DNA of 64,000 nucleotides from Candidatus Latescibacterota bacterium (GTDB lineage Bacteria; Latescibacterota; UBA2968). The notes below the pieces were generated by a model. The model saw nothing but the letters and a program-made list of their open reading frames with translations. It searched no databases and was not told where the DNA came from. Below are positions 1 to 64,000 of this stretch, piece after piece. The stretch covers positions 2,048,001 to 2,112,000 of the forward strand of contig OZ220741.1 in assembly GCA_965116885.1 (NCBI GenBank), given 5' to 3'. Positions within the stretch are counted from its first letter, which is position 1, and each line of letters starts with the position of its first letter. The position numbers and the translations under genes were made by a program.

Positions 1-1
1 T

Positions 2-964
2 GTGGCTGCGATTTCGCTGATGGTTATGGGCGCGGGCATTATGGCGTATGCGCAGGTTGATTCGGTTTTTTTGCTGGCGGTGTATTCGTTTGTGTGGGGT
101 GTGGGGTTTCACTGCTGGATACCGATGGAGCAGTCGATGGCGTTGCTTTTTTCGCCAGAGGGTAAGAAGGGAAAGTGGTTGGGGCAGTTGCGCAGTGTGA
201 ATAGTGTGGCGTGGTTGTTGTCTATTCTGATTTGTAAGTTGGCTTACGATTTTGTCGGGTACAATGGTTTGTTTATTATGGCGGGTGCTGCTACTGTGGG
301 CGGTGGTTTTGCCATTTTGTTTGCGTCTCGCAAGCGGCCAGCTCACGAGCGGAGTTTTGTGTTTAAGCGGCGGTATGGTCTGTATTATGCGCTGAATTTT
401 TTGCAGGGTATGCGGAAGCAGATGTTTATTACGTTTGCGATTTTTGCTCTGGTGAAGATCCACGGGATGCCCGTGCATACGACGATGATTCTGGTGCTGA
501 TGAATCAGACGTTGATTACGCTGACTGCGCCGACGATGGGCAAGTTGGTGGATCAGTACGGCGAGCGGAAGATGCTGTCGCTCAGTTATATTGGATTGAC
601 GTTTGTGTTTCTTGGATACGCGGTGGTGACGCATCGGCCCACGCTGTACGTTTTGTATTGTGTCGATAATATTATCTTTTTTGGCGGGATTGCACTGACG
701 ACGTATTTGCACAAGATCGCGCCGGAGTCGGATCTCAAGCCGTCGCTTGCGATGGGTGTGACGATGAATCATGTGGCTTCGGTCGCAGCACCGCTTTTGG
801 GCGGTTTCGCATGGCACTATTTTGGCTATCAGGTGATTTTCTTTAGCGGTGCTGTTCTGGCTCTGATTTCGCTGATTGTGAGTCAATGGGTAGATCCCGA
901 GGGGCAGCTTGAGCGAGAACGGGAGGAGATGTCCGGTGGCGTGGCTGCACAACCCGTGTCGTAA
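2..964 (+). CDS. MFS transporter (5' end outside window)
   Basis: Many hydrophobic TM segments; MFS loop motif 'GKLVDQYGERK'; frame open from the window edge. Confidence 0.85.
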   Translation: MAAISLMVMGAGIMAYAQVDSVFLLAVYSFVWGVGFHCWIPMEQSMALLFSPEGKKGKWLGQLRSVNSVAWLLSILICKLAYDFVGYNGLFIMAGAATVGGGFAILFASRKRPAHERSFVFKRRYGLYYALNFLQGMRKQMFITFAIFALVKIHGMPVHTTMILVLMNQTLITLTAPTMGKLVDQYGERKMLSLSYIGLTFVFLGYAVVTHRPTLYVLYCVDNIIFFGGIALTTYLHKIAPESDLKPSLAMGVTMNHVASVAAPLLGGFAWHYFGYQVIFFSGAVLALISLIVSQWVDPEGQLEREREEMSGGVAAQPVS

Positions 965-977
965 GCGGAGACATCCG

Positions 978-2912
978 ATGTCAGATAATGCGTTTGATAT
1001 ATGGGAACCGATGGTTGAAGATGACGAGGCGATCCGAGCGGCGTTGGAGGATGCGAATATTCCCGCGCTGATGGTTTCTCTGGTGCATTTGACCGGGGAT
1101 ATGGACATTGTTCGGGGGGAGATTCGCCCACGGGCGCGGAATCTGGCGGATCCACAGGCGGGTGTGAAAGAGGAGCAGCAGGCGGTTGTTCGGGAGATTG
1201 CTTTTGAGGTGTTGAAGGCCTATCGGGATCGCGGTTGTACTTTGCCTCCTGCACCGGACCGGGCGCGGGTTTGGGAGATGATGAATTTTATGATTGGGGA
1301 GGAGATTCCCGAAGATTACGGGGCGTTTTTGGAGGGGGAGTTGTCTTTGAATGGCGAGGATCCGTTTGTGCCTCCGGGGATGGATGATTTGCCCGGGGAT
1401 AAGCGGCGGGATTTTCGCGTTTTGATTATTGGGGCGGGGATGTCCGGGTTGCTGGCGGCGCATCGGCTTCAAGAGGCGGGGATTTCGTTTACGGTGGTGG
1501 AGAAGAATGCCGATGTGGGGGGGACATGGCTGGAGAATACGTATCCTGGATGCCGTGTTGACAGTCCAAATCACTCGTATTCCTATTCTTTTGTGCCCAA
1601 GAATTGGCCGCAGTATTTTTCCACGCAGCAGGTGCTTCTCGATTATTTCAGACAGTTTGCAGCGGATTTTCGTCTGCGCGAGCATATTCGGTTTCAGACA
1701 GAGGTTGTGTGTGGTCGTTTTGATGAAGCGCGAAAGGTCTGGAAGGTTGAGGTGCGGGATAAAGAGGGGGTGCGGCAGACGATGGAGGCAAATGCCATTA
1801 TCAGTGCTGTGGGGCAGCTCAATCGCCCAAAGTTGCCGGATATTGCGGGGCGTGAGTGCTTTCGGGGGATTGCTTTTCATTCTGCGCGATGGCCGCGGGA
1901 GTGCGATTTGACGGATAAGCGCGTTGGGGTGATTGGTACGGGCGCGAGTGCCTTTCAGTTTGTGCCGGAGATTGCAAAACAGGCGCGCGATGTTTTTGTG
2001 TTTCAGCGTACGCCGCCCTGGATTCAGCCCAATCCGCATTATCACGCGGATGTGCCAGAGGGGCAGCACTATCTTTTGAATCATGTGCCGTTTTACGCCA
2101 AGTGGTTTCGGCTGTTTATGTTCTGGCGTTCGGCAGAGGGGATGCTCGGTGCGGCGAAAAAGGATCCGGCATGGCCGCATCAGGAACGCGCGGTGAGTAA
2201 GGCGAATGACAAGGTGCGCCAGCGGATTATAGAATATATCGAGTCCGTGCTGGGCGATGATCCCGAGTTGATGCAGAAGTGTATTCCAGATTTTCCACCG
2301 GCCGGCAAGCGCATGTTGTGGGATAATGGCCTGTGGTTGCATACTTTGAAGCGGGAGAATGTGCATCTGATTACGGATCCGATAGAGAGGATTACGGAGT
2401 CCGGTTTGACGACGCGGTCAGGTGAGGACTATGATTTTGATGTGCTGATTTACGGTACGGGGTTTCAGCCGAGTCGGATGTTGTGGCCGATGACGTTTGA
2501 GGGGGTTGGGCGCAGGGATTTACAGGCGCATTGGGATGGCGATCCGCGCGCGTATAAAGGCGTTTCTATTCCGGGATTTCCCAATTTTTTTTGTATGTAT
2601 GGTCCCAATACGAATATTGTTGTGAATGGGAGTATTATCTTTTTTTCTGAGTGCGAGATGAGGTATATCCTGGGGTGTATCAAACTTCTGATTGAGACGG
2701 GATGCGCTGCGATGGATTGCAAACGGGATGTGCACGATCGGTATAATGAGCGCATTGATGCGGGTAATCTGGAGATGGCATGGGGCGCGCCAAATGTTCG
2801 GAGTTGGTATAAGAATGAAGCAGGGCGGGTGACGCAAAATTGGCCGTTTTCAATGCACGAGTTCTGGAAGCAAACGCGGGCACCCGATCCCGAGGATTAT
2901 GTGTTTGTTTAA
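978..2912 (+). CDS. Type I Baeyer-Villiger monooxygenase (4-hydroxyacetophenone monooxygenase-like, long N-terminal extension)
   Basis: Two Rossmann motifs (GAGMSG, GTGASA), BVMO fingerprint FRGIAFHSARWP, GGTWLENTYPGC; ATG 978 follows GGAG. Confidence 0.9.
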   Translation: MSDNAFDIWEPMVEDDEAIRAALEDANIPALMVSLVHLTGDMDIVRGEIRPRARNLADPQAGVKEEQQAVVREIAFEVLKAYRDRGCTLPPAPDRARVWEMMNFMIGEEIPEDYGAFLEGELSLNGEDPFVPPGMDDLPGDKRRDFRVLIIGAGMSGLLAAHRLQEAGISFTVVEKNADVGGTWLENTYPGCRVDSPNHSYSYSFVPKNWPQYFSTQQVLLDYFRQFAADFRLREHIRFQTEVVCGRFDEARKVWKVEVRDKEGVRQTMEANAIISAVGQLNRPKLPDIAGRECFRGIAFHSARWPRECDLTDKRVGVIGTGASAFQFVPEIAKQARDVFVFQRTPPWIQPNPHYHADVPEGQHYLLNHVPFYAKWFRLFMFWRSAEGMLGAAKKDPAWPHQERAVSKANDKVRQRIIEYIESVLGDDPELMQKCIPDFPPAGKRMLWDNGLWLHTLKRENVHLITDPIERITESGLTTRSGEDYDFDVLIYGTGFQPSRMLWPMTFEGVGRRDLQAHWDGDPRAYKGVSIPGFPNFFCMYGPNTNIVVNGSIIFFSECEMRYILGCIKLLIETGCAAMDCKRDVHDRYNERIDAGNLEMAWGAPNVRSWYKNEAGRVTQNWPFSMHEFWKQTRAPDPEDYVFV

Positions 2913-2918
2913 TTTCTC

Positions 2919-5345
2919 ATGTTATCAAACTATTTCACTATCGCATGCCGCAATTTGTGGTCGCACAAGCGCGATACGCTGATCAATTTGCTCAGTCTTA
3001 TTGTGGGGCTGTCGTGTTGTGTGATGGCGATTGTGATTATTTATTGCGAGATGAGCTATGACCGGTTTCATCCGGATGTGCATCGCATTTATCGGGTTTT
3101 GCGGGAGCGGGTGAGCAATGAGCAGACGCAGGTGCGGTGGCTGACTTCGGGGGCGCTCGCCCGGACACTTGAGGCGGAGATGCCCGAAGTTGAGTTGGCG
3201 TCCAAGAATCGCATTTATCCGGTTGTGGTGCGCTTTGAGGATCGAGAATTTACGCTGGCGCAGGGGCAGGTTGACGACCGATTTTTTGAGTTGTTTCATT
3301 TTCCTTTTGCTATTGGTGATGCCGATGTGCTTGAACAGCCGTATCGGGTTGCGATTACGGAGTCAGCGGCAGAGAAGTTGTTTGGCAAGGCCGATCCCAT
3401 AGGCAAGGTTATTACGATTCGCGAGCGGTATTACGGCGGCGATTATACGGTTGCCGCTGTTTTGCAGACGCCTCCAAAGTTTTCGTCCATTCAGTTTGAT
3501 TTGCTGCATTTTACCAATGGGCGAACAGTGGAGGCTGTTTTTGATTGGACGCAGTGGAAGGGGTTGGTGCAACAGGCGGGTATTGAGACTTTTGTGCGTT
3601 TGCGCGATGGGGTAAATGCGGGTGAATTTGAAGCAAAGATGTCGGGTGTTATTGAACGGCATATGGGCGCAGATGTGCGCCGGATTCTTTCGTTTCGCTT
3701 GCAGCCTCTTGCGCGGGTGCATCTGTATGGGGTTCGGGATTACAATTTGTCTTCGGGTGGCAATGTTCAGACGCTCTATCTTTTTGCGGCGATTGCGGTG
3801 CTGGTGCTGGCGATTGCGGCGATTAATTTTGTCAATCTCTCTACGGCGCGTTCGATGTACCGCGCGCGCGAGGTGGGGATGCGAAAGGTGGTTGGGGCGC
3901 GTCGCGGTCAGTTGGTTCAGCAGTTTTTGTGCGAGACGGTTTTGCTGGCGTTGCTGGCTGTGGTTATAGCCGTGCCTCTGGCGCGCGTCGCGTTGTCGGA
4001 AATCAGCGCGCAGACGGACGCGCATTACGCGCTTGACGCGCCGATGCTGTTCGTGCTCTTGCCGGGTCTTTTAGGGCTTGCCGTGTTTGTGGGGTTGATG
4101 GCGGGGGTATATCCGGCGTTTTATTTTTCGGGGTTTCGTCCGGCTGATGTGCTCAAGGGCGTCGCGTATTTGCCGGGTGCGCGGCTTCGGCAGGTTCTGG
4201 TTGTGGCGCAATTTGCCGTTGCTATTTTGCTTGTGATTGTTGCGGATGTTATTTATCGGCAATTGGACTTTATTCAGCACAAGGATCTCGGTTTTGACAA
4301 AGAGCATCTCGTTTTGCTGCCGATCTTTAAGCTGGATCGCCGGCTCAAGACCAATGATGATCCCTGGCTCGTGGCACAGTACAATGCTGTAAAGCAGGCG
4401 TTTTTGGTACATCCCAATGTTGTTTCGGTGTCTGCGTTTCGCTTTTTGCCCGGGCGTGATGGCGGTGGTTTTGTGCGGATTGTCAAGCCGGAAGGTCAGG
4501 ACCATACCGAGTGGCGAATGCCCGTGCAGGAGGCCGATGAAGATTTTTTTTCTACTTTCGGTGTGTCTATTATAGCTGGTCGCACGTTTTCACCCGGGGT
4601 TGAGCGCGATCGCACGCATGCGTATATTCTCAATGAGTCTGCTGTGCGCGCGCTTGGCTGGACGGTAGAGGATGCCGTGGGGCGGCGTTTTGGGCGGGCG
4701 CGTTCAGAAGAGGATGCCAAAGGTACTGTGATTGGCGTGGTTTCAGATTTTCACTACGCTTCTCTTCGACAACCGATTGGGCCAGCGGTTTTTGCTTATC
4801 GGCAGTGGTTTTACGATTATCTGGCGCTGCGGGTACGCGATTTTTCAGGGGTTCGACCTTTTCTCAAGGAGACCTGGGATACATTTATGCCAGCCGATAA
4901 GCCTTTTGAGTTTACATTTTTGGACGAGGAACTCGATGCGATTTATCGGGCGGAAAGAGATTTGGGACAGGCTGTTACCGCTTTTGCCGGGCTGGCTATT
5001 TTGCTGGCGTGTTTGGGGTTGTTCGGTTTGGCGGCTTTTACGGCTGAACGCCGCAGGCGCGAGATCGGTATTCGCAAGGTGCTCGGTGCGTCTGTTTCAA
5101 GTGTTGTTTTGTTGTTGTCCAAAGCGTTTTTGAAGCTGGTGCTTGTCGCCAATCTCATTGCCTGGCCCGTTGCCTATTATTTGACAAATACCTATTTGCA
5201 AAATTTTGCGTATCGCGCGTCCCTCAGTTTGTGGCCTTTTGTTTTTTCGGGTTTGCTCGCGCTCCTGATTGCGCTTTTGACCGTTGGTACGCAGGCGTTC
5301 AGGGTTGCGCATGCTAATCCCGTGGAAGTACTGAGGCATGAATAG
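2919..5345 (+). CDS. MacB/FtsX-family ABC transporter permease (duplicated architecture)
   Basis: 'INFVNLSTARS..RAREVGMRKVVGA' and 'ERRRREIGIRKVLGAS'; C-terminal 'ANPVEVLRHE'. Confidence 0.9.
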   Translation: MLSNYFTIACRNLWSHKRDTLINLLSLIVGLSCCVMAIVIIYCEMSYDRFHPDVHRIYRVLRERVSNEQTQVRWLTSGALARTLEAEMPEVELASKNRIYPVVVRFEDREFTLAQGQVDDRFFELFHFPFAIGDADVLEQPYRVAITESAAEKLFGKADPIGKVITIRERYYGGDYTVAAVLQTPPKFSSIQFDLLHFTNGRTVEAVFDWTQWKGLVQQAGIETFVRLRDGVNAGEFEAKMSGVIERHMGADVRRILSFRLQPLARVHLYGVRDYNLSSGGNVQTLYLFAAIAVLVLAIAAINFVNLSTARSMYRAREVGMRKVVGARRGQLVQQFLCETVLLALLAVVIAVPLARVALSEISAQTDAHYALDAPMLFVLLPGLLGLAVFVGLMAGVYPAFYFSGFRPADVLKGVAYLPGARLRQVLVVAQFAVAILLVIVADVIYRQLDFIQHKDLGFDKEHLVLLPIFKLDRRLKTNDDPWLVAQYNAVKQAFLVHPNVVSVSAFRFLPGRDGGGFVRIVKPEGQDHTEWRMPVQEADEDFFSTFGVSIIAGRTFSPGVERDRTHAYILNESAVRALGWTVEDAVGRRFGRARSEEDAKGTVIGVVSDFHYASLRQPIGPAVFAYRQWFYDYLALRVRDFSGVRPFLKETWDTFMPADKPFEFTFLDEELDAIYRAERDLGQAVTAFAGLAILLACLGLFGLAAFTAERRRREIGIRKVLGASVSSVVLLLSKAFLKLVLVANLIAWPVAYYLTNTYLQNFAYRASLSLWPFVFSGLLALLIALLTVGTQAFRVAHANPVEVLRHE

Positions 5346-5452
5346 GTGTGTAACAGGATTTAAGTCGCAGCACAATGCCAGTAATCCAGAGGAACTCGCG
5401 TCTTTCTGATACGTATAATATTGAAACTGATCACTACTACGGAGGTCCTCCC

Positions 5453-5872
5453 ATGTTCTTCACACTTCTCTTCATCACGCTCGTAGTCGCCGCTCTCGTG
5501 TCTTTTATCGCCGTGCGTGCGTTTAGCAGCGCGATTACCAGTATTCTTCATCGGCTTATTGATGATGCGATAGCAAGCGCGTGGGTGCGCTATATGAAGT
5601 TTGCGATTTTTGTGGTGGGTATTTCTGGCGGTGTGCGTGTTCGTTCGCTGGAGCGTTATATTTTGCCGCAGGAGCATTTCGATTCCGCAGGTAAATCCCG
5701 CGATATGCCGCCCTTTGAGCTGACTACCGAACGCTGGGTGCTCGAGATTTATCGCACGATTATCGAGTCCCTGCAATCTATCGCGTGGATGTTGCTCGTC
5801 TTTTTTATCGTGTCACTCGGTATGTACATTGTCGTGCGTATCTTTGAAATGCGACGAGGGACGAGCGAGTGA
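5453..5872 (+). CDS. Hypothetical membrane protein (3 predicted TM helices)
   Basis: GGAGG RBS before ATG 5453; three hydrophobic stretches. Confidence 0.7.
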   Translation: MFFTLLFITLVVAALVSFIAVRAFSSAITSILHRLIDDAIASAWVRYMKFAIFVVGISGGVRVRSLERYILPQEHFDSAGKSRDMPPFELTTERWVLEIYRTIIESLQSIAWMLLVFFIVSLGMYIVVRIFEMRRGTSE

Positions 5873-5942
5873 TGAGTAGAGAGGGCGATAAAGCGCTGGA
5901 CATCGGATTGCAGAGAATTATATTGGCGCAAAGGGGTCTGGT

Positions 5943-6473
5943 ATGGAGAAAATAGAGAAAAAAGTGATACCGGGCTGGACCGGGAGATGCTATGAGGATT
6001 TCGAGGTGGGCGAAATCTATCGAAGCCGGTTCGGGCGGACGGTGACGACGGCTGACAATCAGTTGTTCACGCACCTGACCCTGAATACCAATCCGCTTCA
6101 CTTTGACGAGGAGTACGCCCGCCGAACGCGGTGGGGAAAGATCCTGGTGAATAGCACGTTTACGCTCGCGCTGGTCGTGGGAATGAGTGTCCCGGACGTG
6201 AGCGAACAGGCGATGGCGAATCTGGGTTGGAGCGAGATCCGGCTTCCGAACCCGGTATTTGTGGGAGATACGCTCTATTGCGAGACGGAGGTGCTCGCCA
6301 GGCGAGAGTCGAAGTCGTACCCGGAAGCGGGTATCGTGAAGGTGCGCACGCGGGGCGTGAATCAGCACGGCCGCGTCGTCATAGATCTGACTCGCAGCGT
6401 GATGGTCTATAAGAGGGCGCACGCGCCGTCGGAGGATGCCTTTCCCGAAATTCACGAGGAGAAAGGCGGATGA
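5943..6473 (+). CDS. MaoC-family (hotdog fold) acyl-CoA hydratase/dehydratase
   Basis: 'GRCYEDFEVG', 'NTNPLHFD..YA', 'PVFVGDTLY'. Confidence 0.9.
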   Translation: MEKIEKKVIPGWTGRCYEDFEVGEIYRSRFGRTVTTADNQLFTHLTLNTNPLHFDEEYARRTRWGKILVNSTFTLALVVGMSVPDVSEQAMANLGWSEIRLPNPVFVGDTLYCETEVLARRESKSYPEAGIVKVRTRGVNQHGRVVIDLTRSVMVYKRAHAPSEDAFPEIHEEKGG

Positions 6474-7327
6474 AGTCGATGCGGTCCTGGCTTTTTGTGC
6501 CGGGGCACCGGCAGCAGATGATTGACAAGGCCCTGGGTCTGCCAGCGGATGTGTTGATATTCGATCTGGAGGACGGCGTCCCGGAGGCTGAGAAGGGCGT
6601 TGCGCGCGGTCGTGTCGCTGCCGCGCTGGACGGCGCATGTGGCGGCTCAAGGCGGTTCGTTAGAGTTCACGAGGCCGGTTCATCCGAATTGGACGCCGAT
6701 TTGCAGGCGATCGCGCGTGCGGGGTTGCAGGGACTCGTGTTGCCCAAAGTGCAGGGACCGGAGGATGTGCTTCAGGTATGCCAGTGGTTGGATCGGCACG
6801 AGACCAGAGTGGGTATTCCATCTGGAGGCGTCGGGCTTCTGGCAATCATTGAGAGTGCCCGGGGTCTGGTTCAGGCGCCTGCGATCGCATCCGTCACATC
6901 CAGGCTGGTGGGGCTTATGTTCGGCGCGGAGGATTTCGCGTTGGATATGGGCCTCTTTTCGCATCCGGGACAGGGATTGGTCAACTACGCCCGATCGGCG
7001 CTGGCGGTGGCTGCGGCAAGCGGGAAAATTCGGGCTATAGACAAGGTGTTTACGGATATCAGCGATCCTGACGGGCTGTCCGTGGAGGCGCAACAGGCTC
7101 GGGATCTGGGATTTGCTGGAAAAGCCGTGATCCATCCGGGTCAGGTTGGGGCAGTGAATGAAATTTTCGGTCCCACGGAGGCCGAGGAGAGGTGGGCACG
7201 GCGAATTGTTGAGGCTTTTGAACGGCGGGCGGACGAAGGCCCGGCGACCGTGGATGGTCGGATGGTAGATAGGCCGATTCTGGAACGGGCGCGATGGATC
7301 CTGGATCGCCTTGAGAAAGAGGGTTAA
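6470..7327 (+). CDS. CitE/HpcH-family acyl-CoA lyase (citrate lyase beta / malyl- or citramalyl-CoA lyase-like)
   Basis: 'RSWLFVPG', 'DLEDGV', 'IIESARG', 'FGAEDF', 'GKAVIHPGQ', 'VDGRMVD'; ATGA overlap with the MaoC gene. Confidence 0.9.
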   Translation: MKSMRSWLFVPGHRQQMIDKALGLPADVLIFDLEDGVPEAEKGVARGRVAAALDGACGGSRRFVRVHEAGSSELDADLQAIARAGLQGLVLPKVQGPEDVLQVCQWLDRHETRVGIPSGGVGLLAIIESARGLVQAPAIASVTSRLVGLMFGAEDFALDMGLFSHPGQGLVNYARSALAVAAASGKIRAIDKVFTDISDPDGLSVEAQQARDLGFAGKAVIHPGQVGAVNEIFGPTEAEERWARRIVEAFERRADEGPATVDGRMVDRPILERARWILDRLEKEG

Positions 7328-7328
7328 C

Positions 7329-8534
7329 TTGCACGATCAAAACCAATATCCGCCCCTGGATGGAATAAGAATTGTCTCGGTGGAGCAGTTCGGAGCGGGT
7401 CCGTGGGCAACGATGATGCTGGCGGACCTCGGGGCGGAGATCATCAAGGTCGAGAATCCCGAGACTGGTGGCGATGTCGCGCGTTATGTGCCACCCTATA
7501 CCGCTGAACAGGATAGCGTGTATTTCCAGAGTTTCAACCGGAACAAGAAGAGTATGACGCTGAATTTGCAGCATATAGGAGGGCGGGAGGTGTTGCATCG
7601 GCTGGTGGGGATTTCGGATGGGGTGTTCAACAATCTGCGCGGAGACCTTCCGGCCCGGCTGGGTTTGGACTATCCGGCGCTGCGTGCGGTTAAGGCTTCA
7701 ATTGTGTGTTGCTCGCTTTCCGCGTTCGGACGGCATGGGTCTCGAGCGGGCGAACCGGGATACGATTATCTGATGCAGGGATATGCCGGATGGATGAGTC
7801 TTACGGGCGAGCCAGATGGTCCACCGACGAAGACAGGACTTTCCCTCGTGGATCTCGGCGCGGGCACCATGGCGTCTCTGGGCATGGTCAGCGCGATTTT
7901 TCGCGCCAGACAGACGGGCTTGGGGTGCGATGTAGATGTGAATTTGTTCGATACGGCGCTGGCGAATCTGGGATATGTGGCGGCGTGGTTCCTGACCAGA
8001 GGGTATCAGGCGCATCGGACGCCCGATTCTTCTCATCCATCACAGATCCCGTCTCAGGTGGTGCCGACTAAGGACGGATGGCTGGTGATCATGTGCGCAA
8101 AGGAGAAGTTCTTTCAAAATCTGGTACGCGTCCTGGGGGTGCCGGAACTGGCGGAAGATGCCCGGTTCTGCTCTTTTGCTGATCGCTTGGAGAATCGGGA
8201 TATTCTGGTTCCGATTCTGAAGGATCTCTTCCGCAAGAAGACAACCGACGATTGGCTGGCGCTGCTCAAGGGCAAGGTGCCCTGCGCGCCCGTGAATACG
8301 GTTGCGCAGGCTTTTGCCGATCCGCAGGTGGCCGAGGATAATATGATACTGGAGTTGCCGCATCCGGAGTTCGGAGCCGTCCGGGTGGTGGCGAGTCCCA
8401 TAGAGGTCGGCGGTGGATCAGTTGAACCCCGGCGCGGGCCTTCACTGGGGGAACACAACGAGCCGATTCTGAGTGAATATCTCGGATATTCAATGCCAGA
8501 GATTGAGAAACTCCGAAGCGATGGCGCCATTTGA
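7329..8534 (+). CDS. Family III CoA-transferase (CaiB/BaiF); start uncertain (TTG 7329 or 7311)
   Basis: 'PLDGIRIV', 'LADLGAEIIKVE', 'NRNKKS', 'GYDYLMQG', 'PSLGEHN'. Confidence 0.9.
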   Translation: MHDQNQYPPLDGIRIVSVEQFGAGPWATMMLADLGAEIIKVENPETGGDVARYVPPYTAEQDSVYFQSFNRNKKSMTLNLQHIGGREVLHRLVGISDGVFNNLRGDLPARLGLDYPALRAVKASIVCCSLSAFGRHGSRAGEPGYDYLMQGYAGWMSLTGEPDGPPTKTGLSLVDLGAGTMASLGMVSAIFRARQTGLGCDVDVNLFDTALANLGYVAAWFLTRGYQAHRTPDSSHPSQIPSQVVPTKDGWLVIMCAKEKFFQNLVRVLGVPELAEDARFCSFADRLENRDILVPILKDLFRKKTTDDWLALLKGKVPCAPVNTVAQAFADPQVAEDNMILELPHPEFGAVRVVASPIEVGGGSVEPRRGPSLGEHNEPILSEYLGYSMPEIEKLRSDGAI

Positions 8535-8538
8535 ATTT

Positions 8539-9906
8539 TCATGCATTGGGCAATTCTGTCCGCAATGCGAATTTTTCTTCGGGCGTTCCCGCGCCTTTTA
8601 ATACTTCCAGATACGCTTTGTGCAGTCGCTGTGCTTCGGCCATGTTTTGCTGGTTATACACGTTGTTCTTTTGCGCGAGGTCTGTTTGGAGGTTGTATAG
8701 TTCCGCTGGCCAGTTGGGTCCGCGATAGTGCAAGGTCCAGTTGCCGTCTGTGATGCTGGAACACACGCTGCGGTCTTCGCGCACGGGCAGGGTTGCCGAT
8801 GTGACGGCGACTTTTCGTTGTTCTTCTGTTTTTTCGCCTTTTAAGATGGGGGCGACGGATATCCCGTGCAGTCCATCGGGTTTTTTTATGCCTGCAAGGT
8901 CGAGTATTGTGGGCATGAAATCGACGGGTTGTGTTAAAACTTTTGTGCGTTTTCCCGCTGCGTTGCTGCCTGGTACATAGCCCATGAAAGCTGTGTGGGA
9001 TACTTCTTCGTAATAGGGCCAGTCGCCATCTGGTCCCTGTCCGCTTTTGCCAATGCGCCCGTGATCGCCGATGTAGTGTCCGTGGTCAGACATGAAGATT
9101 ACGGCTGTGTCTTCCCAGAGATTCAGGTTTTCTACTTTTTCCAACAGGTGTCCGACCCAGGTGTCCATGAGTGTGACTTCACCTGCGTATAGTGCGCGCG
9201 TGTGTTTGATTTCTTCTGCGCTCAGGTAATCGCAGTAGTCGTAAATGGGATGGTCGATGACTTCGCCTGTGTATCCGGGGTTGTACATATTGACGTAATG
9301 CGCGGGGGGGTCCCACGGTTCGTGGGGGTCAAAGGTGTCGATGTAGAGGAAGAATTTTTCGTGGGTGTGATTTGCTTCCAGCCAGTCTGCGGCGCGTTGC
9401 ATGGTGCGGGCGACAAAGGTGTCGCGTTCTGTTTCCCAGTGTGCTGCGCGCCAGCGATAGTGATATTGTTGCATGCGCTCAGGTGTGCGAATTTTTTCGG
9501 GGACTGATTCGAAGGGGACGGGTACATCGTCTGTGATTGAGCGGTCGCCTTCTTGCCCGCGAATCCATTCCCAGCCCAAAAATCCGCGGTCAAATTGATG
9601 TCCGTCTCTTACCAGGTGCGGTGTATCGCATAAGAGCATGGTGACATACCCCGCGTCTGTGAGGAGTTCGGATAAGATGATTTCATCTTCGGGGAGCGGT
9701 GTCCAGCCGCGAAAGGGAAATGTCAACCTGCCGGTCATCATGTCTGTGCGCGTGGGTATTGTTGGGAACGATGCCTGATACGCGCGGTCAAAGACCATGC
9801 AGCGTTTGGAGAATGCGTCTATATGCGGTGTGCGGATCCATGTATTTCCGTGACAGCCCAGGTGATCGTAACGCAGGGTGTCGGACATTACGACAATGAT
9901 GTTCAT
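8539..9906 (-). CDS. Sulfatase-like hydrolase (alkaline phosphatase superfamily) with Thr at the nucleophile position
   Basis: 'NIIVVMSDTLR', 'TPHID', motif TIPTR in place of (C/S)xPxR, 'FDPHEPW', 'SDHG'. Confidence 0.85.
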   Translation of the reverse strand: MNIIVVMSDTLRYDHLGCHGNTWIRTPHIDAFSKRCMVFDRAYQASFPTIPTRTDMMTGRLTFPFRGWTPLPEDEIILSELLTDAGYVTMLLCDTPHLVRDGHQFDRGFLGWEWIRGQEGDRSITDDVPVPFESVPEKIRTPERMQQYHYRWRAAHWETERDTFVARTMQRAADWLEANHTHEKFFLYIDTFDPHEPWDPPAHYVNMYNPGYTGEVIDHPIYDYCDYLSAEEIKHTRALYAGEVTLMDTWVGHLLEKVENLNLWEDTAVIFMSDHGHYIGDHGRIGKSGQGPDGDWPYYEEVSHTAFMGYVPGSNAAGKRTKVLTQPVDFMPTILDLAGIKKPDGLHGISVAPILKGEKTEEQRKVAVTSATLPVREDRSVCSSITDGNWTLHYRGPNWPAELYNLQTDLAQKNNVYNQQNMAEAQRLHKAYLEVLKGAGTPEEKFALRTELPNA

Positions 9907-10082
9907 GTGTGACCCTCCAAAAAAGGTTTCTGAGTGCTGAGAATTGAGCTTGGGTAAAATAATTCCTTTTTTTAATTCTGCAACACGAACGCCAGATGGT
10001 TCAAAATGGGGTTGCGGTTTGTATATTTTTTTATCTATGTTTTTGAGGGTGAATATTTACGATCACACGCATTTGGGAGGAG

Positions 10083-10970
10083 ATGATGGATTCTATTTAT
10101 GGGATTGTGCCGCCAGTGGTGACGCCGTTTCGGGAGGATGACTCGCTTGATGAGGGGGCGTTTCGTGCGGATATTCAGTATATGATTGAGACGGCGAAGG
10201 TGCATGGGTTGGCGGTGACGGGGAGTACGGGCGAGGGGCATACGCTCAGAGATGATGAGGTGAGGCAGTTGACGCAATGGGCCGTGGAGGAAGCCGATGG
10301 GCGAGTGCCTGTGATTACGGGGATTATTACGGACAGTACGAAGTCGGCAATTGAGCGCGGGAAGGCTGTGGCCGATTTGGGTCCGGTGGCGTTGCAGGTG
10401 ACGCCGGTGCATTATTTGTTTCGGCCAGACGATGATGCGATGGTCAGGCATTTTGAGGCGTTGTGTGAGGGGACGGGGTTGCCGGTGATGATTTACAATG
10501 TGGTGCCGTGGACGTATTTGTCGCCGGAGTTGTTGACGCGGATTATTGACGAGGTGGAGGGTGTGGTGGGGGTGAAGCAGAGTGCGGGAGATATGAAGTT
10601 GCTGGCTGATTTGTTGTTGATGGCCGGAGATCGAGCGCGGATTATGACTGCGGTAGATGCGTTGTTGTATCCGTCATTTGTTTTGGGTGCACACGGTGCG
10701 ATTGCGGCGATTTTGACGGCGGTGCCCGAGTTGTGTGTGGCGGTGTGGGATGCGTGTCGTGCAGGTGATCATAAAAAGGCGTTGGATTTACACGAGAAGT
10801 TGCTGCCGATTTGGAATGCGATTTTTGATGATAATTTGCCCGCAAATACCAAGTATGCGATGAAGCTACAGGGGCGCGATGGGGGTGTGCCGCGCCCGCC
10901 AATGCCACCGTCGTCTGCCGAGCAGGAGGGGCAGGTTCAGGCGGCATTGGAGAATGCAGGTGTGGTTTAA
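10083..10970 (+). CDS. DapA/NanA-family (dihydrodipicolinate synthase-like) aldolase
   Basis: 'VVTPF', 'GSTGEG', 'MIYN', Schiff-base Lys in 'VGVKQS'. Confidence 0.85.
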   Translation: MMDSIYGIVPPVVTPFREDDSLDEGAFRADIQYMIETAKVHGLAVTGSTGEGHTLRDDEVRQLTQWAVEEADGRVPVITGIITDSTKSAIERGKAVADLGPVALQVTPVHYLFRPDDDAMVRHFEALCEGTGLPVMIYNVVPWTYLSPELLTRIIDEVEGVVGVKQSAGDMKLLADLLLMAGDRARIMTAVDALLYPSFVLGAHGAIAAILTAVPELCVAVWDACRAGDHKKALDLHEKLLPIWNAIFDDNLPANTKYAMKLQGRDGGVPRPPMPPSSAEQEGQVQAALENAGVV

Positions 10971-12343
10971 TCTTTGGACTTCATCCGGATTGGCATTAAT
11001 AATGCCAGCCATTCCGCATTCAGAGGCGTGCGCAAGATGATCGCTTTTCCCTGTTCTCTAAATTCCATTGTGATTTCATCGCTGTCTTCAATATCCAGCG
11101 CATGCAGGACCTGTTTTAGATACGCGAAGTTCACGGCGAACCTGAGTGTGTCTTCTGATGGTGTTTCAAATTTGGCATTGAGGGGGACCTGAAATATCCA
11201 ATCCGCAATGCCTCCTGGCGAGTCGTTATCTTTCGCGTCGTGGAGATATTGGAATTTGCCATTGTCTTCTCGAGCATATCCCGTATCTCGGGATGTGAGA
11301 AAGGTTATGGTTTGGGTCAGTGGCGAGAGGTGTAGATCTACCCGGGGGCGATATTGCCAGGTATCTGATTCTGGATGCCGCGCTTCCATGAAGTCTTGTA
11401 GTAAGTTCAGGGCGTGTGCTAGAAGAGCCGAGGGGATGGAAACGCGCATTGAGGGATCTTCTTGTGGGATGACCTGTTCGTATTTGACATAAGGACCTTC
11501 GATCAGGGGTACCTGAAGGGTTGTGCCGTTGCTCTGGATTTCTGCGGTCTCTTCCGCAATTTTCAATGTGGCCTGTTCGGGGAGTTGGATGTCTGACCAG
11601 GGTCCGAGGACAATGGGTGCGGCCAATTCCGAGAGGCTTTGCAATGTGCGAATGATCATGATATGTCCGTTGGTCGCAGTCGCGCGACCGCCTGTGTCGA
11701 GACATACGCCCTGCAAGATCGGGCGTTTTTCATCGTCGCTTACAAAACCAATTACTTTTTTGAGCGCGTCCATGTCCGCGCGGTCCAGTTCAGTTGTTTG
11801 TGTTTGAATATCCGACATTTTGTGTAGCTCTCCTTTTAATTTGAGACGCGCACGCCTCAGGCGCCCGCGCACGGTTTCTACCGTGAGGTTCAGGAGGTCG
11901 GCTGTTTCCGCGTAAGAATACCCTTTGAAATAGTGGTGGGCGATTACCTGGCGATGTTCAGCCGATAGGATGCGTAGCGCGGCTCGTACAACATGTTTGA
12001 TTTCTTCTTCTGTGTGCGCTGCAGGTTCTGGATAAAATGTTTCTTCCAGTCGCAATTGCACGGCTCGACGGCGATGATGGGAGTTGACGGCGTTGCGTAC
12101 GATGCTGTGTAACCAGGGTCTAAATCGGTCGGGTTTGCGAAGTTGATGCAGATTTTCGTACGCTTTGATAAATACGATTTGGACCAGGTCTTCTACGTCG
12201 TCAACCAATCGCACAGATTGGGCAATTTGGGCATACACATATCGCGAATAGCGTTGCACCAGAACTGCGAATGCTTTGCGGTCGCCGTCCAGAATTCTGG
12301 CGATGAGCGCGCTGTCTTCAATGTGTTCCACGAATTGCTCCAA
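10967..12343 (-). CDS. ECF sigma factor with C-terminal DNA polymerase III beta-clamp-like extension (start TTG 12343 or GTG 12331)
   Basis: N-terminal sigma2 ('AFAVLVQRY', 'EDLVQIVFIKAY', 'FRPWLHSIVRN') and sigma4 ('GYSYAETA..L..TVRGRLRRAR'); C-terminal DnaN-like motifs 'SDDEKRPILQGV', 'ATNGH', 'LIEGPYVKYEQVIP', 'VNFAYL', 'LLMPIR'. Confidence 0.85.
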   Translation of the reverse strand: MEQFVEHIEDSALIARILDGDRKAFAVLVQRYSRYVYAQIAQSVRLVDDVEDLVQIVFIKAYENLHQLRKPDRFRPWLHSIVRNAVNSHHRRRAVQLRLEETFYPEPAAHTEEEIKHVVRAALRILSAEHRQVIAHHYFKGYSYAETADLLNLTVETVRGRLRRARLKLKGELHKMSDIQTQTTELDRADMDALKKVIGFVSDDEKRPILQGVCLDTGGRATATNGHIMIIRTLQSLSELAAPIVLGPWSDIQLPEQATLKIAEETAEIQSNGTTLQVPLIEGPYVKYEQVIPQEDPSMRVSIPSALLAHALNLLQDFMEARHPESDTWQYRPRVDLHLSPLTQTITFLTSRDTGYAREDNGKFQYLHDAKDNDSPGGIADWIFQVPLNAKFETPSEDTLRFAVNFAYLKQVLHALDIEDSDEITMEFREQGKAIILRTPLNAEWLALLMPIRMKSKD

Positions 12344-12374
12344 GAGAAATCAATCCACGCGTGTTTAAATAAAA

Positions 12375-12400
12375 GACGAGTCTGTATCCCGAAAGTGTCG
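12375..12400 (-). promoter_or_regulatory. Putative ECF-type autoregulatory promoter (CGACAC-N16-CGTC)
   Basis: Minus strand CGACAC tttcgggatacagact CGTC, between the upstream terminator and the ECF start; spacing matches the ECF pattern TGAAAC-N16-CGTn. Confidence 0.45.
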
Positions 12401-12409
12401 TATGGATAT

Positions 12410-12441
12410 AAAAAAAGCCCCGGATTGTTCCGAGGCTTTTT
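12410..12441. terminator. Intrinsic terminator, potentially bidirectional
   Basis: AAAAAAAGCCCCGGATTGTTCCGAGGCTTTTT: hairpin flanked by A and T tracts, just after the PhyH stop at 12456. Confidence 0.7.
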
Positions 12442-12455
12442 GATTTTGGGGACTT

Positions 12456-13274
12456 TTAAGCATTGGGACACTTAAAGTCCAGGCCGTCCATGATGACTTT
12501 GATCTGATCGGATGGTTTAAAATAATCTGTCGCCGTATATTTTTCGCCCAGGTCGCCCATTAACCGACGGCGGCGAGGTGTCATGCGGGATAGCACTTCT
12601 TCGGGACATTTTTCATAATCGTAGGGCCTGCACCACATTTGTCCATACCGGAAGGTGATGCTGCGCCGCACGACGTCTGTGTGATTTGGTGCGACGGCGT
12701 GCCACATGGTGTTGGGGAAGATCGCGCAATCTCCCGCTTCGGCAATGAGTTGTATTGCACCGGGCGGTGTTTCATTGCGGGATCCTTTGGGCATTGGGCG
12801 GCGATGACTGCCGGGTACCAGACAGAAGTTTGCACAATTTTCGTGTGGAATATCGGTGAGGAAGAACTGTATTTTGAAGTTTAATGGCAGACTGTCTGGC
12901 GTGACCCGAATTTGTGCCAGTGAGCGTCCGGCATCGGTGTGCCAGCCGATCAAGTTATCGGATTTGTCATTTGGATAGCGTACGTAAATTTGCGATCCCA
13001 TGATCTGGATATAAGGTCCCATCAGGTCGAGGATGACGCCAAATAAGTTGGGGTGGTCCATTAATCCGTCGATCCGATTCGTTCGGAAGAGCGTTTGGAT
13101 GATGGTATAGACGCCTTTTTCGAGTACTTTGGGATATTTGGCTTCGTACTTCGCGATTACTTCATTGGCCGCGTCGAGATATTCCGCTGCTTCGTCTTTG
13201 GGAATTACATTTTTAAGATGTAAATATCCCTGTTCCTGCCACTGTTGCCGCATGGATTTGCTCAAGTGGTTCAT
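12456..13274 (-). CDS. Phytanoyl-CoA dioxygenase (PhyH) family Fe(II)/2OG dioxygenase
   Basis: 'WHTD', 'VPGSH', 'AGDC.IF...WH', 'RRSITFRY'. Confidence 0.85.
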   Translation of the reverse strand: MNHLSKSMRQQWQEQGYLHLKNVIPKDEAAEYLDAANEVIAKYEAKYPKVLEKGVYTIIQTLFRTNRIDGLMDHPNLFGVILDLMGPYIQIMGSQIYVRYPNDKSDNLIGWHTDAGRSLAQIRVTPDSLPLNFKIQFFLTDIPHENCANFCLVPGSHRRPMPKGSRNETPPGAIQLIAEAGDCAIFPNTMWHAVAPNHTDVVRRSITFRYGQMWCRPYDYEKCPEEVLSRMTPRRRRLMGDLGEKYTATDYFKPSDQIKVIMDGLDFKCPNA

Positions 13275-13387
13275 GTCAAAGCTCCTGTTTTTTGAATGTT
13301 GTTTTAGACCTTAGCCCTTGCCTGATGGTGTATAATGCGATATTTTCTCGATGAAACTATCGGAAAACAATATAAAAGGAGGCTTTT

Positions 13388-13708
13388 ATGCTCGTGTTGA
13401 CAACCCCCAATATTGAAGGGAAAACTATTGATAGCTATCAGGGCATTGTGACGGGTGAAGCTATTTTGGGTGCCAATTTTTTTAAGGATATCTTTGCGAG
13501 TCTCCGCGATATTGTCGGCGGGCGTTCAGCCGCGTATGAGTCAGAACTCCGCAGAGCCAAAGATCTCGCCATTGAGGAAATGGTCGAACAGGCACGCGGT
13601 ATGGGCGCCAATGCCGTCATTGGCGTGGATCTCGACTACGATACGGTTGGCGAGGGCAGTATGCTTATGGTCAGTGCCAGTGGCACGGCTGTTACTTATC
13701 GGAATTGA
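13388..13708 (+). CDS. ybjQ: YbjQ/UPF0145 family protein
   Basis: '[31 protein letters not shown]', '[12 protein letters not shown]', '[11 protein letters not shown]'; AAGGAGG RBS. Confidence 0.9.
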
Positions 13709-14584
13709 GACGTTCGTTATTTTGTATTGTGTTTTGGAAAATTTCGATTCTTTCACCACGGTTTGCGATTCGTAAATGGATCCGCTTCGGAGTGCGCCCG
13801 GCCAGGGCATTCTCACGGGTACGGCTTCCACGCGCGGGATGTTGGTCGGTTCGCCGCGCACGATTGTTTCATTGAACAAATCCCAGTTGTTCAGGCCCGA
13901 TAGGGGATATGCATCGATCGCGCAGTATTGAAATAGGAGCAGTCGGCGGGGTTTGTCGGATGTATTGGATACTGATCCGTGTAGCATGCGCACGTGATGG
14001 ATTGTGATGCCGCCTGCTTTTACCATTACGGGCACGGCGCCTTTGTCGCTAAAGGTCGAGTCGGTTACGGCGCCGCAGAAATGGCCGTCGAGGTGATGGT
14101 CGTAAATTGGCCCTTTGTGTGAGCCGGGAATGACGAGCAAGGGGCCGTTTTCTTCTGTCATGTCGTCGAGTACTATGCCCACGGCGAGCAAGTCGTCGTT
14201 GCTATGGGGATAAAATGCCCAGTCCTGATGCCACTCGACCGGGCTGCCGTAGCCGGGTTGTTTCATGTTGAGCTTGTTGCCATTGCACCGCAGGCCGTAT
14301 CCGATCAATTGCGATACGATTCCCAAAATTTTCTCGTGATGCAGGGTCTTGCGATATACTTCATGTAGCAAAATCGGACTTTTTAAGCGTCTCAGTTTTG
14401 GGTTTTCGGGTGTGTGTCCGGGTTCGAGGTCGAATGCTTCGGTGTGATCGGTGACCTCCCGCGATTTTTCCACATATTCATCGGTTATCCGCCGCAGGTC
14501 GTTGACTTCGTCTTCACTGAGCACGTTCTCCACACCGAGATATCCGTGTTCGTGGTAAAACGCAATTTGTTCTTGAGTGAGCAT
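13541..14584 (-). CDS. PhyH-family dioxygenase (C-terminus reads through antisense into ybjQ)
   Basis: '[15 protein letters not shown]', 'WHQDWAFYP', 'IPGSHKG', 'LHGS', 'RRLL'. Confidence 0.8.
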
Positions 14585-14600
14585 GGGTTACTCCTTCTTT

Positions 14601-16073
14601 TTATGGATGTCGGTATTTGTTTCCAAATTTTTCGCGCAGTAAGACCGCGCCTTCTGCACGGTCGGTTTCTGCAAGGCGGTCGCAATAGTCTTCGAAAGCT
14701 CCCCAGGTGTGCATTGGTCCGCCTTCTTGCATGACTGTCCAGAGGGGGTCGTTGTCGTAGGGCCGCGGCATGGTTTCCATCATGTGGTCGTGCCAGTTCA
14801 TCAGCCGATACGCAGCCTCGCGGCATATATCGGGATTTTCAGCGGCTACGTCGCGCATTTCATAGGGGTCGTCTGATAGATTAAATAATAATTCGCGCGG
14901 GTAAAGTCGATATCCGTCGTGATAGGTGCGGATGTAGATCCAGTCGTCAAAGCGGACAGCCCGCTGACATACATGCGCGCACTGGCTCAAGATCAATTCG
15001 CTGCGCCCGGCATCTGCGCCTTCGGTAATGACCGGGGCATAACTTTCGCCATCCCACAACGCCTGTTTTTGCCCGCATAGAAGATCGGATAGTGTGGGCG
15101 CTAAATCAATATTGTAATGCAGGCCCTCGTCTGTGATTCCAGACTGCCCGCCGGGCCATTTTACGATCATAGGAATATGGCAGGTCGCCTGATCGGCTGT
15201 TCCGTGTTCGCCGTATATGCCGAGTTCGCCCATGTTTTCGCCGTGATCTGCGCTGATGATGATCGCGGTGTCGTCCAGTACGCCTTTGTTTTCTAATATT
15301 TCCACAATGATGGCAATTTGATCATCTACGTACCGGATCGCGGTGTCATATCCATCGATCATCCGTCGCAGGTCGTCCATGTTGTCCAGGCGCCCGGGGT
15401 GCCGGGGAAAGCGCGGATTGGGGCGGTCGTTCCACATCATAATGTCCTGCGCGGTGTGGGGACCGACGAGTTTTTTGTGTTCTTCCAGTAATTCGGGGGT
15501 CAGCCAGTCCGGCAGGGGGTCATCGGCAAAGGGTTCGCCGTATTCCGCTGGCGCGCGATAGGGTGTGTGTACATCCCAGTAGTTGATGTGTAAAAACCAT
15601 TTGTCGTCCGAGGCATTGTCATTTAGCCACTTTTCGACTACAGGTGTTACTTCTTCGGCTGATTCCATGCCGCCTTTGCCGGTGTTGTGTATTTCGTTGA
15701 AGCCCGCGTAAAAATGCCACGCGGCATGCCGCTGTCCAAAGGGGCTGATCATGGATGTTTTAAAGCCCTGACGTTGCAGGAATCCGGCCAGTCCCTCGTT
15801 TGCCAGTCGATCTCGAAATCCGCGGTTTGGTCCATTTATGCGCCGTTCTGACGCTGTGCCGCCGTGCCCTACGACGCCCGAATGAATGCCGAATTGCCCG
15901 GAGTAAAATGCCGTGCGCGATGGCAAGCAGGGTGCGTCTGTTGTATAGACCTGGTTAAATCGAATGCCTTCGGCTGCAATTTTGTCGATTGTAGGCGATG
16001 TGTTGCGGTGATATCCGTAACAGCCGAGGTGTGTGGGATTTAAGGCGTCGAGATCGAGGTACAGGATGCGCAT
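14601..16073 (-). CDS. Cys-type sulfatase
   Basis: Formylglycine motif CLPSR; 'TSPTID', 'WDVHTPY', 'ADHGE', 'EHG'. Confidence 0.9.
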   Translation of the reverse strand: MRILYLDLDALNPTHLGCYGYHRNTSPTIDKIAAEGIRFNQVYTTDAPCLPSRTAFYSGQFGIHSGVVGHGGTASERRINGPNRGFRDRLANEGLAGFLQRQGFKTSMISPFGQRHAAWHFYAGFNEIHNTGKGGMESAEEVTPVVEKWLNDNASDDKWFLHINYWDVHTPYRAPAEYGEPFADDPLPDWLTPELLEEHKKLVGPHTAQDIMMWNDRPNPRFPRHPGRLDNMDDLRRMIDGYDTAIRYVDDQIAIIVEILENKGVLDDTAIIISADHGENMGELGIYGEHGTADQATCHIPMIVKWPGGQSGITDEGLHYNIDLAPTLSDLLCGQKQALWDGESYAPVITEGADAGRSELILSQCAHVCQRAVRFDDWIYIRTYHDGYRLYPRELLFNLSDDPYEMRDVAAENPDICREAAYRLMNWHDHMMETMPRPYDNDPLWTVMQEGGPMHTWGAFEDYCDRLAETDRAEGAVLLREKFGNKYRHP

Positions 16074-16153
16074 AGATGTTCCTTTTCTGTTTTGGTTAGT
16101 TTAAGGGATAATTTACCTTTAAAATCGTTTCTTAGCAAGTTTATCAGTGGTCT

Positions 16154-16233
16154 GTAGGGGACGGCCCCTGTGCCGTCCCGCACGACCACCTGTGTCTGAC
16201 CTTCTGCGGGCGACCACAGGGGGTCGCCCCTAC
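16154..16233. repeat. Inverted pair of GTAG-type REP elements (REPIN/BIME-like)
   Basis: GTAG-GGGACGGC-ccctgt-GCCGTCCC (16154-16179, +) and GTAG-GGGCGACC-ccctgt-GGTCGCCC (16233-16208, -). Confidence 0.8.
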
Positions 16234-16307
16234 AAAACGGATTAACTTGACGGATCGGCCCGTTGACATTATCCTGCATCGCACAAACAATAGCGAGGAG
16301 GCCGCAG

Positions 16308-17111
16308 ATGATAGAGCCGACAATTTCTCTTTCACAGGAACAAATTCATTCATTTCACGAGGATGGATTCCTCGTTCTCAATGCGATTACCACGGAGGAG
16401 GAGGTGGAACAGCTTCGGGAAATTTACGATCGGCTTTTTTCGGATCGCACGGGGTGGGATCAGGGGAGTCAGTTTGATCTGGCGGGTACCGATGAGGATG
16501 ATCAACCACGCCTTCCGCAAATGCTCGGTCCCAGCCGTTTTGCGCCCGAGTTGAAGGATACGCTCTATCTGGCTAATGCGCGGGCGATTGCGCGGCAGTT
16601 GCTGGGTTCTGATATGCTCGATAGGAATGGCGAACATATGATTTACAAGCCGCCGCGTATTGGTGCGGCAACGCCGTGGCATCAGGATCAGGCGTATCAC
16701 GATCCTGCGATGGCGTATAAAGGTGTAAATTTCTGGATGCCGCTGGACGATGCGACGGTTGAGTCGGGTTGTTTGCAGTTTATTCCGGGTAGCCACAAGC
16801 TCGATGTTTTGCCGCATCACAGCATTAACCGGGATCCGCGCATTCACGGTCTTGAGGTTGATGATCCCGAACAGTATGCTGAACGGGCAGTTCCCTGTCC
16901 TGTTGCGGCTGGTGGGGCTTCGCTTCACGCGTGTTATATGCTGCATTACGCAGAGCCAAATCGCACAGATGTTCCGCGGAGGGCTTATACGCTTACGTTC
17001 AGGACGCCACCCCAGACGCGCGATAAACCCGTTGATGCATATTGGCAAAAGAACAAACAGACGGCGCGGCAAACAAGGGCGAATGCGTATCAAACAAGGG
17101 GTTCTATGTAG
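16308..17111 (+). CDS. PhyH-family dioxygenase
   Basis: GAGGAGG RBS; 'TPWHQD', 'WMPLDDAT', 'IPGSH', 'LHYA..NRT..PRR'. Confidence 0.85.
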   Translation: MIEPTISLSQEQIHSFHEDGFLVLNAITTEEEVEQLREIYDRLFSDRTGWDQGSQFDLAGTDEDDQPRLPQMLGPSRFAPELKDTLYLANARAIARQLLGSDMLDRNGEHMIYKPPRIGAATPWHQDQAYHDPAMAYKGVNFWMPLDDATVESGCLQFIPGSHKLDVLPHHSINRDPRIHGLEVDDPEQYAERAVPCPVAAGGASLHACYMLHYAEPNRTDVPRRAYTLTFRTPPQTRDKPVDAYWQKNKQTARQTRANAYQTRGSM

Positions 17112-17122
17112 TTGTTTATTTG

Positions 17123-17208
17123 GACCTACCCCCCTAACCCCCCTTCCTACGAGGAAGGGGGGATCAGGTCTCCCCTCCCCGTCTCGGGGAGGGGCCGGGG
17201 GAGGGGTC
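17123..17208. repeat. GC-rich double-hairpin intergenic palindromic element
   Basis: CCCCCTTCCTacgAGGAAGGGGG and CCCCTCCCCGtctCGGGGAGGGG nested within complementary outer arms. Confidence 0.7.
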
Positions 17209-17223
17209 AGAAAAGGAGATTTT

Positions 17224-18231
17224 ATGAAAGTTCTCGTTACAGGCGCCGCCGGTCAGGTCGGTTGCCGACTGGTGCGCCAGTTGCTTGACCAAAATTGTGA
17301 AGTGCGGGGGACTATTCTTCCCGACGATCCCGCGCGCAGCCGTCTCGACGGTGTCGATATTGAGTTGCGCGAGGGGGATTTGACGGATTTATCTTATGTT
17401 AAAGATGCTGTCGAGGGCGTGGATGCGGTTATTCATACCGCCAATCTCGTCGGTCCGCATTTTGAACTCAACAATCAGATCAATATCCAGGTTACACGCG
17501 CGTGTGAGGGCGTTGCCGATCGTCTCGAACGCTATGTTTATACCAGTTCTTCGGGTGTGTTTCCCAATAATGGCGAAAATGTTCCGTGTGCTTATCACCC
17601 GGTGGATGAATTGCATCCCAAACGGCCGGATGGCGAGTATTCTATGTCCAAGTATTTCGGCGAGGTGATGGCAGAACGCGCGAATCGGGAGACGGGTTTG
17701 CGCTATTCGATTGTGCGTCCGAGTCACGTTTTGTCCGGGACTAAAATTTTGAACCAGTTCAGTGTTGCGCGCGTGGTCAATTTGTTGAAGAAAAGTCAGG
17801 AAAGACCCGGTACTGAACTCTATATGGCCGATGGTACAGAACTGTGGCACGATATCGAAGATAGGGCGGTTTCTCCGCAGCAACCGTGTAGTATTACGGA
17901 TGAGGACGGACGCCCATGGCTTTATCAACCGCAGGATGCCCGCGATATTGCCCATTGTCTGGTTTGTGCGCTGAATTCTGGCGCAGCACTGGGTGAGTCG
18001 TTCAATGCCGGCGCGCCAGAGCCTTTTCCTTTTACCGAAGGGGCGCGGTTGATTGGAGAAAGAAGAGGGGTTGATCCGCTTGAGGTCAGGGTTCCGCTAC
18101 AGTATATGTATGACCATGCGATTGGCAAGGCGAAGAGTCTGATTGATTATCGTCCGCAAGGCGATTTGAATGCGATGATTGAGTCGGCTTTTGCGTGTGA
18201 AGAAGGTGCGACGGATTATACCTGGGATTGA
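17224..18231 (+). CDS. NAD-dependent epimerase/dehydratase (extended SDR)
   Basis: AAGGAG RBS; 'VLVTGAAGQVG', 'YTSSS', 'YSMSK'. Confidence 0.85.
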   Translation: MKVLVTGAAGQVGCRLVRQLLDQNCEVRGTILPDDPARSRLDGVDIELREGDLTDLSYVKDAVEGVDAVIHTANLVGPHFELNNQINIQVTRACEGVADRLERYVYTSSSGVFPNNGENVPCAYHPVDELHPKRPDGEYSMSKYFGEVMAERANRETGLRYSIVRPSHVLSGTKILNQFSVARVVNLLKKSQERPGTELYMADGTELWHDIEDRAVSPQQPCSITDEDGRPWLYQPQDARDIAHCLVCALNSGAALGESFNAGAPEPFPFTEGARLIGERRGVDPLEVRVPLQYMYDHAIGKAKSLIDYRPQGDLNAMIESAFACEEGATDYTWD

Positions 18232-19250
18232 AGGCGCGTTCGCAAGGCATCTATCAGATTATCTGATGGTTCGCAGGGGAGTTCTACGGGCCGATGTTCC
18301 AATGCGCTTGTGTAGATTCCCAGGATGATGTTGAAGTCGCGCAAGGCGAGATTGTGGTTCAGGGGATGGACTTTTGTGTCGTCTTCTATCCATTGTAGCA
18401 TGGCGTCTGTCATGGCGGCTTGTCCGAGTATGTCTTCGTCCGGGTATTCGTGCGTGCCCCGTTCTATGTGGCCATCGATGCCTGTTTCCCACGACCACAT
18501 GGTCCAGTGTACATATCCCCGCGTGCCATAGGCGGCGATCCGCTTGTGGACATTGGTGCGGTCTTCATTTGTTACGCGGGGGGCATAAGGTCCCGAGATG
18601 AGTTGGGCGCGCAGGCCATCGGCGTATTCTATTGCTCCGATGCACTGGTCGGGCGCGAAGTGCTTTTTGGGCGTGTCTTCCAGGCCGTCTGTGCCAGAGG
18701 CTTGTCCCATTACTTTTGTGGGGAGGCCGTCTGGATGAAAGGCGGCAATGGATTGTAGCGCATGGGTGCCCTGATACGCCAGGTTCATGCCGCAACTCGC
18801 TTCGATAAATCGGATGTCGCCGATTTTTCCCTCCTGTACAATATTTTGCAAATGCTGTCTGCGCGGGTGAAAGTGTAGCTGGTGATTTACCGCGATTTTG
18901 GTTTTTGCGGTTGCTGCAAAGTTTTTGATCGCGCGCCAGTCTTCTCCCTGAATTGCTATGGGTTTTTCCACGAGGACAGCGGGTACTCCGGCGTTTTCCG
19001 CGGCTTCGAATACTTCCAGTCGCACACTGGGCGGGGTATTTACGTGTACCAGGTCTGGCTGTTCTTTTTCAAACATTTCCCGATAGTCCAAATACCTTAT
19101 ATCGACGTCAAATGTATCGCCAAATGCGTGCAGATTTTCTTCTGTTCGCGTGGAGATTGCGGCGAGTTTGCCGTGCGTTACGTGTCGATACGCTTCCGCC
19201 AACCCCCGCGCGCGTCCGCCGCTTACGCCGATTATTGCACATTTAAGCAT
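18216..19250 (-). CDS. Gfo/Idh/MocA-family oxidoreductase
   Basis: N-terminal Rossmann fold, 'VEKPIA', 'VNHQLHFHP'. Confidence 0.85.
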   Translation of the reverse strand: MLKCAIIGVSGGRARGLAEAYRHVTHGKLAAISTRTEENLHAFGDTFDVDIRYLDYREMFEKEQPDLVHVNTPPSVRLEVFEAAENAGVPAVLVEKPIAIQGEDWRAIKNFAATAKTKIAVNHQLHFHPRRQHLQNIVQEGKIGDIRFIEASCGMNLAYQGTHALQSIAAFHPDGLPTKVMGQASGTDGLEDTPKKHFAPDQCIGAIEYADGLRAQLISGPYAPRVTNEDRTNVHKRIAAYGTRGYVHWTMWSWETGIDGHIERGTHEYPDEDILGQAAMTDAMLQWIEDDTKVHPLNHNLALRDFNIILGIYTSALEHRPVELPCEPSDNLIDALRTRLQSQV

Positions 19251-19267
19251 TGAGTTCTTCCTCCAAA

Positions 19268-19352
19268 AGTCAGTAGTCAGTAGTCAGTCCAACCAGTCCC
19301 CAGTCCCTCTTTTTTATCTGCATTTATCTGCGTTTATCTGCGTCATCTGCGG
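19268..19352. repeat. Short tandem repeats (AGTCAGT x3, AGTCCCC-like, ATCTGCGTTT-like x3-4)
   Basis: agtcagtagtcagtagtcagt at 19268-19288; atctgcatttatctgcgtttatctgcgtcatctgcgg at 19316-19352. Confidence 0.75.
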
Positions 19353-19354
19353 AT

Positions 19355-20374
19355 TCATGCCCACGGTTTCAATACGACTTTTGCACATTCGCCCGTGGTT
19401 TGCAATTCCCAGGCTTTTTGTACGTCTTCGAGTGAGAATGTGTGTGAGATCATCCGGTTCAATTTGTCTGTGTTTGCGCGGACGACTTGCATGAGTTTTG
19501 GTACGTCTTTTAAGTTGTAATGCCAGGAGCCGACGAGTGTGATGCCTTTTCGGATCATGTCCTGGCTGATGCGCAAGGGGGTGTCTTCTCCGCATTCGCC
19601 GACGAATGCGACCTGTCCGCGCCGTCGCACGGTGTCGATGCACATGCGGTGTGCAGATACGGCGCCCGAGCAATCTACGGCGGCATCTACGCCAATGCCG
19701 TTGGTGAGGTCCATTATTTGTTGCAGGGCGTTTTCTTCGAGGGGATCGATTGCTTCGTCTGCGCCCAGTTCGAGTGCTTTTTCGCGCCGATAGGGGTTGA
19801 TATCTACGGCTATTACACGTGCGCCCAGGTGTTTGCCGTTGATTACGCCTCCAAGTCCCACGGGACCGAGTCCGGTGACCATGAATGTGTCGTAGGCGTT
19901 TATTTGCATGCGCTGTATGGCGCCAAATGTGGGACCCAGGCCGCAGCAGGCCATTCCGCCGTGTTCGTAAGAGACGTCGTCTGGGATTTTTGGGAGTAGC
20001 CAGTCGGGTTTCAGGAGGTACTGCGCCATGGTGGCTCGGCCTTCGTTTCTACCCGTGAATTCGGCGAAGTTTGCGCTTTGTTGACAGTGGATATAATCGC
20101 CGCTGATACACAATGGGCAGGTACCACACGGATATTGGGGCATTACGGCTACGCGGTCGCCTACTGATACGCGCCCGGGTTGGGCGATTTCGACGACTTC
20201 ACCGGCTGCTTCGTGTCCCAGGGAGGTGGTTTCTCTGCCACCTGTAAATCCTTTGTATTCTGTACACATCGGCGCGGCGTGAACTTTTACCAGTACCCAG
20301 TTGTCTTTTGGCTTTGGGTCTGGTACGTCTATGACGCCGCCTTTGCGTTCACCAAATATTGCAGCTGCTTTCAT
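19355..20374 (-). CDS. Zinc-binding (MDR) alcohol/polyol dehydrogenase
   Basis: 'GHEAAG', structural Zn motif CGTCPLC...HC, 'GLGPVG'; GGAGG RBS. Confidence 0.9.
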   Translation of the reverse strand: MKAAAIFGERKGGVIDVPDPKPKDNWVLVKVHAAPMCTEYKGFTGGRETTSLGHEAAGEVVEIAQPGRVSVGDRVAVMPQYPCGTCPLCISGDYIHCQQSANFAEFTGRNEGRATMAQYLLKPDWLLPKIPDDVSYEHGGMACCGLGPTFGAIQRMQINAYDTFMVTGLGPVGLGGVINGKHLGARVIAVDINPYRREKALELGADEAIDPLEENALQQIMDLTNGIGVDAAVDCSGAVSAHRMCIDTVRRRGQVAFVGECGEDTPLRISQDMIRKGITLVGSWHYNLKDVPKLMQVVRANTDKLNRMISHTFSLEDVQKAWELQTTGECAKVVLKPWA

Positions 20375-20472
20375 TTTTACCTCCAGAATGGGGTTGACAA
20401 GGGTCATGTCTCGCTATTCATTCACATTCGATAGAATATTTCGAACGATAGAGTTCAATGGGAGAATATGTT

Positions 20473-21552
20473 ATGAACAAACCCATCCGCATGGCCGTGG
20501 TCGGTGTTGGGCGCATTGGCGTTTTTCACGCCCGGCATGTTCAGGAACTCGCCCGGGAAACGGGTGTGTGTGAACTCGTCGCTGTGTCCGATACTTATGG
20601 CGATACGGCCAGTCGCGTTGCAGCAGCGCTTCGGGCAGATCAGACGACGGAGATTCACGCGTTTAACGATGTGTCTGATCTGACGTCGTCAAATTTGATC
20701 GATGCCGCGCTTGTTGCGTCGCGCACAGAAGATCACGAACGCGATGCGCGCGTGCTTGTTGACGCGGGTTGTCGCGTGCTTTTGGAGAAGCCGCTGACTC
20801 ATTCGCTCGCGTCTGCCGAGGCTTTTGTTGCCGATTTGAATCGGGATCCCAGAAGGAAAAATGCGCTGATGCTGGCTTTTATGCGCCGGTTTGACGCTCC
20901 GTTGTTGAGGGCAAAAGCGTTGTTGGAACAAAACGCTATTGGCAATGTGTTCAAAATTGTTTCGGTTCTGGAAGATCCAATTCCACCGCCGGATGGCTAT
21001 AATAGCGCGGGTTTGCTCAGCGATATGGCTGTTCACAATTGCGACGAGATTCTCTGGTTGCTCGGCGGTCCTATGCCGGAATATGTCGCCGCGTTTGGGT
21101 CCAATCTTTACAATTGTACGATCAGTACTGTTGAAGAGGATTACGACGATGCTTTTTTGCAGATGTGGTTTCCCGGTCGCTTAATCGGTCAGGTTATGGT
21201 CAGTCGCAATCACGTTGCGGGATATCGCAATGCGACCTGGATTTATGGCGATGGCGGGGTGATTCACGTGGGGCATTTTCAGGAGGATCCGCACAAGGTT
21301 GAGGTGGAGGCTTATGGTCGCGATGGTGTGATCCATAAAGAATCTATTTCTTTGCGGGATTACGGTCCCGATGTGCCCGTTTTTATTACCCGTTTTGGCG
21401 AGTCGTATAAGAATGAACTCGCGTATTTTATTACGCAGTGTATCGACGATGCGCCGTTTAGCGTTACGCACGAAGATGGTCTCAATGCGATGCGCGTTGC
21501 CATTGCTGGGGGCGAGGCGATATGTCCTGTGGAAGACGCGAGAAGGGTGTGA
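20473..21552 (+). CDS. Gfo/Idh/MocA oxidoreductase (inositol 2-dehydrogenase-like)
   Basis: 'VVGVGRIG', 'LEKPL', 'FMRRFD', 'DMAVHNCD'. Confidence 0.85.
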   Translation: MNKPIRMAVVGVGRIGVFHARHVQELARETGVCELVAVSDTYGDTASRVAAALRADQTTEIHAFNDVSDLTSSNLIDAALVASRTEDHERDARVLVDAGCRVLLEKPLTHSLASAEAFVADLNRDPRRKNALMLAFMRRFDAPLLRAKALLEQNAIGNVFKIVSVLEDPIPPPDGYNSAGLLSDMAVHNCDEILWLLGGPMPEYVAAFGSNLYNCTISTVEEDYDDAFLQMWFPGRLIGQVMVSRNHVAGYRNATWIYGDGGVIHVGHFQEDPHKVEVEAYGRDGVIHKESISLRDYGPDVPVFITRFGESYKNELAYFITQCIDDAPFSVTHEDGLNAMRVAIAGGEAICPVEDARRV

Positions 21553-21559
21553 CATACGT

Positions 21560-22420
21560 CTAACACGTTACGTCCTTGCCTTCGCTGCCATAGACGGCGA
21601 GGCGTTCTTCTGAAGAAATTTCCTCTATGGATCCGGGGATGTAATGCAGTTGCAGGGCGCGGCGACGTCGGTTTGATCGATTTTCCGGGGAGCCGTGGTG
21701 CAGTCGGCCGTGCCAGAGCAATACGCCGCCGGGTTGCAGGGCTACTGCGGTGATGTGGTTGCGGACAACGTCGGTGTCGCATATTTGCCAGTCGCGTCTT
21801 TTGAAATGTATGACGGGACCTGCGCGATGGCTTTGGGGGATGACGTGCATGCATCCATTTTCGGGATCCGCGGGGTCGAGGGCAACCCAGGCGCTGACGA
21901 TGCAGGTGTGCATGGGCACGTTAAAGTAGGCGTGGTCCTGGTGCCAGGGTTTTTCGCGTCCAATGCCGGGTGGTTTTAGCATGGCCTGGTTGGCGAATAA
22001 TTTGGGGGGTTCGCCCATGATGCGGGTCAAGATATTGAGTAGTCGAGGGTCTTCGCCAAATGCGTCCAGGCGCGGGTCGAATCCGACAAATCGGGTGAGT
22101 TTTCGCACGAGTAGTTCGCGGGCGTGACCCACTGAGCGTTTGACCTGTTTGGCGCGTCCGCGCTCGAATTGTACGCCACGGAATTCGCGGTTTTGCCCCG
22201 CTATCAATTCTTTTACTGCGGCCATGCCGTCGTTGACCTGTGCGCTGGAATATGCGCTCTGTATTGGCAAAAAGCCCTGTGCGTGAAATTGTGCGATGTG
22301 TTCGTCGCTTACGTTTTCAAAGCCGTCAACGCATTCGGCGATGCGGGCGTATTTGTAGAGCGCGGGGTCGTATTCGCCAGGCTCGTACGTGTCTTGCAGG
22401 GTATCTGTTTCTTCTTTCAT
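21560..22420 (-). CDS. PhyH-family dioxygenase
   Basis: 'KPWHQD', 'WVALD', 'ENGCM', 'HHGSPENRS..RRRA'; AAGGAGG RBS. Confidence 0.85.
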   Translation of the reverse strand: MKEETDTLQDTYEPGEYDPALYKYARIAECVDGFENVSDEHIAQFHAQGFLPIQSAYSSAQVNDGMAAVKELIAGQNREFRGVQFERGRAKQVKRSVGHARELLVRKLTRFVGFDPRLDAFGEDPRLLNILTRIMGEPPKLFANQAMLKPPGIGREKPWHQDHAYFNVPMHTCIVSAWVALDPADPENGCMHVIPQSHRAGPVIHFKRRDWQICDTDVVRNHITAVALQPGGVLLWHGRLHHGSPENRSNRRRRALQLHYIPGSIEEISSEERLAVYGSEGKDVTC

Positions 22421-22442
22421 AACAACCTCCTTGGGAGATCTT

Positions 22443-23219
22443 ATGCTTGATCTCGAACTTATTGAACCGTCAGAAGTTGACCGCGCTGCCTCTGTTTTTC
22501 ACCGCGATGGGCTTGCCGTTGTGACGGAGGCGCTGACCGATGAGCAGTTCGCTTTTCTGAAGGATGGCGCGCATCGCGTCGTTGCGGAGCAGACGAGCGC
22601 GATTCCGCTGGAGAAGGCGAACAGGGGGTTTGCGCGTTATTCGTTTGGTTCGCAGATCCATCATCCCGAATGGGCGATGCTGGTTGATCTGCCTACTATT
22701 CTACCTATTATTGAAGCTATTTTCAATAGTAATCAGTTTGTGTGCAGTGGTGCTGGCGGCGATTATTCGCTGCCGGGGGCAAAAATTCAGCATTTGCACC
22801 GCGATATGCCCGATTTGATCAATGATCCCGAGCAGCGGGTGACGATTATGGATGTTCCAGTGCCGTTTATTGTGGTCAATTTTCCGATGATTGATTTTAG
22901 TGTGGAGAATGGGGCTACGCGCTTTATCCGAGGTACTCACCGCTCGCGCCAGTCGATTCCCAGTCTGGAGGATGAACCCGATTGGATGAAGCATTCCGTG
23001 GCTTGCGCGCCGAGTAAGTCGGCGATTTTTCGAGATGTGCGCTGCTGGCACGGGGGGACGGCCAATATGTCTCGGGATGTGCGTATTATGACGAGTGTGG
23101 GCTATTACGCGCCCTGGTTTCGCCGACCCGGTCGAGATGGCGAGATGCCCCGCGCGATTTACGATTCTCTGTCAGAGCGCGGTAAAGCGCTGTGTCAGTC
23201 TATTGTGGCGTTGGAGTAA
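22443..23219 (+). CDS. PhyH-family dioxygenase
   Basis: 'QHLHRD', 'NGATRF..GTH', 'RDVRCWHGGTAN'. Confidence 0.8.
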   Translation: MLDLELIEPSEVDRAASVFHRDGLAVVTEALTDEQFAFLKDGAHRVVAEQTSAIPLEKANRGFARYSFGSQIHHPEWAMLVDLPTILPIIEAIFNSNQFVCSGAGGDYSLPGAKIQHLHRDMPDLINDPEQRVTIMDVPVPFIVVNFPMIDFSVENGATRFIRGTHRSRQSIPSLEDEPDWMKHSVACAPSKSAIFRDVRCWHGGTANMSRDVRIMTSVGYYAPWFRRPGRDGEMPRAIYDSLSERGKALCQSIVALE

Positions 23220-23257
23220 AAGCGGAATAGGGTCCTGCGCCAGCAGTTTATCATAAT

Positions 23258-23284
23258 GTAGGGGGGGTGCCCCCGTGCCCGCCC
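23258..23284 (+). repeat. GTAG-type REP element
   Basis: GTAGGGGGGGTGCCCCCGTGCCCGCCC, nearly identical to the copy at 33090. Confidence 0.7.
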
Positions 23285-23328
23285 GTTGGGGTGGCAGAGT
23301 GGAATTAATTTGGATAAGGAGGCAAATA

Positions 23329-24357
23329 GTGAAACTGGTCGTTCTTTCCTACAGTCACCACGGACGCGGTATGGCGCGTACGGCGCACGGTCTCGGTCAC
23401 GATATTGTCGGTGTTATGGATGGCGATGCAGGTCCCCGGCAACAGTTGGCAGAGGAGTTCCATTGCCGTGGGTTTGAGACGGCTGGTGCGTGTCTCGATG
23501 CGTGTCAGCCAGATGCGGCGCTTGTTGCGGGGAAACACGTCGAGATGCCGTCTCATGTGCAGGCGTGTGTGGATCGCCGCGTTCCCTATCTTCTGGATAA
23601 GCCGTTTGCCGATTGTGCCGATCGCTTGCGTCCCGTTGCGGAGGCTTCGGAGAAGTACGGGGTGTTCAGTGCGTTGGTGTTGCCCAATCGCGCGAGCCGA
23701 ATTGTCCGCGTGGTGGAAGATATGGTGGCAGATGGCAGTTTGGGCGATCTGGTGCTGTATAATAGCAGGTTGAATAATGGTCCTCCGTCCCGCTATGATC
23801 CGACGCCGTCAGCATGGCATAATGATCCGGGTATTTCCGGTGGTGGTTGCTGGGCTGTCGAGGCGGCGCATGGGATTGATACGTTTTTGCAGTTTGTTGG
23901 TGATCGGCGTGTTTCTGTAGTTGGTGCAGTTATGTCCAATGCGATGTACAGCCGGGGGGTGGAGGATAGCGGTGTCGGCGTGTTGCGTACGGATGACGGT
24001 ATTACCGGGATTGTTGAGTCTGGTTATTCTTATCCGGCGGGTACGCGCAGTGGGGATCATTTTTTTAGATTTATTGGTACAAAGGCTTCGGTTTTTGAGC
24101 AGTACGGTCGCAATGGCGAGTCTTTGATTGAGGTTCACACGACGGAGGGCGTCCAGTTTTGCGAGGATATTTCGCACGGGGAGCGCATGGAGCGGGTGAT
24201 GGGCAAGGCGTTAGACGCGAGCCGTGAGGGCAATGCGTTTGAGCCGACGATTGTTGATGCGGTGCGTATTCTCGAGATTCAGGATGCTGTTTATGCCCAT
24301 GCGCGCCAGGGTGTGATGACCCATGGTCCGCATCCGATGGGGGCGCAAGGTTTTTGA
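23329..24357 (+). CDS. Gfo/Idh/MocA-family oxidoreductase (GTG start)
   Basis: AAGGAGG RBS; 'LDKPF', 'SGGGC....AAHGID'. Confidence 0.8.
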   Translation: MKLVVLSYSHHGRGMARTAHGLGHDIVGVMDGDAGPRQQLAEEFHCRGFETAGACLDACQPDAALVAGKHVEMPSHVQACVDRRVPYLLDKPFADCADRLRPVAEASEKYGVFSALVLPNRASRIVRVVEDMVADGSLGDLVLYNSRLNNGPPSRYDPTPSAWHNDPGISGGGCWAVEAAHGIDTFLQFVGDRRVSVVGAVMSNAMYSRGVEDSGVGVLRTDDGITGIVESGYSYPAGTRSGDHFFRFIGTKASVFEQYGRNGESLIEVHTTEGVQFCEDISHGERMERVMGKALDASREGNAFEPTIVDAVRILEIQDAVYAHARQGVMTHGPHPMGAQGF

Positions 24358-24373
24358 AAAAGAGGAGATTACT

Positions 24374-25090
24374 ATGTCTAAAACGGCTGTTATTTCAGGG
24401 GTCGGCTCTGGTTTAGGCGCCGCGCTGGTGAGGAAGTTTGCAAGCGAAGGCTATCAGGTGGGGTTGCTGGCCCGGTCCTCTGATTATATCCAGGATCTGG
24501 CCGAAGAATTGCTGCAAGAAGGTGTGAGAGTTCTGGCTTTACCCACGGATATCACCGATCCCCAGCAGGTGATCCGGAGTTTTGCCCGGGTGCGCGAGGA
24601 ATTGGGCACGGTTGATGTCCTGATCAACCACGCCGGCAATGCCTCATGGAAAGACTTCCACGAACTGACTCTGGATGAGTTTGAACTGTCCTGGCGCGTG
24701 TGTGCCTATGGCTCCTTTCTGTGCGCCAAAGAAGTGGTCGGCGATATGCTGTCTGCGGGTGGCGGTGCCATCCTTTTCACCGGAGCTACCTCGTCCATTC
24801 GAGGCCGGGCAGGTGCCCTTGCCTTCAGCAGTGCCAAGTTTGCGGTGCGCGGTTTGGCCTGGGCGTTGGCCCGCGAGCTGTGGCCCAAAGGCATTCACGT
24901 GGCCCACGTTATCATAGATGGGGTGCTGGATACCCCCTTGTTGCACGAGAGAGGAGATGTCGAGGAGAGCGAACCGCTCATGAATATTGACGCCGTGGCC
25001 GATGCCTATTGGCGTCTGGTGCAGCAGGACAAAGGCGCCTGGGGTTTCGAGATCGATTTACGGCCCCACGATGAGGGGTTCTTTGAGTGA
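24374..25090 (+). CDS. Short-chain dehydrogenase/reductase
   Basis: 'SGVGSGLG', 'TGATSS', 'FSSAKFA', 'HVAHVIIDG'. Confidence 0.9.
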   Translation: MSKTAVISGVGSGLGAALVRKFASEGYQVGLLARSSDYIQDLAEELLQEGVRVLALPTDITDPQQVIRSFARVREELGTVDVLINHAGNASWKDFHELTLDEFELSWRVCAYGSFLCAKEVVGDMLSAGGGAILFTGATSSIRGRAGALAFSSAKFAVRGLAWALARELWPKGIHVAHVIIDGVLDTPLLHERGDVEESEPLMNIDAVADAYWRLVQQDKGAWGFEIDLRPHDEGFFE

Positions 25091-25206
25091 ATTCATAGCA
25101 CTGCGCCATCTGGATAGCTATATCGGACGCATATGGGAAGGCGTTCAAGTGAGCAATCGCAGGTTCCCAGACGATTGTTGATGCGGTGCGTCTTTGGGGT
25201 TATGGA

Positions 25207-25578
25207 TTACAGTATAGGATCAATCGTTACATCGCCACCGTTTACAATCGTTAATATCACGCGATTTCCATAGAGTAATGACATGCCGATCAATGGTCCG
25301 CCTTCTGCTTGCAAAACAATTACTTCGCGTTCTTGGCCATGCCATATCACTTTTGCAAGATAGACATCCAATACTACTGTATTTCCATCACCAAGGGTGG
25401 CACGCCGATTTCCCGCCAGTTGAAGATTGAGGCGGTTGACTAAATCACTCGGTAGGGTCAGATATCCATTGAAGCCTGTATCTATGGCTGCTTCAACTCT
25501 TTCTATTTTTTGATTTTGGCTAACAATTTCCAATTCAATAACAGCTTCTCGGTTGGCTGTAACCTGTCCAGTAATCAT
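25207..25578 (-). CDS. Clan AA (retropepsin-like) aspartic protease, AF_0612-like
   Basis: 'IDTGF' catalytic motif and 'PLIGMSLL'. Confidence 0.85.
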   Translation of the reverse strand: MITGQVTANREAVIELEIVSQNQKIERVEAAIDTGFNGYLTLPSDLVNRLNLQLAGNRRATLGDGNTVVLDVYLAKVIWHGQEREVIVLQAEGGPLIGMSLLYGNRVILTIVNGGDVTIDPIL

Positions 25579-25844
25579 TGTGTGTTCACCGAAAAGCTAC
25601 TACCGATGCGATAGGCGGTTGGGTACCCGATTCGCAAACCGTAAATGACTGCATTGGGATGTTTGGCAAGTAGCTGTTTCGTAGCGACCAAATCGTCGGC
25701 GTTGATTTCGTATTTACCTGTTTCAATGTCTATGACCAAGAACTTGCCTTTGTGCTTAGGATCCACTTTGTCCCGGATCTGTTGCACATATATTGCTTCA
25801 CCGCGTGATTCGACTTCCTGAGATGTATAATTAGTATAGGGCAT
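25575..25844 (-). CDS. Small protein (DUF5678-like) coupled to the aspartic protease
   Basis: 'GKFLVIDIETG.YE', 'LRIG'; ATGA overlap with the protease gene; AAGGAG RBS. Confidence 0.7.
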   Translation of the reverse strand: MPYTNYTSQEVESRGEAIYVQQIRDKVDPKHKGKFLVIDIETGKYEINADDLVATKQLLAKHPNAVIYGLRIGYPTAYRIGSSFSVNTQ

Positions 25845-25975
25845 GATCTTTCTCCTTCAAGGATTTCAGGGATGTAAAGCACTACCAGGTCGCCGACTTC
25901 GGACTGAGATGGCTCTTATCAGGGCTGCCAGACGAAACTGCTCATGGGTGATAGAGGTTGAACAGTTTCGACGCC

Positions 25976-26333
25976 TTACTTGATATGTTTGCCACATACT
26001 GCTGTCAGTGGGCAGGAATTACACTGGGGTTTGGTGGGAAAACACCAATCCTTTCCGATCTTCCAGGCTGGCCAGTCCAGTTCGCCGGGAAATTTCGGAT
26101 TCAGAAGTCTCGCAGCGAATATTGCTTCTTCTTCTGCCTTAGAGTAAGTCAACCCTGTGCGTTGAAATACACGTATGACATGTACATCGGCCTTGATATC
26201 TATTTGATGTTCCTGCCCTGTAAACATTCTCCACTTATCATGCAGCATGCGGACGGCCATATGGATGCGATACCCTGACCAACGCCATGAATGCTTTGGA
26301 GCCTTTTTTTAACTTCGGCGGGCGACGCATCTT
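25976..26333 (-). pseudogene. 5'-truncated, frameshifted HhH-GPD/endonuclease III-like gene
   Basis: HhH 'LQSIHGVGQGIAS' is out of frame with 'MAVRML...DVHVIRV...WCFPTKPQCNSCPLTAVC' (FeS motif) because of 2 extra nt near 26261; N-terminus missing. Confidence 0.75.
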
Positions 26334-27878
26334 TCAGGCGCGGGCTGTCTCGAACCCCACCAGGTTGCGGGTTTCTCGGCTGAACTCTACGGCGATGAGA
26401 TGTATCGGCTCGCCGCGATCGCGGTATTTGTCGGCGTAGCGTTTCTGTTTCAGTTGCGCCATTGCGGTGCCTTCGGGTGATAGTTCAACTACTTTGAACT
26501 CGAACAGATACACATTGCCGTTGAAGCGAACTGCCATGTCCAGACGCCCATGGCTGCTGCTGTCCTCCACAACGATGTCCAATCCCACCGATGCGAAGTA
26601 GGAGTAGAACACGCTGGCGTAATAGCCTTCGTAATTCGCTATGTCGTTGTTTGTGTGCCACTGATAGGGAATGCTGGCGAAGAACGCTTTGAACAGGTTC
26701 TCCAGGCCAGCGAAGTCATTGATCAGCAACAGGTCATATAGACGGGCAATGTGCTCTGCCTGCTGCGTCGGGTTCCCTGTCAAGTGGTTCAGCAGACTTT
26801 CGTTCAGGCTCTGGCGCACTTCCTGGTTTGGATAGCCCAGACGGTAGTAGGTCCTGCTGCCTCGCGGTTCGGTATGTCGAATGGTTAGATAGCCGGTCTG
26901 GAACAACAGGGCTTCGGTCGCGATGTGGTCAACGTCAAATGTAGATAACAGTTCGTCATTGCCCAACAGGTTGTCCAGGGTCAGCGTCCCAACTCCGCGC
27001 GAGATCAAGGTCTCGATCAGGAATGTTGGGGTGCCGGTCTCGAACCACCACGCGCCGAAGCGTCGGCTGTCGAAGAGCAGGAGGATGTCGAAGGGGTTAT
27101 AGACCTCCTCTCCCAGCCAGCTATAGCCGTTGTACCAACGGCGTATTTCGTCGCGGTCAAAGCCGGGCAGTTCCGGTGCAAACACTGTGTCCAGGTCTGC
27201 ATCGGTGTAGCCGCAGATGGCTGAGTAGCGCGCATCCAGCGTGATGTCTTTGAGGTTGTTGAGGCCCGAAAAGAGGCTGACTTTGGAGAATTTGCTGACG
27301 CCAGTGAGGAAAGTGAACTTGATATACGCGTCGCTGTCCTTGATGGTTGCGTACAGGCCGCGCAAAAAGTCGCGGTTGGCGCGTGCGACTTCTGGTACTT
27401 CAAGTGCATCCAGAATTGGTTTGTCGTATTCATCTACCAAAACGGCCACTGGCTGCCCGGCACGGTCATGTAGTGCCTCTATCAGATAGGCGAAACGACC
27501 CGGTACTGTCTCGGCCTCAACAACCACCCCGGTTCGACGTTCTATGGCGGCCAATTGATCCAGGAGGTTCGCTTGCAGGTCGCCCGACTCTTTGAAGTTG
27601 CCGCTACCAAAACTCAAGCGAATCACCGGATAGCGGACAGACCAGTCCCAGTGGTCGTGGATATAAAGCCCTTTGAACAGCGGTTCATTGCCTTCGAATA
27701 ATTCCTTCAGTGTGTCCAGAAATAGACTCTTGCCAAAGCGACGCGGACGCGACAGGAAGTAATGCGTACCTCCATCCAACAGTTGCTTCATGTAAGCTGT
27801 TTTGTCAACGTAGTAGCAGTTTTCCTCTCGCATCTTGCGAAAGGTCTGAATACCGATAGGTAGTCTGCGTCTGGTCAT
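26334..27878 (-). CDS. AAA-ATPase-like domain + C-terminal PD-(D/E)XK nuclease protein
   Basis: 'LPIGIQTF', Walker A 'RPRRFGKS', 'DEYDKP', C-terminal 'GRLDM...FEFK'. Confidence 0.9.
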   Translation of the reverse strand: MTRRRLPIGIQTFRKMREENCYYVDKTAYMKQLLDGGTHYFLSRPRRFGKSLFLDTLKELFEGNEPLFKGLYIHDHWDWSVRYPVIRLSFGSGNFKESGDLQANLLDQLAAIERRTGVVVEAETVPGRFAYLIEALHDRAGQPVAVLVDEYDKPILDALEVPEVARANRDFLRGLYATIKDSDAYIKFTFLTGVSKFSKVSLFSGLNNLKDITLDARYSAICGYTDADLDTVFAPELPGFDRDEIRRWYNGYSWLGEEVYNPFDILLLFDSRRFGAWWFETGTPTFLIETLISRGVGTLTLDNLLGNDELLSTFDVDHIATEALLFQTGYLTIRHTEPRGSRTYYRLGYPNQEVRQSLNESLLNHLTGNPTQQAEHIARLYDLLLINDFAGLENLFKAFFASIPYQWHTNNDIANYEGYYASVFYSYFASVGLDIVVEDSSSHGRLDMAVRFNGNVYLFEFKVVELSPEGTAMAQLKQKRYADKYRDRGEPIHLIAVEFSRETRNLVGFETARA

Positions 27879-27911
27879 GGTTCACTCCTGTCTGCCCTCT
27901 TCAAATAGATT

Positions 27912-28973
27912 CTACAGCCGAATCCAATCTGATAGGTTCTCGTGCTGGAAGATCATGGTCTCCTGGATGTTCGATATCCGTCCCTTTCCCGCTTCTTTGG
28001 CCCGTTGGTACATCGCGTATGCAATAGCGACATCGACATAGGCCAGGCCAACTGCGTTGAAGTAGGCCCGTTCTTCGGGGGTCTCCCTTCCTCCTTTTTC
28101 GCCGGAGACGACTTCGACGAGGTTCGCATAAATGTCCTCGTCCGAGAGTTGTCCGTCCTTATACATGCGACTGAGCGTTTGCGTTCTGTGCTTTACGGTT
28201 TCCCAATCGTCGCACACAATTTTATCGCATTGTTTCGCCACGTCATACTCGTCCTCCCAGCCGCCGATATGGCTGTAGAAAGTGCCGGGTTTTATCCAGG
28301 CCGCTTTGAGAAGCGGGGCTTGTGCGCTCGTGGCTGTGACGAGAATGTCGGCGCCCTCTATGGCCCGCTGTGCATTTGTATGGGCGGCGGAAAAGCGCAT
28401 GTCTTGAAAGAGTGTCGCCATTTCGTCGATGAATTGCTGTTCTTCGTGGTCATACTTGGCAGAAACTCGGCACTCCTCAAGGGCTGGAAATACCGTTTTC
28501 ATGGCGATTAAGTGCATCTTGGCCTGTTCCCCCGCGCCAATGAAGGCAATGCTCTTAGAATCCGGCCTTGCGAAATGCCTGGCGGCAATGCCACCCATTG
28601 CGCCCACGCGCATATTCGAGCACAAGGTGCCATCCATAAAGGCGATGGGGTAGCCTTTCTCGATTTCGGATAGGATGAAGACTGCGGAGAGATTCTGCTG
28701 GCCGTATTTCTCGGGATTGAACGGGAATACGGATACCCACTTAGCCCCGCATATCTTTTCGGGCAAGAGGGTTGCAGGCAGGCAGTTAATGCGTTCCTGG
28801 GTGTCTTCATTGAAAATCTGAACTACTTTTTCCGGAAAAAGGATGTCGTTTTTTTCGAAGGCGAGCATGGCGTTTTCCGCCGCGCTCATGGCAAGCCGCA
28901 TGTCCAGGCATCCGGCTTGCAGGAGGTCTTCTTGAGAGAGAAAGAGACATTCGATGCGATGCTTATCCGTCAT
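27912..28973 (-). CDS. Ornithine cyclodeaminase/mu-crystallin family protein
   Basis: 'GAKWVSVFP.NP', 'SNMRVGA', 'GAGEQA', 'TATSA', 'VGLAYVD'; AAGGAG RBS. Confidence 0.85.
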   Translation of the reverse strand: MTDKHRIECLFLSQEDLLQAGCLDMRLAMSAAENAMLAFEKNDILFPEKVVQIFNEDTQERINCLPATLLPEKICGAKWVSVFPFNPEKYGQQNLSAVFILSEIEKGYPIAFMDGTLCSNMRVGAMGGIAARHFARPDSKSIAFIGAGEQAKMHLIAMKTVFPALEECRVSAKYDHEEQQFIDEMATLFQDMRFSAAHTNAQRAIEGADILVTATSAQAPLLKAAWIKPGTFYSHIGGWEDEYDVAKQCDKIVCDDWETVKHRTQTLSRMYKDGQLSDEDIYANLVEVVSGEKGGRETPEERAYFNAVGLAYVDVAIAYAMYQRAKEAGKGRISNIQETMIFQHENLSDWIRL

Positions 28974-28986
28974 GGGTTCTCCTTTT

Positions 28987-30027
28987 CTATAGATTAACGC
29001 GCAGATTGCCCGCGTGGTGGGAGTCCAATATGCCCAGCATGATTTGAAGCGTTTTTCTGGCTTCGCGCGCGGGCGAGACGAGTGTGCCGCCGTTTTCCAG
29101 GATGTGGATGAGTTCTGTGACTGCGCCAATTTGTCGGATCGATATATACGGCTCTACGGGGACTGCTGCATGAGACCACCAGCGCGGCTCTTGTTGGGTA
29201 ATGACCTCGAATTTTTGATCTGAGATTTCAATCCGTCCATTTTCACACGTCAGAGAAAATTTTGATCCGTTAAACGCCATTTTGTGGCAGTTGTAAAATG
29301 CGCGTACGCCATTGTCAAAATGGATATACGCAGAGGCATAAGGGTCGGTCGCGGGATCGTGCCCGCCATCGCCTTTGTATTCGGTGAAGTGCTCGAATCC
29401 GGGTTCCAGTTCGCCGACCAACCATTCGGGGTTTGCTTCGGCAAAAAAGCACATCATGTCGATCATGTGCGTGCCGTTGCGGAACATCATGGCGCGCGTC
29501 CCAAATTGGTCGCAGACGATGGTTCGCAAACGGCCCATTTCGCCGGATCGGATCATTTCCCTTGCTTGTAGATAACTCGGATACCAGCGGCGCGTGTGTT
29601 CGATCGAGAGCAATACGTTATTTGCTTCTGTGGCTCCGATCATGCGGTCGGCGTCGTCCATGGTTGTGGCAATGGGTTTTTCGCACAGGATTGCCTGGGC
29701 GGATCCCTCGGCGGCGGCTACTGTGATATCGGCGTGTGCGTGATCAGATGTCGCGACACTGACGAAGTCGGGCTGCTCTTTGTCCAGCATTTCCCTGAAA
29801 TCTGTGTACGTGTTCACATCGGGCCAGACGTCGCCCCATCGCTCGCAGAAGTCATCCAGTACCTCCTGGCGCAGGTCGCATACGCCGACGACTTCTGTCT
29901 GTGCGTGTTTGTGGTATGCCGATGCATGAGACGGTGGCATGGCGCCAAAGACGGGTCCTCTCGTTTCATGCGGGCGGCTGGCGCCAATGCCCGTCAAGCC
30001 TACGATTACAGCGCGGTATGTGTTCAT
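28987..30027 (-). CDS. Gfo/Idh/MocA-family oxidoreductase
   Basis: GGAGG RBS; 'CEKPIA', 'HTRRW', 'NGTHMID'. Confidence 0.85.
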   Translation of the reverse strand: MNTYRAVIVGLTGIGASRPHETRGPVFGAMPPSHASAYHKHAQTEVVGVCDLRQEVLDDFCERWGDVWPDVNTYTDFREMLDKEQPDFVSVATSDHAHADITVAAAEGSAQAILCEKPIATTMDDADRMIGATEANNVLLSIEHTRRWYPSYLQAREMIRSGEMGRLRTIVCDQFGTRAMMFRNGTHMIDMMCFFAEANPEWLVGELEPGFEHFTEYKGDGGHDPATDPYASAYIHFDNGVRAFYNCHKMAFNGSKFSLTCENGRIEISDQKFEVITQQEPRWWSHAAVPVEPYISIRQIGAVTELIHILENGGTLVSPAREARKTLQIMLGILDSHHAGNLRVNL

Positions 30028-30043
30028 CTTATTCCTCCCTGGA

Positions 30044-31093
30044 TTAATCCAGTAAGCGGTTAACGACGTGGTCTTCTGCGGCGATGAGGGGATGTTGCTC
30101 ATTTTGCAACGGCAAGGTGACGGGTTCGCCTGTGTGTGCGGCTTGATAGGCGGCTGTTGTGAGCAGGGCAACGGATAGTCCCTCTTCTGCGCTGGTGACA
30201 GGTGTTGTGTCTTGTTCGATGCAGTCGATGAGATGCGCCACACCTGCTGCCATACCCGCTGCTCTGGGCGGTGGCGTATCGACGAGTTTTCCGTTGACGG
30301 AATATCCCAGGCGATCTACTTGAACCCACGCGCCTTCTCCTGTGATGTTGACGCAATCAAATGTGGCATCCTCGCTTCGTGCCTTTGATCGTCCTGCGGT
30401 GAGTGTTGCCGTGAAATCGGGATATTCACACCAGAGCGTGGCGATGTCTTCTGTGCCAAATTGCTCGTATTCCTCAAAGTAGAGATTTTGCATTTGGCAA
30501 CTCACCCTGTTGGGCATACCAAAAAACCAGAGCAGAGCATCCACGGTATGGCTGCCCAAATTCATCAGTTCACCCCCACCATTTTGCACGGCTGGTGTCG
30601 GATAGCTTACATAAGCCATGAGGTCGCCAAAGAATTGCTTCACGCTGTTGTGGGCATACGCGGAGATATGTCCGTATTCGTCCCGGTCAAGGGCTTCTTT
30701 GAGTTTTATCATTGTCGGTGAAAATCGCGATGGGTACGTCAGAAGCACTTTGTTTGATGCGCCTGCGACAGTATCGACAATTTCTCTGGCTTCGACAACG
30801 GTTCGCGCGATGGCTTTATCGACGAGTACGTGTTTGCCGCAATCGAGTGCTTTTTTGATTAGCGTGCGCTTGAGATAGAAGTCCGTGCAGATGGAGACGA
30901 TATCTACGTTCGGGTCTTCCAGGACTGCGTCGTAGTCTTGTGAGACCTCGAGGCCGTAGAGTTGAGATAGTGCCTCGCCTTTGCCTTCGTGGTGCTCTGC
31001 CGCTGCGACGATTTCGCAATCTTCTCGTTCATGCCAGATCGGGCCGTAGGTATTCTGGTGCGCCCGATTGCCAATGAGTCCAATGCGATACAT
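30044..31093 (-). CDS. Gfo/Idh/MocA-family oxidoreductase
   Basis: 'RIGLIG', 'GKHVLVDKA', 'GGGELMNLGSHTVD'. Confidence 0.85.
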   Translation of the reverse strand: MYRIGLIGNRAHQNTYGPIWHEREDCEIVAAAEHHEGKGEALSQLYGLEVSQDYDAVLEDPNVDIVSICTDFYLKRTLIKKALDCGKHVLVDKAIARTVVEAREIVDTVAGASNKVLLTYPSRFSPTMIKLKEALDRDEYGHISAYAHNSVKQFFGDLMAYVSYPTPAVQNGGGELMNLGSHTVDALLWFFGMPNRVSCQMQNLYFEEYEQFGTEDIATLWCEYPDFTATLTAGRSKARSEDATFDCVNITGEGAWVQVDRLGYSVNGKLVDTPPPRAAGMAAGVAHLIDCIEQDTTPVTSAEEGLSVALLTTAAYQAAHTGEPVTLPLQNEQHPLIAAEDHVVNRLLD

Positions 31094-31096
31094 GGT

Positions 31097-31912
31097 TTAT
31101 TTCCCTCCATAAGTGGGCGATGAAAATTCGGGCTGTTGCGACCAGTGGTCAACTTTTCCCATGATGCCGTAGAGTTCGGGTCGCCGGTCGCTCAGATGGT
31201 TTTCATCGGATGCGTCTTTGAGATCGATTTCGTGGATCAATACATCTGGTACATTGGATTGCAATTTTGCCGCGACTTTGCCGCGCGGGTCCGTGATCAG
31301 GGCTACGTTGGGATGTGTGAAGCAGACGAACATCTGATTTTCATAGGATCGCGTGCGCATCCACCATTCATTTTCTTCATGCCACATGCCATAGGTTGGC
31401 ATGAGACAGATTTTCGCACCTTTGAGCCGCAATGTGCGAATTGATTCGGGCCATCGGCGGTCCGCACAAATGACCATGCCCACTGTGCCAATGTCGAGGT
31501 CGAATACGGGCAGGTCATCGCCACGCACAAAGCGGTGATCGTGCGATTGTAGATGCGTTTTGTAATATGTTCCGACAATTTTTCCCGCGCGGTTCACCAA
31601 TATAGCGGCATTGTAAAAATATCCCGCGCGTTTTTCAGTGTATCCAAAAACGATGTGGGTGCGCGATGCGTGCGCCATCTCGCATACCTGTCGGATGTAC
31701 GCGCTTTGCTCGACGTTCTGGGCGACTTCGGCAAAGCGCTCTGCGGTCCAATTTTTTTCGGTTACTGCATATCCATCCAGGAAGCATTCCGGGGTTATGA
31801 AGACATCTGCATCTCCTCCATGTGTCTCAAATTGTTTTTCAAATATCGCCCAATTTTTCTCGACATCCCACTTTTTTGGCATGGCTTTTAGCATGCCGAT
31901 TTTGATTTGCAT
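31097..31912 (-). CDS. Carbon-nitrogen hydrolase (nitrilase superfamily)
   Basis: Catalytic E-K-C in 'TPECF', 'YYKTH', 'ICADR..PE'. Confidence 0.9.
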   Translation of the reverse strand: MQIKIGMLKAMPKKWDVEKNWAIFEKQFETHGGDADVFITPECFLDGYAVTEKNWTAERFAEVAQNVEQSAYIRQVCEMAHASRTHIVFGYTEKRAGYFYNAAILVNRAGKIVGTYYKTHLQSHDHRFVRGDDLPVFDLDIGTVGMVICADRRWPESIRTLRLKGAKICLMPTYGMWHEENEWWMRTRSYENQMFVCFTHPNVALITDPRGKVAAKLQSNVPDVLIHEIDLKDASDENHLSDRRPELYGIMGKVDHWSQQPEFSSPTYGGK

Positions 31913-31922
31913 GTTGTTTCTC

Positions 31923-33071
31923 CTATTCCACACCTCTCAGAGCTTGTTCAAAATCCGCGCATAAGTCCTCTGCAGCTTCAATGCCGACTGCTACGCGGAT
32001 CAGTCGTTCGGAGATTCCCGCGTCGCGTCGTTCCTCTTCGGTGAGTCCGGAGTGCGATGTTTGGACGGGGCGGGTGATGAGTGTTTCGATGCCGCCCAGG
32101 CTGGGTGCGGAGATTGGCAATTGTAGTTTCGATATTACTGCGTCAGCTACATGGCTGTCGCCAGCTATTTCAAAACTCAATACGCCACCACATCCGTTAA
32201 ATAGCTTTTTTGCACAGTTGTGTTGTGGATGGCTGGGTGAGCCAGGGTAATTTACGCGTTCTACTGCGGGATGTTTTTCCAGGAAAGCAGCCAATGCGTG
32301 TGCGTTTTCGTTTTGTTTTTCCACGCGCAGGACGAGTGTTTTCATGCCGCGCAATAGGAGAGAGCAGGCGTGTGTGTCCAGGCAGCCGCCCATGACGTTC
32401 AGGCGGTGCGTTATGCGGGTGATTAGTTCGCGCGATCCGATCGCGCAGCCAGCTACGATATCCGAATGTCCGTTCAGGTATTTTGTGCAGCTGTGCAAGG
32501 AGAGGTCAAAGCCGATTTGCAGGGGGCGGAAGTTTACCGGGGAGGCAAAGGTGTTGTCGATCATGGAGATGAGGTTGTGGGATTGGGCAAAGGCGACGAC
32601 GGATGGGAGGTCGGCGACTTCGAGGAGGGGGTTGCTCATGGTTTCGACATAGATGGCGCGGGTTTCGGGGCGGATGAGTTTTTCCCATTCATGTGGCGCG
32701 TTTCCGGATACGAAATCCACGTCGATTCCGAAGTCGGCGATGTCGCGTGCCAAAAAGACGCGCGTTCCGCCGTAGAGACAATTTTGTGCGAGGAGGTGGT
32801 CGCCTTTTTTTAGTACGGTTAATAGGGCAGTGGTTATCGCTGCCATGCCCGATGCGGTGACTACGGCGGCTTCTCCGCCCGCAATTTGCGCCAGTTTTTC
32901 ATGGACTACGGTGTGATTGGGGGTGTTGTTCAGGCGAAGATATTTTATGTCGTGATAACTGTCTTCACTGCTGTATGAAAATGTGGCGCTCTGAAATACG
33001 GGCAGCGCGACCGCGCCTTCGTATTTTTTTTCTTCTTCACCTGCGTGGATTAGTTGTGTTTCAAGGTTCAT
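31923..33071 (-). CDS. PLP-dependent Cys/Met metabolism enzyme (cystathionine gamma-synthase / methionine gamma-lyase family)
   Basis: 'SGMAAI', 'YGGT', 'DNTFASP', PLP Lys in 'HSCTKYLNGHSD', 'SLGGIETL'. Confidence 0.9.
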   Translation of the reverse strand: MNLETQLIHAGEEEKKYEGAVALPVFQSATFSYSSEDSYHDIKYLRLNNTPNHTVVHEKLAQIAGGEAAVVTASGMAAITTALLTVLKKGDHLLAQNCLYGGTRVFLARDIADFGIDVDFVSGNAPHEWEKLIRPETRAIYVETMSNPLLEVADLPSVVAFAQSHNLISMIDNTFASPVNFRPLQIGFDLSLHSCTKYLNGHSDIVAGCAIGSRELITRITHRLNVMGGCLDTHACSLLLRGMKTLVLRVEKQNENAHALAAFLEKHPAVERVNYPGSPSHPQHNCAKKLFNGCGGVLSFEIAGDSHVADAVISKLQLPISAPSLGGIETLITRPVQTSHSGLTEEERRDAGISERLIRVAVGIEAAEDLCADFEQALRGVE

Positions 33072-33089
33072 GAGTGGTTCCTCGGTTGT

Positions 33090-33116
33090 GTAGGGGCGGT
33101 GCCCCTGTGCCCGCCC
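33090..33116 (+). repeat. GTAG-type REP element
   Basis: GTAGGGGCGGTGCCCCTGTGCCCGCCC. Confidence 0.75.
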
Positions 33117-33238
33117 GCGCTAAGATAGGCGTTATGAATTATTGTCCTCATCCTTGCTCTATGATTATACATTTCGGTGTTGGGAGCAACCCAAAACACC
33201 ATTGCCTTATGCTCTCCGGGATAATTGCCCGTTTCCGC

Positions 33239-33267
33239 TTGACAGTATATGGCAGTTTTGATACTTT
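33239..33267 (+). promoter_or_regulatory. Putative sigma70 promoter for tRNA-Arg
   Basis: TTGACA-N17-TACTTT. Confidence 0.5.
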
Positions 33268-33320
33268 TATTCGTCTTACGACATTGTGTTGTCTCAAATA
33301 TACTTAAGTTCTTGATTTTA

Positions 33321-33397
33321 GCGGATGTAGCTCAACTGGATAGAGCACCTGACTACGGATCAGACGGTTCCGGGTTCGAATCCTGGCATCCGCACCA
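33321..33397 (+). tRNA. tRNA-Arg(ACG)
   Basis: Acceptor stem GCGGATG/CATCCGC, anticodon loop CT-ACG-GA, T-loop GTTCGAATC, encoded CCA. Confidence 0.95.
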
Positions 33398-33403
33398 GAT
33401 AAG

Positions 33404-33440
33404 AAAAAGGGGTTACATCGCAATGGTGTAACCCTTTTTT
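33404..33440 (+). terminator. Intrinsic terminator after tRNA-Arg
   Basis: AAAAAGGGGTTACATCgcaatGGTGTAACCCTTTTTT. Confidence 0.8.
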
Positions 33441-33463
33441 CAAAAATAAAGGCGGGGAGTTAT

Positions 33464-34714
33464 ATGACGCACTTTTTGAGACATAGCCTGTTTGCTCTGC
33501 TGGCTGTTTTTCTGTCTTTCCACCCGATTTTTGCTGCTGAAATTCCCCAGGGAGATCCCGGAGAGTTGGGGTTTTCTGCGGAACGCCTTGCGAAGATCCA
33601 ACCGACAATGCAAGCGCTCGTGGATTCTGGGAAGTTTGCAGGTGTTTTGACGTTGATCGCTCGAAAGGGCAAGATTGTGCATTTTGAGACTGCGGGTTTG
33701 CGGGATCGGGAATCGAATAAGCCGATGACTGAGGATACGCTTTTTCGCATTTATTCTATGACCAAACCGGTTACCAGTGTTGCTATTATGATGCTTTACG
33801 AAGCGGGCAAGCTGAAGCTGGACGATCCGGTGTCTAAGTTTATTCCCGAGTTTGCCGAGACAAAGGTTTATACGGGTGGCGGGACCGAGAGTCCTGTTCT
33901 GGTGCCGCTCGAGCGCGAGATAACGATTGCGAATTTGTTGTCGCATACGTCTGGTTTGACGTACGGCATTTTTGGGCAGACGTCCGTGGATACGCTTTAT
34001 CGGATTGCGAATCTGTATTCGTTCAATTCAAATGTCAAATATGCGCAGAAGGTGGCCCAGTTGCCTTTGCGTTTTCAGCCCGGGACGCGATGGCTCTATA
34101 GCGTAGCGACCGATATCCTCGGCAGTGTGGTTGAGGTCGCTTCCGGTATGTCTTTGGGCGCGTTTTTTACAGAGCGCATTTTTGTGCCTTTGGAGATGGT
34201 CGATACGAGTTTTTACGTGCCTGAGGACAAGCGCGATCGCCTGGCTACGGTGTATGGTAAGGACGATGAGGGTAATTTGGATGCGCGTAGCCTTCGGAGC
34301 AATACGCGGCGCAATGCACGGGAGTCCGGTGGTGGCGGGTTGGTGAGTACGGCGCGGGATTATCTCCGCTTTTCCCAGATGTTGCTCAATGGGGGCGAGT
34401 TGTACGGTACGCGCATTTTGAAGCCGGAGACGATCCAGCTTATGGCGAGCAATCATTTGCCAGAGACGGCGCGTTACCGACACCGCCAGCGCAAGAGCGA
34501 TGGTTTTGGCTATGGTTTTTCTGTGATTGTGGATGAGACGGAGACGGCGTGGGAGGATAGGAATGGGACGTATTACTGGTCGGGTATTGCCAAGACGCAT
34601 TTCTGGATTGATCCGCAGAATGAGATGGTTTCTATGGTGTGGACCCAGTTGCGCGGGTCGGGCAATATTACGCGGGCTTTCCAGCCTCTGGTTTACGAAG
34701 CACTTGTAGAGTAG
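33464..34714 (+). CDS. Secreted serine hydrolase, beta-lactamase/esterase family VIII-like
   Basis: Signal peptide; SxxK 'SMTK', 'LLSHTSGL', 'FQPG.RWLYS', 'GGGLVST'. Confidence 0.9.
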   Translation: MTHFLRHSLFALLAVFLSFHPIFAAEIPQGDPGELGFSAERLAKIQPTMQALVDSGKFAGVLTLIARKGKIVHFETAGLRDRESNKPMTEDTLFRIYSMTKPVTSVAIMMLYEAGKLKLDDPVSKFIPEFAETKVYTGGGTESPVLVPLEREITIANLLSHTSGLTYGIFGQTSVDTLYRIANLYSFNSNVKYAQKVAQLPLRFQPGTRWLYSVATDILGSVVEVASGMSLGAFFTERIFVPLEMVDTSFYVPEDKRDRLATVYGKDDEGNLDARSLRSNTRRNARESGGGGLVSTARDYLRFSQMLLNGGELYGTRILKPETIQLMASNHLPETARYRHRQRKSDGFGYGFSVIVDETETAWEDRNGTYYWSGIAKTHFWIDPQNEMVSMVWTQLRGSGNITRAFQPLVYEALVE

Positions 34715-34720
34715 GGAGGC

Positions 34721-34749
34721 TTGACAAAAGTATCGAACTTTATTAGGTT
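34721..34749 (+). promoter_or_regulatory. Putative sigma70 promoter for tRNA-Glu
   Basis: TTGACA-N17-TAGGTT, 20 nt upstream of the tRNA. Confidence 0.6.
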
Positions 34750-34769
34750 GTCGCCATCTTGTTGTGAGT

Positions 34770-34845
34770 GACCCCGTCGTTCAGTGGCCTAGGACACCAG
34801 ACTCTCACTCTGGAGACGGGGGTTCGACTCCCCTCGGGGTCACCA
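34770..34845 (+). tRNA. tRNA-Glu(CTC)
   Basis: Acceptor stem GACCCCG/CGGGGTC, anticodon stem CCAGA/TCTGG with loop CT-CTC-AC, T-loop GTTCGACTC, CCA end. Confidence 0.95.
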
Positions 34846-34870
34846 AAAATATATTGTTTTTCAGATATCA

Positions 34871-34911
34871 AAAAGGTCGTGAGGAATAAACCCTCACGAC
34901 CTTTTGTTTTT
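34871..34911 (+). terminator. tRNA-Glu terminator; also the left copy of the island-bounding repeat
   Basis: AAAAGGTCGTGAGG-aataaac-CCTCACGACCTTTT followed by a T tract. Confidence 0.85.
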
Positions 34912-34962
34912 CGTTTTGATTTTTTGGGGCTGGCGGGGAAAATACTGGCGGATGTGTGATAT

Positions 34963-35328
34963 TTATGTATGGTGTTTTTGATAAAAGTCTTTTACTGTTG
35001 GTGGTGTCTCATCTGATTGGCAAAGACCCTGTCGAATTTTGACCAATAGTTCCTGTGATATAGGCGGTGCGTTGCTACAGTCACGTAGAATGATTCTGCT
35101 TCTCCATTCTTCAATTAGACAAGCATCCTCATAGTAGATAATTGATTTTTTACTGATATTTGGATGGTCGTCAGGCGAGAGTATGCATGTTTCATCTGAT
35201 CCTCTACGCCATGAAGTTACATTCACCATTATTGTTTGTGGTGGATTGCCTACACACTCTGTTAAAAACAAATATAAGTGCCCACCGCCCAGATCATCGA
35301 GCCATACGCATCTTCCCGCTAATAACAT
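34963..35328 (-). CDS. Putative toxin (possibly PemK/MazF-like fold) downstream of the Panacea antitoxin
   Basis: Starts 2 nt after the DUF4065 stop; 'HLYLFL...MVNVTS...DETCIL..DDHP.I...SIIYY' pattern; fold assignment is inference. Confidence 0.55.
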   Translation of the reverse strand: MLLAGRCVWLDDLGGGHLYLFLTECVGNPPQTIMVNVTSWRRGSDETCILSPDDHPNISKKSIIYYEDACLIEEWRSRIILRDCSNAPPISQELLVKIRQGLCQSDETPPTVKDFYQKHHT

Positions 35329-35330
35329 AT

Positions 35331-35957
35331 TTATCTCGTATTATCATTCTCCATATTTCTAAGCATATTTTCAAACTTTGCTTTTGCATCAAATTCTTGC
35401 CTGATTGTTATTAGATCCTCGTCAGACCATCCCGTAGCTTTAAGCAAGGTATTCCAATCTATGGGATTAGATGAACCCCCTGGATCATCAAACTCTGGTA
35501 GAGAGTGCAGATGGTTCTTTAATTGCCCAAAGGATTTATTTCCAAATTCCTTAAATACATCATTTATCAGATCAAGTTGTGCTTGTGATAGTTCATCACT
35601 GCTTATATCGTCTTTAATTAGTTTAATAATATACCCTTGTGGTCTGGAAAAATATTGAGACCAGTATTCGCCTTCCCAGGGTTTGCAAACAAGATCGTAT
35701 GTATGACTTGGCGTTGGTCCAAATGGTAGATTATACGGACGGTCAAAAGTCACGGGACGACCACGACGCTCCAAAGAGGTTCTATCAATGAGGTATATCA
35801 ATTTGACAAGTTTATACACACTAATTTGACCGCCAGAATAATGTGCAAGTAAAGCAGCAACTTGCGTTGTCCTGCGCTCATTAAACTCAGGAATATCTAA
35901 TAGACTTGTATCAACCATGATAGTATCAGACATTTTCAAGTCCTTTGAACGTGTCAT
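35331..35957 (-). CDS. Panacea-domain (DUF4065/SocA-like) antitoxin; start may be 35933 or 35918
   Basis: 'KLVKLIYLIDR..L...GRPVTFD..YNLPFGP.PS..YD', 'ELS......I..V...FG......L....H.LPE'. Confidence 0.8.
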   Translation of the reverse strand: MTRSKDLKMSDTIMVDTSLLDIPEFNERRTTQVAALLAHYSGGQISVYKLVKLIYLIDRTSLERRGRPVTFDRPYNLPFGPTPSHTYDLVCKPWEGEYWSQYFSRPQGYIIKLIKDDISSDELSQAQLDLINDVFKEFGNKSFGQLKNHLHSLPEFDDPGGSSNPIDWNTLLKATGWSDEDLITIRQEFDAKAKFENMLRNMENDNTR

Positions 35958-36065
35958 AAAATATTACGACACATATTTCGTTGTATTATAGCTCAAATAT
36001 ACAAAGAAAGCAATTTCCCCAAAATCTGAAATGATCCAGCTCAAAATACGAAACTCTGCATGAGA

Positions 36066-37334
36066 TCACTCCGGAAGATGGACATCTTCCTCGCCATCGT
36101 CTTTAATTCCCATGTAGTGTAGCACTTCGTCTATGACATCATCAAATTCCACTTGCTTTGCAAGATTGACCAATTTGTCATAAGTAATTTTGTCGCGTCG
36201 ATGGGCTTCGATAGCCATACCCGTGAAATTGAGCGCAAAATTACTAAAGGGGTGTTCTCGCTCTTTTTTTTCTATGTTCAGACGTCGTGCAATTCGCCGT
36301 GCTTTCTCTTTTTCTTGGAAAAGTTGGTCAAATAATTCTTCGGAAAGAAATTTGGTGTTTCTCAATCGGTACAAGGCGGCTTCAAAGCTAATTCCAAAGT
36401 ATGCACAGAACTTGACGACGTCGTAAAGCGTAATGATTTGCCAGGATGCCAGGCGGCGGTAATGTCCTACAAGAGGATCAGGATCAGGTTGCTCGGTATA
36501 GGCCAACAGTCTTTCTCTACTGGCGGACGCCCCTTTATCGATATTTTTTAGAAATTGACTCACGCCTTCTTCTGGCATGAGAAACGCCGCTGCAAAAGCA
36601 TTCGCACGCACTTCGAATAAATCGCGGTCATTTGAAATTTTACTGATGGCACTGACTTTATCACGGTCAAGCAATATGTGACCGTATTCATGGGCTATGG
36701 TAAATGCGACTCGGGCTTTCGCTCTATCAAGATGCACTTCGTTGATGAAGATGCACAGCTGTATCTCCGCTTCGACCATAAAAATACCCGATATCTGATC
36801 GTCCAAACGGATTTCAATAACCGGTATCCCCTGAGATTCCACCAATTCAGCCATGTCGCGTATGGGATTAATGCCCAACCTGAGACGACTTCGTTCCGCC
36901 TCTGCTGCATGTTCACCCATTTGAATGGCTTCCCAAACATTTTTGGGTTCACCATAGTCATATACAGGCGGTAGGTTCCGTTCTTGATCTAGTTCTAAAA
37001 GTTTTTGCAGATTTCCATATTCTCTCAAGAGTTCGTGTGCGTCCCTCAAGGATTTATAGAAGATATGATTTTGTAAGAGGTCTGGATGAGCGCGAAATAG
37101 AACAGCCAGCGCGTCTTTCTCGACAGGCTTTTCTTCTACGAAACTGGCCATATCTCGTCCATAAAGACGCGATAGACGCATGAGTTCAAGTGAACTGACC
37201 GCCCGGTGTCCCGACTCGATTTGAGAAATTGCAACACGGGTGAGCGCAACGTGATCAGCAACCTGCTGTTGGGTCAACCCGATTGCTTCACGCGCACTTT
37301 TTAATCGCTGTCCCAACTCTCGCTGCGTCAACAT
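36066..37334 (-). CDS. XRE-family HTH fused to ImmA/IrrE (peptidase M78) metallopeptidase
   Basis: GAGGAG RBS; HTH 'LGQRLKSARE..GLTQQQVA......RVAISQIESG.R'; HExxH 'FTIAHEYGH'; 'EVRANAFAAAFLMP'. Confidence 0.9.
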   Translation of the reverse strand: MLTQRELGQRLKSAREAIGLTQQQVADHVALTRVAISQIESGHRAVSSLELMRLSRLYGRDMASFVEEKPVEKDALAVLFRAHPDLLQNHIFYKSLRDAHELLREYGNLQKLLELDQERNLPPVYDYGEPKNVWEAIQMGEHAAEAERSRLRLGINPIRDMAELVESQGIPVIEIRLDDQISGIFMVEAEIQLCIFINEVHLDRAKARVAFTIAHEYGHILLDRDKVSAISKISNDRDLFEVRANAFAAAFLMPEEGVSQFLKNIDKGASASRERLLAYTEQPDPDPLVGHYRRLASWQIITLYDVVKFCAYFGISFEAALYRLRNTKFLSEELFDQLFQEKEKARRIARRLNIEKKEREHPFSNFALNFTGMAIEAHRRDKITYDKLVNLAKQVEFDDVIDEVLHYMGIKDDGEEDVHLPE

Positions 37335-37344
37335 TGTATTATCT

Positions 37345-37423
37345 CCTCTACATGAGTAACTATCGCCACTGGTCAATTGGAACCTGAAGATACCCAATTG
37401 TCCCCTCTACATGTAGTAACTAT
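37345..37423. repeat. 19/20-bp direct repeat duplicating the pAgo 3' end, flanking a small inverted repeat
   Basis: cctctacatg-agtaactat (37345-37363) vs cctctacatgtagtaactat (37404-37423); CAATTGG...CCAATTG between them. Confidence 0.7.
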
Positions 37424-38837
37424 AACTAATCTGAGGTTCAGGATCTTCCTGTGGATCAAGATATTTCATGATTTCTCCTACTTTCCTGGCACATTGTATT
37501 GTAATCGGATATTTTCCATCAAATTGAGTATTGTTCCAATTCATTTTAGTCAACCCAAGAATCTCTTTACAGATAATATTTGGTGACTCGTCCGACTCAA
37601 TCAATCTAATTTCAATCGGCTGAGGAATATAAAGACCAGGATAAGTTTTGTAGTGTTTAACAGAACCTCGTGTGTAAAGTATATGATTGCTTCTATCGAA
37701 CTCAAGATGAGTTCCTCTACCTGGAGGGTATGCACCTTCGCGAAATAGTCTCATTTTGGTATCTAAAATTGTGACAAAATCAACTGCATTTATACGCATT
37801 TTGTCTGTAGCCTGTCTAAATCCGTCTAATTCAGCTTCATTAAAAATTGATGACTTATGGAGAACTAATCTCGCAGGGGAATTTTCAAGTGCAATCTCAT
37901 ATTCTTTGAGAGCTCTCAACAGCAATTCATAGGCTTGTTCTGAACTTAAATGAGGCATTCTATCTTCCTTACCAATATCGACAGATGTACCTCTCAAGAT
38001 TACATTGTGACCGAGTTCATCGAATATTTGTGCGAGACTTGTATTGAGCGTTTTTTTATCTCGGCTTCGGTAGAAACCGATTCCAGCAAAGCAAATAGAT
38101 GGTCTATTTATATCCGGTACCAATCTCCAAGGGACGGTCTGATTAGCCTTGTAATAAAGTGCTGTACAGAAATTCCAGGCTCTTGTAGCATCGTCTTGTT
38201 GCCCCTTGGGATTTTGTTCCAAAGAAAGTTCTCTTGCTAATTGAAGAGGTTTACCTAAATGCATGGTTTTTGCTTTTAATGCTCTTCTAAAATTGGACTC
38301 AATCTGATCTGCATTAGAATAATCCTCTATTTCTTCCTCAATGGGTTGTCTTTTTTGATTAGCTATTTCATCATAAAGCTCATTTGGAATAACACATACT
38401 ATGACATCAACATTTCGGTTCTGTGCAAGAAATCTTACTTGTTCAGAGTAAATTTCAACAGCCTTATCGATTCTTTCTTCCCAATCAGAGATATTTCTAA
38501 TTTCTCGCATTGTTGAATTACGCAGATTACGGATAATTTCATCCTCGATTCTGAGTTTTGCTTTAAATCCTGATTCTGTATTGAAACCACAAAACGGCAA
38601 AAATAACAATGGTTGCTTGTTATTTGGCTTTGCTGGAATGTACTTTGAACATCTCTCTAACCAATTATGCAATTTTTCTAAACAATCGCTTGTGCCCACA
38701 CCCCCAACAAGAATATGATCTCGCCGTGCCCTCAGTTTAGAGTCATATACATCATATTCAGCTATACCTGCCCGCGGGCAGATATGGGTGTTTCGTCCAA
38801 ATTCAAGATCGGGTTCGTGAATATTGTTTAGTCTCAT
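37407..38837 (-). CDS. Short prokaryotic Argonaute (MID-PIWI only, catalytically inactive)
   Basis: 476 aa; 'EPDLEFG', MID 'NFRRALKA...PLQL', 'QDDATRAWNFCTALYYKA...PWRL', PIWI 'CFAGIGFY', 'VLHKSS', 'RGT', 'LYTRG', 'LTKMNWN', 'PITI'; catalytic Asp positions replaced by G and K. Confidence 0.92.
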   Translation of the reverse strand: MRLNNIHEPDLEFGRNTHICPRAGIAEYDVYDSKLRARRDHILVGGVGTSDCLEKLHNWLERCSKYIPAKPNNKQPLLFLPFCGFNTESGFKAKLRIEDEIIRNLRNSTMREIRNISDWEERIDKAVEIYSEQVRFLAQNRNVDVIVCVIPNELYDEIANQKRQPIEEEIEDYSNADQIESNFRRALKAKTMHLGKPLQLARELSLEQNPKGQQDDATRAWNFCTALYYKANQTVPWRLVPDINRPSICFAGIGFYRSRDKKTLNTSLAQIFDELGHNVILRGTSVDIGKEDRMPHLSSEQAYELLLRALKEYEIALENSPARLVLHKSSIFNEAELDGFRQATDKMRINAVDFVTILDTKMRLFREGAYPPGRGTHLEFDRSNHILYTRGSVKHYKTYPGLYIPQPIEIRLIESDESPNIICKEILGLTKMNWNNTQFDGKYPITIQCARKVGEIMKYLDPQEDPEPQISYSYYM

Positions 38838-40303
38838 ATTTCTAATGATAAGGGTAAAGGATCTTGGGAATCTTTCATCCTCCCTCGGTCTTGTTTAGTT
38901 TCTCCCGTCAGCCATTCATTATCATCAATCGATAATTCCATATCAAAATTCAGGAGATCTCCAAAAGACAAAAAAGGATAAGTATAATTAGGCCTGAATA
39001 GGTTTGGAGGTCTATCATGTTTTATTATATGGACAATTGCTTTGAGATGGTTGAAAACATGTTCATTCCTTTCTCTTTTTTTTAAATAATCCACCCTATC
39101 TGCCATATAGTAAGATTTTCTATAAGTATCCCTACTTATAAACCATTCAGGTTTAATCAAAATAAACCACCGACCACCAAATCGTTTATATTGAATGAGG
39201 AATGATAGATGTTTGCAACTTAGAATCTCGTGGGGAGAATCTCTTTTCATTGTTCGTTTATAAACTTCTCGGCTATTTGTTTTTTTACCCTGCCATTGTT
39301 CCCGCCTAATTGGATGGCCATCAACTTCAAAAAATATAAAGAGCTTATCTTCATGTTGCCACTGAATCTGTTTGTGATACAATTTTTGTTGCATACATCT
39401 ACCTAAAAGAGAGACAAAAACTCTTTCGTGATCTATATCTTTATCATAAAATTCTTCGGTGGCTATTATTCTCGTTGTGCTGGGGTTAATAAGGCTTGTA
39501 AGAGGTAGTTTGTCATCATTGAGATCATGAAATGTGATGAGTTTATTCTTATGAGAAACCCAGTCTAAACTGAAATTTAACCCTTTTTGTCTCAAGGCCT
39601 CTCTTAATATGTCTCTCGTCGAACTGTTCTTTTTCAATTCGCTACTATTCTCTATAATAACATTTCTGGCGATAGCTAAATCAGAAATGTACAGTTTTTC
39701 AGGAAAGAAAATTTCCAATAGATTCAGATAAAGAGTTTCTGATTGTGGTTGGGAGAGAATAGCCTGATTAAAAATAGGTTTGCTTTCTTCGCCAAAATGC
39801 TGCTCAAGTATGTTTTCTACTCTGCGTAATTTTTCCAAAGGAAATTCTGAGATTTTTTTAAGTAAGTCTCGATAATCACGTATGTCATTTTTCTTATCAA
39901 AAGAGAATTTATCTTGTATTATTCTGCCAAATTCTCGTCCTTGATATGTTCTTTGTTTTTCTGTCAAAATATAGATGATTAGATGATCGTATTTTTCGTA
40001 CAGTTTACGATCAACAAATGTTTTTAAAGTATCCTTGATTTTTTTGCTACCAGATGTTGACGTAATTTGATACGCGATTCTCGTTTTATCGTCGGCCAAG
40101 TCTATCCCTGGAAAATTAGGACTTTCAGATACATTTAGATTTCTCAAATCTGAATGTCCATAGATTTCAGAAAACAACGGAATTAATACATTTTCAGATA
40201 CAATATTGATATCTGTCTTACTCATTGCTGTTGCGCCTTTGACCTGAGCCACGAATCTTGACATCAATTCATTGATTCTATCTTGAGATTTTTTTAAATT
40301 CAT
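38834..40303 (-). CDS. SMEK-domain + APAZ-domain protein (short pAgo partner/effector)
   Basis: N-terminal SMEK-like 'DINIVSEN...LF..IYG..L.NLN....NFPGIDLAD...IAYQITS....KIKDTL..F'; C-terminal APAZ-like 'ETLYLNLL....PEKLY', 'HLSF........WFILIKPEWFIS.D', 'KKRERNEHV.NHL'; ATGA overlap with pAgo. Confidence 0.85.
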   Translation of the reverse strand: MNLKKSQDRINELMSRFVAQVKGATAMSKTDINIVSENVLIPLFSEIYGHSDLRNLNVSESPNFPGIDLADDKTRIAYQITSTSGSKKIKDTLKTFVDRKLYEKYDHLIIYILTEKQRTYQGREFGRIIQDKFSFDKKNDIRDYRDLLKKISEFPLEKLRRVENILEQHFGEESKPIFNQAILSQPQSETLYLNLLEIFFPEKLYISDLAIARNVIIENSSELKKNSSTRDILREALRQKGLNFSLDWVSHKNKLITFHDLNDDKLPLTSLINPSTTRIIATEEFYDKDIDHERVFVSLLGRCMQQKLYHKQIQWQHEDKLFIFFEVDGHPIRREQWQGKKTNSREVYKRTMKRDSPHEILSCKHLSFLIQYKRFGGRWFILIKPEWFISRDTYRKSYYMADRVDYLKKRERNEHVFNHLKAIVHIIKHDRPPNLFRPNYTYPFLSFGDLLNFDMELSIDDNEWLTGETKQDRGRMKDSQDPLPLSLEI

Positions 40304-40366
40304 TTTTTATTACCTAATAGGTTTCTATTTTACGTTGAATCTCTAAGCATGGGTTTTAATCATCCA

Positions 40367-40395
40367 AATATATCAATTTCTATCTTTGATGTCAA
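40367..40395 (-). promoter_or_regulatory. Near-consensus sigma70 promoter of the SMEK-APAZ/pAgo operon
   Basis: Minus strand TTGACA-N17-TATATT with extended -10 TGn, 63 nt upstream of ATG 40303. Confidence 0.7.
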
Positions 40396-40471
40396 TATAT
40401 GACTTTAAAATTTCAATTTTCCAAAATATAAAATAAGCGACAATCTTCAAATATGACTGTTTTACAATAGG

Positions 40472-40501
40472 ATATGGAGATTAAAAATTTAATCTCCATA
40501 T
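40472..40501. promoter_or_regulatory. Perfect 14-bp inverted repeat (candidate operator)
   Basis: ATATGGAGATTAAA-aa-TTTAATCTCCATAT. Confidence 0.5.
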
Positions 40502-40636
40502 TAGATTTGGGCAAATTTTAACGTATTTGTCAATGCTGTTTAACCATGTTTAAGCCTACAGTCTCGCAGAATCGATAGTGCTTTGGCGACTTCCTTCCCT
40601 TTTTGTTTGATGATATTGAAGCAGATCTTCGGGAGG

Positions 40637-40708
40637 CGACTCCCCTTGATATCGTTTTTTTGATATGAAAAAGGTCGTGGAATTTATTCCTCACGACCTT
40701 TTGTTTTT
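40637..40708. repeat. Right island boundary (attR-like remnant) with duplicated terminator
   Basis: CGACTCCCCT equals tRNA 34825-34834; 40649-40679 matches 34851-34881 at 27/31; 40689-40708 is identical to 34892-34911. Confidence 0.8.
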
Positions 40709-40735
40709 TTAGGCGACCAACATGTTTGGTGTGCT

Positions 40736-41740
40736 TCAGACGACTGCTGCTTCATCTATGGAAAAAAGATTTTGTTCAGAGTCAAGCGTTGCCTGGATGC
40801 CATTTGGAAGAATCATTTGAGGACTCGTATGCCCGATATCTACTTGTGTGAGAATGGGAAAATTAAATGCCGATGTATAATAACCGATCAATCCTTGCAG
40901 TAACTCTTCCTGGTCTTGAGATAGGTTGTTTACTTTTCCTATGATCAGACCAGAAATTTCTCTAAAAAGACCGATCTGCTGGCATTGTGCAAGGGCTTCC
41001 TCGGCATACATAAGAACCGTGTTTCCCATATTGACCTCTTCCAGATAAAGAATTTTACCGTGAAATGAAGGCCAAAATGGAGTACCATTCAATATCGGCA
41101 GGGTATGGAGATTGCCACCTATAAGAGGTCCTTGCGCTCTGCCACCTTTGAGCCAATGCCAACCAGCATTATTTTTCATTTTGCGCGGGCTGTTTTCATT
41201 GGGTGCATCATCTGTCCAGGTCTCCGGTGCTTCCAATGGTCCCGGGGCGGTTAGCGTAAACAGGACATCTTTTATACTTTCGAGTGTATAACTCAAGGGT
41301 TTCGGAAATTCGCTAAGACCGTTGAGCAGGGTTGGCCCGTGGAAAGTGACCATATTGAGACGGGCGTAGATGCCGAGTAGCAGGGCTGTATTCGCGCTGT
41401 ATCCCATCAAGATTTTGGGGGAACGCGCAATCAAATCCCAGTCGAGCAAGGGAAGGAGGGCATTGGTACCAGATCCTCCTGAGAGACAAAAAATCGCTTT
41501 GATGTCCGGGTCAGCAAATAGGTCGTGGAGATCATTGACACGCAATTGGGGGGCTGGATTCAAATGTTCGCGTTGATGGCGTGCGTTATTCGCTAATTGA
41601 ACTCTCAAACCGAGATCCTCAATAGCTGCTTGGGCACTGGAAAGCCAATTGTTAGCAAAAGAAAAAAATGAGGCAGCGGGCGAGGCAATCCCTACAGTAT
41701 CACCTGGTTTTAATCTCGGTGGTTTGATTATATTATTCAT
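40736..41740 (-). CDS. Peptidase S66 (LD-carboxypeptidase / MccF-like)
   Basis: 'KPPRLKPGDTVGIASPA', 'GYS', 'TFHGP', 'GGNL', 'LEE', 'DIGHT.P...LP.G'. Confidence 0.9.
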   Translation of the reverse strand: MNNIIKPPRLKPGDTVGIASPAASFFSFANNWLSSAQAAIEDLGLRVQLANNARHQREHLNPAPQLRVNDLHDLFADPDIKAIFCLSGGSGTNALLPLLDWDLIARSPKILMGYSANTALLLGIYARLNMVTFHGPTLLNGLSEFPKPLSYTLESIKDVLFTLTAPGPLEAPETWTDDAPNENSPRKMKNNAGWHWLKGGRAQGPLIGGNLHTLPILNGTPFWPSFHGKILYLEEVNMGNTVLMYAEEALAQCQQIGLFREISGLIIGKVNNLSQDQEELLQGLIGYYTSAFNFPILTQVDIGHTSPQMILPNGIQATLDSEQNLFSIDEAAVV

Positions 41741-41756
41741 ACTCTGATATATCTGA

Positions 41757-41996
41757 TTAAAGCCTATCCTGTTCATCCGGCGGATCGACATCTGCTGCCT
41801 TTGCCATTGCAGATAGAAATTTCTCTTTGCCCCCGTGATTCCCACGCGCTTCAAGATATGTTTCGGTCGCAATAGCTGATGCTTTCTCGGCCACTGCCAG
41901 CATGATAAACTGTTCGAATGACATGCCTTCACGCTCGACAATATCACGGACTGTTGCGTGAAGCGAATCTGGTATGGTAATACTGATGGTTGTCAT
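41757..41996 (-). CDS. Ribbon-helix-helix (CopG/HicB-like) antitoxin-like protein, orphan
   Basis: 'TISITIPDSLH..V.....REG.S..QFI.LAVAEK'. Confidence 0.75.
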   Translation of the reverse strand: MTTISITIPDSLHATVRDIVEREGMSFEQFIMLAVAEKASAIATETYLEARGNHGGKEKFLSAMAKAADVDPPDEQDRL

Positions 41997-42099
41997 AGTT
42001 GTTGTTCCATTTCTTTTTTGAAGATAAGATATTGCGTATATATTTTATGGGTGTGCATAAATTAGAAATCACACAACAATAGCCAGGACAGAAAGCCAT

Positions 42100-42356
42100 C
42101 AGCCAAAACCATCACGCACAGCGCGTGAGACCGTTTCGCAGCGGATATTTTTATGGCATTCCAACTGTGCAGGCCACCGCATGATGTTCAGCCACTTGAG
42201 CAGTTTGCGCTGTGCAAGCCTCCCGGCGTTTGAGGGCGGCATTTTTGAACTGGCCTGAGGAACAGCCAGTTGTACCCCGCTCGCCTCCTTTTTTTTGCTG
42301 CTGAAAAAAAGGAGGTCGCCGCACGCCGCAGGCATGGCGTAGCCACACGCATGAAA
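42100..42356. repeat. Possible structured non-coding element (multiple hairpins)
   Basis: AACTGGC..GCCAGTT, CCTCCTTTTTTT..AAAAAAAGGAGG and ACGCC..GGCGT hairpins in a GC-rich patch within AT-rich intergenic DNA. Confidence 0.35.
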
Positions 42357-42480
42357 AGAAAAATAGTAAAAAAACTCTATACGTCGTTGCACCACAACAA
42401 ATGAATTATCCACACCCTTCATATATTTAGCGCCTGAAAATAATACGCTATGTATATGTTTTTTGCAATAGGGTCGCGGT

Positions 42481-43119
42481 ATGAATAAGAAAAACGATGT
42501 CAGACCCATCGTGATTGGTGTTTCAGGAGGATCTGCCGCGGGCAAGACGACTTTTACGGATATGTTGGCCGATAGGCTCGCAGATTTTGGACCCGTCGTG
42601 CTCAATCAGGACAACTATTTCCGCGATTGGTCAGCGCTGCCAGAAGACGAGCGCGAGATCGAGCGGACGGCAAACCATCCGCGGGCTGTATTGTGGGAGC
42701 ATTTAATCGCGCATGTGAAATGTCTGCGCGAGGGACAGGCGATTGAAATGCCACCGCCCGGTACGCGCGCTTTTCGGCGGGGGGATGATCCCCAAAAGGT
42801 CGTGCCTGAGAGACTAATTATTGTGGAGGGGCACTTGATTTTTTCGCAAGAGACTCTGAGGTCTCTATTGGATATCAAGCTGTTTTTGGATGTGGATACA
42901 CACGAGCGGGTGCTCAGGCGCATGTTGCGGAATACGTCGAGTGGGATGTCGCTGGAAGATGCGGTGGCATGGTATCGTCGGGACGTTGTGCCCAATTATC
43001 GCGTCTATACAGAGCCGACGAGAGAGTACGCGGATTTGATCGTGCCGTTTGAAGGGGATGTGCAAGTAGCAGTAGATGTTGTGGCAAATGGCATACGGAG
43101 GATGATTCAACATAGATAG
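42481..43119 (+). CDS. udk: Uridine kinase family protein
   Basis: 'IGVSGGSAAGKTT', 'QDNYF', 'NHP.A', 'IVEG', 'EPTREYADLIVP'. Confidence 0.8.
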   Translation: MNKKNDVRPIVIGVSGGSAAGKTTFTDMLADRLADFGPVVLNQDNYFRDWSALPEDEREIERTANHPRAVLWEHLIAHVKCLREGQAIEMPPPGTRAFRRGDDPQKVVPERLIIVEGHLIFSQETLRSLLDIKLFLDVDTHERVLRRMLRNTSSGMSLEDAVAWYRRDVVPNYRVYTEPTREYADLIVPFEGDVQVAVDVVANGIRRMIQHR

Positions 43120-43201
43120 CAAGTATAGCTTGCCTCGCGTGTTTTCTGGTCGTAAATTTGTCTGTGATATGTTTGCGAGTCCATGAAAGGAGATGATTAC
43201 T

Positions 43202-44029
43202 ATGACCGTTCAATCCGATTGGGCTGTTCTCACAGATGAACAGCGGCAGTTTTTTGAGGACAATGGGTATCTCTTGATCGAAGACGCGCTGCCGCCCGAT
43301 GTGGTTGCCGAACTCAATGCGGCGGCTGATGAAATTTACGACCGGGAAAAGGCGGCTGGTGGTCTGGAGAAAACGGGCAAGCTCAATTTGCGGAATTGCA
43401 TCGTGCATCACGATGCTTTTCTTCAGTTGCTCGACTGGCCGGCCACGGCGCCTCTGGCGTGGCAGATTCTCAACTGGAATATCCAGATGATTACCTCGCA
43501 CCTCATTGTTTTGCCGTCTGGTCCAGAGCCTCCGGAAGAAGTGAAGCGCAAGGGCGGGTATCATCGCGATGGCGGTTCGTCTTCCCGGGAAATGACCGAA
43601 CCTCATCCGCGCATTTTGCTCAAAATTGCGTACGCCATCAGCGACCAGACAGATCCCGCATCGGGGGCGACGCAACTCGTGCCCGGGAGCAATCGGCTAT
43701 TTGGCAGGCCCGCGATTGATCCGGCAACGGGCCATCCGAGAGGGGCGATCAATATGAATGTCAAGGCGGGTTCGGCATTCATTTTTGAACAGCGCACGTA
43801 TCACGGCATTGGCAAAAACTGGTCGGGTTTTCCGCGCAAGACCATTTTTATGGGCTATGCGTATCGCTGGGTCAAGCCTATGGATTATATCAATATGCCC
43901 GATGAACTCGTTGCCCGCGCAAATCCCATTCAAAAACAACTCTTAGGTGCGGTCTCCGATCCGCTCAGTTTTTATATTCCGCAAGCACAAGATGTGCCGC
44001 TCAAAGAGCTTGTGGAAAATGGTGTTTGA
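43202..44029 (+). CDS. PhyH-family dioxygenase
   Basis: AAGGAG RBS; 'FFEDNGYL', 'YHRDG', 'VPGSN', 'YHG', 'RK.IF.GY'. Confidence 0.85.
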   Translation: MTVQSDWAVLTDEQRQFFEDNGYLLIEDALPPDVVAELNAAADEIYDREKAAGGLEKTGKLNLRNCIVHHDAFLQLLDWPATAPLAWQILNWNIQMITSHLIVLPSGPEPPEEVKRKGGYHRDGGSSSREMTEPHPRILLKIAYAISDQTDPASGATQLVPGSNRLFGRPAIDPATGHPRGAINMNVKAGSAFIFEQRTYHGIGKNWSGFPRKTIFMGYAYRWVKPMDYINMPDELVARANPIQKQLLGAVSDPLSFYIPQAQDVPLKELVENGV

Positions 44030-44030
44030 C

Positions 44031-44054
44031 GGGCGAAAAATTTTTCGCCCCTAC
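44031..44054 (-). repeat. GTAG-type REP hairpin overlapping the ilvD stop
   Basis: Minus strand GTAG-GGGCGAAAAA-TTTTTCGCCC. Confidence 0.65.
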
Positions 44055-45757
44055 TCATCTGTAACACACCCCTCCGAAGCTGTTTTTACGTTTTTGATGT
44101 ATTTGTAAAGGGTGCCGCGGTTGGCTTTGTACAGCGGTTGGGCCCAGGCTGCGCGGCGTTTTTCGAGTTCTTCGGCAGAGACGTCCATGTTGATCTCGCC
44201 TTTTTGGCTGTCGATGGTGACCTGGTCGCCGGTTTGGACGAGGGCGATGGGTCCGCCTTCGATGGCTTCGGGAACGACGTGTCCGATGAGAAAGCCGTGC
44301 GATCCGCCCGAAAAGCGCCCATCGGTAATCAGCGCGACATCCTGTACCAATCCCGCGCCGGCCAATGCAGATGTGGGGGTGAGCATTTCCGGCATGCCGG
44401 GTCCGCCTTTGGGGCCTTCGTAGCGGATGATGATGACATTGCCTTTTTCGATTTTGCCCTGTTCGAGGGCGGCGAGCATGTCTTCCTCGCAGTCGAATAC
44501 GTTGGCCGCGCCTTTGAATACCTCGCCTTCTTTGCCCGTGATTTTTCCGACTGAACCTTCCGGTGCCAAATTCCCACGCAAAATTTGTAAGTGTCCCGTT
44601 GGCTTGATGGGGTCATTAAAGGGGCTTACGATGTCTTGCTGGCCTTCACCCGTGCCATAAGGAGGAAGGGCTTTTATGTCGGCGAGATTTTCGGCAATTG
44701 TTTTGCCCGTTACTGTCATCTGGTCGCCGTCGATGAGGTCGGCGTCGAGGAGCAATTTCATCATTGCGGGTGTCCCGCCGATGTCGTGAAGCTCTTCCAT
44801 GACGTAACGCCCAGAGGGTTTGAGGTCACACAGGAGGGGCGTTTCGTTGGATATGTGTTGAAATTCGTCGATGTCGAGGTCTATGTCATAAGCTCTGGCA
44901 ATGGCGAGCAGGTGGAGCACGATATTGGTGGAGCCGCCCGTGACAACGGCGAGGCGGATGGCGTTGAGGAAGGATTGTTTGGTGACGATGTCGCGCGGTT
45001 TGAGGTCGGCTTCGAGCAGGGCGCGAACGGCGTGACCGGCGTGGACACATTCGGCGTGTTTGTCGGGGTCTTCGGCAGGTGTGCAGGAGGAATAGGGCAG
45101 AGAGAGGCCCATGCATTCGATGGCGCTGGCCATGGTATTGGCGGTGTACATGCCACCGCAAGCACCGGCACCCGGGCAGGCGTGTTCGACGATTTCCTGG
45201 CGTTCGGCATCGCTTAGCGAGTCTGTGAGAAATTCGCCGTAGCTTTGAAAGGCAGAGACGATGTCGAGTTTGCGTTCTTCACCTTGAATGGTGGCGCAGC
45301 CGGGTTTGATGGTGCCGCCGTAGATCATCAGGGCAGGGCGGTTGAGGCGGCCCATTGCCATGACCACGCCGGGCATGTTTTTGTCGCAGCCGGGCAGCGC
45401 GATCAGGCCATCGTACCATTGCGCGCCCATGAGGGTTTCGATGGAGTCGGCTATGAGGTCGCGGGATTGAAGGGAGAAGGACATGCCGTCTGTGCCCATG
45501 GATATGCCGTCGGATACGCCGATGGTGTTGAAGCGCATGCCAACGCACCCGGCTTCGGTGACGCCTTTTTTTGTTTCTGCGGCGAGGTCGTTGAGGTGCA
45601 TGTTGCATGGGTTGCCTTCATACCAGACCGAGGCAATGCCGACCTGCGCTTTTTCCATGTCGGCGCGTGTCAGTCCGGTGGCATAGAGCATGGCCTGAGA
45701 TCCACCCTGGGATTTTTTTTGGGTGATTTGTGAGCTATACTTATTCAGTTTTGCCAT
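44051..45757 (-). CDS. ilvD: Dihydroxy-acid dehydratase
   Basis: 'NPCNMH', 'VSDGISMG', 'GCDKN', '[12 protein letters not shown]', '[12 protein letters not shown]', 'TDGRFSG'. Confidence 0.97.
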
Positions 45758-45857
45758 TGAAGATTTCCTTTCGCAGATGAAACTTTGGGTTTGTATTATT
45801 TTTTCGAGGTTGTAATTTAACCGAATTGTGGGAAGCGTGTCAACAAGGGTGTGGGAT

Positions 45858-46367
45858 ATGGAATATGTGTTACCGGATTATTTGCGCGTGGGGCTGAATC
45901 TGGTGTTTGTGGGGTTTAATCCGAGCTTGAGGTCTGCGGAAGTTGGTTATTATTACGCGGGGCGAGGCAATCAGTTTTGGCCGTTTTTGTACGAGGCCGG
46001 GCTGACAGATCGCTTGTTGGAGCCGAGGGAAGATGCGACTATTTTGAATTATAATATCGGGCTGACAGATATTGTGAAGGGGCGCGCGACGCGGGGGATT
46101 GGAGATTTGACGGATGGCGATTATGTGTCGGGTTTTGAATTGTTGCGAGAAAAAATGCGGAGGTATCGACCCCGGGTGATTTGTTTTAATGGGAAGAGCG
46201 GATATGCCAAAGTGATGGGTGAGAAGCGAGAGTACGGTTTGCAAGATGAGATGCTGGAAGGCGCGAAGCTGTTTCTCGCACCGTCAACGAGCGGTGCGCT
46301 GCCTATGCCGAGGGTTGAGAAATTGCGGTATTATCGAGCGTTGAAGTTTTTTGTTGATAACCTGTGA
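45858..46367 (+). CDS. mug: Mismatch-specific uracil-DNA glycosylase (family 2 UDG)
   Basis: 'FVGFNPS', 'GNQFW', 'IGLTD', 'PSTSG'. Confidence 0.9.
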
Positions 46368-46377
46368 AGGAGTGAAG

Positions 46378-47787
46378 ATGAAGCGACCGAATATTTTGTT
46401 TGTGATGACCGATGACCACACGCCGCGCGAGATGAGCAGTTATGGCAATCCGATTTTGCATACGCCCAATCTGGACCGCATTGGGAATGAGGGTACGCGG
46501 TTTAACAATTGTTTTTCGACTAACGCACTGTGCGCGCCTGCGCGGGGTACGGTGCTGACGGGATGTTTTTCACATGTCCACGGTATTCGGGGAAATTCCG
46601 AGAGGGCCGATGCGATTGAGAATCTGGATCCGAATGTGCCGACGTTTCCCGAGTTGCTTCGCGATGCGGGATATAAGACCGCGTTGTTTGGCAAGTATCA
46701 TATCCGGCAGGATCCGCGTGGATTTGATACGTGGTGTATTCATCCGGGGCAGGGTGTGTATTTTGACCCGACGTATATCGATAATGGGAAAGAGGTGCAA
46801 AAGGAGGGGTATGCCACGGATATAACGACGGATATGGCACTTGAATTTTTGAAGGGGTTGGATGGTGAGCAGCCCTTTTGTCTGGTGTATCAGTTTAAGG
46901 CGCCGCATCGACCGTTTACGCCAGCCCCCCGGCACGCGCATCTTTTTGAGGATGTTGAGATTCCCCAGCCGGAGACGTATGGCGATGATTTTGCGACGCG
47001 GAAGATTGCGGCTCTGGCCGAAGATATGAAGTTTGATATTAGTCTGGCGCCCGATTATGACGATATACCCGAGGGCTTGAGTGAAGGGGAAAAGAAGGAC
47101 TGGATTTACCAGCGTTTTATGAAGGATCGGTATCGCACGATTTACGGTGTGGATGAAAATCTGGGGCGGGTGCTGGATTATCTGGATGAGACGGGTTGGG
47201 CTGACGATACCCTGGTGATTTACACATCGGATCACGGGTATTTTTTGGGCGATTACGGATGGTACGACAAGCGGTTTATGTACGAGCCGTCAATTCGCAT
47301 TCCGCTGGTGGTGCGTTATCCAAATGGGGGTATAAGCGGCAATGTGACCGATGCGCTGGTGATGAATGTGGATTTTGCGCCGACGATTCTGGATTTTGCG
47401 GGTGTTGAAATTCCCGAAGGTGTGCAGGGCGAGAGTTTGCGTCCGTTGCTCCAGGGGACAGAGCCGGATGATTGGCGCAGGTCTGTTTATTACGCTTATT
47501 TTGAAGATTCATGGGTGCTGCACGGCAAGGGGGCAGAGGCGATGTCAGAGCCGTCGTTCCAGTATTTTACGCCGCACCGCATTGGCCCGCACCGCGGTGT
47601 GCGTACAGACCGCTACAAGCTGATTGAATATTATGCCGAGGGCGATTACTGGGAGTTGTTCGATTTGCAAGAGGATCCCAATGAATTGCGAAATGTGTAC
47701 GATGACGCCGCGTACGCAGATTTGGTGGCGGAATTGAAGGCTGAGTTGAGGAGGTTGCAGGTGCAGTATGGGGATTTGGGTGTGTGA
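46378..47787 (+). CDS. Cys-type sulfatase (N-acetylglucosamine-6-sulfatase-like)
   Basis: 'RPNILF.MTDDH', CAPAR motif, 'GKYH', 'KAPHR', 'SDHG', 'DKRFMYE'. Confidence 0.92.
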   Translation: MKRPNILFVMTDDHTPREMSSYGNPILHTPNLDRIGNEGTRFNNCFSTNALCAPARGTVLTGCFSHVHGIRGNSERADAIENLDPNVPTFPELLRDAGYKTALFGKYHIRQDPRGFDTWCIHPGQGVYFDPTYIDNGKEVQKEGYATDITTDMALEFLKGLDGEQPFCLVYQFKAPHRPFTPAPRHAHLFEDVEIPQPETYGDDFATRKIAALAEDMKFDISLAPDYDDIPEGLSEGEKKDWIYQRFMKDRYRTIYGVDENLGRVLDYLDETGWADDTLVIYTSDHGYFLGDYGWYDKRFMYEPSIRIPLVVRYPNGGISGNVTDALVMNVDFAPTILDFAGVEIPEGVQGESLRPLLQGTEPDDWRRSVYYAYFEDSWVLHGKGAEAMSEPSFQYFTPHRIGPHRGVRTDRYKLIEYYAEGDYWELFDLQEDPNELRNVYDDAAYADLVAELKAELRRLQVQYGDLGV

Positions 47788-47789
47788 AG

Positions 47790-49202
47790 CTACTTTTTGG
47801 GCATGTACACGTCGGTGGCGGAGCCGAGGTGGATTTCTGAGGCTATGCCGATGGATTCGACGAGTGAGGGGTGCGGGTGAATGGTGTGGGCAATGTCTTC
47901 GGCGACGGCAGCCATTTCAATGGCGAGTACGCCTTCGGCGATGAGGTCCCCCGCATGTGGTCCTACGATGCCCATGCCGAGTACGCGCTGGGTATAGGGA
48001 TCGACAATGAGCTTGGTCTGACCTTCGATGCGCCCAATTGCATGCGCTTTGCCCAGGGCGGCCCAGGGGAAGCGCACGATATCGACTTTTCGGTCTTGTT
48101 CGCGGGCGTCGGTTTCGGTCAGGCCCACCCAGGCAATTTCGGGATCGGTGTACACGACAGAGGGTATGAGTGCGTCAAAAGACGCGGGTTCACCGGCGAG
48201 AACTTCGGCGGCGATTTTGCCTTCGTGCGCGGCTTTGTGGGCAAGGCCGGGACCCGGAACGGCATCGCCGATTGCAAAGAGGCGGGGATCGTTTGTACGC
48301 ATCTGCGAATCGACTTCGATGAATCCCTGATCATTGGGTTCAATGTCCGTGTTTTCAAGGCCGATATTGTCTGTATTTGGGCGTCGGCCAATGCAGAGGA
48401 GGACGCGGTCGAATATTTCGGATGTTTTCGATTCTTCGCCTTCCCAGTGTACTTCAATGCCGGTGTTGACTTCTTCGATATGCGTGACGCGCGTGCGGGT
48501 GTGTATGGCGCTGAATGCCTGACGCAATCGGGTTTCGAGGGGTTTGATTAGATCGGGGTCGGTGCCGGGCAAGAGGGTATCGGTCATTTCGACGACTGTG
48601 ACGGCGCTTCCCAATGCGGCGTAAACACTGCCGAGTTCGAGACCGATGATGCCTCCGCCAACGACGAGAAGGCTTTTGGGTATTTCGTCGAGGTCGAGTG
48701 CTGTTGTCGAGTCCAGGATGCGCGGTGTGTCGAGCGCGAAAATTGGGAGGGAAATTGGGCGTGACCCCGTGGCGATGATGGCGTGTTCAAATTCTACGCG
48801 GTCGATATCCCCTTCGCCTGTGATAGACGCGCTTTGCGAATTCTCGAATTGCGCGTAGCCCGTCAGGTGGGTAACCTTGCGCTGGCGCACCAGACCAGAC
48901 AGACCGGTCGAGAGGCGGGTGATGATGTTGTCTTTCCAGCCGCGCAGGGCGTCCAGATCGATTTTGGGATCGCCAAAGGTGAGGCCATAAGTTCTGGCTT
49001 CACTGGCTTCGGTGATGAGTTCTGCAACGTGGAGCAGGGCTTTGGATGGGATGCACCCGCGCAATAAGCAGGTGCCACCGAGGTTGTCATCGGCATTGAC
49101 GAGGGTAACTTGCAGACCCAGGTCAGCAGCGCGAAAGGCCGCAGTATATCCGCCGGGACCGCCGCCGATTACGAGGAGATCGGTTTTGTGCGTTTCAGCC
49201 AT
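47790..49202 (-). CDS. lpdA: Dihydrolipoamide dehydrogenase (E3)
   Basis: 'GGGPGGY', 'GGTCLLRGCIPSKAL', 'HPHPS..E'. Confidence 0.96.
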   Translation of the reverse strand: MAETHKTDLLVIGGGPGGYTAAFRAADLGLQVTLVNADDNLGGTCLLRGCIPSKALLHVAELITEASEARTYGLTFGDPKIDLDALRGWKDNIITRLSTGLSGLVRQRKVTHLTGYAQFENSQSASITGEGDIDRVEFEHAIIATGSRPISLPIFALDTPRILDSTTALDLDEIPKSLLVVGGGIIGLELGSVYAALGSAVTVVEMTDTLLPGTDPDLIKPLETRLRQAFSAIHTRTRVTHIEEVNTGIEVHWEGEESKTSEIFDRVLLCIGRRPNTDNIGLENTDIEPNDQGFIEVDSQMRTNDPRLFAIGDAVPGPGLAHKAAHEGKIAAEVLAGEPASFDALIPSVVYTDPEIAWVGLTETDAREQDRKVDIVRFPWAALGKAHAIGRIEGQTKLIVDPYTQRVLGMGIVGPHAGDLIAEGVLAIEMAAVAEDIAHTIHPHPSLVESIGIASEIHLGSATDVYMPKK

Positions 49203-49216
49203 GTGATTTCTCCAGT

Positions 49217-50470
49217 TTATCCGCCCATGAGCATGAGTTCCGGGTTTTCGAGCGCATCGACGATTTTTCGCATAAATCGCGCGCCGTCGGCGCCGTCAAT
49301 GACGCGGTGATCATAAGAGAGTGCCAGAGGCATGATGAGGCGGGGTTCGATGCGGCCCTCGCGCACGGTGGCTTCTTCTCTTGCGCGTCCAAATCCCAAT
49401 ATCGCAACTTCGGGGTGATTGACGATGGGGGTAAATTCGCCCACGCCCAGGCTACCCAGATTGGTGACGGTGAATGTGCCGCCTTGTAATTCGTCGAGGC
49501 CGATTTTGCTGGTGCGAGCGCGGTCGCTGATGTCGCCGAGTTCGAGAGCCAATTCCAGGATGTCTTTGCGATCGACGTCTTTGATGACGGGAACGAGTAA
49601 GCCGCGCTCGGTGTCAACGGCGATGCCGAGGTTGTAGTAGTGTTTGAGAATAATTTCATTGGCGCCTGTATCGAGGCTGGCGTTGAATTGCGGAAAGGTC
49701 TTGAGCGAGGTGATGATTGCTTTTAGCGCGAGGACAGTTGGCGTCAGTTTGGCTCCCAGTGCTTCGGCTTTTTCTTTGTTGCGCTGCCGAAATGCTTCGA
49801 GGTCTGTGACGTCTGCGCGATCAAATTGCGTGACATGAGCCACCTGTTGCCAGGCCTGGCTCATATTTTTTGCTATAATTTGCCGAACTTTGCTGAGGGG
49901 TTGGCGCTCGATGTTGCCCCATCTCGAGAAGTCGGGCAATTCGACGGGTGCGGTTGGTGCAATACCACCTGTTTGCCGGTCGCGCACAGCGGCTTTGATA
50001 TCGTCTTGTGAGATGCGGCCACCCGGTCCAGAGCCAGCGACCTGTGTGAGATCTACACCGAGCTCTCGCGCGAGCCGCCGCGTGGATGGGGCTGCGGGAA
50101 TGGGGTCGCCGTTGGACGCGGGTGCAGGTGGTCTGGGTGCGGGAGGTGTTGGCTCGGGTGCTCTGGGTTCGGGTTCTTCTTTTGGTGCAGGGGTTGGTGC
50201 TTCGGCTTCCGGCTCTTCTGGGACGGATTTTTCACCTTCTTCAACGGAGATCAATAAACTGCCCACGGGCACGCGGTCTCCGGCACTAATGTGTATTTTT
50301 GTGATGGTGCCAGCAACACTGCTGGGTACTTCAACGAGGGCTTTGTCGGTTTCGAGTTCGACTACGCTTTGATCGATTTCAACGGTGTCGCCCTCGGCAA
50401 CGAGTACGCTGACTACATCGCCAGCTTCTACACCTTCGCCGAGATCGGGAAGTTTAAATTCGGTTGCCAC
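49217..50470 (-). CDS. aceF: Dihydrolipoamide acetyltransferase (E2, single lipoyl domain; GTG start)
   Basis: Lipoyl 'ETDKA', E3-binding 'APSTRRLARELGVDL', 'DHRVIDGA'. Confidence 0.93.
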   Translation of the reverse strand: MATEFKLPDLGEGVEAGDVVSVLVAEGDTVEIDQSVVELETDKALVEVPSSVAGTITKIHISAGDRVPVGSLLISVEEGEKSVPEEPEAEAPTPAPKEEPEPRAPEPTPPAPRPPAPASNGDPIPAAPSTRRLARELGVDLTQVAGSGPGGRISQDDIKAAVRDRQTGGIAPTAPVELPDFSRWGNIERQPLSKVRQIIAKNMSQAWQQVAHVTQFDRADVTDLEAFRQRNKEKAEALGAKLTPTVLALKAIITSLKTFPQFNASLDTGANEIILKHYYNLGIAVDTERGLLVPVIKDVDRKDILELALELGDISDRARTSKIGLDELQGGTFTVTNLGSLGVGEFTPIVNHPEVAILGFGRAREEATVREGRIEPRLIMPLALSYDHRVIDGADGARFMRKIVDALENPELMLMGG

Positions 50471-50495
50471 GAGACCTCCTTAATCGCGGATTGAG

Positions 50496-53201
50496 TTAAT
50501 AGTACGTCGTGACCGGGCCTGCCGATACGGGGTCGATTTTTTCGGGATCTATTCCGAGTTCGTCGATGGCTGTGGCGACTTGTTCGCGTTTGATTTTGCC
50601 CTGTTTTGCCAGGACGTGAAGCGCGGCCACAGCAATGCACTCGGCGTCAACTTCAAAATGCCGGCGCAGAGCCTGGCGCGTGTCGCTGCGCCCAAATCCA
50701 TCTGTGCCGAGGACCATCATGTCTTCGGGTACCCAGGGGCGGATCATTTCGGGCAGGGATTTCATGTAATCGGATGCGGCGACTATTGGACCATCGGTTT
50801 TTTCGAGTACTTTGACGATATACGGCTTTTTCTTTCGCCGAGTTGGGTGCAGCATGTTCCACCGCTCGGTTTCAAGCGCGTCCCGCCGCAATTCCTTGTA
50901 TGAAGTGACGCTCCACACGTCGGCGGAAATATTGTATTCGGCGGCGAGGATTTCTTGCGCGCGCAGGGTTTCGCGAAGGATGGATGCACTGCCAAAGAGC
51001 TGAATCTTGTGCTGGCCCTGTTGTGTTTCGTGCGTCTTGAGCGGATAAATGCCTTTGACAATGCCTTCTTCAACGCCTTTGGGCATGGGAGGGTGTTCGT
51101 AGTTTTCGTTGCCCAGAGTTATGTAGTAATAAACATCTTCCTGTTCCTGATACATGCGCCGGATGCCGTCCTGGATGATGATGGCAATTTCGTAAGCATA
51201 GGCCGGATCGTAGGCGATACAGTTGGGAACAGATGAGGCGAGAATGTGGCTGTGTCCGTCTTCGTGCTGGAGTCCTTCGCCGTTGAGCGTGGTGCGCCCG
51301 GCTGTTCCGCCTAAGAGAAAGCCCTTGCAGCGGATATCGCCGGCCAGCCACATGAGGTCGCCCACGCGCTGAAATCCGAACATGGAATAGTAGATGTAGA
51401 ACGGGATGGTGTTGACGCCGTGTGTGGCATAAGCTGTGCCAGCGCAGATGAATGAGGACATGGCACCGGCTTCGTTGATGCCTTCTTCGAGTATTTGGCC
51501 GTCTTGCGCTTCGCGATAGTAGCTGATGTTGCCCGCGTCAACGGGTTCGTATATCTGCCCCATGTGCGAGTAGATGCCGAGTTGCCGAAAGAGGGAATCC
51601 ATACCAAAGGTGCGGGCTTCGTCCGGGATGATGGGGACGAGCAGTTTGCCGATGTCTTTGTCGCGAGCGAGTTTGGCAAACAGGCGCGCAAAAGCCATGG
51701 TTGTAGAGGCCTGGCGATCACCTGTACCTTTGAAGGCTTCGTCGAATACATCGCGCGAGGGTGCTTGAATGGGTTTGGCACGTACGCTTCGGCTGGGCAA
51801 ATAGCCGCCGAGTTCGCGGCGTTGTTGTTGCAAATACTGCATTTCGGGGCTGTCGTCGGGGGGACGATAAAAGGGTGCTTTGCCCACCTCGCTGTCGGAG
51901 ATGGGAATGTCAAAGCGCCGCTTAAATTCTCGCATCTCGTCTTCTTCGAGCTTTTTTTGCTGGTGGGTCATGTTGCGGCCTTCGCCAGCTTCGCCCAGGC
52001 CATAGCCTTTGATGGTTTTGGCCAGGATGACTGTTGGTGCGCCTTTGTGTTCCACAGCGGCTTTGAAGGCGGCGTACACTTTTTCGGGATCGTGACCCCC
52101 GCGACGCAATTTTTGAAGTTGTTCATCCGAGAGGTGTTCGACTATTTTGAGCAGGTCGGGATGGGTGCCAAAAAAGTCGCGGCGAATGTATTCGCCGGAT
52201 TCGACGGTGTATTTCTGGTATTGGCCATCGACGACTTCTTCCATGCGCTGCTGAAGCAGGCCCTGGGTGTCTTGTTCGAGTAGTGCGTCCCAATCGTCTC
52301 CCCATATCACTTTGATGACATTCCAGCCAGCGCCGCGAAATACCTGTTCGAGTTCTTGAATGATTTTGCTATTGCCGCGCACGGGACCGTCGAGGCGTTG
52401 CAGGTTGCAATTGATCACGAAGATGAGGTTGTCGAGTTGTTCGCGGGTTGCCAGGCTGATGGCGCCGAGGGTTTCGGGTTCGTCTGTTTCGCCGTCGCCA
52501 ACGAAGACCCAGACTTTGGAATCGCGAGTCGATTTGAGGCCGCGGTCTTCGAGGTAGCGGTTGAAGCGGGCCTGAAAGATGCCCATGAGGGGACCAAGTC
52601 CCATTGAGACGGTGGGAAATTGCCAGAAGTCGGGCATGAGATAGGGATGGGGATAGGAAGATAGACCGCCGGGATTGCGGAGTTCTCGGCGGAAGTTTTC
52701 GAGGTGTTCGGTGCTCAGCCGGCCTTCGAGAAAGGCGCGGGCATACATGCCGGGCGAGGCATGACCCTGGAAGAAGACCTGGTCTCCGGAGAAATCGCCA
52801 TTGGGTGCTTTGAAGAAGTGATTTTGACCCACTTCATATAGCGTGGCAGCCGATGCAAAGGTGGAGATGTGACCGCCGATGCCATCGGCTTCTTTATTGG
52901 CACGGGTGACCATGGCCATGGCATTCCAGCGCACGAGACTTTTGATGCGGCGCTCAATTTCGCGGTCGCCCGGATAGGGCAGTTGTTTGTCGCGCGGGAT
53001 GGTGTTGATATAAGGCGTATGGGATGCGAAGGGTATGTCAACGCCCAGACTTTTTTCTGCTTCTTGTTCGAGGCGGTCGAGCAAATAGCGCACGCGCTCG
53101 GGGCCGCCGTGTTGCAGAACATAAGCCAGAGATTCGATCCATTCTTCGGTTTCTATAGGATCGGTATCGCGAAATGTATCTGGTGCGACAGAATCGGCCA
53201 T
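50496..53201 (-). CDS. aceE: Pyruvate dehydrogenase E1, homodimeric type
   Basis: 'DTDPIETEEW', 'GGHISTFAS', 'QGHASPG', 'GDGETDE', 'QRLDGPVRGN'. Confidence 0.97.
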   Translation of the reverse strand: MADSVAPDTFRDTDPIETEEWIESLAYVLQHGGPERVRYLLDRLEQEAEKSLGVDIPFASHTPYINTIPRDKQLPYPGDREIERRIKSLVRWNAMAMVTRANKEADGIGGHISTFASAATLYEVGQNHFFKAPNGDFSGDQVFFQGHASPGMYARAFLEGRLSTEHLENFRRELRNPGGLSSYPHPYLMPDFWQFPTVSMGLGPLMGIFQARFNRYLEDRGLKSTRDSKVWVFVGDGETDEPETLGAISLATREQLDNLIFVINCNLQRLDGPVRGNSKIIQELEQVFRGAGWNVIKVIWGDDWDALLEQDTQGLLQQRMEEVVDGQYQKYTVESGEYIRRDFFGTHPDLLKIVEHLSDEQLQKLRRGGHDPEKVYAAFKAAVEHKGAPTVILAKTIKGYGLGEAGEGRNMTHQQKKLEEDEMREFKRRFDIPISDSEVGKAPFYRPPDDSPEMQYLQQQRRELGGYLPSRSVRAKPIQAPSRDVFDEAFKGTGDRQASTTMAFARLFAKLARDKDIGKLLVPIIPDEARTFGMDSLFRQLGIYSHMGQIYEPVDAGNISYYREAQDGQILEEGINEAGAMSSFICAGTAYATHGVNTIPFYIYYSMFGFQRVGDLMWLAGDIRCKGFLLGGTAGRTTLNGEGLQHEDGHSHILASSVPNCIAYDPAYAYEIAIIIQDGIRRMYQEQEDVYYYITLGNENYEHPPMPKGVEEGIVKGIYPLKTHETQQGQHKIQLFGSASILRETLRAQEILAAEYNISADVWSVTSYKELRRDALETERWNMLHPTRRKKKPYIVKVLEKTDGPIVAASDYMKSLPEMIRPWVPEDMMVLGTDGFGRSDTRQALRRHFEVDAECIAVAALHVLAKQGKIKREQVATAIDELGIDPEKIDPVSAGPVTTYY

Positions 53202-53470
53202 GGTAAAACTCCTTTGTTCTGGAGTGCAATAACAGGTATTGATAATAATATACGCGCGTATCCAAATGTCTCTTCTGTGCGTGAAATTTACGAGGGATAA
53301 TGAATTTTGTCAAATGTAGAGCGTATTTTTTTGCGAGAGAATGGCAAATTTTAAGGGGATATATTTATATAAGATGTTGTTAATTAGTAAAATGATATGA
53401 TTAGTTGACTGGTTGGTAAAGTATGGTAAAAAAACAGGACATCTCGCATCTTCCGGGGGGAGAATAGATG

Positions 53471-53863
53471 TCAGGCGTCCGGTACTTGTTGTCCCCGATG
53501 GCAGGTCTGGCAGGTGATCTGGGTGAATTGTCCTTCTTTGAAGTCTTTGAGGATTTCGCCATTGATTTTTTGCGTCATGGTAATCATGAGGCGCGCGATG
53601 TCTTTGCGGGGGTTTTCGTCTGAGGCGAAGTCGTAAGTGGATAGGGATTGGCCTTCTTCCCCTTTGTGGCAAGCGTGACAGCGCACGCCCAGTGCTTTGC
53701 TAAAGTCTTTCATGTATTGCATGAGTTGCGCTTTTTTGATGTCTTTGGGCAGGACTTTTAAGTTGGTGTAGGTGTCGGGAATTTGCGCGAAAGATGCGGT
53801 GACGATCAGAGAGATGAGGGAACTGAGTGTGAGAATGAGTGCGATGAGTAGTGAACGGTTCAT
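53471..53863 (-). CDS. Secreted di-haem c-type cytochrome
   Basis: Signal peptide; two CxxCH motifs (CHACH, CQTCH); 'NLKVLP'; AGGAGG RBS. Confidence 0.85.
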   Translation of the reverse strand: MNRSLLIALILTLSSLISLIVTASFAQIPDTYTNLKVLPKDIKKAQLMQYMKDFSKALGVRCHACHKGEEGQSLSTYDFASDENPRKDIARLMITMTQKINGEILKDFKEGQFTQITCQTCHRGQQVPDA

Positions 53864-53876
53864 GGCGCCTCCTTTT

Positions 53877-54905
53877 TTATCTGTGATTATCCAGCCATTG
53901 CAGTTGATTTGTTTGCGGAAAAGCGGTGATGGGATTTTCGAGAGGTCCAATGCCTTCAAAGGTCATGCACACGCGGTCGCCTTCACGCAAGCCGCTTTCG
54001 AGGTCGTCGTCGGAAAAGACAATGGGTGTGCCCCAGTAGAGGATTTGCAGGGTGTCGGGTTCAAGGGGTAGGCGGGAAAAGAGCGATCGTTCGAGGTGAA
54101 AGAGGCCGTCGGGCATGTTGAGATGGTTTTGTCCGGTATGTCCTTCTTTGTAGGCGATGCGCGTGTTGTTGCGTATCACTTCACAAGAGACGGCTATGCT
54201 GCTGTCGTCATAAGCGGGGTCGGTGACCATCAGCGGACCGAGGCTGGCGCAGCCGTGGGACCAGTTTTTGGCCTGGGGTAAGTTGAGTGGGTTTTCGGCT
54301 TCGATGCCGTTGTCGGTGTAGTCGTTGCCGCCGGTATATCCCAGGCGTTCAATTTGACCTGTGGTGTTGAGGCCGTAAATGGTTACGAGTTCTGTTTCGG
54401 GTACAAGGCGCTGGGTGTTGTGCGGGTGCGATATACATCCGCCGTGTCCGACGAGGGCGGCGGTGTCGTTCTTGGCAAAGAGTTCGGGCGTGCCGCCTTG
54501 CGCGCATTCCCGGTATTTTTGATCATAGACGTTGACGGCGTCACCGGTGGCCTGTTTGGCTTCTATTTCGCGCAATTTCGCGCTGTCTTCATGGGTGACG
54601 CCGGCCAGCCAGATCCGCAGTTTGTGCGGTGCATCTGTCGGTGCGGTTACCGGGCTGATGAGGTGAGGTTGGTCGGGATCGGCTGCGTTGTTCAAGAGGT
54701 CGCGGAGTGAGAGGCGCGGCGCATTGTGGATATTGATTGACTCTACTGTGGTTTCAATGCCGTTTTTGTTGCCTCCGTGGCGGTAATAGAGGTCGTGAAG
54801 CGAAGCCGGGTGGGGGGCGCAGGCTGTGAGGTCAAAGACATCGTCGCCTTTGACAAGCCCCAGGCGAGATCCTTGTTCGGGTTGTGCGAATTGCAATAGT
54901 TTCAT
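53877..54905 (-). CDS. Fumarylacetoacetate-hydrolase-family protein (2-keto-3-deoxy-pentonate dehydratase-like)
   Basis: 'IW.AGVT', 'PELF.K', 'VPE.EL', 'GYT.GND', 'IEAENPL.LPQAK', 'GIG.L.N'. Confidence 0.75.
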   Translation of the reverse strand: MKLLQFAQPEQGSRLGLVKGDDVFDLTACAPHPASLHDLYYRHGGNKNGIETTVESINIHNAPRLSLRDLLNNAADPDQPHLISPVTAPTDAPHKLRIWLAGVTHEDSAKLREIEAKQATGDAVNVYDQKYRECAQGGTPELFAKNDTAALVGHGGCISHPHNTQRLVPETELVTIYGLNTTGQIERLGYTGGNDYTDNGIEAENPLNLPQAKNWSHGCASLGPLMVTDPAYDDSSIAVSCEVIRNNTRIAYKEGHTGQNHLNMPDGLFHLERSLFSRLPLEPDTLQILYWGTPIVFSDDDLESGLREGDRVCMTFEGIGPLENPITAFPQTNQLQWLDNHR

Positions 54906-55034
54906 GGTTGCCTCGGTGATTGTGGGATGGAAAACAAGAATAGTTATTATTGGGACACCTGTAAAGCAGATTTATCGTTAGCCATTGTGCGAATTTTTTT
55001 ACATATTGAGAAAGGAACAAAGGAGGCGGATCTT

Positions 55035-55814
55035 ATGGCTATAGCACTGATTACGGGCGCGTCGAGTGGTATTGGTTTGGAATTGGCGCGGGTGTTTGCT
55101 GCTGATGGGGTTGATGTGATTTTGTCGGCGCGGTCCGAGGATAAGTTGCAGGTGCTGGCGGGAGAAGTGCGGGAGAAGTACGGTGTAAGAGCTGAGGTGA
55201 TTGTGGCCGATTTGTCGGTGCCGGGTGAGGCAAAGAAGGTTTATGACCGGGTTGTGGAAATGGGATGGGATGTGGATTATCTGGTGAATAATGCCGGGTT
55301 TGGGGTGTATGGTTTTTATGCAGAGACAGATTGGATAGCCGAAGCGGATATGTTACAGGTGAATATTGTCGCTTTGACGCATTTGACCAAGTTGTTTTTG
55401 CCTGGTTTGATCGATAGGGGGCGAGGAAGAATTTTGAATGTGGCTTCGACTGCGGCGTTTCAGCCCGGTCCGAGGATGGCTGTGTATTTTGCGACGAAGG
55501 CGTATGTGTTGTCGTTTTCAGATGCGATTGCCAATGAGTTAAAGGGTACGGGTGTGAGCGTGACTGCGCTGTGTCCAGGGGCAACGGAGACGGGGTTTCA
55601 ACGCGCTGCGGGTGCAACGGGTTCGCGTTTGTTTGATATGCGCGGGTTGCCCACGGGGGCCGATGTGGCGAAGTATGGGTATAGAGCTATGCAAAAGGGA
55701 AAGCGGGTCGCTATTCACGGGTTGATCAGTAAGATGCTGGCTTTTACTGTGCGCTTATTACCTCGACGAATTGTTGCCGCAACGACGAGAGCGTTGATTG
55801 CGAGGAGTGATTAA
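55035..55814 (+). CDS. Short-chain dehydrogenase/reductase
   Basis: 'TGASSGIG', 'NNAG', 'YFATK'; AGGAGG RBS. Confidence 0.92.
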   Translation: MAIALITGASSGIGLELARVFAADGVDVILSARSEDKLQVLAGEVREKYGVRAEVIVADLSVPGEAKKVYDRVVEMGWDVDYLVNNAGFGVYGFYAETDWIAEADMLQVNIVALTHLTKLFLPGLIDRGRGRILNVASTAAFQPGPRMAVYFATKAYVLSFSDAIANELKGTGVSVTALCPGATETGFQRAAGATGSRLFDMRGLPTGADVAKYGYRAMQKGKRVAIHGLISKMLAFTVRLLPRRIVAATTRALIARSD

Positions 55815-57103
55815 GCCAGTGCATCTGCCTGTGTGTGGCTCGCGGATAGGAAGCGGTCCAGTTGCAAGTGCTCGGCATGGTTGGAATTGAGGCGAATGCG
55901 CAGGTGTACGTCGTTGCCCTCATAATCCAGGGTCAGTATTTCGCTGTGGGTGTAAAGTTGTGAGAGGAGTTTGCCTTCACTTTGTGGCACCTGAAGTTTT
56001 AGGGTGACCGCATCGGCAGCCAAAAAATCACATATCCGATTTTTGACCGCGTCGAGATTAGCGACGTCAAGCGCAGAAATTGCAAGCGCATTGGGATTTT
56101 TTGCGCAGCGTTTTGCAATTTCTTTTTGTCGTTCAGAATCCGCGAGGTCCATTTTGTTATAGACAGTCAGGACGGGTTTGTCATCGATTTTGAGTTTTGT
56201 GAGGACTTCGTTGACTGTGATCATTTGCATTTTGTATTGCGAATGGCTGGCATCGACAACGTGAAGGAGCAGGTCTGCCTGTACGGCTTCTTGTAATGTG
56301 GCGCGAAAGCAAGCAAAGAGGTGGTGCGGTAAGCGGTTGATAAAACCGACGGTGTCGGTGAGCAAGATGGGGCGATGGCTGTGTACATCGACGCTGCGCG
56401 TGGTGTTGGTCAAAGTGGCAAAAAGCTGATTTTCGACCAGAACATTTTCACCCGAAAGCCCGCGCATAAGCGTGGATTTGCCCGCGTTGGTATAGCCAAC
56501 GAGTACAACGTTAAAACTATGGCTGCGCCCTTTGCGGCTGGTGTCCATTTGACGCCTCACGCGTTTGAGGCTGTCGTAGAGGGACTTTCCTCGCTGTTCG
56601 ATCCACCTGCGGGTGGTTTCGGTGTGCGTTTCACCCGATCCGAGGCCTGCGCGACGTTCTGCGTGGGGATTAAACTGGCGAATGCGGGGGCGCAAATAAC
56701 GCAGGTGAGCCATTTGTACTTGAATTTGTGCGGTGCGTGTGCGTGCGTGTAAAGCAAAAATATCGAGAATGAGCAGGCTGCGATCGAGGATGCGTACCCC
56801 AATGTCGGTTTCGAGGTTGTGCATTTGCGAGGGCGAAAGGTCATTGTCAAAGATGATCGCGTCGATATTTCTCTTTTGGGCCATTTTTCGAAGTTCGTCG
56901 ATTTTGCCCGAACCGATATAGGTGGCTGGATCGGGTTTGTCGCGATTTTGCAATGTGCGATCAATTACCTCAAAGGTGGCAGTGGTGGCCAGGTGCGCGA
57001 GTTCTTCGAGAGATTCTCTGGTGCTGCGTGTGGAGATACCGCGTTGTGCCACCCCAACGAGAACAGCACGTCGTATGCCCTGTGCGTCAAAGATATGGTC
57101 CAT
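55811..57103 (-). CDS. hflX: GTPase HflX
   Basis: 'YIGSGK', 'LILDIFA', G1 'GYTNAGKST', 'LFATL', 'DTVGF', 'NKMD'. Confidence 0.9.
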   Translation of the reverse strand: MDHIFDAQGIRRAVLVGVAQRGISTRSTRESLEELAHLATTATFEVIDRTLQNRDKPDPATYIGSGKIDELRKMAQKRNIDAIIFDNDLSPSQMHNLETDIGVRILDRSLLILDIFALHARTRTAQIQVQMAHLRYLRPRIRQFNPHAERRAGLGSGETHTETTRRWIEQRGKSLYDSLKRVRRQMDTSRKGRSHSFNVVLVGYTNAGKSTLMRGLSGENVLVENQLFATLTNTTRSVDVHSHRPILLTDTVGFINRLPHHLFACFRATLQEAVQADLLLHVVDASHSQYKMQMITVNEVLTKLKIDDKPVLTVYNKMDLADSERQKEIAKRCAKNPNALAISALDVANLDAVKNRICDFLAADAVTLKLQVPQSEGKLLSQLYTHSEILTLDYEGNDVHLRIRLNSNHAEHLQLDRFLSASHTQADALA

Positions 57104-57150
57104 GTTGCCTCCTGATTTTTAGTTATATTCACACATAATAAGGTGAAGAT

Positions 57151-57681
57151 ATGTTGATGCAAAGTGAAATCGCTGGTATGGGACGGCGTCTGTTGGCAAC
57201 GGTGTTGGATTTTGTGATTTTGCACCTGGTGCTGACGGTGGTCCTGCGCAATATGCTGCTATCGCCTGCGGGTGTGTGGATGGTGGATTTTATTTTTATA
57301 GTGGTGTATTCAGCGATATTTGTGGGGCTTATAGGCCAGACGCCGGGCAAGATGTTGTTGAGATTGCGCGTGATTGATGCCCACGGTGGCGGGTTGAATT
57401 ATGGGCAGACGTTTCGACGTGCGGCGGTGAAATGGTCGCCGGTTTTTGTGCTGTTTATTGTGATGGCTCTGTTGACGCCAGAGGAGGTGTACCAGCGTCC
57501 CTCGGATGGAGAGGGGATCGAGATGGTGGAGGTGGAGGCGGAGTCTGCTGTGGCTTCATCAATCGCAATGGTGATCGGTACGGTGGGTTGGCTGGTGTTG
57601 ATTCACATGGCACGCCGCCATCCCGATGGACAGGGGATTCACGACCGCGTGGCAGAGACGTATGTGATTAGAACGGGGTGA
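57151..57681 (+). CDS. RDD family membrane protein
   Basis: 'RRLLATVLD', 'GQTPGK..L.LRV', 'QGIHDRVAET.V'. Confidence 0.85.
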   Translation: MLMQSEIAGMGRRLLATVLDFVILHLVLTVVLRNMLLSPAGVWMVDFIFIVVYSAIFVGLIGQTPGKMLLRLRVIDAHGGGLNYGQTFRRAAVKWSPVFVLFIVMALLTPEEVYQRPSDGEGIEMVEVEAESAVASSIAMVIGTVGWLVLIHMARRHPDGQGIHDRVAETYVIRTG

Positions 57682-57684
57682 AAA

Positions 57685-59988
57685 TTACCGGGTGCCTGGT
57701 ACAAAAAAGACAGCATCTTTTTTTGTGGTCTGGTCGGTGTTTTTGTCTGTGATTGTGAGTTTGAGGGTGTAGCGTCCGGATGCGAGGTTGGTGAGGGGCA
57801 TTTCGAGATAGGTGTTTTCGTCGGGGTTTGTACCGACTTGATCAAAGCTGAGGCCAACGGCCTCGGTATTTTTTTGTCCCAATTTGGCGAGGAGAGATAC
57901 GAGTGCAAAACCGGCTTCCTGGCGTTTTTGTACTTCGTATGAGATGGTGTATCGCGTCTGCCCAAATTCGTCGCGTTTGAGGTTGTAGATTTCAAAGTAA
58001 ACGTACATGGACATGCCGGGGACAAAGGTTGCCGAGGGCTGCGGCTGAATGTAGAGGTCGCCGCGCACAAAGGATGTGTCGGGTGCGCGATCCGCTTCGA
58101 TGATGAGGGAGGCGATCTGGATGTCGCTCATCATCAGGTGGCTTTTATCGTGATAGTCGGGCAGGTGAAGATCGGGCTGACGATATGCGCCAACACGGTT
58201 GGTATTTTGACGCCACGCTTCAACGGCCAGTTCATATTCGCCGGGTTCGGCGATGTGGTGTACGCCGCTGAGGGCTTGTAAACCCCGGTCCCGAATATCA
58301 TCGGTGATGTCGATGGCCAATGCGCTTTTGGTGTTTTGAAAATTGAGGGCACGAGGGTAGATAAGCGCGGTGCGGCGTTCCACGACTACAGTGGTGTCCG
58401 GGTCTGCGGGCAGGGCTACATTGTCTAATGGCAGGCCAAATATGACCTGTAATTCGGTTTTGTTCTCCGGTCCCCGGAAGGTGAGGGTGTCGAAGTAAAA
58501 GTCGAGGGGGTCGAGTGCTTCTATGCTGTACAATTCGGGTTCTATTGCGGCGAGCGATTGGGCGAGGGTGGCGGGGTTAAATTCGTGGAGGCGCTGAATA
58601 ACGCTCATGTACGAGCGTCCGGAGGATTCGGCATTGGCGAGATCTTCTTCGGTTAGCGATGGGACGGGGGCAAAATCGTAATTCCCGCCCAAAAATTCAT
58701 CGGTAAATGTAAATTCTGCGCCCTGTCCGAGGTTTTTATATACCCACACTTCCCAGGGTACAGAGGTCCAGCCGCTGGTCGTTGTGACAGGACGGTAGTC
58801 GGTAAAGCCCATATTGCCCACGCGACCTATGCCACCTTGCTCCATGGTGCGAATCGGATAGACGGGACCGACGAAGTTGGCCTCAATGCCCGCATCGCCG
58901 TAAATTGCGTACGCTCTTTGTTCTTGAATGCGCTGTACGTCCAGTGGGACAATGGCATTGAGTTTTCGGGAGGTTGAGATATAGTCGGGTTCTCCATATC
59001 GGATGTAGATTTCTCCTCGGCGATCCCACGGCCACTTTTTGCCAAAGTGGGTTCTCGCATGCCATACCCTGCGGTAGTGTTGGGATCGGCGCAGTGCGCC
59101 TCCCGAGGTTTTAAAGGGATCTTTTTGCAACCAGAAGCGTGTGAGAAAACGCTCGCGTTGTGTTTTGTCGTCTGAGGCTGACGCGAGGCGGTAAGCGCGC
59201 GCTTCGGCTTTTGAGCCGATATAAGAGATGTCGTCATAGAGGGGCTGTTCTTCTTTGGGTAAGGTCTCGATATAGTGTCGAAATGCCGTTAGTGCGCCTT
59301 CGTGGTCGCGTCTTTGAATGAGGGCCTGGGCGAGCAGTGGCAGTGCGCGGGGGTCTCGCATGCGCGATGTGATGTCTTCGAGGTCTCGGTATTCTTTGGC
59401 TTCGTATAGCGCGTAGGCAAATTGGTATGCGGTTTCGTGGTCTTCGGGGTTGCGCTCGAGATATTTTTTGTAGTAGTATAGCGCGACCTGATGCGCGCTG
59501 CCTTCTTCGCGGTGGGCGCGAGCGAGGAGGAGATAGGGCGAAGCCCGGTCGGGAAATCGCGCAATGGTTTGTGAGGCGGCTTTTCGCGCGCGGCTTCCCA
59601 TGTCTTCAAGTGCGAGGAGGGTTTTGATGAGGCGGTCGTGGGCGTCCGCGTCTGTGGTGTCGATGGCGACGGCTTTTTCGTAGTGTGACAGCGCGCGGTC
59701 GGGTTTGTTGCGCAGGTTTTGATAAACGCGGCCCAGACCCGTGTGGGCAATTGCGAGGTTGGGACGCAAAGCGAGCGCGTTTTGAAAGGCTGCTTCGGCA
59801 CTGTCGGCTTCTTCAAGACGCAAATAGAGCAGGCCCATGCGCGCATAGCTCGCCGACGAATCAGACGCGGTAGCCAGATCTGCTTTCAATCGGTTGATGA
59901 CGTCGTGGAGGTCGCGGTTTTGCGCGAATCCCGTGCTTGCAAAACTGATGAGGAGCAGATAAATGGTCGAGTAGAGGACTGTGTGCAT
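57685..59988 (-). CDS. Secreted TPR + GWxTD-domain-like protein
   Basis: Signal peptide, N-terminal TPR-like helices, 'FW...DP', 'WDRRGEIYIRYGEPD', 'EVWVY'. Confidence 0.8.
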   Translation of the reverse strand: MHTVLYSTIYLLLISFASTGFAQNRDLHDVINRLKADLATASDSSASYARMGLLYLRLEEADSAEAAFQNALALRPNLAIAHTGLGRVYQNLRNKPDRALSHYEKAVAIDTTDADAHDRLIKTLLALEDMGSRARKAASQTIARFPDRASPYLLLARAHREEGSAHQVALYYYKKYLERNPEDHETAYQFAYALYEAKEYRDLEDITSRMRDPRALPLLAQALIQRRDHEGALTAFRHYIETLPKEEQPLYDDISYIGSKAEARAYRLASASDDKTQRERFLTRFWLQKDPFKTSGGALRRSQHYRRVWHARTHFGKKWPWDRRGEIYIRYGEPDYISTSRKLNAIVPLDVQRIQEQRAYAIYGDAGIEANFVGPVYPIRTMEQGGIGRVGNMGFTDYRPVTTTSGWTSVPWEVWVYKNLGQGAEFTFTDEFLGGNYDFAPVPSLTEEDLANAESSGRSYMSVIQRLHEFNPATLAQSLAAIEPELYSIEALDPLDFYFDTLTFRGPENKTELQVIFGLPLDNVALPADPDTTVVVERRTALIYPRALNFQNTKSALAIDITDDIRDRGLQALSGVHHIAEPGEYELAVEAWRQNTNRVGAYRQPDLHLPDYHDKSHLMMSDIQIASLIIEADRAPDTSFVRGDLYIQPQPSATFVPGMSMYVYFEIYNLKRDEFGQTRYTISYEVQKRQEAGFALVSLLAKLGQKNTEAVGLSFDQVGTNPDENTYLEMPLTNLASGRYTLKLTITDKNTDQTTKKDAVFFVPGTR

Positions 59989-60225
59989 GGATAATCCTTT
60001 GTGGTGTCGAGGCAGTTTTTACACGCTTGTTTGGGTTTTTGGTTTCTTTTTAAGGTTAAAAACTTTTGTCGAATTTCTCAATGACTTTTGCGACTTATGA
60101 GGCTGTAAAGGTATAAATATATCTAATTTTCTTGACTTAGTTGAAGGGGCGTTTTATTTTCCGTCTGAAAGCGATGTGTGTGCAGGCAGGGATGTCTATG
60201 CTCTCACTCAAATGAAAGGGCATTT

Positions 60226-60687
60226 ATGACGTTGATGGAGATTCTGTCGGGCAAGTCGGTCATTATCGGGCTTAAGGGGCAAAACAAGCGGGAAATTCTC
60301 GAAGAGCTTGTTAATGAACTCGAAGTAGGCGATAAAATTACGGACCGAGATAAGGTACTTCAGGCGGTTTTGGACCGCGAAGATATTATGAGTACGGGTA
60401 TTGGGCACGGTATTGCCATTCCCCATGGGAAGTCGGAATATGCCACGATGTTGGGCGGTGTGCTGGGCATCAAGTCAGAAGGTATCAATTTTAATGCTTT
60501 AGATGGGAAAAAGACCTACATTTTTTTTCTTTTGGTTTCTCCGCTAAATGTTTCGGGACCGCATATTAAAGCCTTAGCGCGTATATCAAGGGTGCTCAAA
60601 GGAGAAGATTTTAGACAGCGTTTGATTGGCATTAGAAATCGCGAGGAGGCTCTGGCGATTATTGCGGCAGAAGATAAGAAGCACTAA
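60226..60687 (+). CDS. PTS IIA domain protein (fructose/nitrogen-regulatory type)
   Basis: 'RE..MSTGIG.GIAIPH', 'F.ALDG', 'HIKALARISR'. Confidence 0.92.
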   Translation: MTLMEILSGKSVIIGLKGQNKREILEELVNELEVGDKITDRDKVLQAVLDREDIMSTGIGHGIAIPHGKSEYATMLGGVLGIKSEGINFNALDGKKTYIFFLLVSPLNVSGPHIKALARISRVLKGEDFRQRLIGIRNREEALAIIAAEDKKH

Positions 60688-60712
60688 TAAATGTCATAAG
60701 ACTTTACCCAAC

Positions 60713-60741
60713 ACCTGCTTTTCTGTAAAGCAGGTTTTTTT
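60713..60741 (+). terminator. Putative intrinsic terminator after PTS IIA
   Basis: ACCTGCTTT-tctgt-AAAGCAGGT followed by a T tract. Confidence 0.6.
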
Positions 60742-60757
60742 GTTTGAGCGTTTTTTT

Positions 60758-62818
60758 ATGTTCGGTATTTCATTTACAAATCCAATGCTGTTGCACGGTT
60801 TGTGGGCGGCGCTGTTGCCGCTTGTGATTCATTTGTTGAATCGGCGTCGTACGGTAACAGTTTCGTTTTCAAACGTGGCACTTTTGCAAAGACTCCAGCA
60901 CGACCGCATGCGACGGCTAAAATTAAAGCATCTCGCGTTGCTCATTTTGCGAACTCTGCTCATTGTTTTGCTGGTGCTGGCTTTTGCGCGTCCGACTTTG
61001 AGTGGGGGTAGTGGGCAGGTGGGCGATGCGGGTACGTCGGCGTTTATTTTGCTCGATCGTTCGTTGAGTATGCAATATCGCACAGCAGAAGGTACGTTGT
61101 TTGAGCGGGCGCTTCGCAGAGTGCAGGCTCTGTTGTCCCTGTTTGATGAGCGCGACGATGTGCGTCTGGCACTGATCGACAATGACGTTGAGGAGGTCGA
61201 TATGACCTCTCCAGAGCGGTTGCGGTTGCTTATGGATACGCTAAAACCCGGTTTTGGCAGTACAGATTTTGAGGCGGGATTGCAATTGGCTTTGTCGCAT
61301 TTGTCCGGGTCACAGATGCCCAACCGCGAGTTGTATTTTGTAACGGATCGCGCTTATAATGGATGGACGAATTTGCCCGATACATTGTCTAATTTGGACG
61401 ATGTATCGGTGTACATCCTTTCCGAGCGGCCTTCGCAAGTTGCCAATATCGGCATTGGGCAGATCAATACGACTTCTCCAGAGGTCGGGCGTTCAACCGC
61501 GCTGGGGATCGAACTGATCAATTACGGCTCGGCAAATCGAGGCGATGTGCCTGTGCAGATATTTTTAGATGGTCGGCGCATTGGCCAGGATATTGCCCAT
61601 GTGCCTGCGGGAGGGCGCCGCAAATTGCATACGTCGTTTGTGCCCAAAACAGGGGGGGATGTTTCCCTGCGTGTGGAAATAGGAGAAGATGATCTCGAGG
61701 CCGATAACAAGTGCGTGACAGTGTTGCGCGTTCCAGAGCGCGTCCGCATTTTGCTGGTGGGGGATGCGTCCCGCGAGTCTTACTATCTCGCAGAGGCTTT
61801 GTCCGTTGTCTCAAGCGAGGTGGTGCAGGTTAAACCCGAGCGCGTATCAGATCAGGTGTTGGAAGATATTGATGTGGTTTTTTTGTGCAATGTTGCGCGG
61901 CTTTCTACAGGTGCGATTGCCGTTTTGCAAAATCGGATATCTCGCGGGGTTGGGTTGGCTATTTTCCTGGGGGATCAAATAGATGTCCGATATTATAATG
62001 AGCATGTGTTGCCCGCGCTTTTTCCCGCTAAATTACTCGGTACGCGGGGTGTGTTGTCAGGCGCTTATCAGGCTTTACAGACAGTTTTACCCGATCATCC
62101 CATGCTGTCGGGTCTGGAACTTAAAGGGGCATTTCAAAGCCCGCGTTTTTTTGTTTCTTATCGGGTCTTACCCGCGCAAAATGCACAATCTGTGTTGTCC
62201 TTTACTTCGGGGGCACCCGCGCTTCTCGAAGCGCGCAAGGGCAATGGGCGCGTCGTGCTGTTCGCGTCTTCGGTGAGTGCGAATTTGGGATGGAATGACG
62301 CGCCGCTTTCCGGCTTTTTTGTTCCATTTGTGCATCGCCTGAGCGGATATCTGGCGGCCGGGGCGTTTGGTCGATCTGACTATCGCGTTGGTCAGGTTGT
62401 GTACAGAGATCTCCGGCAAAAAAATGCTTCTGAAGCTGTTCTGCGGGCGCCGGGTGGAGAGCCCAGAACAATTTGGCCTCAACAACGCGGTTTGCAATCG
62501 GTGTGGCCGGTCGGGGTGGTGGATGCGCCAGGGCTGTGGGAGATTTTTGCGCGCGAGCGCGTCTCTGATCGCTTTGCCGTTCAGATTGATGAGCGCGAAC
62601 CCGATTTGACCCCGGTTCCGATGGCGCGACTCGAGACTCTGTTTGGTAAAGACCGCTTGTGCGTTGTAGATGGCAAGGCCGATTTGAAGGAGGCTATTCT
62701 TTCCCAAAGGCATGGTCGGGAGCTTTGGCGATGGGTGTTGTTGTTGGCCTTGATGGCGATGGGTGCAGAGATGCTCATTGCACAGTCTGCGCGCACGAGC
62801 CGCGGGACGCAACCTTGA
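60758..62818 (+). CDS. BatA N-terminal + vWA-domain membrane protein
   Basis: 'F.NP..L.GL....LP.VIHL', 'LAFARP', MIDAS-like 'DRSLSM', 'TD', C-terminal TM 'ELWRW..LLAL'. Confidence 0.85.
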   Translation: MFGISFTNPMLLHGLWAALLPLVIHLLNRRRTVTVSFSNVALLQRLQHDRMRRLKLKHLALLILRTLLIVLLVLAFARPTLSGGSGQVGDAGTSAFILLDRSLSMQYRTAEGTLFERALRRVQALLSLFDERDDVRLALIDNDVEEVDMTSPERLRLLMDTLKPGFGSTDFEAGLQLALSHLSGSQMPNRELYFVTDRAYNGWTNLPDTLSNLDDVSVYILSERPSQVANIGIGQINTTSPEVGRSTALGIELINYGSANRGDVPVQIFLDGRRIGQDIAHVPAGGRRKLHTSFVPKTGGDVSLRVEIGEDDLEADNKCVTVLRVPERVRILLVGDASRESYYLAEALSVVSSEVVQVKPERVSDQVLEDIDVVFLCNVARLSTGAIAVLQNRISRGVGLAIFLGDQIDVRYYNEHVLPALFPAKLLGTRGVLSGAYQALQTVLPDHPMLSGLELKGAFQSPRFFVSYRVLPAQNAQSVLSFTSGAPALLEARKGNGRVVLFASSVSANLGWNDAPLSGFFVPFVHRLSGYLAAGAFGRSDYRVGQVVYRDLRQKNASEAVLRAPGGEPRTIWPQQRGLQSVWPVGVVDAPGLWEIFARERVSDRFAVQIDEREPDLTPVPMARLETLFGKDRLCVVDGKADLKEAILSQRHGRELWRWVLLLALMAMGAEMLIAQSARTSRGTQP

Positions 62819-62913
62819 CTTTTGTAATTGGTGCGCGTATTTTTTTGAATTGTGGTGGGCGGGCTGGGGGTAGGTCCCTCTTGTTTTTCATTTGAACGAT
62901 AAAGGATGTTTTG

Positions 62914-64000
62914 ATGGCGAAAAATTTGATTATTGTCGAATCACCTGCCAAAGCGCGGACAATTTCTCGATTTGTGGGCAAGGACTACAAAGTCGCCGCT
63001 TCTATGGGGCATGTGCGCGATCTTCCCGCACGCGAATTGGGCTTTGATGTGGAGAGTTTTGATCCCAAATACGTGGTGTCGCAAGATAAGCGCAGTGTGA
63101 TTCAGGCACTGAAAAAGGATATTAAACAAGATACGACTGTGTATTTGGCGACGGATGAAGACCGCGAAGGGGAATCTATTTCGTGGCATCTGATTTCTGC
63201 ACTCAAGCTCAAGAATCAGCCCATTAAGCGGGTTGTGTTCCACGAGATTACCCGGTCTGCTGTTTTGCACGCGCTTGAAAATCCCCGCGAACTGGATCAA
63301 AATCTGGTCGATGCACAACAGGCGCGTCGCATTCTGGATCGCGCTGTGGGATATCAGTTGTCGCCTTTGTTGTGGCGGAAGGTAAAGGGGGGATTGTCAG
63401 CCGGGCGCGTGCAGAGTGTGGCGGTGCGGATTATTGTTGATCGGGAGCGGGAGATTCGGGCGTTTAAGCCAGAGGAGTATTGGAAGATTAAATCCGATTT
63501 TAAGGATCCCAAATTTCAGGCTGAATTGACGCGTCAGAATGGCAAAAAAGCGTCTGTAAAAAATGAAGCCGAGGCCAAAGCTATTGAGGCGAGTGCGCTG
63601 CAGGGACAATTTGTCGTGACAGAGGTGGTCGAGCGCGAGGGCGTGCGGCGGCCCGTGCCTCCGTTTACGACATCGACGCTGCAACAAGAGGCGTCTCGCA
63701 AACTGAGTTTTTCCGTGGCGCAGACGATGCGGGTTGCACAACAGCTTTACGAGGGCAATTTTGAAATTCCCGGATATACCGGCGGTTTGATTACTTATAT
63801 GCGTACCGATTCGGTGAATTTGGCCGAGCAGGCGGTGAATCAGGCGCGGGAGGTAATTGCGCGGGAATATGGTCGGGATTACACCGTGGAAAAGCCCCGG
63901 CGATTTGCCAATAGGACCAGGGGGGCACAAGAAGCGCATGAGGCGATTCGTCCGGCGGATTTGTCGATTAAACCCAACCGCGTTAAAGCACATCTCGATC
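62914..64000 (+). CDS. topA: DNA topoisomerase I (runs off the window; absent from the ORF track)
   Basis: Manual translation: MAKNLIIVESPAKARTI...SMGHVRDLP, 'ATDEDREGE', 'SAGRVQS', catalytic 'ITYMRTDS', 'QEAHEAIRP'. Confidence 0.97.
   Translation, partial: MAKNLIIVESPAKARTISRFVGKDYKVAASMGHVRDLPARELGFDVESFDPKYVVSQDKRSVIQALKKDIKQDTTVYLATDEDREGESISWHLISALKLKNQPIKRVVFHEITRSAVLHALENPRELDQNLVDAQQARRILDRAVGYQLSPLLWRKVKGGLSAGRVQSVAVRIIVDREREIRAFKPEEYWKIKSDFKDPKFQAELTRQNGKKASVKNEAEAKAIEASALQGQFVVTEVVEREGVRRPVPPFTTSTLQQEASRKLSFSVAQTMRVAQQLYEGNFEIPGYTGGLITYMRTDSVNLAEQAVNQAREVIAREYGRDYTVEKPRRFANRTRGAQEAHEAIRPADLSIKPNRVKAHLD

Follow-up and report, generated by a model that had tools for sequence, protein, structure and literature searches.

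An ECF sigma factor with a diverged two-domain copy of the beta sliding clamp in Candidatus Latescibacterota

The window, a 64,000-nt stretch of Candidatus Latescibacterota DNA, carries on its minus strand a gene whose longest ORF (10967..12343) runs for 458 aa from a TTG without an internal stop. This agrees with the uninterrupted 458-aa ORF reported in an initial annotation, to which we add the strand and a start that probably lies 4 aa further in. The real CDS is probably 10967-12331 (-), beginning with GTG and encoding 454 aa, because homologues open with MEQIED and a GGAG (12338-12341) sits 6 nt ahead of the GTG (12329-12331), such that the probable ribosome-binding site and start together occupy 12329..12341 (-). 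The database protein P0002, 99% identical to the ORF product, likewise has 454 aa. No stop separates the sigma and clamp parts described below, as first reported; the frame is open in all 29 genes examined. We considered a mis-joined or otherwise artefactual assembly as the source of the fusion and rejected it, since the 29 genes come from independent assemblies and keep the same frame open.

Residues 1-175 correspond to an ECF sigma factor (sigma2 plus sigma4), as had been proposed for the first ~175 aa. Region 2 (12062..12262 (-), aa 28-94) matched PF04542 (Sigma70_r2; 5.9e-13, profile positions 1-69 of 71), and region 4 (11834..11989 (-), aa 119-170) matched both PF08281 (Sigma70_r4_2, aa 119-169; 2.4e-12, profile positions 4-54 of 54) and PF04545 (8.5e-11). 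TIGR02937 scored 92.6 bits against a cut-off of 42.9, and the top PDB matches were RpoE/SigH/SigW-type ECFs. The Pfam/NCBIfam scan gave no match to sigma-70 region 1.1 or region 3 in the protein, and among the best 25 of 107 no NCBIfam model for a named ECF subgroup or equivalog reached its cut-off, the top one being PRK12518 at 87.8 bits against 208. Together, these matches indicate an intact sigma core of the ECF (group 4) sigma-70 family.

The remainder of the protein carries hallmarks of DnaN domains II and III: SDDEKRPILQGV (202-213), ATNGH (223-227), LIEGPYVKYEQVIP (280-293), NFAYLKQVL (405-413) and LLMPIR (448-453), so that every motif quoted in the initial annotation was found, in the order given there. 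With the single sequence, Pfam matches were sub-threshold (PF02768 at 16.2 bits over residues 398-453 and PF02767 at 14.9 bits, against a cut-off of 27), and a PDB search returned 7ybd at E 3.5e-4; a profile built from 20 homologues reached beta-clamp structures with E values between 5.7e-14 and 1e-8. The AlphaFold2 model had a pLDDT of 80.2, or 90.9 with a 49-row alignment, and Foldseek with this model found beta clamps at E 3e-15. VIA-align superposed model residues 178-454 onto domains II and III of E. coli beta (residues 122-366), with Z 20-23 and an rmsd of 2.3-2.7 A across ~233 residues, in keeping with the clamp fold that had been suspected for this region. Among the top fold matches were 7evp, 8cix and 8ciz, which are clamps with bound phage protein or natural products. 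Domain I, previously noted as lacking, was not detected: PF00712 had no match, and the model aligned to E. coli beta 122-366 only. The models thus indicate that the last ~280 residues derive from a beta sliding clamp, of which they form a diverged copy limited to domains II and III.

The likeness to DnaN lies in the domain II and III fold and in the partner-binding cleft residues, and the differences are that the module has two domains instead of three, one channel helix fewer, two insertions and scores below the Pfam cut-offs. The canonical clamp is a closed head-to-tail dimer in which each domain contributes two helices to the channel wall, whereas the domain-II-like half (11474..11812 (-), aa 178-290) has one long channel helix. 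The second is missing, with a conserved LGPW loop in its place; DSSP assigned no helix at 247-257 in either AlphaFold2 model, and the alignment with E. coli DnaN agrees. The domain-III-like half (10982..11473 (-), aa 291-454) ends in LLMPIRM, the counterpart of the cleft-forming C-terminus of beta. Its first insertion (11342..11386 (-), aa ~320-334), with conserved R322-H323-P324, Y331 and P333 (H323 in 46/49 sequences; top-residue share 0.92 for Y331), faces a gap in E. coli DnaN, in the genome's own DnaN and in the fusion from Poribacteria described below. The second (11171..11263 (-), aa ~361-391) is flanked by conserved G355-Y356 and contains W382 (top-residue shares of 0.98, 0.94 and 0.98, respectively). 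The positions aligned with I272 and L273 of E. coli beta, which we take to be key dimer-interface residues, are D/E and F/H/Y in the two-domain family. The lost helix, the two insertions and the changed interface positions, which set the module apart from a working clamp, were absent from the initial annotation. A homotrimer prediction (178-458 x3, 49-row alignment) scored 0.14 against a mark of 0.42 and carries no weight either way. The genome has its own separate canonical dnaN, to whose product the module is 27% identical, with the LIEGPYV.YEQVIP and LLMP.R motifs almost identical, and in a quick tree the two-domain module formed a group apart from all DnaNs. In the ESM Atlas, top scores of 0.83-0.85, below the 0.9 level, went to short bacterial and phage clusters labelled 'putative DNA polymerase III beta', which we treat as leads only.

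We compared the cleft of the module with that of E. coli beta, for which roles of L177, V247, M362, P363, R365, G174, T172 and N320 are described in PMC2685083 and PMC7261172. Among 49 family members, the equivalents are L or M at L177 in 44, V at V247 in 41, M at M362 in 43, P at P363 in 47 and R at R365 in 40, with G174, T172 and N320 kept in 46, 40 and 44; M362/P363 are M450/P451 in this protein. The mean top-residue share over the clamp domain is 0.48, such that conservation at the cleft clearly exceeds that of the domain as a whole, supporting the earlier proposal that the domain II-III peptide-binding pocket survives. The alignment thus indicates that the residues of the hydrophobic partner-binding cleft, including the C-terminus, are retained. 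In DnaN generally, too, no motifs are more conserved than those of the cleft, and their retention could be partly structural.

A possible ligand for such a cleft lies in the protein itself. The sigma2-sigma4 linker holds a conserved motif, V95-Q96-L-R-L-E-E-x-F (12035..12061 (-)), in which Q96 is invariant among fused proteins (40/40), V95 is found in 31/40 and L, F or W occupies position 99 in 38/40. Its Q-L-x-L core resembles a clamp-binding motif and may act as one, but the second hydrophobic residue of clamp-binding motifs is Glu here, which counts against that reading. AlphaFold2 rendered the linker motif, at middling confidence, as a plain continuation of a sigma2 helix (pLDDT 83 for residues 91-100 and 52 for 101-110), and its outputs gave no contacts between the domains.

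At the domain junction, we noted a Shine-Dalgarno-like AGGAG (11830-11834) followed, after an 11-nt spacer, by the ATG of Met176 (11816-11818), the whole element spanning 11816..11834 (-). AGGAG followed 9-11 nt on by ATG was present in 29/29 genes, with varying encoded residues (KGE, KGA, K/R-E-E or K/R-K-E), and Met176 in 37/40 fused proteins. In one of the other clades, clade b, the Lys and Glu codons were invariant (13/13), compared with only 25 of 167 invariant-residue columns that hold one codon. Four sigma-less database proteins that we inspected (P0042, P0055, P0059, P0081) begin at the junction Met. The conservation of AGGAG plus ATG in all 29 genes suggests that a free clamp module may also be made from Met176.

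Upstream of the gene, a hairpin with a T-run resembling an intrinsic terminator (12405..12441 (-)) closes the preceding PhyH gene. A simple terminator scan did not flag it, though RNA folding of 12398-12445 (-) did (-18.9 kcal/mol, z -5.0, 0/200 shuffles as good), and a T-run precedes the promoter motif in 29/30 orthologues. That motif, a candidate autoregulatory promoter at 12374..12399 (-), reads GACACTTT, N13, CGTCT. ECF factors typically recognize promoters whose -35 is of the AAC type and whose -10 is of the CGT type, and such a promoter often precedes the factor's own gene. The form A[CT]ACTTT-N13-N[AG]TC, with fixed spacing, occurred in 29/30 orthologue upstream regions against 0.03 expected from shuffles. 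The form [AT]AC-TTT-N13-C[GA]TC, which resembles the ECF consensus, was likewise present in 29/30. The motif recurs across clades without common neighbouring genes, and its strict form has a single occurrence in the 5.56 Mb genome, at the gene itself. Visual inspection of the upstream sequences showed an ACGCG(T) element (12357..12362 (-)) in every clade, ~12-20 nt beyond the -10-like box in the downstream direction, which is a candidate leader or operator element.

Searches with this motif did not reveal a regulon. In the gene's own genome, two looser patterns gave 26 matches each, about the number expected by chance (roughly 30-40 by composition), and in five other genomes there was no shared or convincing second target. 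An extra site ~3.5 kb off in two related genomes lies inside and antisense to a DegT-like gene and was rejected as probable coding-sequence conservation; the other extra matches in the five genomes were identical sequence in several copies and were likewise rejected as second targets. No convincing second promoter with the motif emerged from these genomes, such that a regulon, and with it a sigma function beyond autoregulation, is hypothetical.

The surroundings of the gene vary. Its neighbours are sulfatase, PhyH and DHDPS genes in the window clade, DegT aminotransferase, an unknown ~691-aa protein, UMPH-1 nucleotidase and HU in clade b, and other genes again at loci L016-L019; none is common across clades. 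No anti-sigma Pfam family was found among neighbours in the window and three other clades, and within the clades of the window the gene does not adjoin exporter or defence genes. The genome's canonical dnaN-recF pair is at a different locus, and the fusion gene is not in a dnaA/dnaN/recF setting. The layout of terminator, promoter-like motif and gene therefore appears to form an autonomous unit that is kept wherever the gene sits.

The initial annotation had suggested a search for the same architecture across genomes. Homologues share it, with near-full-length copies in 62/168 Latescibacterota genomes, all within one class, and we found 31 loci in the genome contigs searched. Among 51 distant representatives scanned, 30 had sigma-70 domains and 15 lacked the sigma part; the 280-residue module persists from 93% to about 25% identity. 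Within the same genus, four complete genomes do not have the gene and one has a deletion remnant, showing that the gene is dispensable and has been lost repeatedly. Run labels associate the host organisms with sponges. Assembled contigs of the sponge metatranscriptomes X1 and X2, which belong to one study, and X5, from another, contained short pieces of the gene, and X9, from a third, had a 3.8 kb contig of a relative with 158 differing letters over a 2154-base piece; neither finding is proof of transcription.

A second type of fusion was found in Candidatus Poribacteria, where an ECF sigma factor is joined to a full three-domain DnaN and, at the same locus, another is joined to an FtsZ GTPase domain. 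The ECF-DnaN type is abundant in metagenomes, where 118/120 of the best matches listed combined sigma region 4 with DnaN domains I to III, and ABC exporter genes surround the fusion in 2/2 loci examined. Like the Latescibacterota gene, the Poribacteria ECF-DnaN is an in-frame ECF-clamp join with an internal GGAG(G)-ATG at its junction; in contrast, it keeps domain I and is without the two domain III insertions. In the quick tree its clamp part fell among the DnaNs as a separate clade, distinct from the two-domain family, and BLASTP gave no significant match between it and the module in the window. Fusion of a clamp module to an ECF sigma factor has occurred on two independent occasions, and fusion of an FtsZ domain on one more.

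According to PMC7826278 and PMC8999054, ECF groups that bear C-terminal extensions usually have no anti-sigma factor, and their extensions make contact with the sigma core or the linker. The protein described here resembles them in combining a sigma2-sigma4 core with an extension of >50 aa (here 280 aa), in having no anti-sigma gene nearby and a conserved linker motif, and in being a likely autoregulated single-gene unit. It differs in the nature of the extension, here a beta-clamp module of two domains; the main texts of the two papers and the consulted part of the PMC7826278 supplement name no extension of clamp, DnaN or pol III beta type. We found no description of an ECF-clamp or ECF-FtsZ fusion in the literature searched, in agreement with the earlier remark that no characterised ECF-DnaN fusion was known.

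The initial annotation had proposed that the protein might sense clamp-binding peptides, clamp-targeting antibiotics or toxins, or replication stress, a functional role that is hypothetical. By analogy with the C-terminal extensions of ECF41, ECF42 and ECF238, we infer that the module could be a built-in regulator. Our best reading, to which we give somewhat less than an even chance, is that the module regulates the sigma factor through its cleft and takes over the role of an anti-sigma factor. The gene would encode a working ECF sigma factor that transcribes its own gene from the promoter-like motif at 12374-12399, and the clamp-derived module, presumably no longer encircling DNA, would control it from within the same chain. 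Regulation would occur by way of the retained cleft, which might bind the protein's own Q-L-x-L linker motif or a peptide in a partner that resembles a clamp-binding motif, and a free module, as a second product from Met176, might tune the system.

A rather unlikely possibility is that the module is an integrated decoy, a clamp mimic that captures phage proteins, toxins or natural products attacking the cleft and in doing so frees or activates the sigma factor for a protective response such as efflux. Conservation of cleft residues together with loss of ring features would fit such a role, as would the clamp-binding phage protein and natural products seen in 7evp, 8cix and 8ciz, the sponge association of the hosts and the independent Poribacteria fusions with full DnaN and FtsZ, with their adjoining exporters. 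A wider form of this idea, similarly unlikely in our judgment, is that ECFs of sponge bacteria carry copies of hub proteins (a cut-down clamp here; a full clamp and FtsZ in Poribacteria), with the free copy setting a threshold. The decoy explanation is entirely inferential, however, the window's own clades have no exporter or defence neighbours, the motif search found no regulon, and two insertions beside the cleft would make the module an imperfect mimic of a real clamp.

Coupling of the sigma factor to DNA or the replisome also has a low probability. The module would form a ring of three two-domain protomers, perhaps with free module, or would dock onto the native clamp or clamp loader and so tether the sigma factor. 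Two-domain clamp protomers form trimeric rings in other systems, and in phage T4 late transcription the gp45 clamp acts with the sigma-like factor gp55 and with gp33. The T4 case is similar in that a sigma-family protein is functionally coupled to a clamp of two-domain protomers; it differs in that the coupling is non-covalent, uses a loaded trimeric gp45 ring and ties late transcription to replication, whereas the present fusion is known from sequence and models. In favor of tethering, the clamp fold has a cleft that clamp-loader delta and polymerases use, the internal start could supply untagged protomers, and the Poribacteria-type fusion retains all three domains. Against it, domain I is absent, domain II has lost one of its two channel helices, the I272/L273-aligned positions are changed, domain III has insertions, and the module groups apart from all DnaNs in the quick tree.

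A still less probable explanation is that one frame encodes two proteins, a free sigma-like product and a clamp-like protein from Met176 acting in trans (anti-sigma-like) or otherwise, with the fusion incidental. The AGGAG-ATG in 29/29 genes, its codon-level constraint and the 15/51 distant representatives without the sigma part, which are scattered among fused forms in the tree, are consistent with this idea. The absence of a stop between the parts in any of the 29 genes, down to about 36% identity, instead argues that selection acts on the fused product; a free sigma factor could be released only by proteolysis, and many of the sigma-less proteins may be gene-caller starts on fragments. Just as doubtful is an inert appendage, stabilising or vestigial, on a sigma factor controlled at the transcription level alone, as the lack of a regulon by motif search and the repeated loss within the genus would allow, but a 280-residue module that persists from 93% to about 25% identity with conserved RHP, GY, W382 and cleft residues, and an invariant linker Gln that co-occurs with it, argue against this view.

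The ECF-clamp combination probably represents a novel mode of sigma factor control. ECFs whose regulator is a built-in extension count as the 'one-component systems' of transcription initiation, for which few extension types (SnoaL-like, TPR, Cys-rich, WD40 and some others) have been described, and a clamp-derived extension would be a new type. Because the cleft that binds clamp-binding motifs is structurally well understood, the mechanism is testable with existing peptides and inhibitors. The fusions also expose an annotation problem, as they are hidden in the sources under the names 'DNA polymerase III subunit beta' for the Poribacteria-type proteins and 'sigma-70 family' or 'hypothetical' for the two-domain family. 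Collectively, the clamp and FtsZ fusions, each with an internal start signal, point to a general logic, undiscussed in the literature searched, in which alternative sigma factors are linked to hub proteins of replication and division.

The sigma-clamp ORF runs without interruption for 458 codons from a TTG start (10967-12343, minus strand). Since homologues open with MEQIED and GGAG lies 6 nt ahead of a GTG at 12331, this GTG probably is the true start, giving a protein of 454 aa, the length also of a database protein with 99% identity (P0002). The initial annotation had read the N-terminus as a canonical sigma2/sigma4 ECF core, and this reading held: Sigma70_r2 (residues 28-94) and Sigma70_r4_2 (119-169) match at near full Pfam profile length, and TIGR02937 (sigma70-ECF, NCBIfam) reaches 92.6 bits (cut-off 42.9), with no NCBIfam subgroup or equivalog model above cut-off among the best 25 matches shown. 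The nearest solved proteins to the sigma part are RpoE-, SigH-, SigW- and CnrH-type ECF sigma factors.

For the C-terminal part, a single sequence gave a weak DnaN signal (PF02768, E 0.0097, and PF02767, E 0.034, both under the Pfam cut-off) and a match to PDB 7ybd (E 3.5e-4). With an alignment of 20 fused homologues (A1, 36-91% identity) as the search profile, dozens of beta clamps were matched among solved proteins (E 5.7e-14 to 1e-8), the matches covering profile positions ~180-320. AlphaFold2 models were obtained on A1 (pLDDT 80.2, pTM 0.58) and on a 49-row alignment, A2 (pLDDT 90.9, pTM 0.70). Foldseek with the A1-based model recovered beta clamps (E 3e-15 or lower), and VIA-align gave Z 20-23 and rmsd 2.3-2.7 A over ~233 residues, superposing model residues 178-454 on E. 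coli beta 122-366, which are domains II and III. Given the agreement of profile, model, Foldseek and VIA-align, the C-terminal part is a clamp fold comprising domains II and III without domain I, as had been proposed; the clamp motifs quoted in the initial annotation are all present in the claimed order, and the frame is open throughout, with no stop codon between the sigma and clamp parts.

The fusion is conserved. Of 52 proteins found in an initial search, ~40 share the architecture at lengths of 440-504 aa, with identities as low as 38%. When the C-terminal 282 residues were searched exhaustively, 184 cluster representatives came up at E <= 1e-3; among the 51 scanned with Pfam, sigma-70 domains lie N-terminal to the match in 30 (24 of 403-494 aa and 6 shorter fragments), the sigma domain is absent in 15 (261-348 aa, one with a SEC-C motif), and 6 are ordinary three-domain DnaN. 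In species-representative genomes, relatives are encoded at 31 loci (L003-L033), the label being Candidatus Latescibacterota for most and Gemmatimonadota for some. Across 168 genomes of the window's phylum, a raw tally of 164 was inflated by ordinary ECF paralogues, so only near-full-length rows, spanning query residues <=30 to >=429, were counted. The architecture, which the earlier reading had suggested seeking across genomes, was thus found in 62 of the 168, with partial matches in 7 more. By genome group, near-full-length matches occur in 15/31 genomes of f1, which includes the window's own genome (G000), 18/22 of f2, 1/3 of f3 and 28/76 of f4, and in none of the 36 genomes of the other classes (f5-f14). 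Of the 21 genomes in the window's genus, 15 carry the gene and 4 complete or near-complete ones do not; at G090:C1:4852481-4852885, residues 4-87 and 401-456 abut at ~90% identity, a deletion remnant. Because of these 4 genomes and the remnant, which point to repeated loss, the gene is regarded as conserved but dispensable. Many other ECF-like matches sit in open frames of 600-1776 aa (e.g. G038:C8, G037:C47, G097), so that ECF sigma factors with a long C-terminal extension are apparently frequent in the phylum.

The clamp-derived module has lost features of the ring. We aligned the two-domain family with E. coli DnaN, G000's own DnaN and other DnaNs (A3). In addition to lacking the first of the three DnaN domains, the family has a short loop, in which LGPW is conserved, in place of the second channel-lining helix of domain II, and both AlphaFold2 models lack this helix (residues 247-257). 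Domain III carries insertions at ~320-334 and ~361-391 that are found neither in DnaN nor in the Poribacteria-type fusion described below; the family's best-conserved residues (R322, H323, P324, Y331, P333, G355, Y356 and W382) lie within or flank them. The positions aligned with E. coli I272 and L273, which we take to be key dimer-interface residues, are D/E and F/H/Y.

Passages of PMC2685083 describe E. coli beta L177, P242, V247 and M362 as touching delta, also name P363, M364 and L366, and place the last five beta residues in the partner-binding cleft; passages of PMC7261172 give V247, M362, P363 and P242 as cleft residues. Judging from the alignment, this cleft is retained: among 49 family members, L/M is kept at L177 in 44, V at V247 in 41, M at M362 in 43, P at P363 in 47, R at R365 in 40, T at T172 in 40, G at G174 in 46, N at N320 in 44 and Y/F at Y323 in 42 (E. 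coli numbering), the mean top-residue share over the whole clamp-like domain being 0.48. For cleft positions beyond those named in the two papers, the role is our presumption. The P242 position is V in the family, likewise in G000's own DnaN, to which the module is 27% identical; the canonical dnaN of G000 stands apart from the sigma-clamp gene, with recF after it. The idea that the module is a decoy sensor for agents attacking the clamp is doubtful. Similarly unlikely is a tether that would join the sigma factor to DNA, to the native clamp or to its loader, in the manner of late transcription in phage T4.

The gene is an autonomous unit that bears a candidate promoter and has no anti-sigma gene. 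Upstream lies a hairpin with a T-run (-18.9 kcal/mol, z -5.0 by RNA folding), followed downstream by a promoter-like motif, GACACTTT-N13-CGTCT (12374-12399, minus strand). A layout of T-run, A[CT]ACTTT, exactly 13 bases and N[AG]TC was found in 29 of 30 upstream regions (the window and L003-L033, minus L006 and L026, where the match is off the standard position or cut) versus 0.03 expected from shuffles, L030 being the sole exception. The spacing and the AC and CGTC-like boxes fit what we take to be the form of ECF promoters, and we infer a candidate autoregulatory promoter. The layout is kept although the clades have no neighboring genes in common: the window clade has sulfatases, PhyH dioxygenases and a convergent DHDPS-family gene overlapping the stop by 4 nt, clade b (L020-L033) has a DegT aminotransferase, a ~691-aa protein, UMPH-1 nucleotidase and HU, and L016 has a ClpP gene and a second ECF sigma gene directly upstream. 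No anti-sigma family was seen among the neighbors in the window clade, clade b or the other loci examined. Elsewhere in G000 the strict promoter motif does not occur and looser forms are at chance level; no shared second promoter site was found in five other genomes. Searching by this motif thus yielded no regulon.

We also noted, by eye and in every clade, ACGCG(T) just downstream of the -10-like box (window 12357-12362, minus strand), preceded by a TAT-rich stretch; the element may belong to the leader or may serve a further regulator as its operator. In clade b, the conserved upstream protein (~691-710 aa, no Pfam match) is encoded on the same strand immediately before the sigma-clamp gene (~3744-5819, plus strand), with HU and the UMPH-1-type pyrimidine 5'-nucleotidase downstream on the opposite strand. 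In the window, a YbjQ_1-family ORF (13388-13708, plus strand, 106 aa, E 5e-40) overlaps the 3' part of a PhyH ORF (13541-14584, minus strand); the PhyH gene probably is shorter than this longest ORF, and is ~288 aa at homologous loci.

A candidate start signal is also present inside the gene: AGGAG lies 9-11 nt ahead of the Met176 ATG, exactly at the sigma4/clamp junction, in 29/29 genes examined (the window and 28 loci; L017 is left out for its interrupted frame, and L006 and L026 fall outside the set). The residues encoded by AGGAG vary by lineage (K-G-E, K-G-A, K/R-E-E, K/R-K-E), but the nucleotides are kept. Across 13 clade b genes, just 25 of 167 invariant degenerate-residue columns use a single codon; the AGGAG-forming Lys (AAG) and Glu (GAG) codons are invariant in 13/13, the background in these genes being 63% AAG for Lys and 57% GAG for Glu. 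As the 13 sequences are related, this result is no more than suggestive of codon constraint. Met176 is present in 37/40 fused proteins, the sigma-less database proteins inspected (P0042, P0055, P0059, P0081) start at the junction Met, and sigma-less proteins are scattered among fused forms in a quick tree. Either this gene truly yields the free module as well, or the strong site is chosen by gene callers on fragments, or both apply. That the one frame yields two separate proteins is, as a reading of the whole gene, improbable.

The sigma2-sigma4 linker has the consensus V95-Q96-[LIVM]-[REQ]-[LFW]-[EQ]-[ED]-x-[LF], with Q96 in 40/40 fused proteins, and is a helical continuation of sigma2 in the AlphaFold2 model. 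Its Q-L-x-L core resembles the clamp-binding motif QL[SD]LF given in a passage of PMC2685083, but with Glu in place of the final Phe. Passages of PMC8999054 describe the ECF41 C-terminal extension as contacting the linker; in parallel, we speculate that the linker motif here might dock into the retained cleft.

The reading we favor, tentatively and at a little under an even chance, is an autoregulated ECF sigma factor that would transcribe its own gene and would carry the clamp-derived module as a built-in regulator. The cleft of the module would engage either the linker of that sigma factor or a peptide of a partner, and the free module would be a further product. An inert clamp-derived appendage has little probability.

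A second kind of fusion, an ECF core with all three DnaN domains, came from the initial search (P0044, 589 aa). A search with its clamp part gave 516 proteins at E <= 1e-3; among the best 120, 118 (~517-591 aa) have sigma region 4 and three DnaN Pfam domains and 2 have DnaN domains only, and some carry the source name 'DNA polymerase III subunit beta [Candidatus Poribacteria bacterium]'. This Poribacteria-type family (~576 aa; P0044, P0201-P0319) is represented by two full loci, L082:1376-3106 and L083:7001-8716, where the gene lies among ABC exporter genes, away from dnaA/recF; GGAGG or GGAG stands 7-8 nt ahead of the clamp-part ATG. On the short L082 contig, a Cas12f1-like/TnpB TNB domain fragment (224-646, plus strand) lies just upstream. 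The quick tree covers only domains II-III of 55 rows chosen by hand, with SH-aLRT support and an unfinished careful search; in it, the Poribacteria-type clamps group as a clade of their own within DnaN (100), and the two-domain family is a separate group (100). BLASTP of the two-domain module against the Poribacteria-type clamp part gave no significant match. From tree and BLASTP together, the two fusion kinds seem to be of independent origin. L083, a metagenome contig with Poribacteria-like genes, also encodes a 408-aa fusion of ECF (r2 and r4) to an FtsZ/tubulin GTPase (12018-13244, plus strand), 3.3 kb downstream of the ECF-DnaN gene amid ABC exporter genes, with an SD-like stretch and ATG at the domain junction. 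This architecture recurs in 120/120 best matches, several named 'sigma-70 family RNA polymerase sigma factor [Candidatus Poribacteria bacterium]'; in G000 there is one FtsZ-family match and no ECF-FtsZ fusion.

Runs with near-identical sequence are labelled as sponge, and one as coral, metagenomes or metatranscriptomes. RNA libraries from two studies contain short contigs of the sigma-clamp gene, and those from a third a 3.8 kb contig of a relative; presence alone does not prove transcription. Clamp, DnaN and polymerase III are absent as extension types from the main text and part of the supplement of the ECF re-classification (PMC7826278) and from the main text of the 2022 review of non-canonical ECFs (PMC8999054), and a full-text literature search found no fusion of an ECF or other sigma factor to a sliding clamp or DnaN-like part, Poribacteria included. 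We place the sigma-clamp protein among ECF sigma factors with a C-terminal extension of presumed regulatory role; if the decoy or the tethering reading were true, it could be more than another ECF of this kind.

What the first reader, a model, noticed from the sequence alone, without database searches (positions are those of the whole stretch)
37407..40303. Short prokaryotic Argonaute with a SMEK-APAZ effector: candidate uncharacterised defence system
Seen: a two-gene operon with ATGA overlap. It pairs a 489-aa protein (N-terminal SMEK-like domain, C-terminal APAZ-like domain) with a 476-aa MID-PIWI Argonaute whose catalytic positions are substituted (GIGFY, HKSS). Established: inactive short pAgos form heterodimers with effector-APAZ proteins and trigger the effector on guide-directed target recognition (TIR in SPARTA, SIR2 in SPARSA, nuclease in SPARDA). 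Inference: the SMEK domain has a restriction-endonuclease-like pattern (E..N, IDLAD, YQITS, a Q-x-T variant of (D/E)xK), suggesting a guide-activated collateral DNase causing abortive infection or plasmid clearance. I know of no experimental characterisation of a SMEK-APAZ pAgo; this needs a literature and database check.
Basis: partly seen in the sequence, partly recalled or inferred. Interest (0 to 1): 0.92.

Follow-up and report, generated by a model that had tools for sequence, protein, structure and literature searches.

The report
Known-type short Argonaute with SMEK nuclease partner
This is a real two-gene bacterial defence module, a short Argonaute paired with a SMEK(Mrr-like)-APAZ nuclease protein, but it belongs to a family that is already catalogued and has been tested in vitro, so it is an ordinary new member.

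Summary
Two minus-strand genes overlap by ATGA: 38834-40303 (489 aa) and 37407-38837 (476 aa). The first has an N-terminal SMEK domain and a C-terminal APAZ domain. The second is a MID-PIWI short Argonaute most similar to the Argonautes of nuclease-type systems (SPARDA, SPARHA).

The novelty claim fails. PADLOC already holds full-length models for both proteins. A SPARDA preprint counts 175 SMEK-bearing APAZ proteins in RefSeq and calls them Mrr-like effectors of clade S2B. Three papers I read cite Kim et al. 2020, which showed that the Kordia jejudonensis SMEK-APAZ/short pAgo pair is a heterodimeric guided nuclease. A later preprint names that system SPARMA. A solved structure of the Kordia "Mrr domain" matches residues 4-171 here at E=2.4e-29.

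The most likely mechanism is RNA-guided recognition of invader DNA that switches on the SMEK nuclease, giving collateral DNA degradation. This is inferred by homology only.

The pair sits in a roughly 5.8 kb low-GC islet beside tRNA-Glu, flanked by direct repeats. The adjacent HTH-M78 gene is not a conserved partner.

One side observation is new: this SMEK domain groups with SMEK-NACHT proteins of Poribacteria, which suggests the effector domain has been exchanged between scaffolds.

The parts
38834..40303 (-). SMEK(Mrr-like)-APAZ effector gene, 489 aa (P0001)
   Evidence: ORF. Pfam SMEK_N E=1e-45. PADLOC Aga_REase-PNTD1-PNTD2 over 1-473, E=4.8e-147. AlphaFold2 model with mean pLDDT 86.5.
39779..40303 (-). 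SMEK domain (residues 1-175), the predicted nuclease effector. Conserved candidate active-site residues are E37, D68, D71, Q79, T81 and K88.
   Evidence: PDB 26bh 'Mrr domain from Kordia jejudonensis Mrr-APAZ pAgo' aligns to residues 4-171 at E=2.4e-29, with these residues identical. Invariant columns in 51 sequences. Secondary-structure order: helix 32-48, strand 69-71, strand 76-81, helix 86-98, strand 107-112.
38837..39751 (-). APAZ (N-L1-L2-like) domain, residues about 185-489. A low-confidence linker at 180-183 separates it from SMEK.
   Evidence: Sequence matches to the APAZ part of 9qbp_A, 9qbl_A, 9qbq_A, 9jsb_D and 9om4_A. Foldseek: 79 matches at E<=1e-3; every one of the rows displayed (ranks up to 50) is an effector-APAZ chain of SPARDA, SPARHA or SPARTA; best E=1.2e-17; TM-score normalised to target 0.85 for 9qcc_I.
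37407..38837 (-). Short prokaryotic Argonaute (MID-PIWI), 476 aa (P0002). It has an RK-type MID pocket (R184, K188, Q199, K230) and a PIWI domain without an intact catalytic tetrad (G-I-G at 252-254, HKSS at 327-330, R451).
   Evidence: PADLOC pAgo_I 1-476, E=7.2e-181. PDB 9qbp_B E=5.3e-80, 9jsb_A 9.8e-70, 9om4_B 3.2e-67. Invariant columns in 37 sequences. MID alignment to SPARDA Argonautes. Tetrad mapping to TtAgo.
38834..38837 (-). ATGA stop/start overlap, suggesting translational coupling
   Evidence: Sequence. The same effector-then-pAgo order with overlapping genes occurs in 3 of 3 plasmid loci inspected.
40367..40395 (-). Promoter-like site (TTGACA, 17-nt spacer, TATATT; 11 of 12 matches, TG extension) about 64 nt upstream of the SMEK-APAZ start
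   Evidence: Consensus scan. It is the best of 26 sites, against 19.3 expected by chance, so on its own this is weak evidence.
34851..34911 (+). Left copy of the direct repeat bounding the low-GC islet. It lies immediately 3' of tRNA-Glu(CTC) at 34770-34845 and contains a terminator-like hairpin.
40649..40708 (+). Right copy of the direct repeat (87-100% identical in its segments, spacing 5798 nt). It is preceded by a short partial match to the tRNA-Glu 3' end.

Best explanation
This is a two-gene short-Argonaute defence system of the Mrr-like(SMEK)-APAZ type, in clade S2B. It is the same kind as the Kordia jejudonensis KjAgo system, which one preprint calls SPARMA. Three things are shown here by sequence and fold: the domain architecture, the homology to the Kordia SMEK domain and to SPARDA/SPARHA APAZ and Argonaute chains, and the conservation of candidate catalytic and guide-binding residues. 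The rest is inferred by homology. The two proteins would form a 1:1 heterodimer in which APAZ supplies the N-L1-L2 lobe that the short pAgo lacks. The RK-type MID pocket would load small guide RNAs. Pairing with complementary invader DNA (plasmid or phage) would cause a conformational change and probably higher-order assembly, bringing SMEK domains together. The SMEK PD-(D/E)xK-like nuclease (E37, D68, Q79-x-T81, K88) would then degrade DNA indiscriminately, stopping the invader at the cost of the host cell. The module arrived by horizontal transfer as part of a roughly 5.8 kb low-GC islet next to tRNA-Glu.
For: Architecture. Homology of the SMEK domain to the solved Kordia 'Mrr domain': E=2.4e-29 over residues 4-171, with E37, D68, D71, Q79, T81 and K88 identical. 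APAZ by sequence and by fold (model pLDDT 86.5). The pAgo is closest to SPARDA and SPARHA Argonautes. R184, K188, Q199 and K230 are invariant in 37 of 37 family members and align with the R..K motif region of the NbaAgo, XauAgo and EaeAgo chains; the SPARDA preprint describes NbaAgo as having an RK motif. Inactive PIWI: hhalign places TtAgo D546 on K328 and D660 on R451; MAFFT places D546 on S329; HKSS is invariant; the TtAgo D/E/D/D residues were verified. The gene pair is conserved across phyla: Methylibium, Nostoc and Parabacteroides plasmids, with the Methylibium pAgo 58% identical. The family is large: 216 proteins at E<=1e-3, and all 120 listed rows carry PF21941. Literature passages: KjAgo with SMEK-APAZ is a heterodimeric guided nuclease with weak collateral activity; SPARDA and SPARHA are activated by target-induced filaments; truncated Kordia dimer models resembled the SPARDA filament interfaces. 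Horizontal transfer: GC is 33.4% and 37.3% for the two genes against 51.6% for the window, and the islet is flanked by repeats.
Against: Nothing was tested biochemically for this locus. The primary Kordia paper could not be read, so its findings are known only through citing papers, and these differ: one says 'RNA-guided target DNA cleavage', another 'weak collateral nuclease activity'. The nuclease fold of the SMEK domain could not be verified independently. The domain-only model was poor (pLDDT 59.6) and its fold search gave 0 matches at E<=1e-3. hhalign against E. coli Mrr found nothing (probability 0.2%). The motif is Q-x-T rather than (D/E/Q)-x-K, so the catalytic lysine assignment (K88) is a guess. 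The TtAgo alignments are low-confidence (hhalign probability 3.7%), and D478 was not placed consistently. Heterodimer formation and SMEK self-association were not modelled.
Confidence: 0.75

Rival explanations
1. The complex is a guide-directed, target-specific nuclease. The SMEK domain would simply replace the lost PIWI slicer activity and cut the recognised target strand. There would be no collateral degradation and no abortive infection.
For: [quoted passage not shown] Ryazansky et al. 2018 proposed the same idea.
Against: Every nuclease-APAZ system studied in depth (Tmu, Nba and Xau SPARDA, and SPARHA) shows collateral rather than target-restricted cleavage. PMC12205087 describes the Kordia activity as collateral. 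The SMEK domain is joined to APAZ by a low-confidence linker (residues 180-183, pLDDT below 50), as in SPARDA, where the preprint models the nuclease outside the nucleic-acid cleft.
Confidence: 0.12
2. The functional unit is three genes. The downstream HTH_3-Peptidase_M78 protein (36066-37334) would act as a CapH/CapP-like or ImmA/ImmR-like stress-responsive regulator of the pAgo operon, possibly through the perfect palindrome at 40472-40501.
For: The gene is on the same strand, about 70 nt downstream of the pAgo stop. Domain hits are HTH_3 with Peptidase_M78, PADLOC RmrA at E=4e-32 and capP at E=2.6e-15. There is a palindrome upstream of the promoter-like site.
Against: No HTH-M78 gene lies next to the pair in 3 of 3 plasmid loci inspected. 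Its close relatives (73-99% identity) lie on contigs whose lengths match none of the contigs that carry listed SMEK-APAZ relatives. This comparison uses longest-contig lengths only and covers the 120 listed of 216 SMEK-APAZ hits. Its GC content (45.7%) differs from that of the pAgo pair (33-37%).
Confidence: 0.1
3. The locus is an inactive remnant of a decayed island and no longer provides defence.
For: No integrase or other mobility gene was found within the repeats.
Against: Both ORFs are full length and align end to end with family members. The query keeps the family-invariant residue at every invariant column of both alignments.
Confidence: 0.03

Closest known systems
Kordia jejudonensis KjAgo with SMEK(Mrr)-APAZ ('SPARMA'; Kim, Jung and Lim 2020, known here only through citing papers; PDB 26bh for the Mrr domain)
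   Same: The effector domain family is the same: residues 4-171 align at E=2.4e-29 with all conserved polar residues identical. The two-gene architecture of effector-APAZ plus short pAgo in clade S2B is the same as the papers describe it.
   Different: It comes from a different host. The full-length Kordia proteins were not available, so only the nuclease domain could be compared. Nothing experimental is known for this ortholog.
SPARDA (DREN/DUF4365-APAZ plus short pAgo; Nba, Xau, Eae and Tmu systems)
   Same: The Argonaute is closely related (E=5.3e-80 to 9.8e-70). The APAZ fold matches (E=1e-17 to 1e-13). The MID region is RK-type. The likely logic is the same: RNA guide, DNA target, collateral nuclease.
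   Different: The effector domain is SMEK, not DUF4365. Matches to DREN-APAZ chains cover only residues 227-470, and Pfam finds only SMEK_N. The SPARDA preprint says the two nuclease domains have different topologies, Mrr/AspBHI-like against Hjc-like. Some authors nevertheless use SPARDA as an umbrella name that includes SMEK.
SPARHA (HNH-APAZ plus short pAgo)
   Same: The Argonaute (E=3.2e-67) and the APAZ domain (E=3.8e-4 by sequence; 9.6e-12 by fold) are related. It is also a nuclease effector in clade S2B.
   Different: The effector is an HNH nuclease rather than a PD-(D/E)xK-like one.
SPARTA and SPARSA (TIR- or SIR2-APAZ plus short pAgo)
   Same: The overall design is the same, and the APAZ fold is recognisable (E=1e-11 to 1e-8).
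   Different: These are NADase effectors. The Argonautes are more distant (E=1.9e-32 to 1.2e-15).
SMEK-NACHT/STAND NTPases (for example Poribacteria MAG loci L001-L003)
   Same: The N-terminal SMEK domain is 65-69% identical to this one. It groups with this one in trees.
   Different: The sensor part is a NACHT/STAND NTPase of about 1556 aa rather than APAZ plus pAgo. There is no Argonaute partner.

Membership tests
Mrr-like(SMEK)-APAZ / short pAgo system (clade S2B, 'SPARMA'; PADLOC pAgo class I) | A short pAgo made of MID and PIWI only, with no N or PAZ domains | tested here: met
   The protein is 476 aa. It aligns end to end with PADLOC pAgo_I (1-476 against 1-455 of 455) and with solved short pAgos (6-461 against 8-471 of 484).
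Mrr-like(SMEK)-APAZ / short pAgo system (clade S2B, 'SPARMA'; PADLOC pAgo class I) | A PIWI domain lacking the complete DEDX catalytic tetrad | tested here: met
   TtAgo D546 aligns to K328 (hhalign) or to S329 (MAFFT). Both residues are invariant in 37 of 37 sequences. D660 aligns to R451 or to a gap. D478 was not placed consistently, and E512 may correspond to D292. Both alignments are low-confidence (hhalign probability 3.7%). The same residues occur in SPARDA Argonautes, and the preprint describes NbaAgo as lacking the tetrad. The TtAgo residue numbers were recalled and then checked to be D, E, D, D.
Mrr-like(SMEK)-APAZ / short pAgo system (clade S2B, 'SPARMA'; PADLOC pAgo class I) | A partner protein with a C-terminal APAZ (N-L1-L2-like) domain | tested here: met
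   PADLOC PNTD1-PNTD2 models. Sequence matches to APAZ chains. Foldseek E=1.2e-17, with TM-score normalised to target up to 0.85.
Mrr-like(SMEK)-APAZ / short pAgo system (clade S2B, 'SPARMA'; PADLOC pAgo class I) | An N-terminal SMEK/Mrr-like effector domain homologous to that of the Kordia system | tested here: met
   Pfam SMEK_N E=1e-45. PDB 26bh E=2.4e-29.
Mrr-like(SMEK)-APAZ / short pAgo system (clade S2B, 'SPARMA'; PADLOC pAgo class I) | Effector-APAZ gene immediately upstream of the pAgo gene, on the same strand | tested here: met
   ATGA overlap. The same order with overlapping genes is seen in 3 of 3 plasmid loci inspected.
Mrr-like(SMEK)-APAZ / short pAgo system (clade S2B, 'SPARMA'; PADLOC pAgo class I) | The two proteins form a heterodimer | not tested
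   No heterodimer model was made. The single complex job was aimed at SMEK self-association and was never accepted. The heterodimer is inferred from homology only.
Mrr-like(SMEK)-APAZ / short pAgo system (clade S2B, 'SPARMA'; PADLOC pAgo class I) | Nuclease activity that depends on guide and target | not testable with these tools
   This needs biochemistry.
SPARDA in the strict sense (DREN/DUF4365-APAZ) | A DUF4365 (DREN) nuclease domain at the N-terminus of the APAZ protein | tested here: not met
   Pfam finds only SMEK_N, even at E<=10 on the isolated domain. PDB matches to DREN-APAZ chains start at residue 227.
Mrr restriction endonuclease family (sequence level) | Detectable sequence or profile similarity to the Mrr catalytic domain | tested here: not met
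   hhalign of the 51-sequence family profile against E. coli EcoKMrr gave probability 0.2% and aligned only 15 columns, in the APAZ part. There was no Mrr Pfam hit at E<=10. 'Mrr-like' is the term used by the PDB depositors and the papers and was not reproduced here.
PD-(D/E)xK nuclease fold | The alpha-beta-beta-beta-alpha-beta core with acidic residues and a lysine at the canonical positions | tested here: inconclusive
   The order of elements and conserved residues in the good full-length model is compatible: E37 on a helix, D68 before strand 69-71, Q79 and T81 on strand 76-81, K88 at the start of helix 86-98. The domain-only model was poor (pLDDT 59.6). Its Foldseek search gave 0 hits at E<=1e-3. 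The weak top hits (E=0.1 to 2) included EcoO109I, EcoT38I, BamHI, XPF/Hef, cap-snatching endonucleases and Avs4. That the canonical core has this order is recalled knowledge.

The most novel reading that the evidence does not exclude
The SMEK nuclease domain of this pAgo system and the SMEK domain of Poribacteria NACHT/STAND NTPases share a recent common origin. They are 65-69% identical, against a median of 53% to the other SMEK-APAZ proteins sampled, and they form one clade with SH-like support of 92-99. The same nuclease module would therefore have been swapped between an Argonaute-based nucleic-acid sensor and a STAND sensor within one lineage. If so, SMEK would be a portable domain activated by oligomerisation. 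The in vivo role and the activation structure of the SMEK/Mrr-type pAgo system, which I did not find described in the held literature, could then be studied with this ortholog.
Probability: 0.4. Interest if true: 0.35.

Novelty: new member of a known kind. Interest (0 to 1): 0.22.

Why it matters
This adds one more ortholog to a catalogued defence family, so it matters little on its own. Two points keep it from being worthless. First, in the library I could search, the SMEK/Mrr-type short pAgo system has only brief in vitro characterisation (one 2020 paper, known here through citations), one PDB entry of the isolated domain, and dimer modelling in one preprint. I found no paper describing in vivo defence or an activated structure. 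Subscription journals are not held, and the 26bh deposit suggests such work exists or is under way. Second, the SMEK domain is a widely reused N-terminal effector: 2530 representative proteins match at E<=1e-3, and 64 of the best 150 are at least 800 aa long. The close tie between this copy and SMEK-NACHT proteins illustrates effector shuffling between defence sensors.

Tried and rejected
1. Complex modelling. There is therefore no result for or against binding. The heterodimer was not modelled either.

2. Independent test of the SMEK fold. A domain-only AlphaFold model built from a 4-sequence alignment was poor (pLDDT 59.6). Its Foldseek search gave 0 matches at E<=1e-3, so the test is inconclusive.

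3. Sequence link to Mrr. hhalign against E. coli Mrr was negative.

4. Tetrad mapping. hhalign to TtAgo covered only the last two tetrad positions, at probability 3.7%. MAFFT gave a register shifted by one residue and placed D478 implausibly. Only the absence of an acidic residue around HKSS is solid.

5. Genomic context of close relatives. As a result, the contexts of the 86-88% identical relatives (P0005-P0008) stayed unchecked.

6. The HTH-M78 gene as a third component. It is rejected as a conserved partner. See the rival explanation for the caveats.

7. Phage origin. There was no tblastn match among 50,697 phage records.

8. RNA elements. Rfam found only the two tRNAs in 33000-42500.

9. 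Literature. 'Mrr-APAZ' returned 0 papers. The Kim 2020 paper is not held. Ryazansky 2018 contains 0 occurrences of 'SMEK'. No supplements were opened.

10. Host identity. It was not determined. The only hint is the Poribacteria affinity of the SMEK domain, while the named SMEK-APAZ relatives are mostly cyanobacterial.


Full report
Observation. The junction reads GAA ATA TGA overlapping ATG AGA CTA, so the ATGA overlap is real. The quoted motifs are present: IDLAD at 67-71 and YQITS at 78-82 in P0001, and GIGFY at 252-256 and HKSS at 327-330 in P0002. The longest stop-free run in this AT-rich stretch is 495 codons, against a maximum of 191 in 500 shuffles.

What the two proteins are. P0001 carries Pfam SMEK_N at residues 9-151 (E=1e-45) and NCBIfam SMEK_N. 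Over its whole length it matches the PADLOC model Aga_REase-PNTD1-PNTD2 (1-473, E=4.8e-147). Its C-terminal part (227-470) matches the APAZ portions of the solved DREN-APAZ chains 9qbp_A, 9qbl_A, 9qbq_A and 9jsb_D, and of the HNH-APAZ chain 9om4_A (E=1.1e-11 to 3.8e-4).

An AlphaFold2 model built from a 51-sequence alignment has mean pLDDT 86.5, with a low-confidence linker at residues 180-183. Foldseek against the PDB returned 79 matches at E<=1e-3. Every row displayed (ranks up to 50) is the effector-APAZ chain of a SPARDA, SPARHA or SPARTA complex, with best E=1.2e-17 and a TM-score normalised to target of 0.85 for 9qcc_I. The C-terminal domain is therefore APAZ.

P0002 has no Pfam hit. It matches PADLOC pAgo_I end to end (E=7.2e-181) and the Argonaute chains of solved short-pAgo complexes. 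SPARDA Argonautes score E=5.3e-80, 2.8e-77 and 9.8e-70. SPARHA scores 3.2e-67. SPARTA scores 1.9e-32 to 3.8e-26. A further Piwi-domain chain scores 1.2e-15.

Functional residues. In 51 SMEK-APAZ proteins, the invariant SMEK-domain residues are E37, N57, P65, D68, D71, Q79 and K88, and T81 is at least 90% conserved. In the model, E37 lies on helix 32-48, D68 just before strand 69-71, Q79 and T81 on strand 76-81, and K88 at the start of helix 86-98. That order is compatible with a PD-(D/E)xK-type core in which the usual lysine is replaced by T81 and possibly supplied by K88. The shape of the canonical core is recalled knowledge, and the K88 role is my inference.

In 37 pAgo relatives, R184, R185, K188, Q199 and K230 in the MID region are invariant, as is H327-K328-S329-S330. 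The R184...K188 segment aligns with the same segment of the Eae, Xau and Nba SPARDA Argonautes. The SPARDA preprint describes NbaAgo as having an RK motif.

To test the inactive-PIWI claim, I fetched the Thermus thermophilus Argonaute from plasmid pTT27. I confirmed that positions 478, 512, 546 and 660 are D, E, D, D (the numbers were recalled). hhalign places D546 on K328 and D660 on R451, but with only 3.7% probability. MAFFT places D546 on S329, E512 on D292, D660 at a gap beside R451, and D478 implausibly on N244. The mapping is therefore rough. There is no acidic residue in the invariant HKSS segment, and the same residues occur in SPARDA Argonautes, where the preprint says NbaAgo lacks the tetrad.

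What is already known.

[quoted passage not shown] It lists SMEK among the SPARDA nuclease domains (passages).
- Preprint 10.1101/2025.04.08.647717 calls the Kordia system SPARMA. It reports that truncated dimer models of most of the selected systems, which included the Kordia one, resembled SPARDA filament interfaces (passages and section 17).
- PMC12738770 lists Mrr-like effectors among the 'tentative nucleases' of S2B (passages).
- The PDB entry 26bh, 'the Mrr domain from Kordia jejudonensis Mrr-APAZ pAgo', aligns to residues 4-171 of P0001 at E=2.4e-29, with E37, D68, D71, Q79, T81 and K88 all identical.

I could not read the 2020 paper itself. I found no paper in the held library describing in vivo defence or an activated structure for the SMEK/Mrr type. 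Subscription journals are mostly absent from that library.

How common it is. The word-indexed search found 216 proteins at E<=1e-3. All 120 listed rows carry PF21941 at 41-100% identity. The named ones come from Leptolyngbya, Symploca, Pseudanabaena, Acidobacteriota, Anaerolineae and Bacteroidetes. The pAgo search gave 3590 hits at E<=1e-3 among 8000 scored candidates, and the 120 listed are 55-100% identical.

In the plasmid collection, 42 records matched and 6 covered at least 80% of the query. I inspected three of them: Methylibium RPME01, Nostoc carneum plasmid2 and a Parabacteroides plasmid. In all three, an overlapping ORF of 469-477 aa follows the APAZ gene. The Methylibium ORF is 58% identical to P0002, although the corresponding SMEK-APAZ proteins are only 34.6% identical. 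No phage record matched.

Surroundings. GC content falls from about 52% to 31-46% between roughly 34.8 and 41.2 kb. SMEK-APAZ is 33.4% GC and the pAgo 37.3%, against 51.6% for the whole window. The low-GC stretch begins immediately after tRNA-Glu(CTC) at 34770-34845. It is bracketed by a direct repeat, 34851-34911 and 40649-40708, spaced 5798 nt apart and 87-100% identical in its segments. The repeat contains a terminator-like hairpin, and its right copy is preceded by a short partial match to the tRNA 3' end. This looks like a small integrated islet, and I saw no integrase in it.

Besides the pAgo pair, the islet holds three more minus-strand ORFs. One is an HTH_3-Peptidase_M78 fusion at 36066-37334. 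One carries a SocA_Panacea domain at 35331-35957. The last is a 121-aa ORF with no family at 34963-35328.

The HTH-M78 gene is not a conserved partner. It is absent from the three plasmid loci. Its many close relatives (73-99% identity) lie on contigs whose lengths match none of the contigs that carry listed SMEK-APAZ relatives. This is an indirect comparison of longest-contig lengths, limited to listed rows. A promoter-like site (11 of 12 matches) lies at 40395-40367, and a perfect 14-nt palindrome lies at 40472-40501. Both are unverified.

Mechanism. The architecture and conserved residues are shown. The rest is inferred from the Kordia, SPARDA and SPARHA work. A 1:1 heterodimer would load small RNA guides through the RK-type MID pocket. 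It would recognise complementary invader DNA and probably assemble into higher-order structures that bring SMEK domains together. Non-specific DNA degradation would follow, with an abortive-infection outcome. In NbaSPARDA, filament formation tetramerises the nuclease domain (abstract).

The main rival is target-restricted cleavage, which one citing paper's wording about the Kordia system allows. My attempts to confirm the nuclease fold independently were inconclusive. I could not detect sequence similarity to E. coli Mrr, so 'Mrr-like' rests on the depositors and the papers. No complex model was obtained, because the job was never accepted (see Tried and rejected).

Side observation. The isolated SMEK domain matches 2530 representative proteins at E<=1e-3, 1151 at E<=1e-10 and 171 at E<=1e-30. 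In all 150 best hits the match lies at or near the N-terminus. Of those 150, 64 are at least 800 aa long and only 19 fall in the 440-530 aa range of SMEK-APAZ proteins. My own APAZ profile hits 12 of the 146 newly returned representatives.

The only loci found in the species-representative genome set were three Poribacteria MAGs, in which a SMEK domain 65-69% identical to this one heads a NACHT/STAND protein of about 1556 aa. That is closer than the SMEK domains of the other sampled SMEK-APAZ proteins, which have a median identity of 53% and a maximum of 66% outside the near-identical relative P0005.

In a FastTree of 197 SMEK domains, P0001 and P0005 fall in an 8-row clade with six non-APAZ rows (SH-like support 99). 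The APAZ label needs 32 changes on that tree, at least 15 of them forced by well-supported branches. IQ-TREE quick runs on 45 rows recovered the same clade with SH-aLRT 92 and 99; the careful search did not finish. This suggests repeated exchange of the SMEK effector between sensor scaffolds, including a recent event involving this locus. The trees rest on 175 columns and are unrooted, and several of the 'other' rows may be gene fragments.

Verdict. This is a real, intact and well-annotatable defence module, and a new member of a known kind rather than an uncharacterised system.

Noticed in passing
window 34770-34911 and 40633-40708: A low-GC islet of about 5.8 kb sits immediately 3' of tRNA-Glu(CTC). 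It is bracketed by a direct repeat of about 60 nt that contains a terminator-like hairpin. The right copy is preceded by a short partial match to the tRNA 3' end. No integrase was seen inside the repeats.
   Followed up: partly
window 36066-37334 (-): An HTH_3-Peptidase_M78 (ImmA/IrrE-type) fusion gene lies about 70 nt downstream of the pAgo. It hits PADLOC RmrA and capP models. It has many close relatives (73-99% identity) elsewhere, apparently without the pAgo pair, and its GC content (45.7%) is higher than that of the pAgo genes.
   Followed up: partly
window 34963-35957 (-): A 208-aa SocA_Panacea-domain ORF is followed, after a 2-nt gap, by a 121-aa ORF with no family hit. This could be a PanA-type toxin-antitoxin pair.
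   Followed up: no
L001 10001-14671; L002 and L003 from 10001: Poribacteria MAGs encode SMEK-NACHT/STAND proteins of about 1556 aa. Their SMEK domain is 65-69% identical to this one and groups with it in trees, which points to exchange of the effector domain between pAgo and STAND sensors.
   Followed up: partly
L001 6134-9232 and L004 1064-5911: In two unrelated loci, a Type ISP restriction-modification enzyme gene lies directly upstream of a SMEK-bearing gene. In Poribacteria the SMEK gene is SMEK-NACHT; on the Methylibium plasmid it is SMEK-APAZ followed by a pAgo. This may be a defence-island coincidence or a real linkage.
   Followed up: no
L005 5671-8339 (Nostoc carneum plasmid2): An APAZ protein whose C-terminal part is 51% identical to P0001 carries a different N-terminal region with no Pfam hit (412 aa in total). 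An overlapping pAgo-sized ORF of 477 aa follows it. This is a possible uncharacterised effector variant.
   Followed up: partly
window 37338-37354 and 37397-37413: A 17-nt direct repeat (88% identical, 59 nt apart) spans the pAgo stop codon and the region just upstream of the HTH-M78 start. It may be a recombination scar or chance.
   Followed up: no
window 40472-40501: A perfect 14-nt inverted repeat with a 2-nt spacer lies about 80 nt upstream of the promoter-like site of the SMEK-APAZ gene. It is a candidate operator.
   Followed up: no
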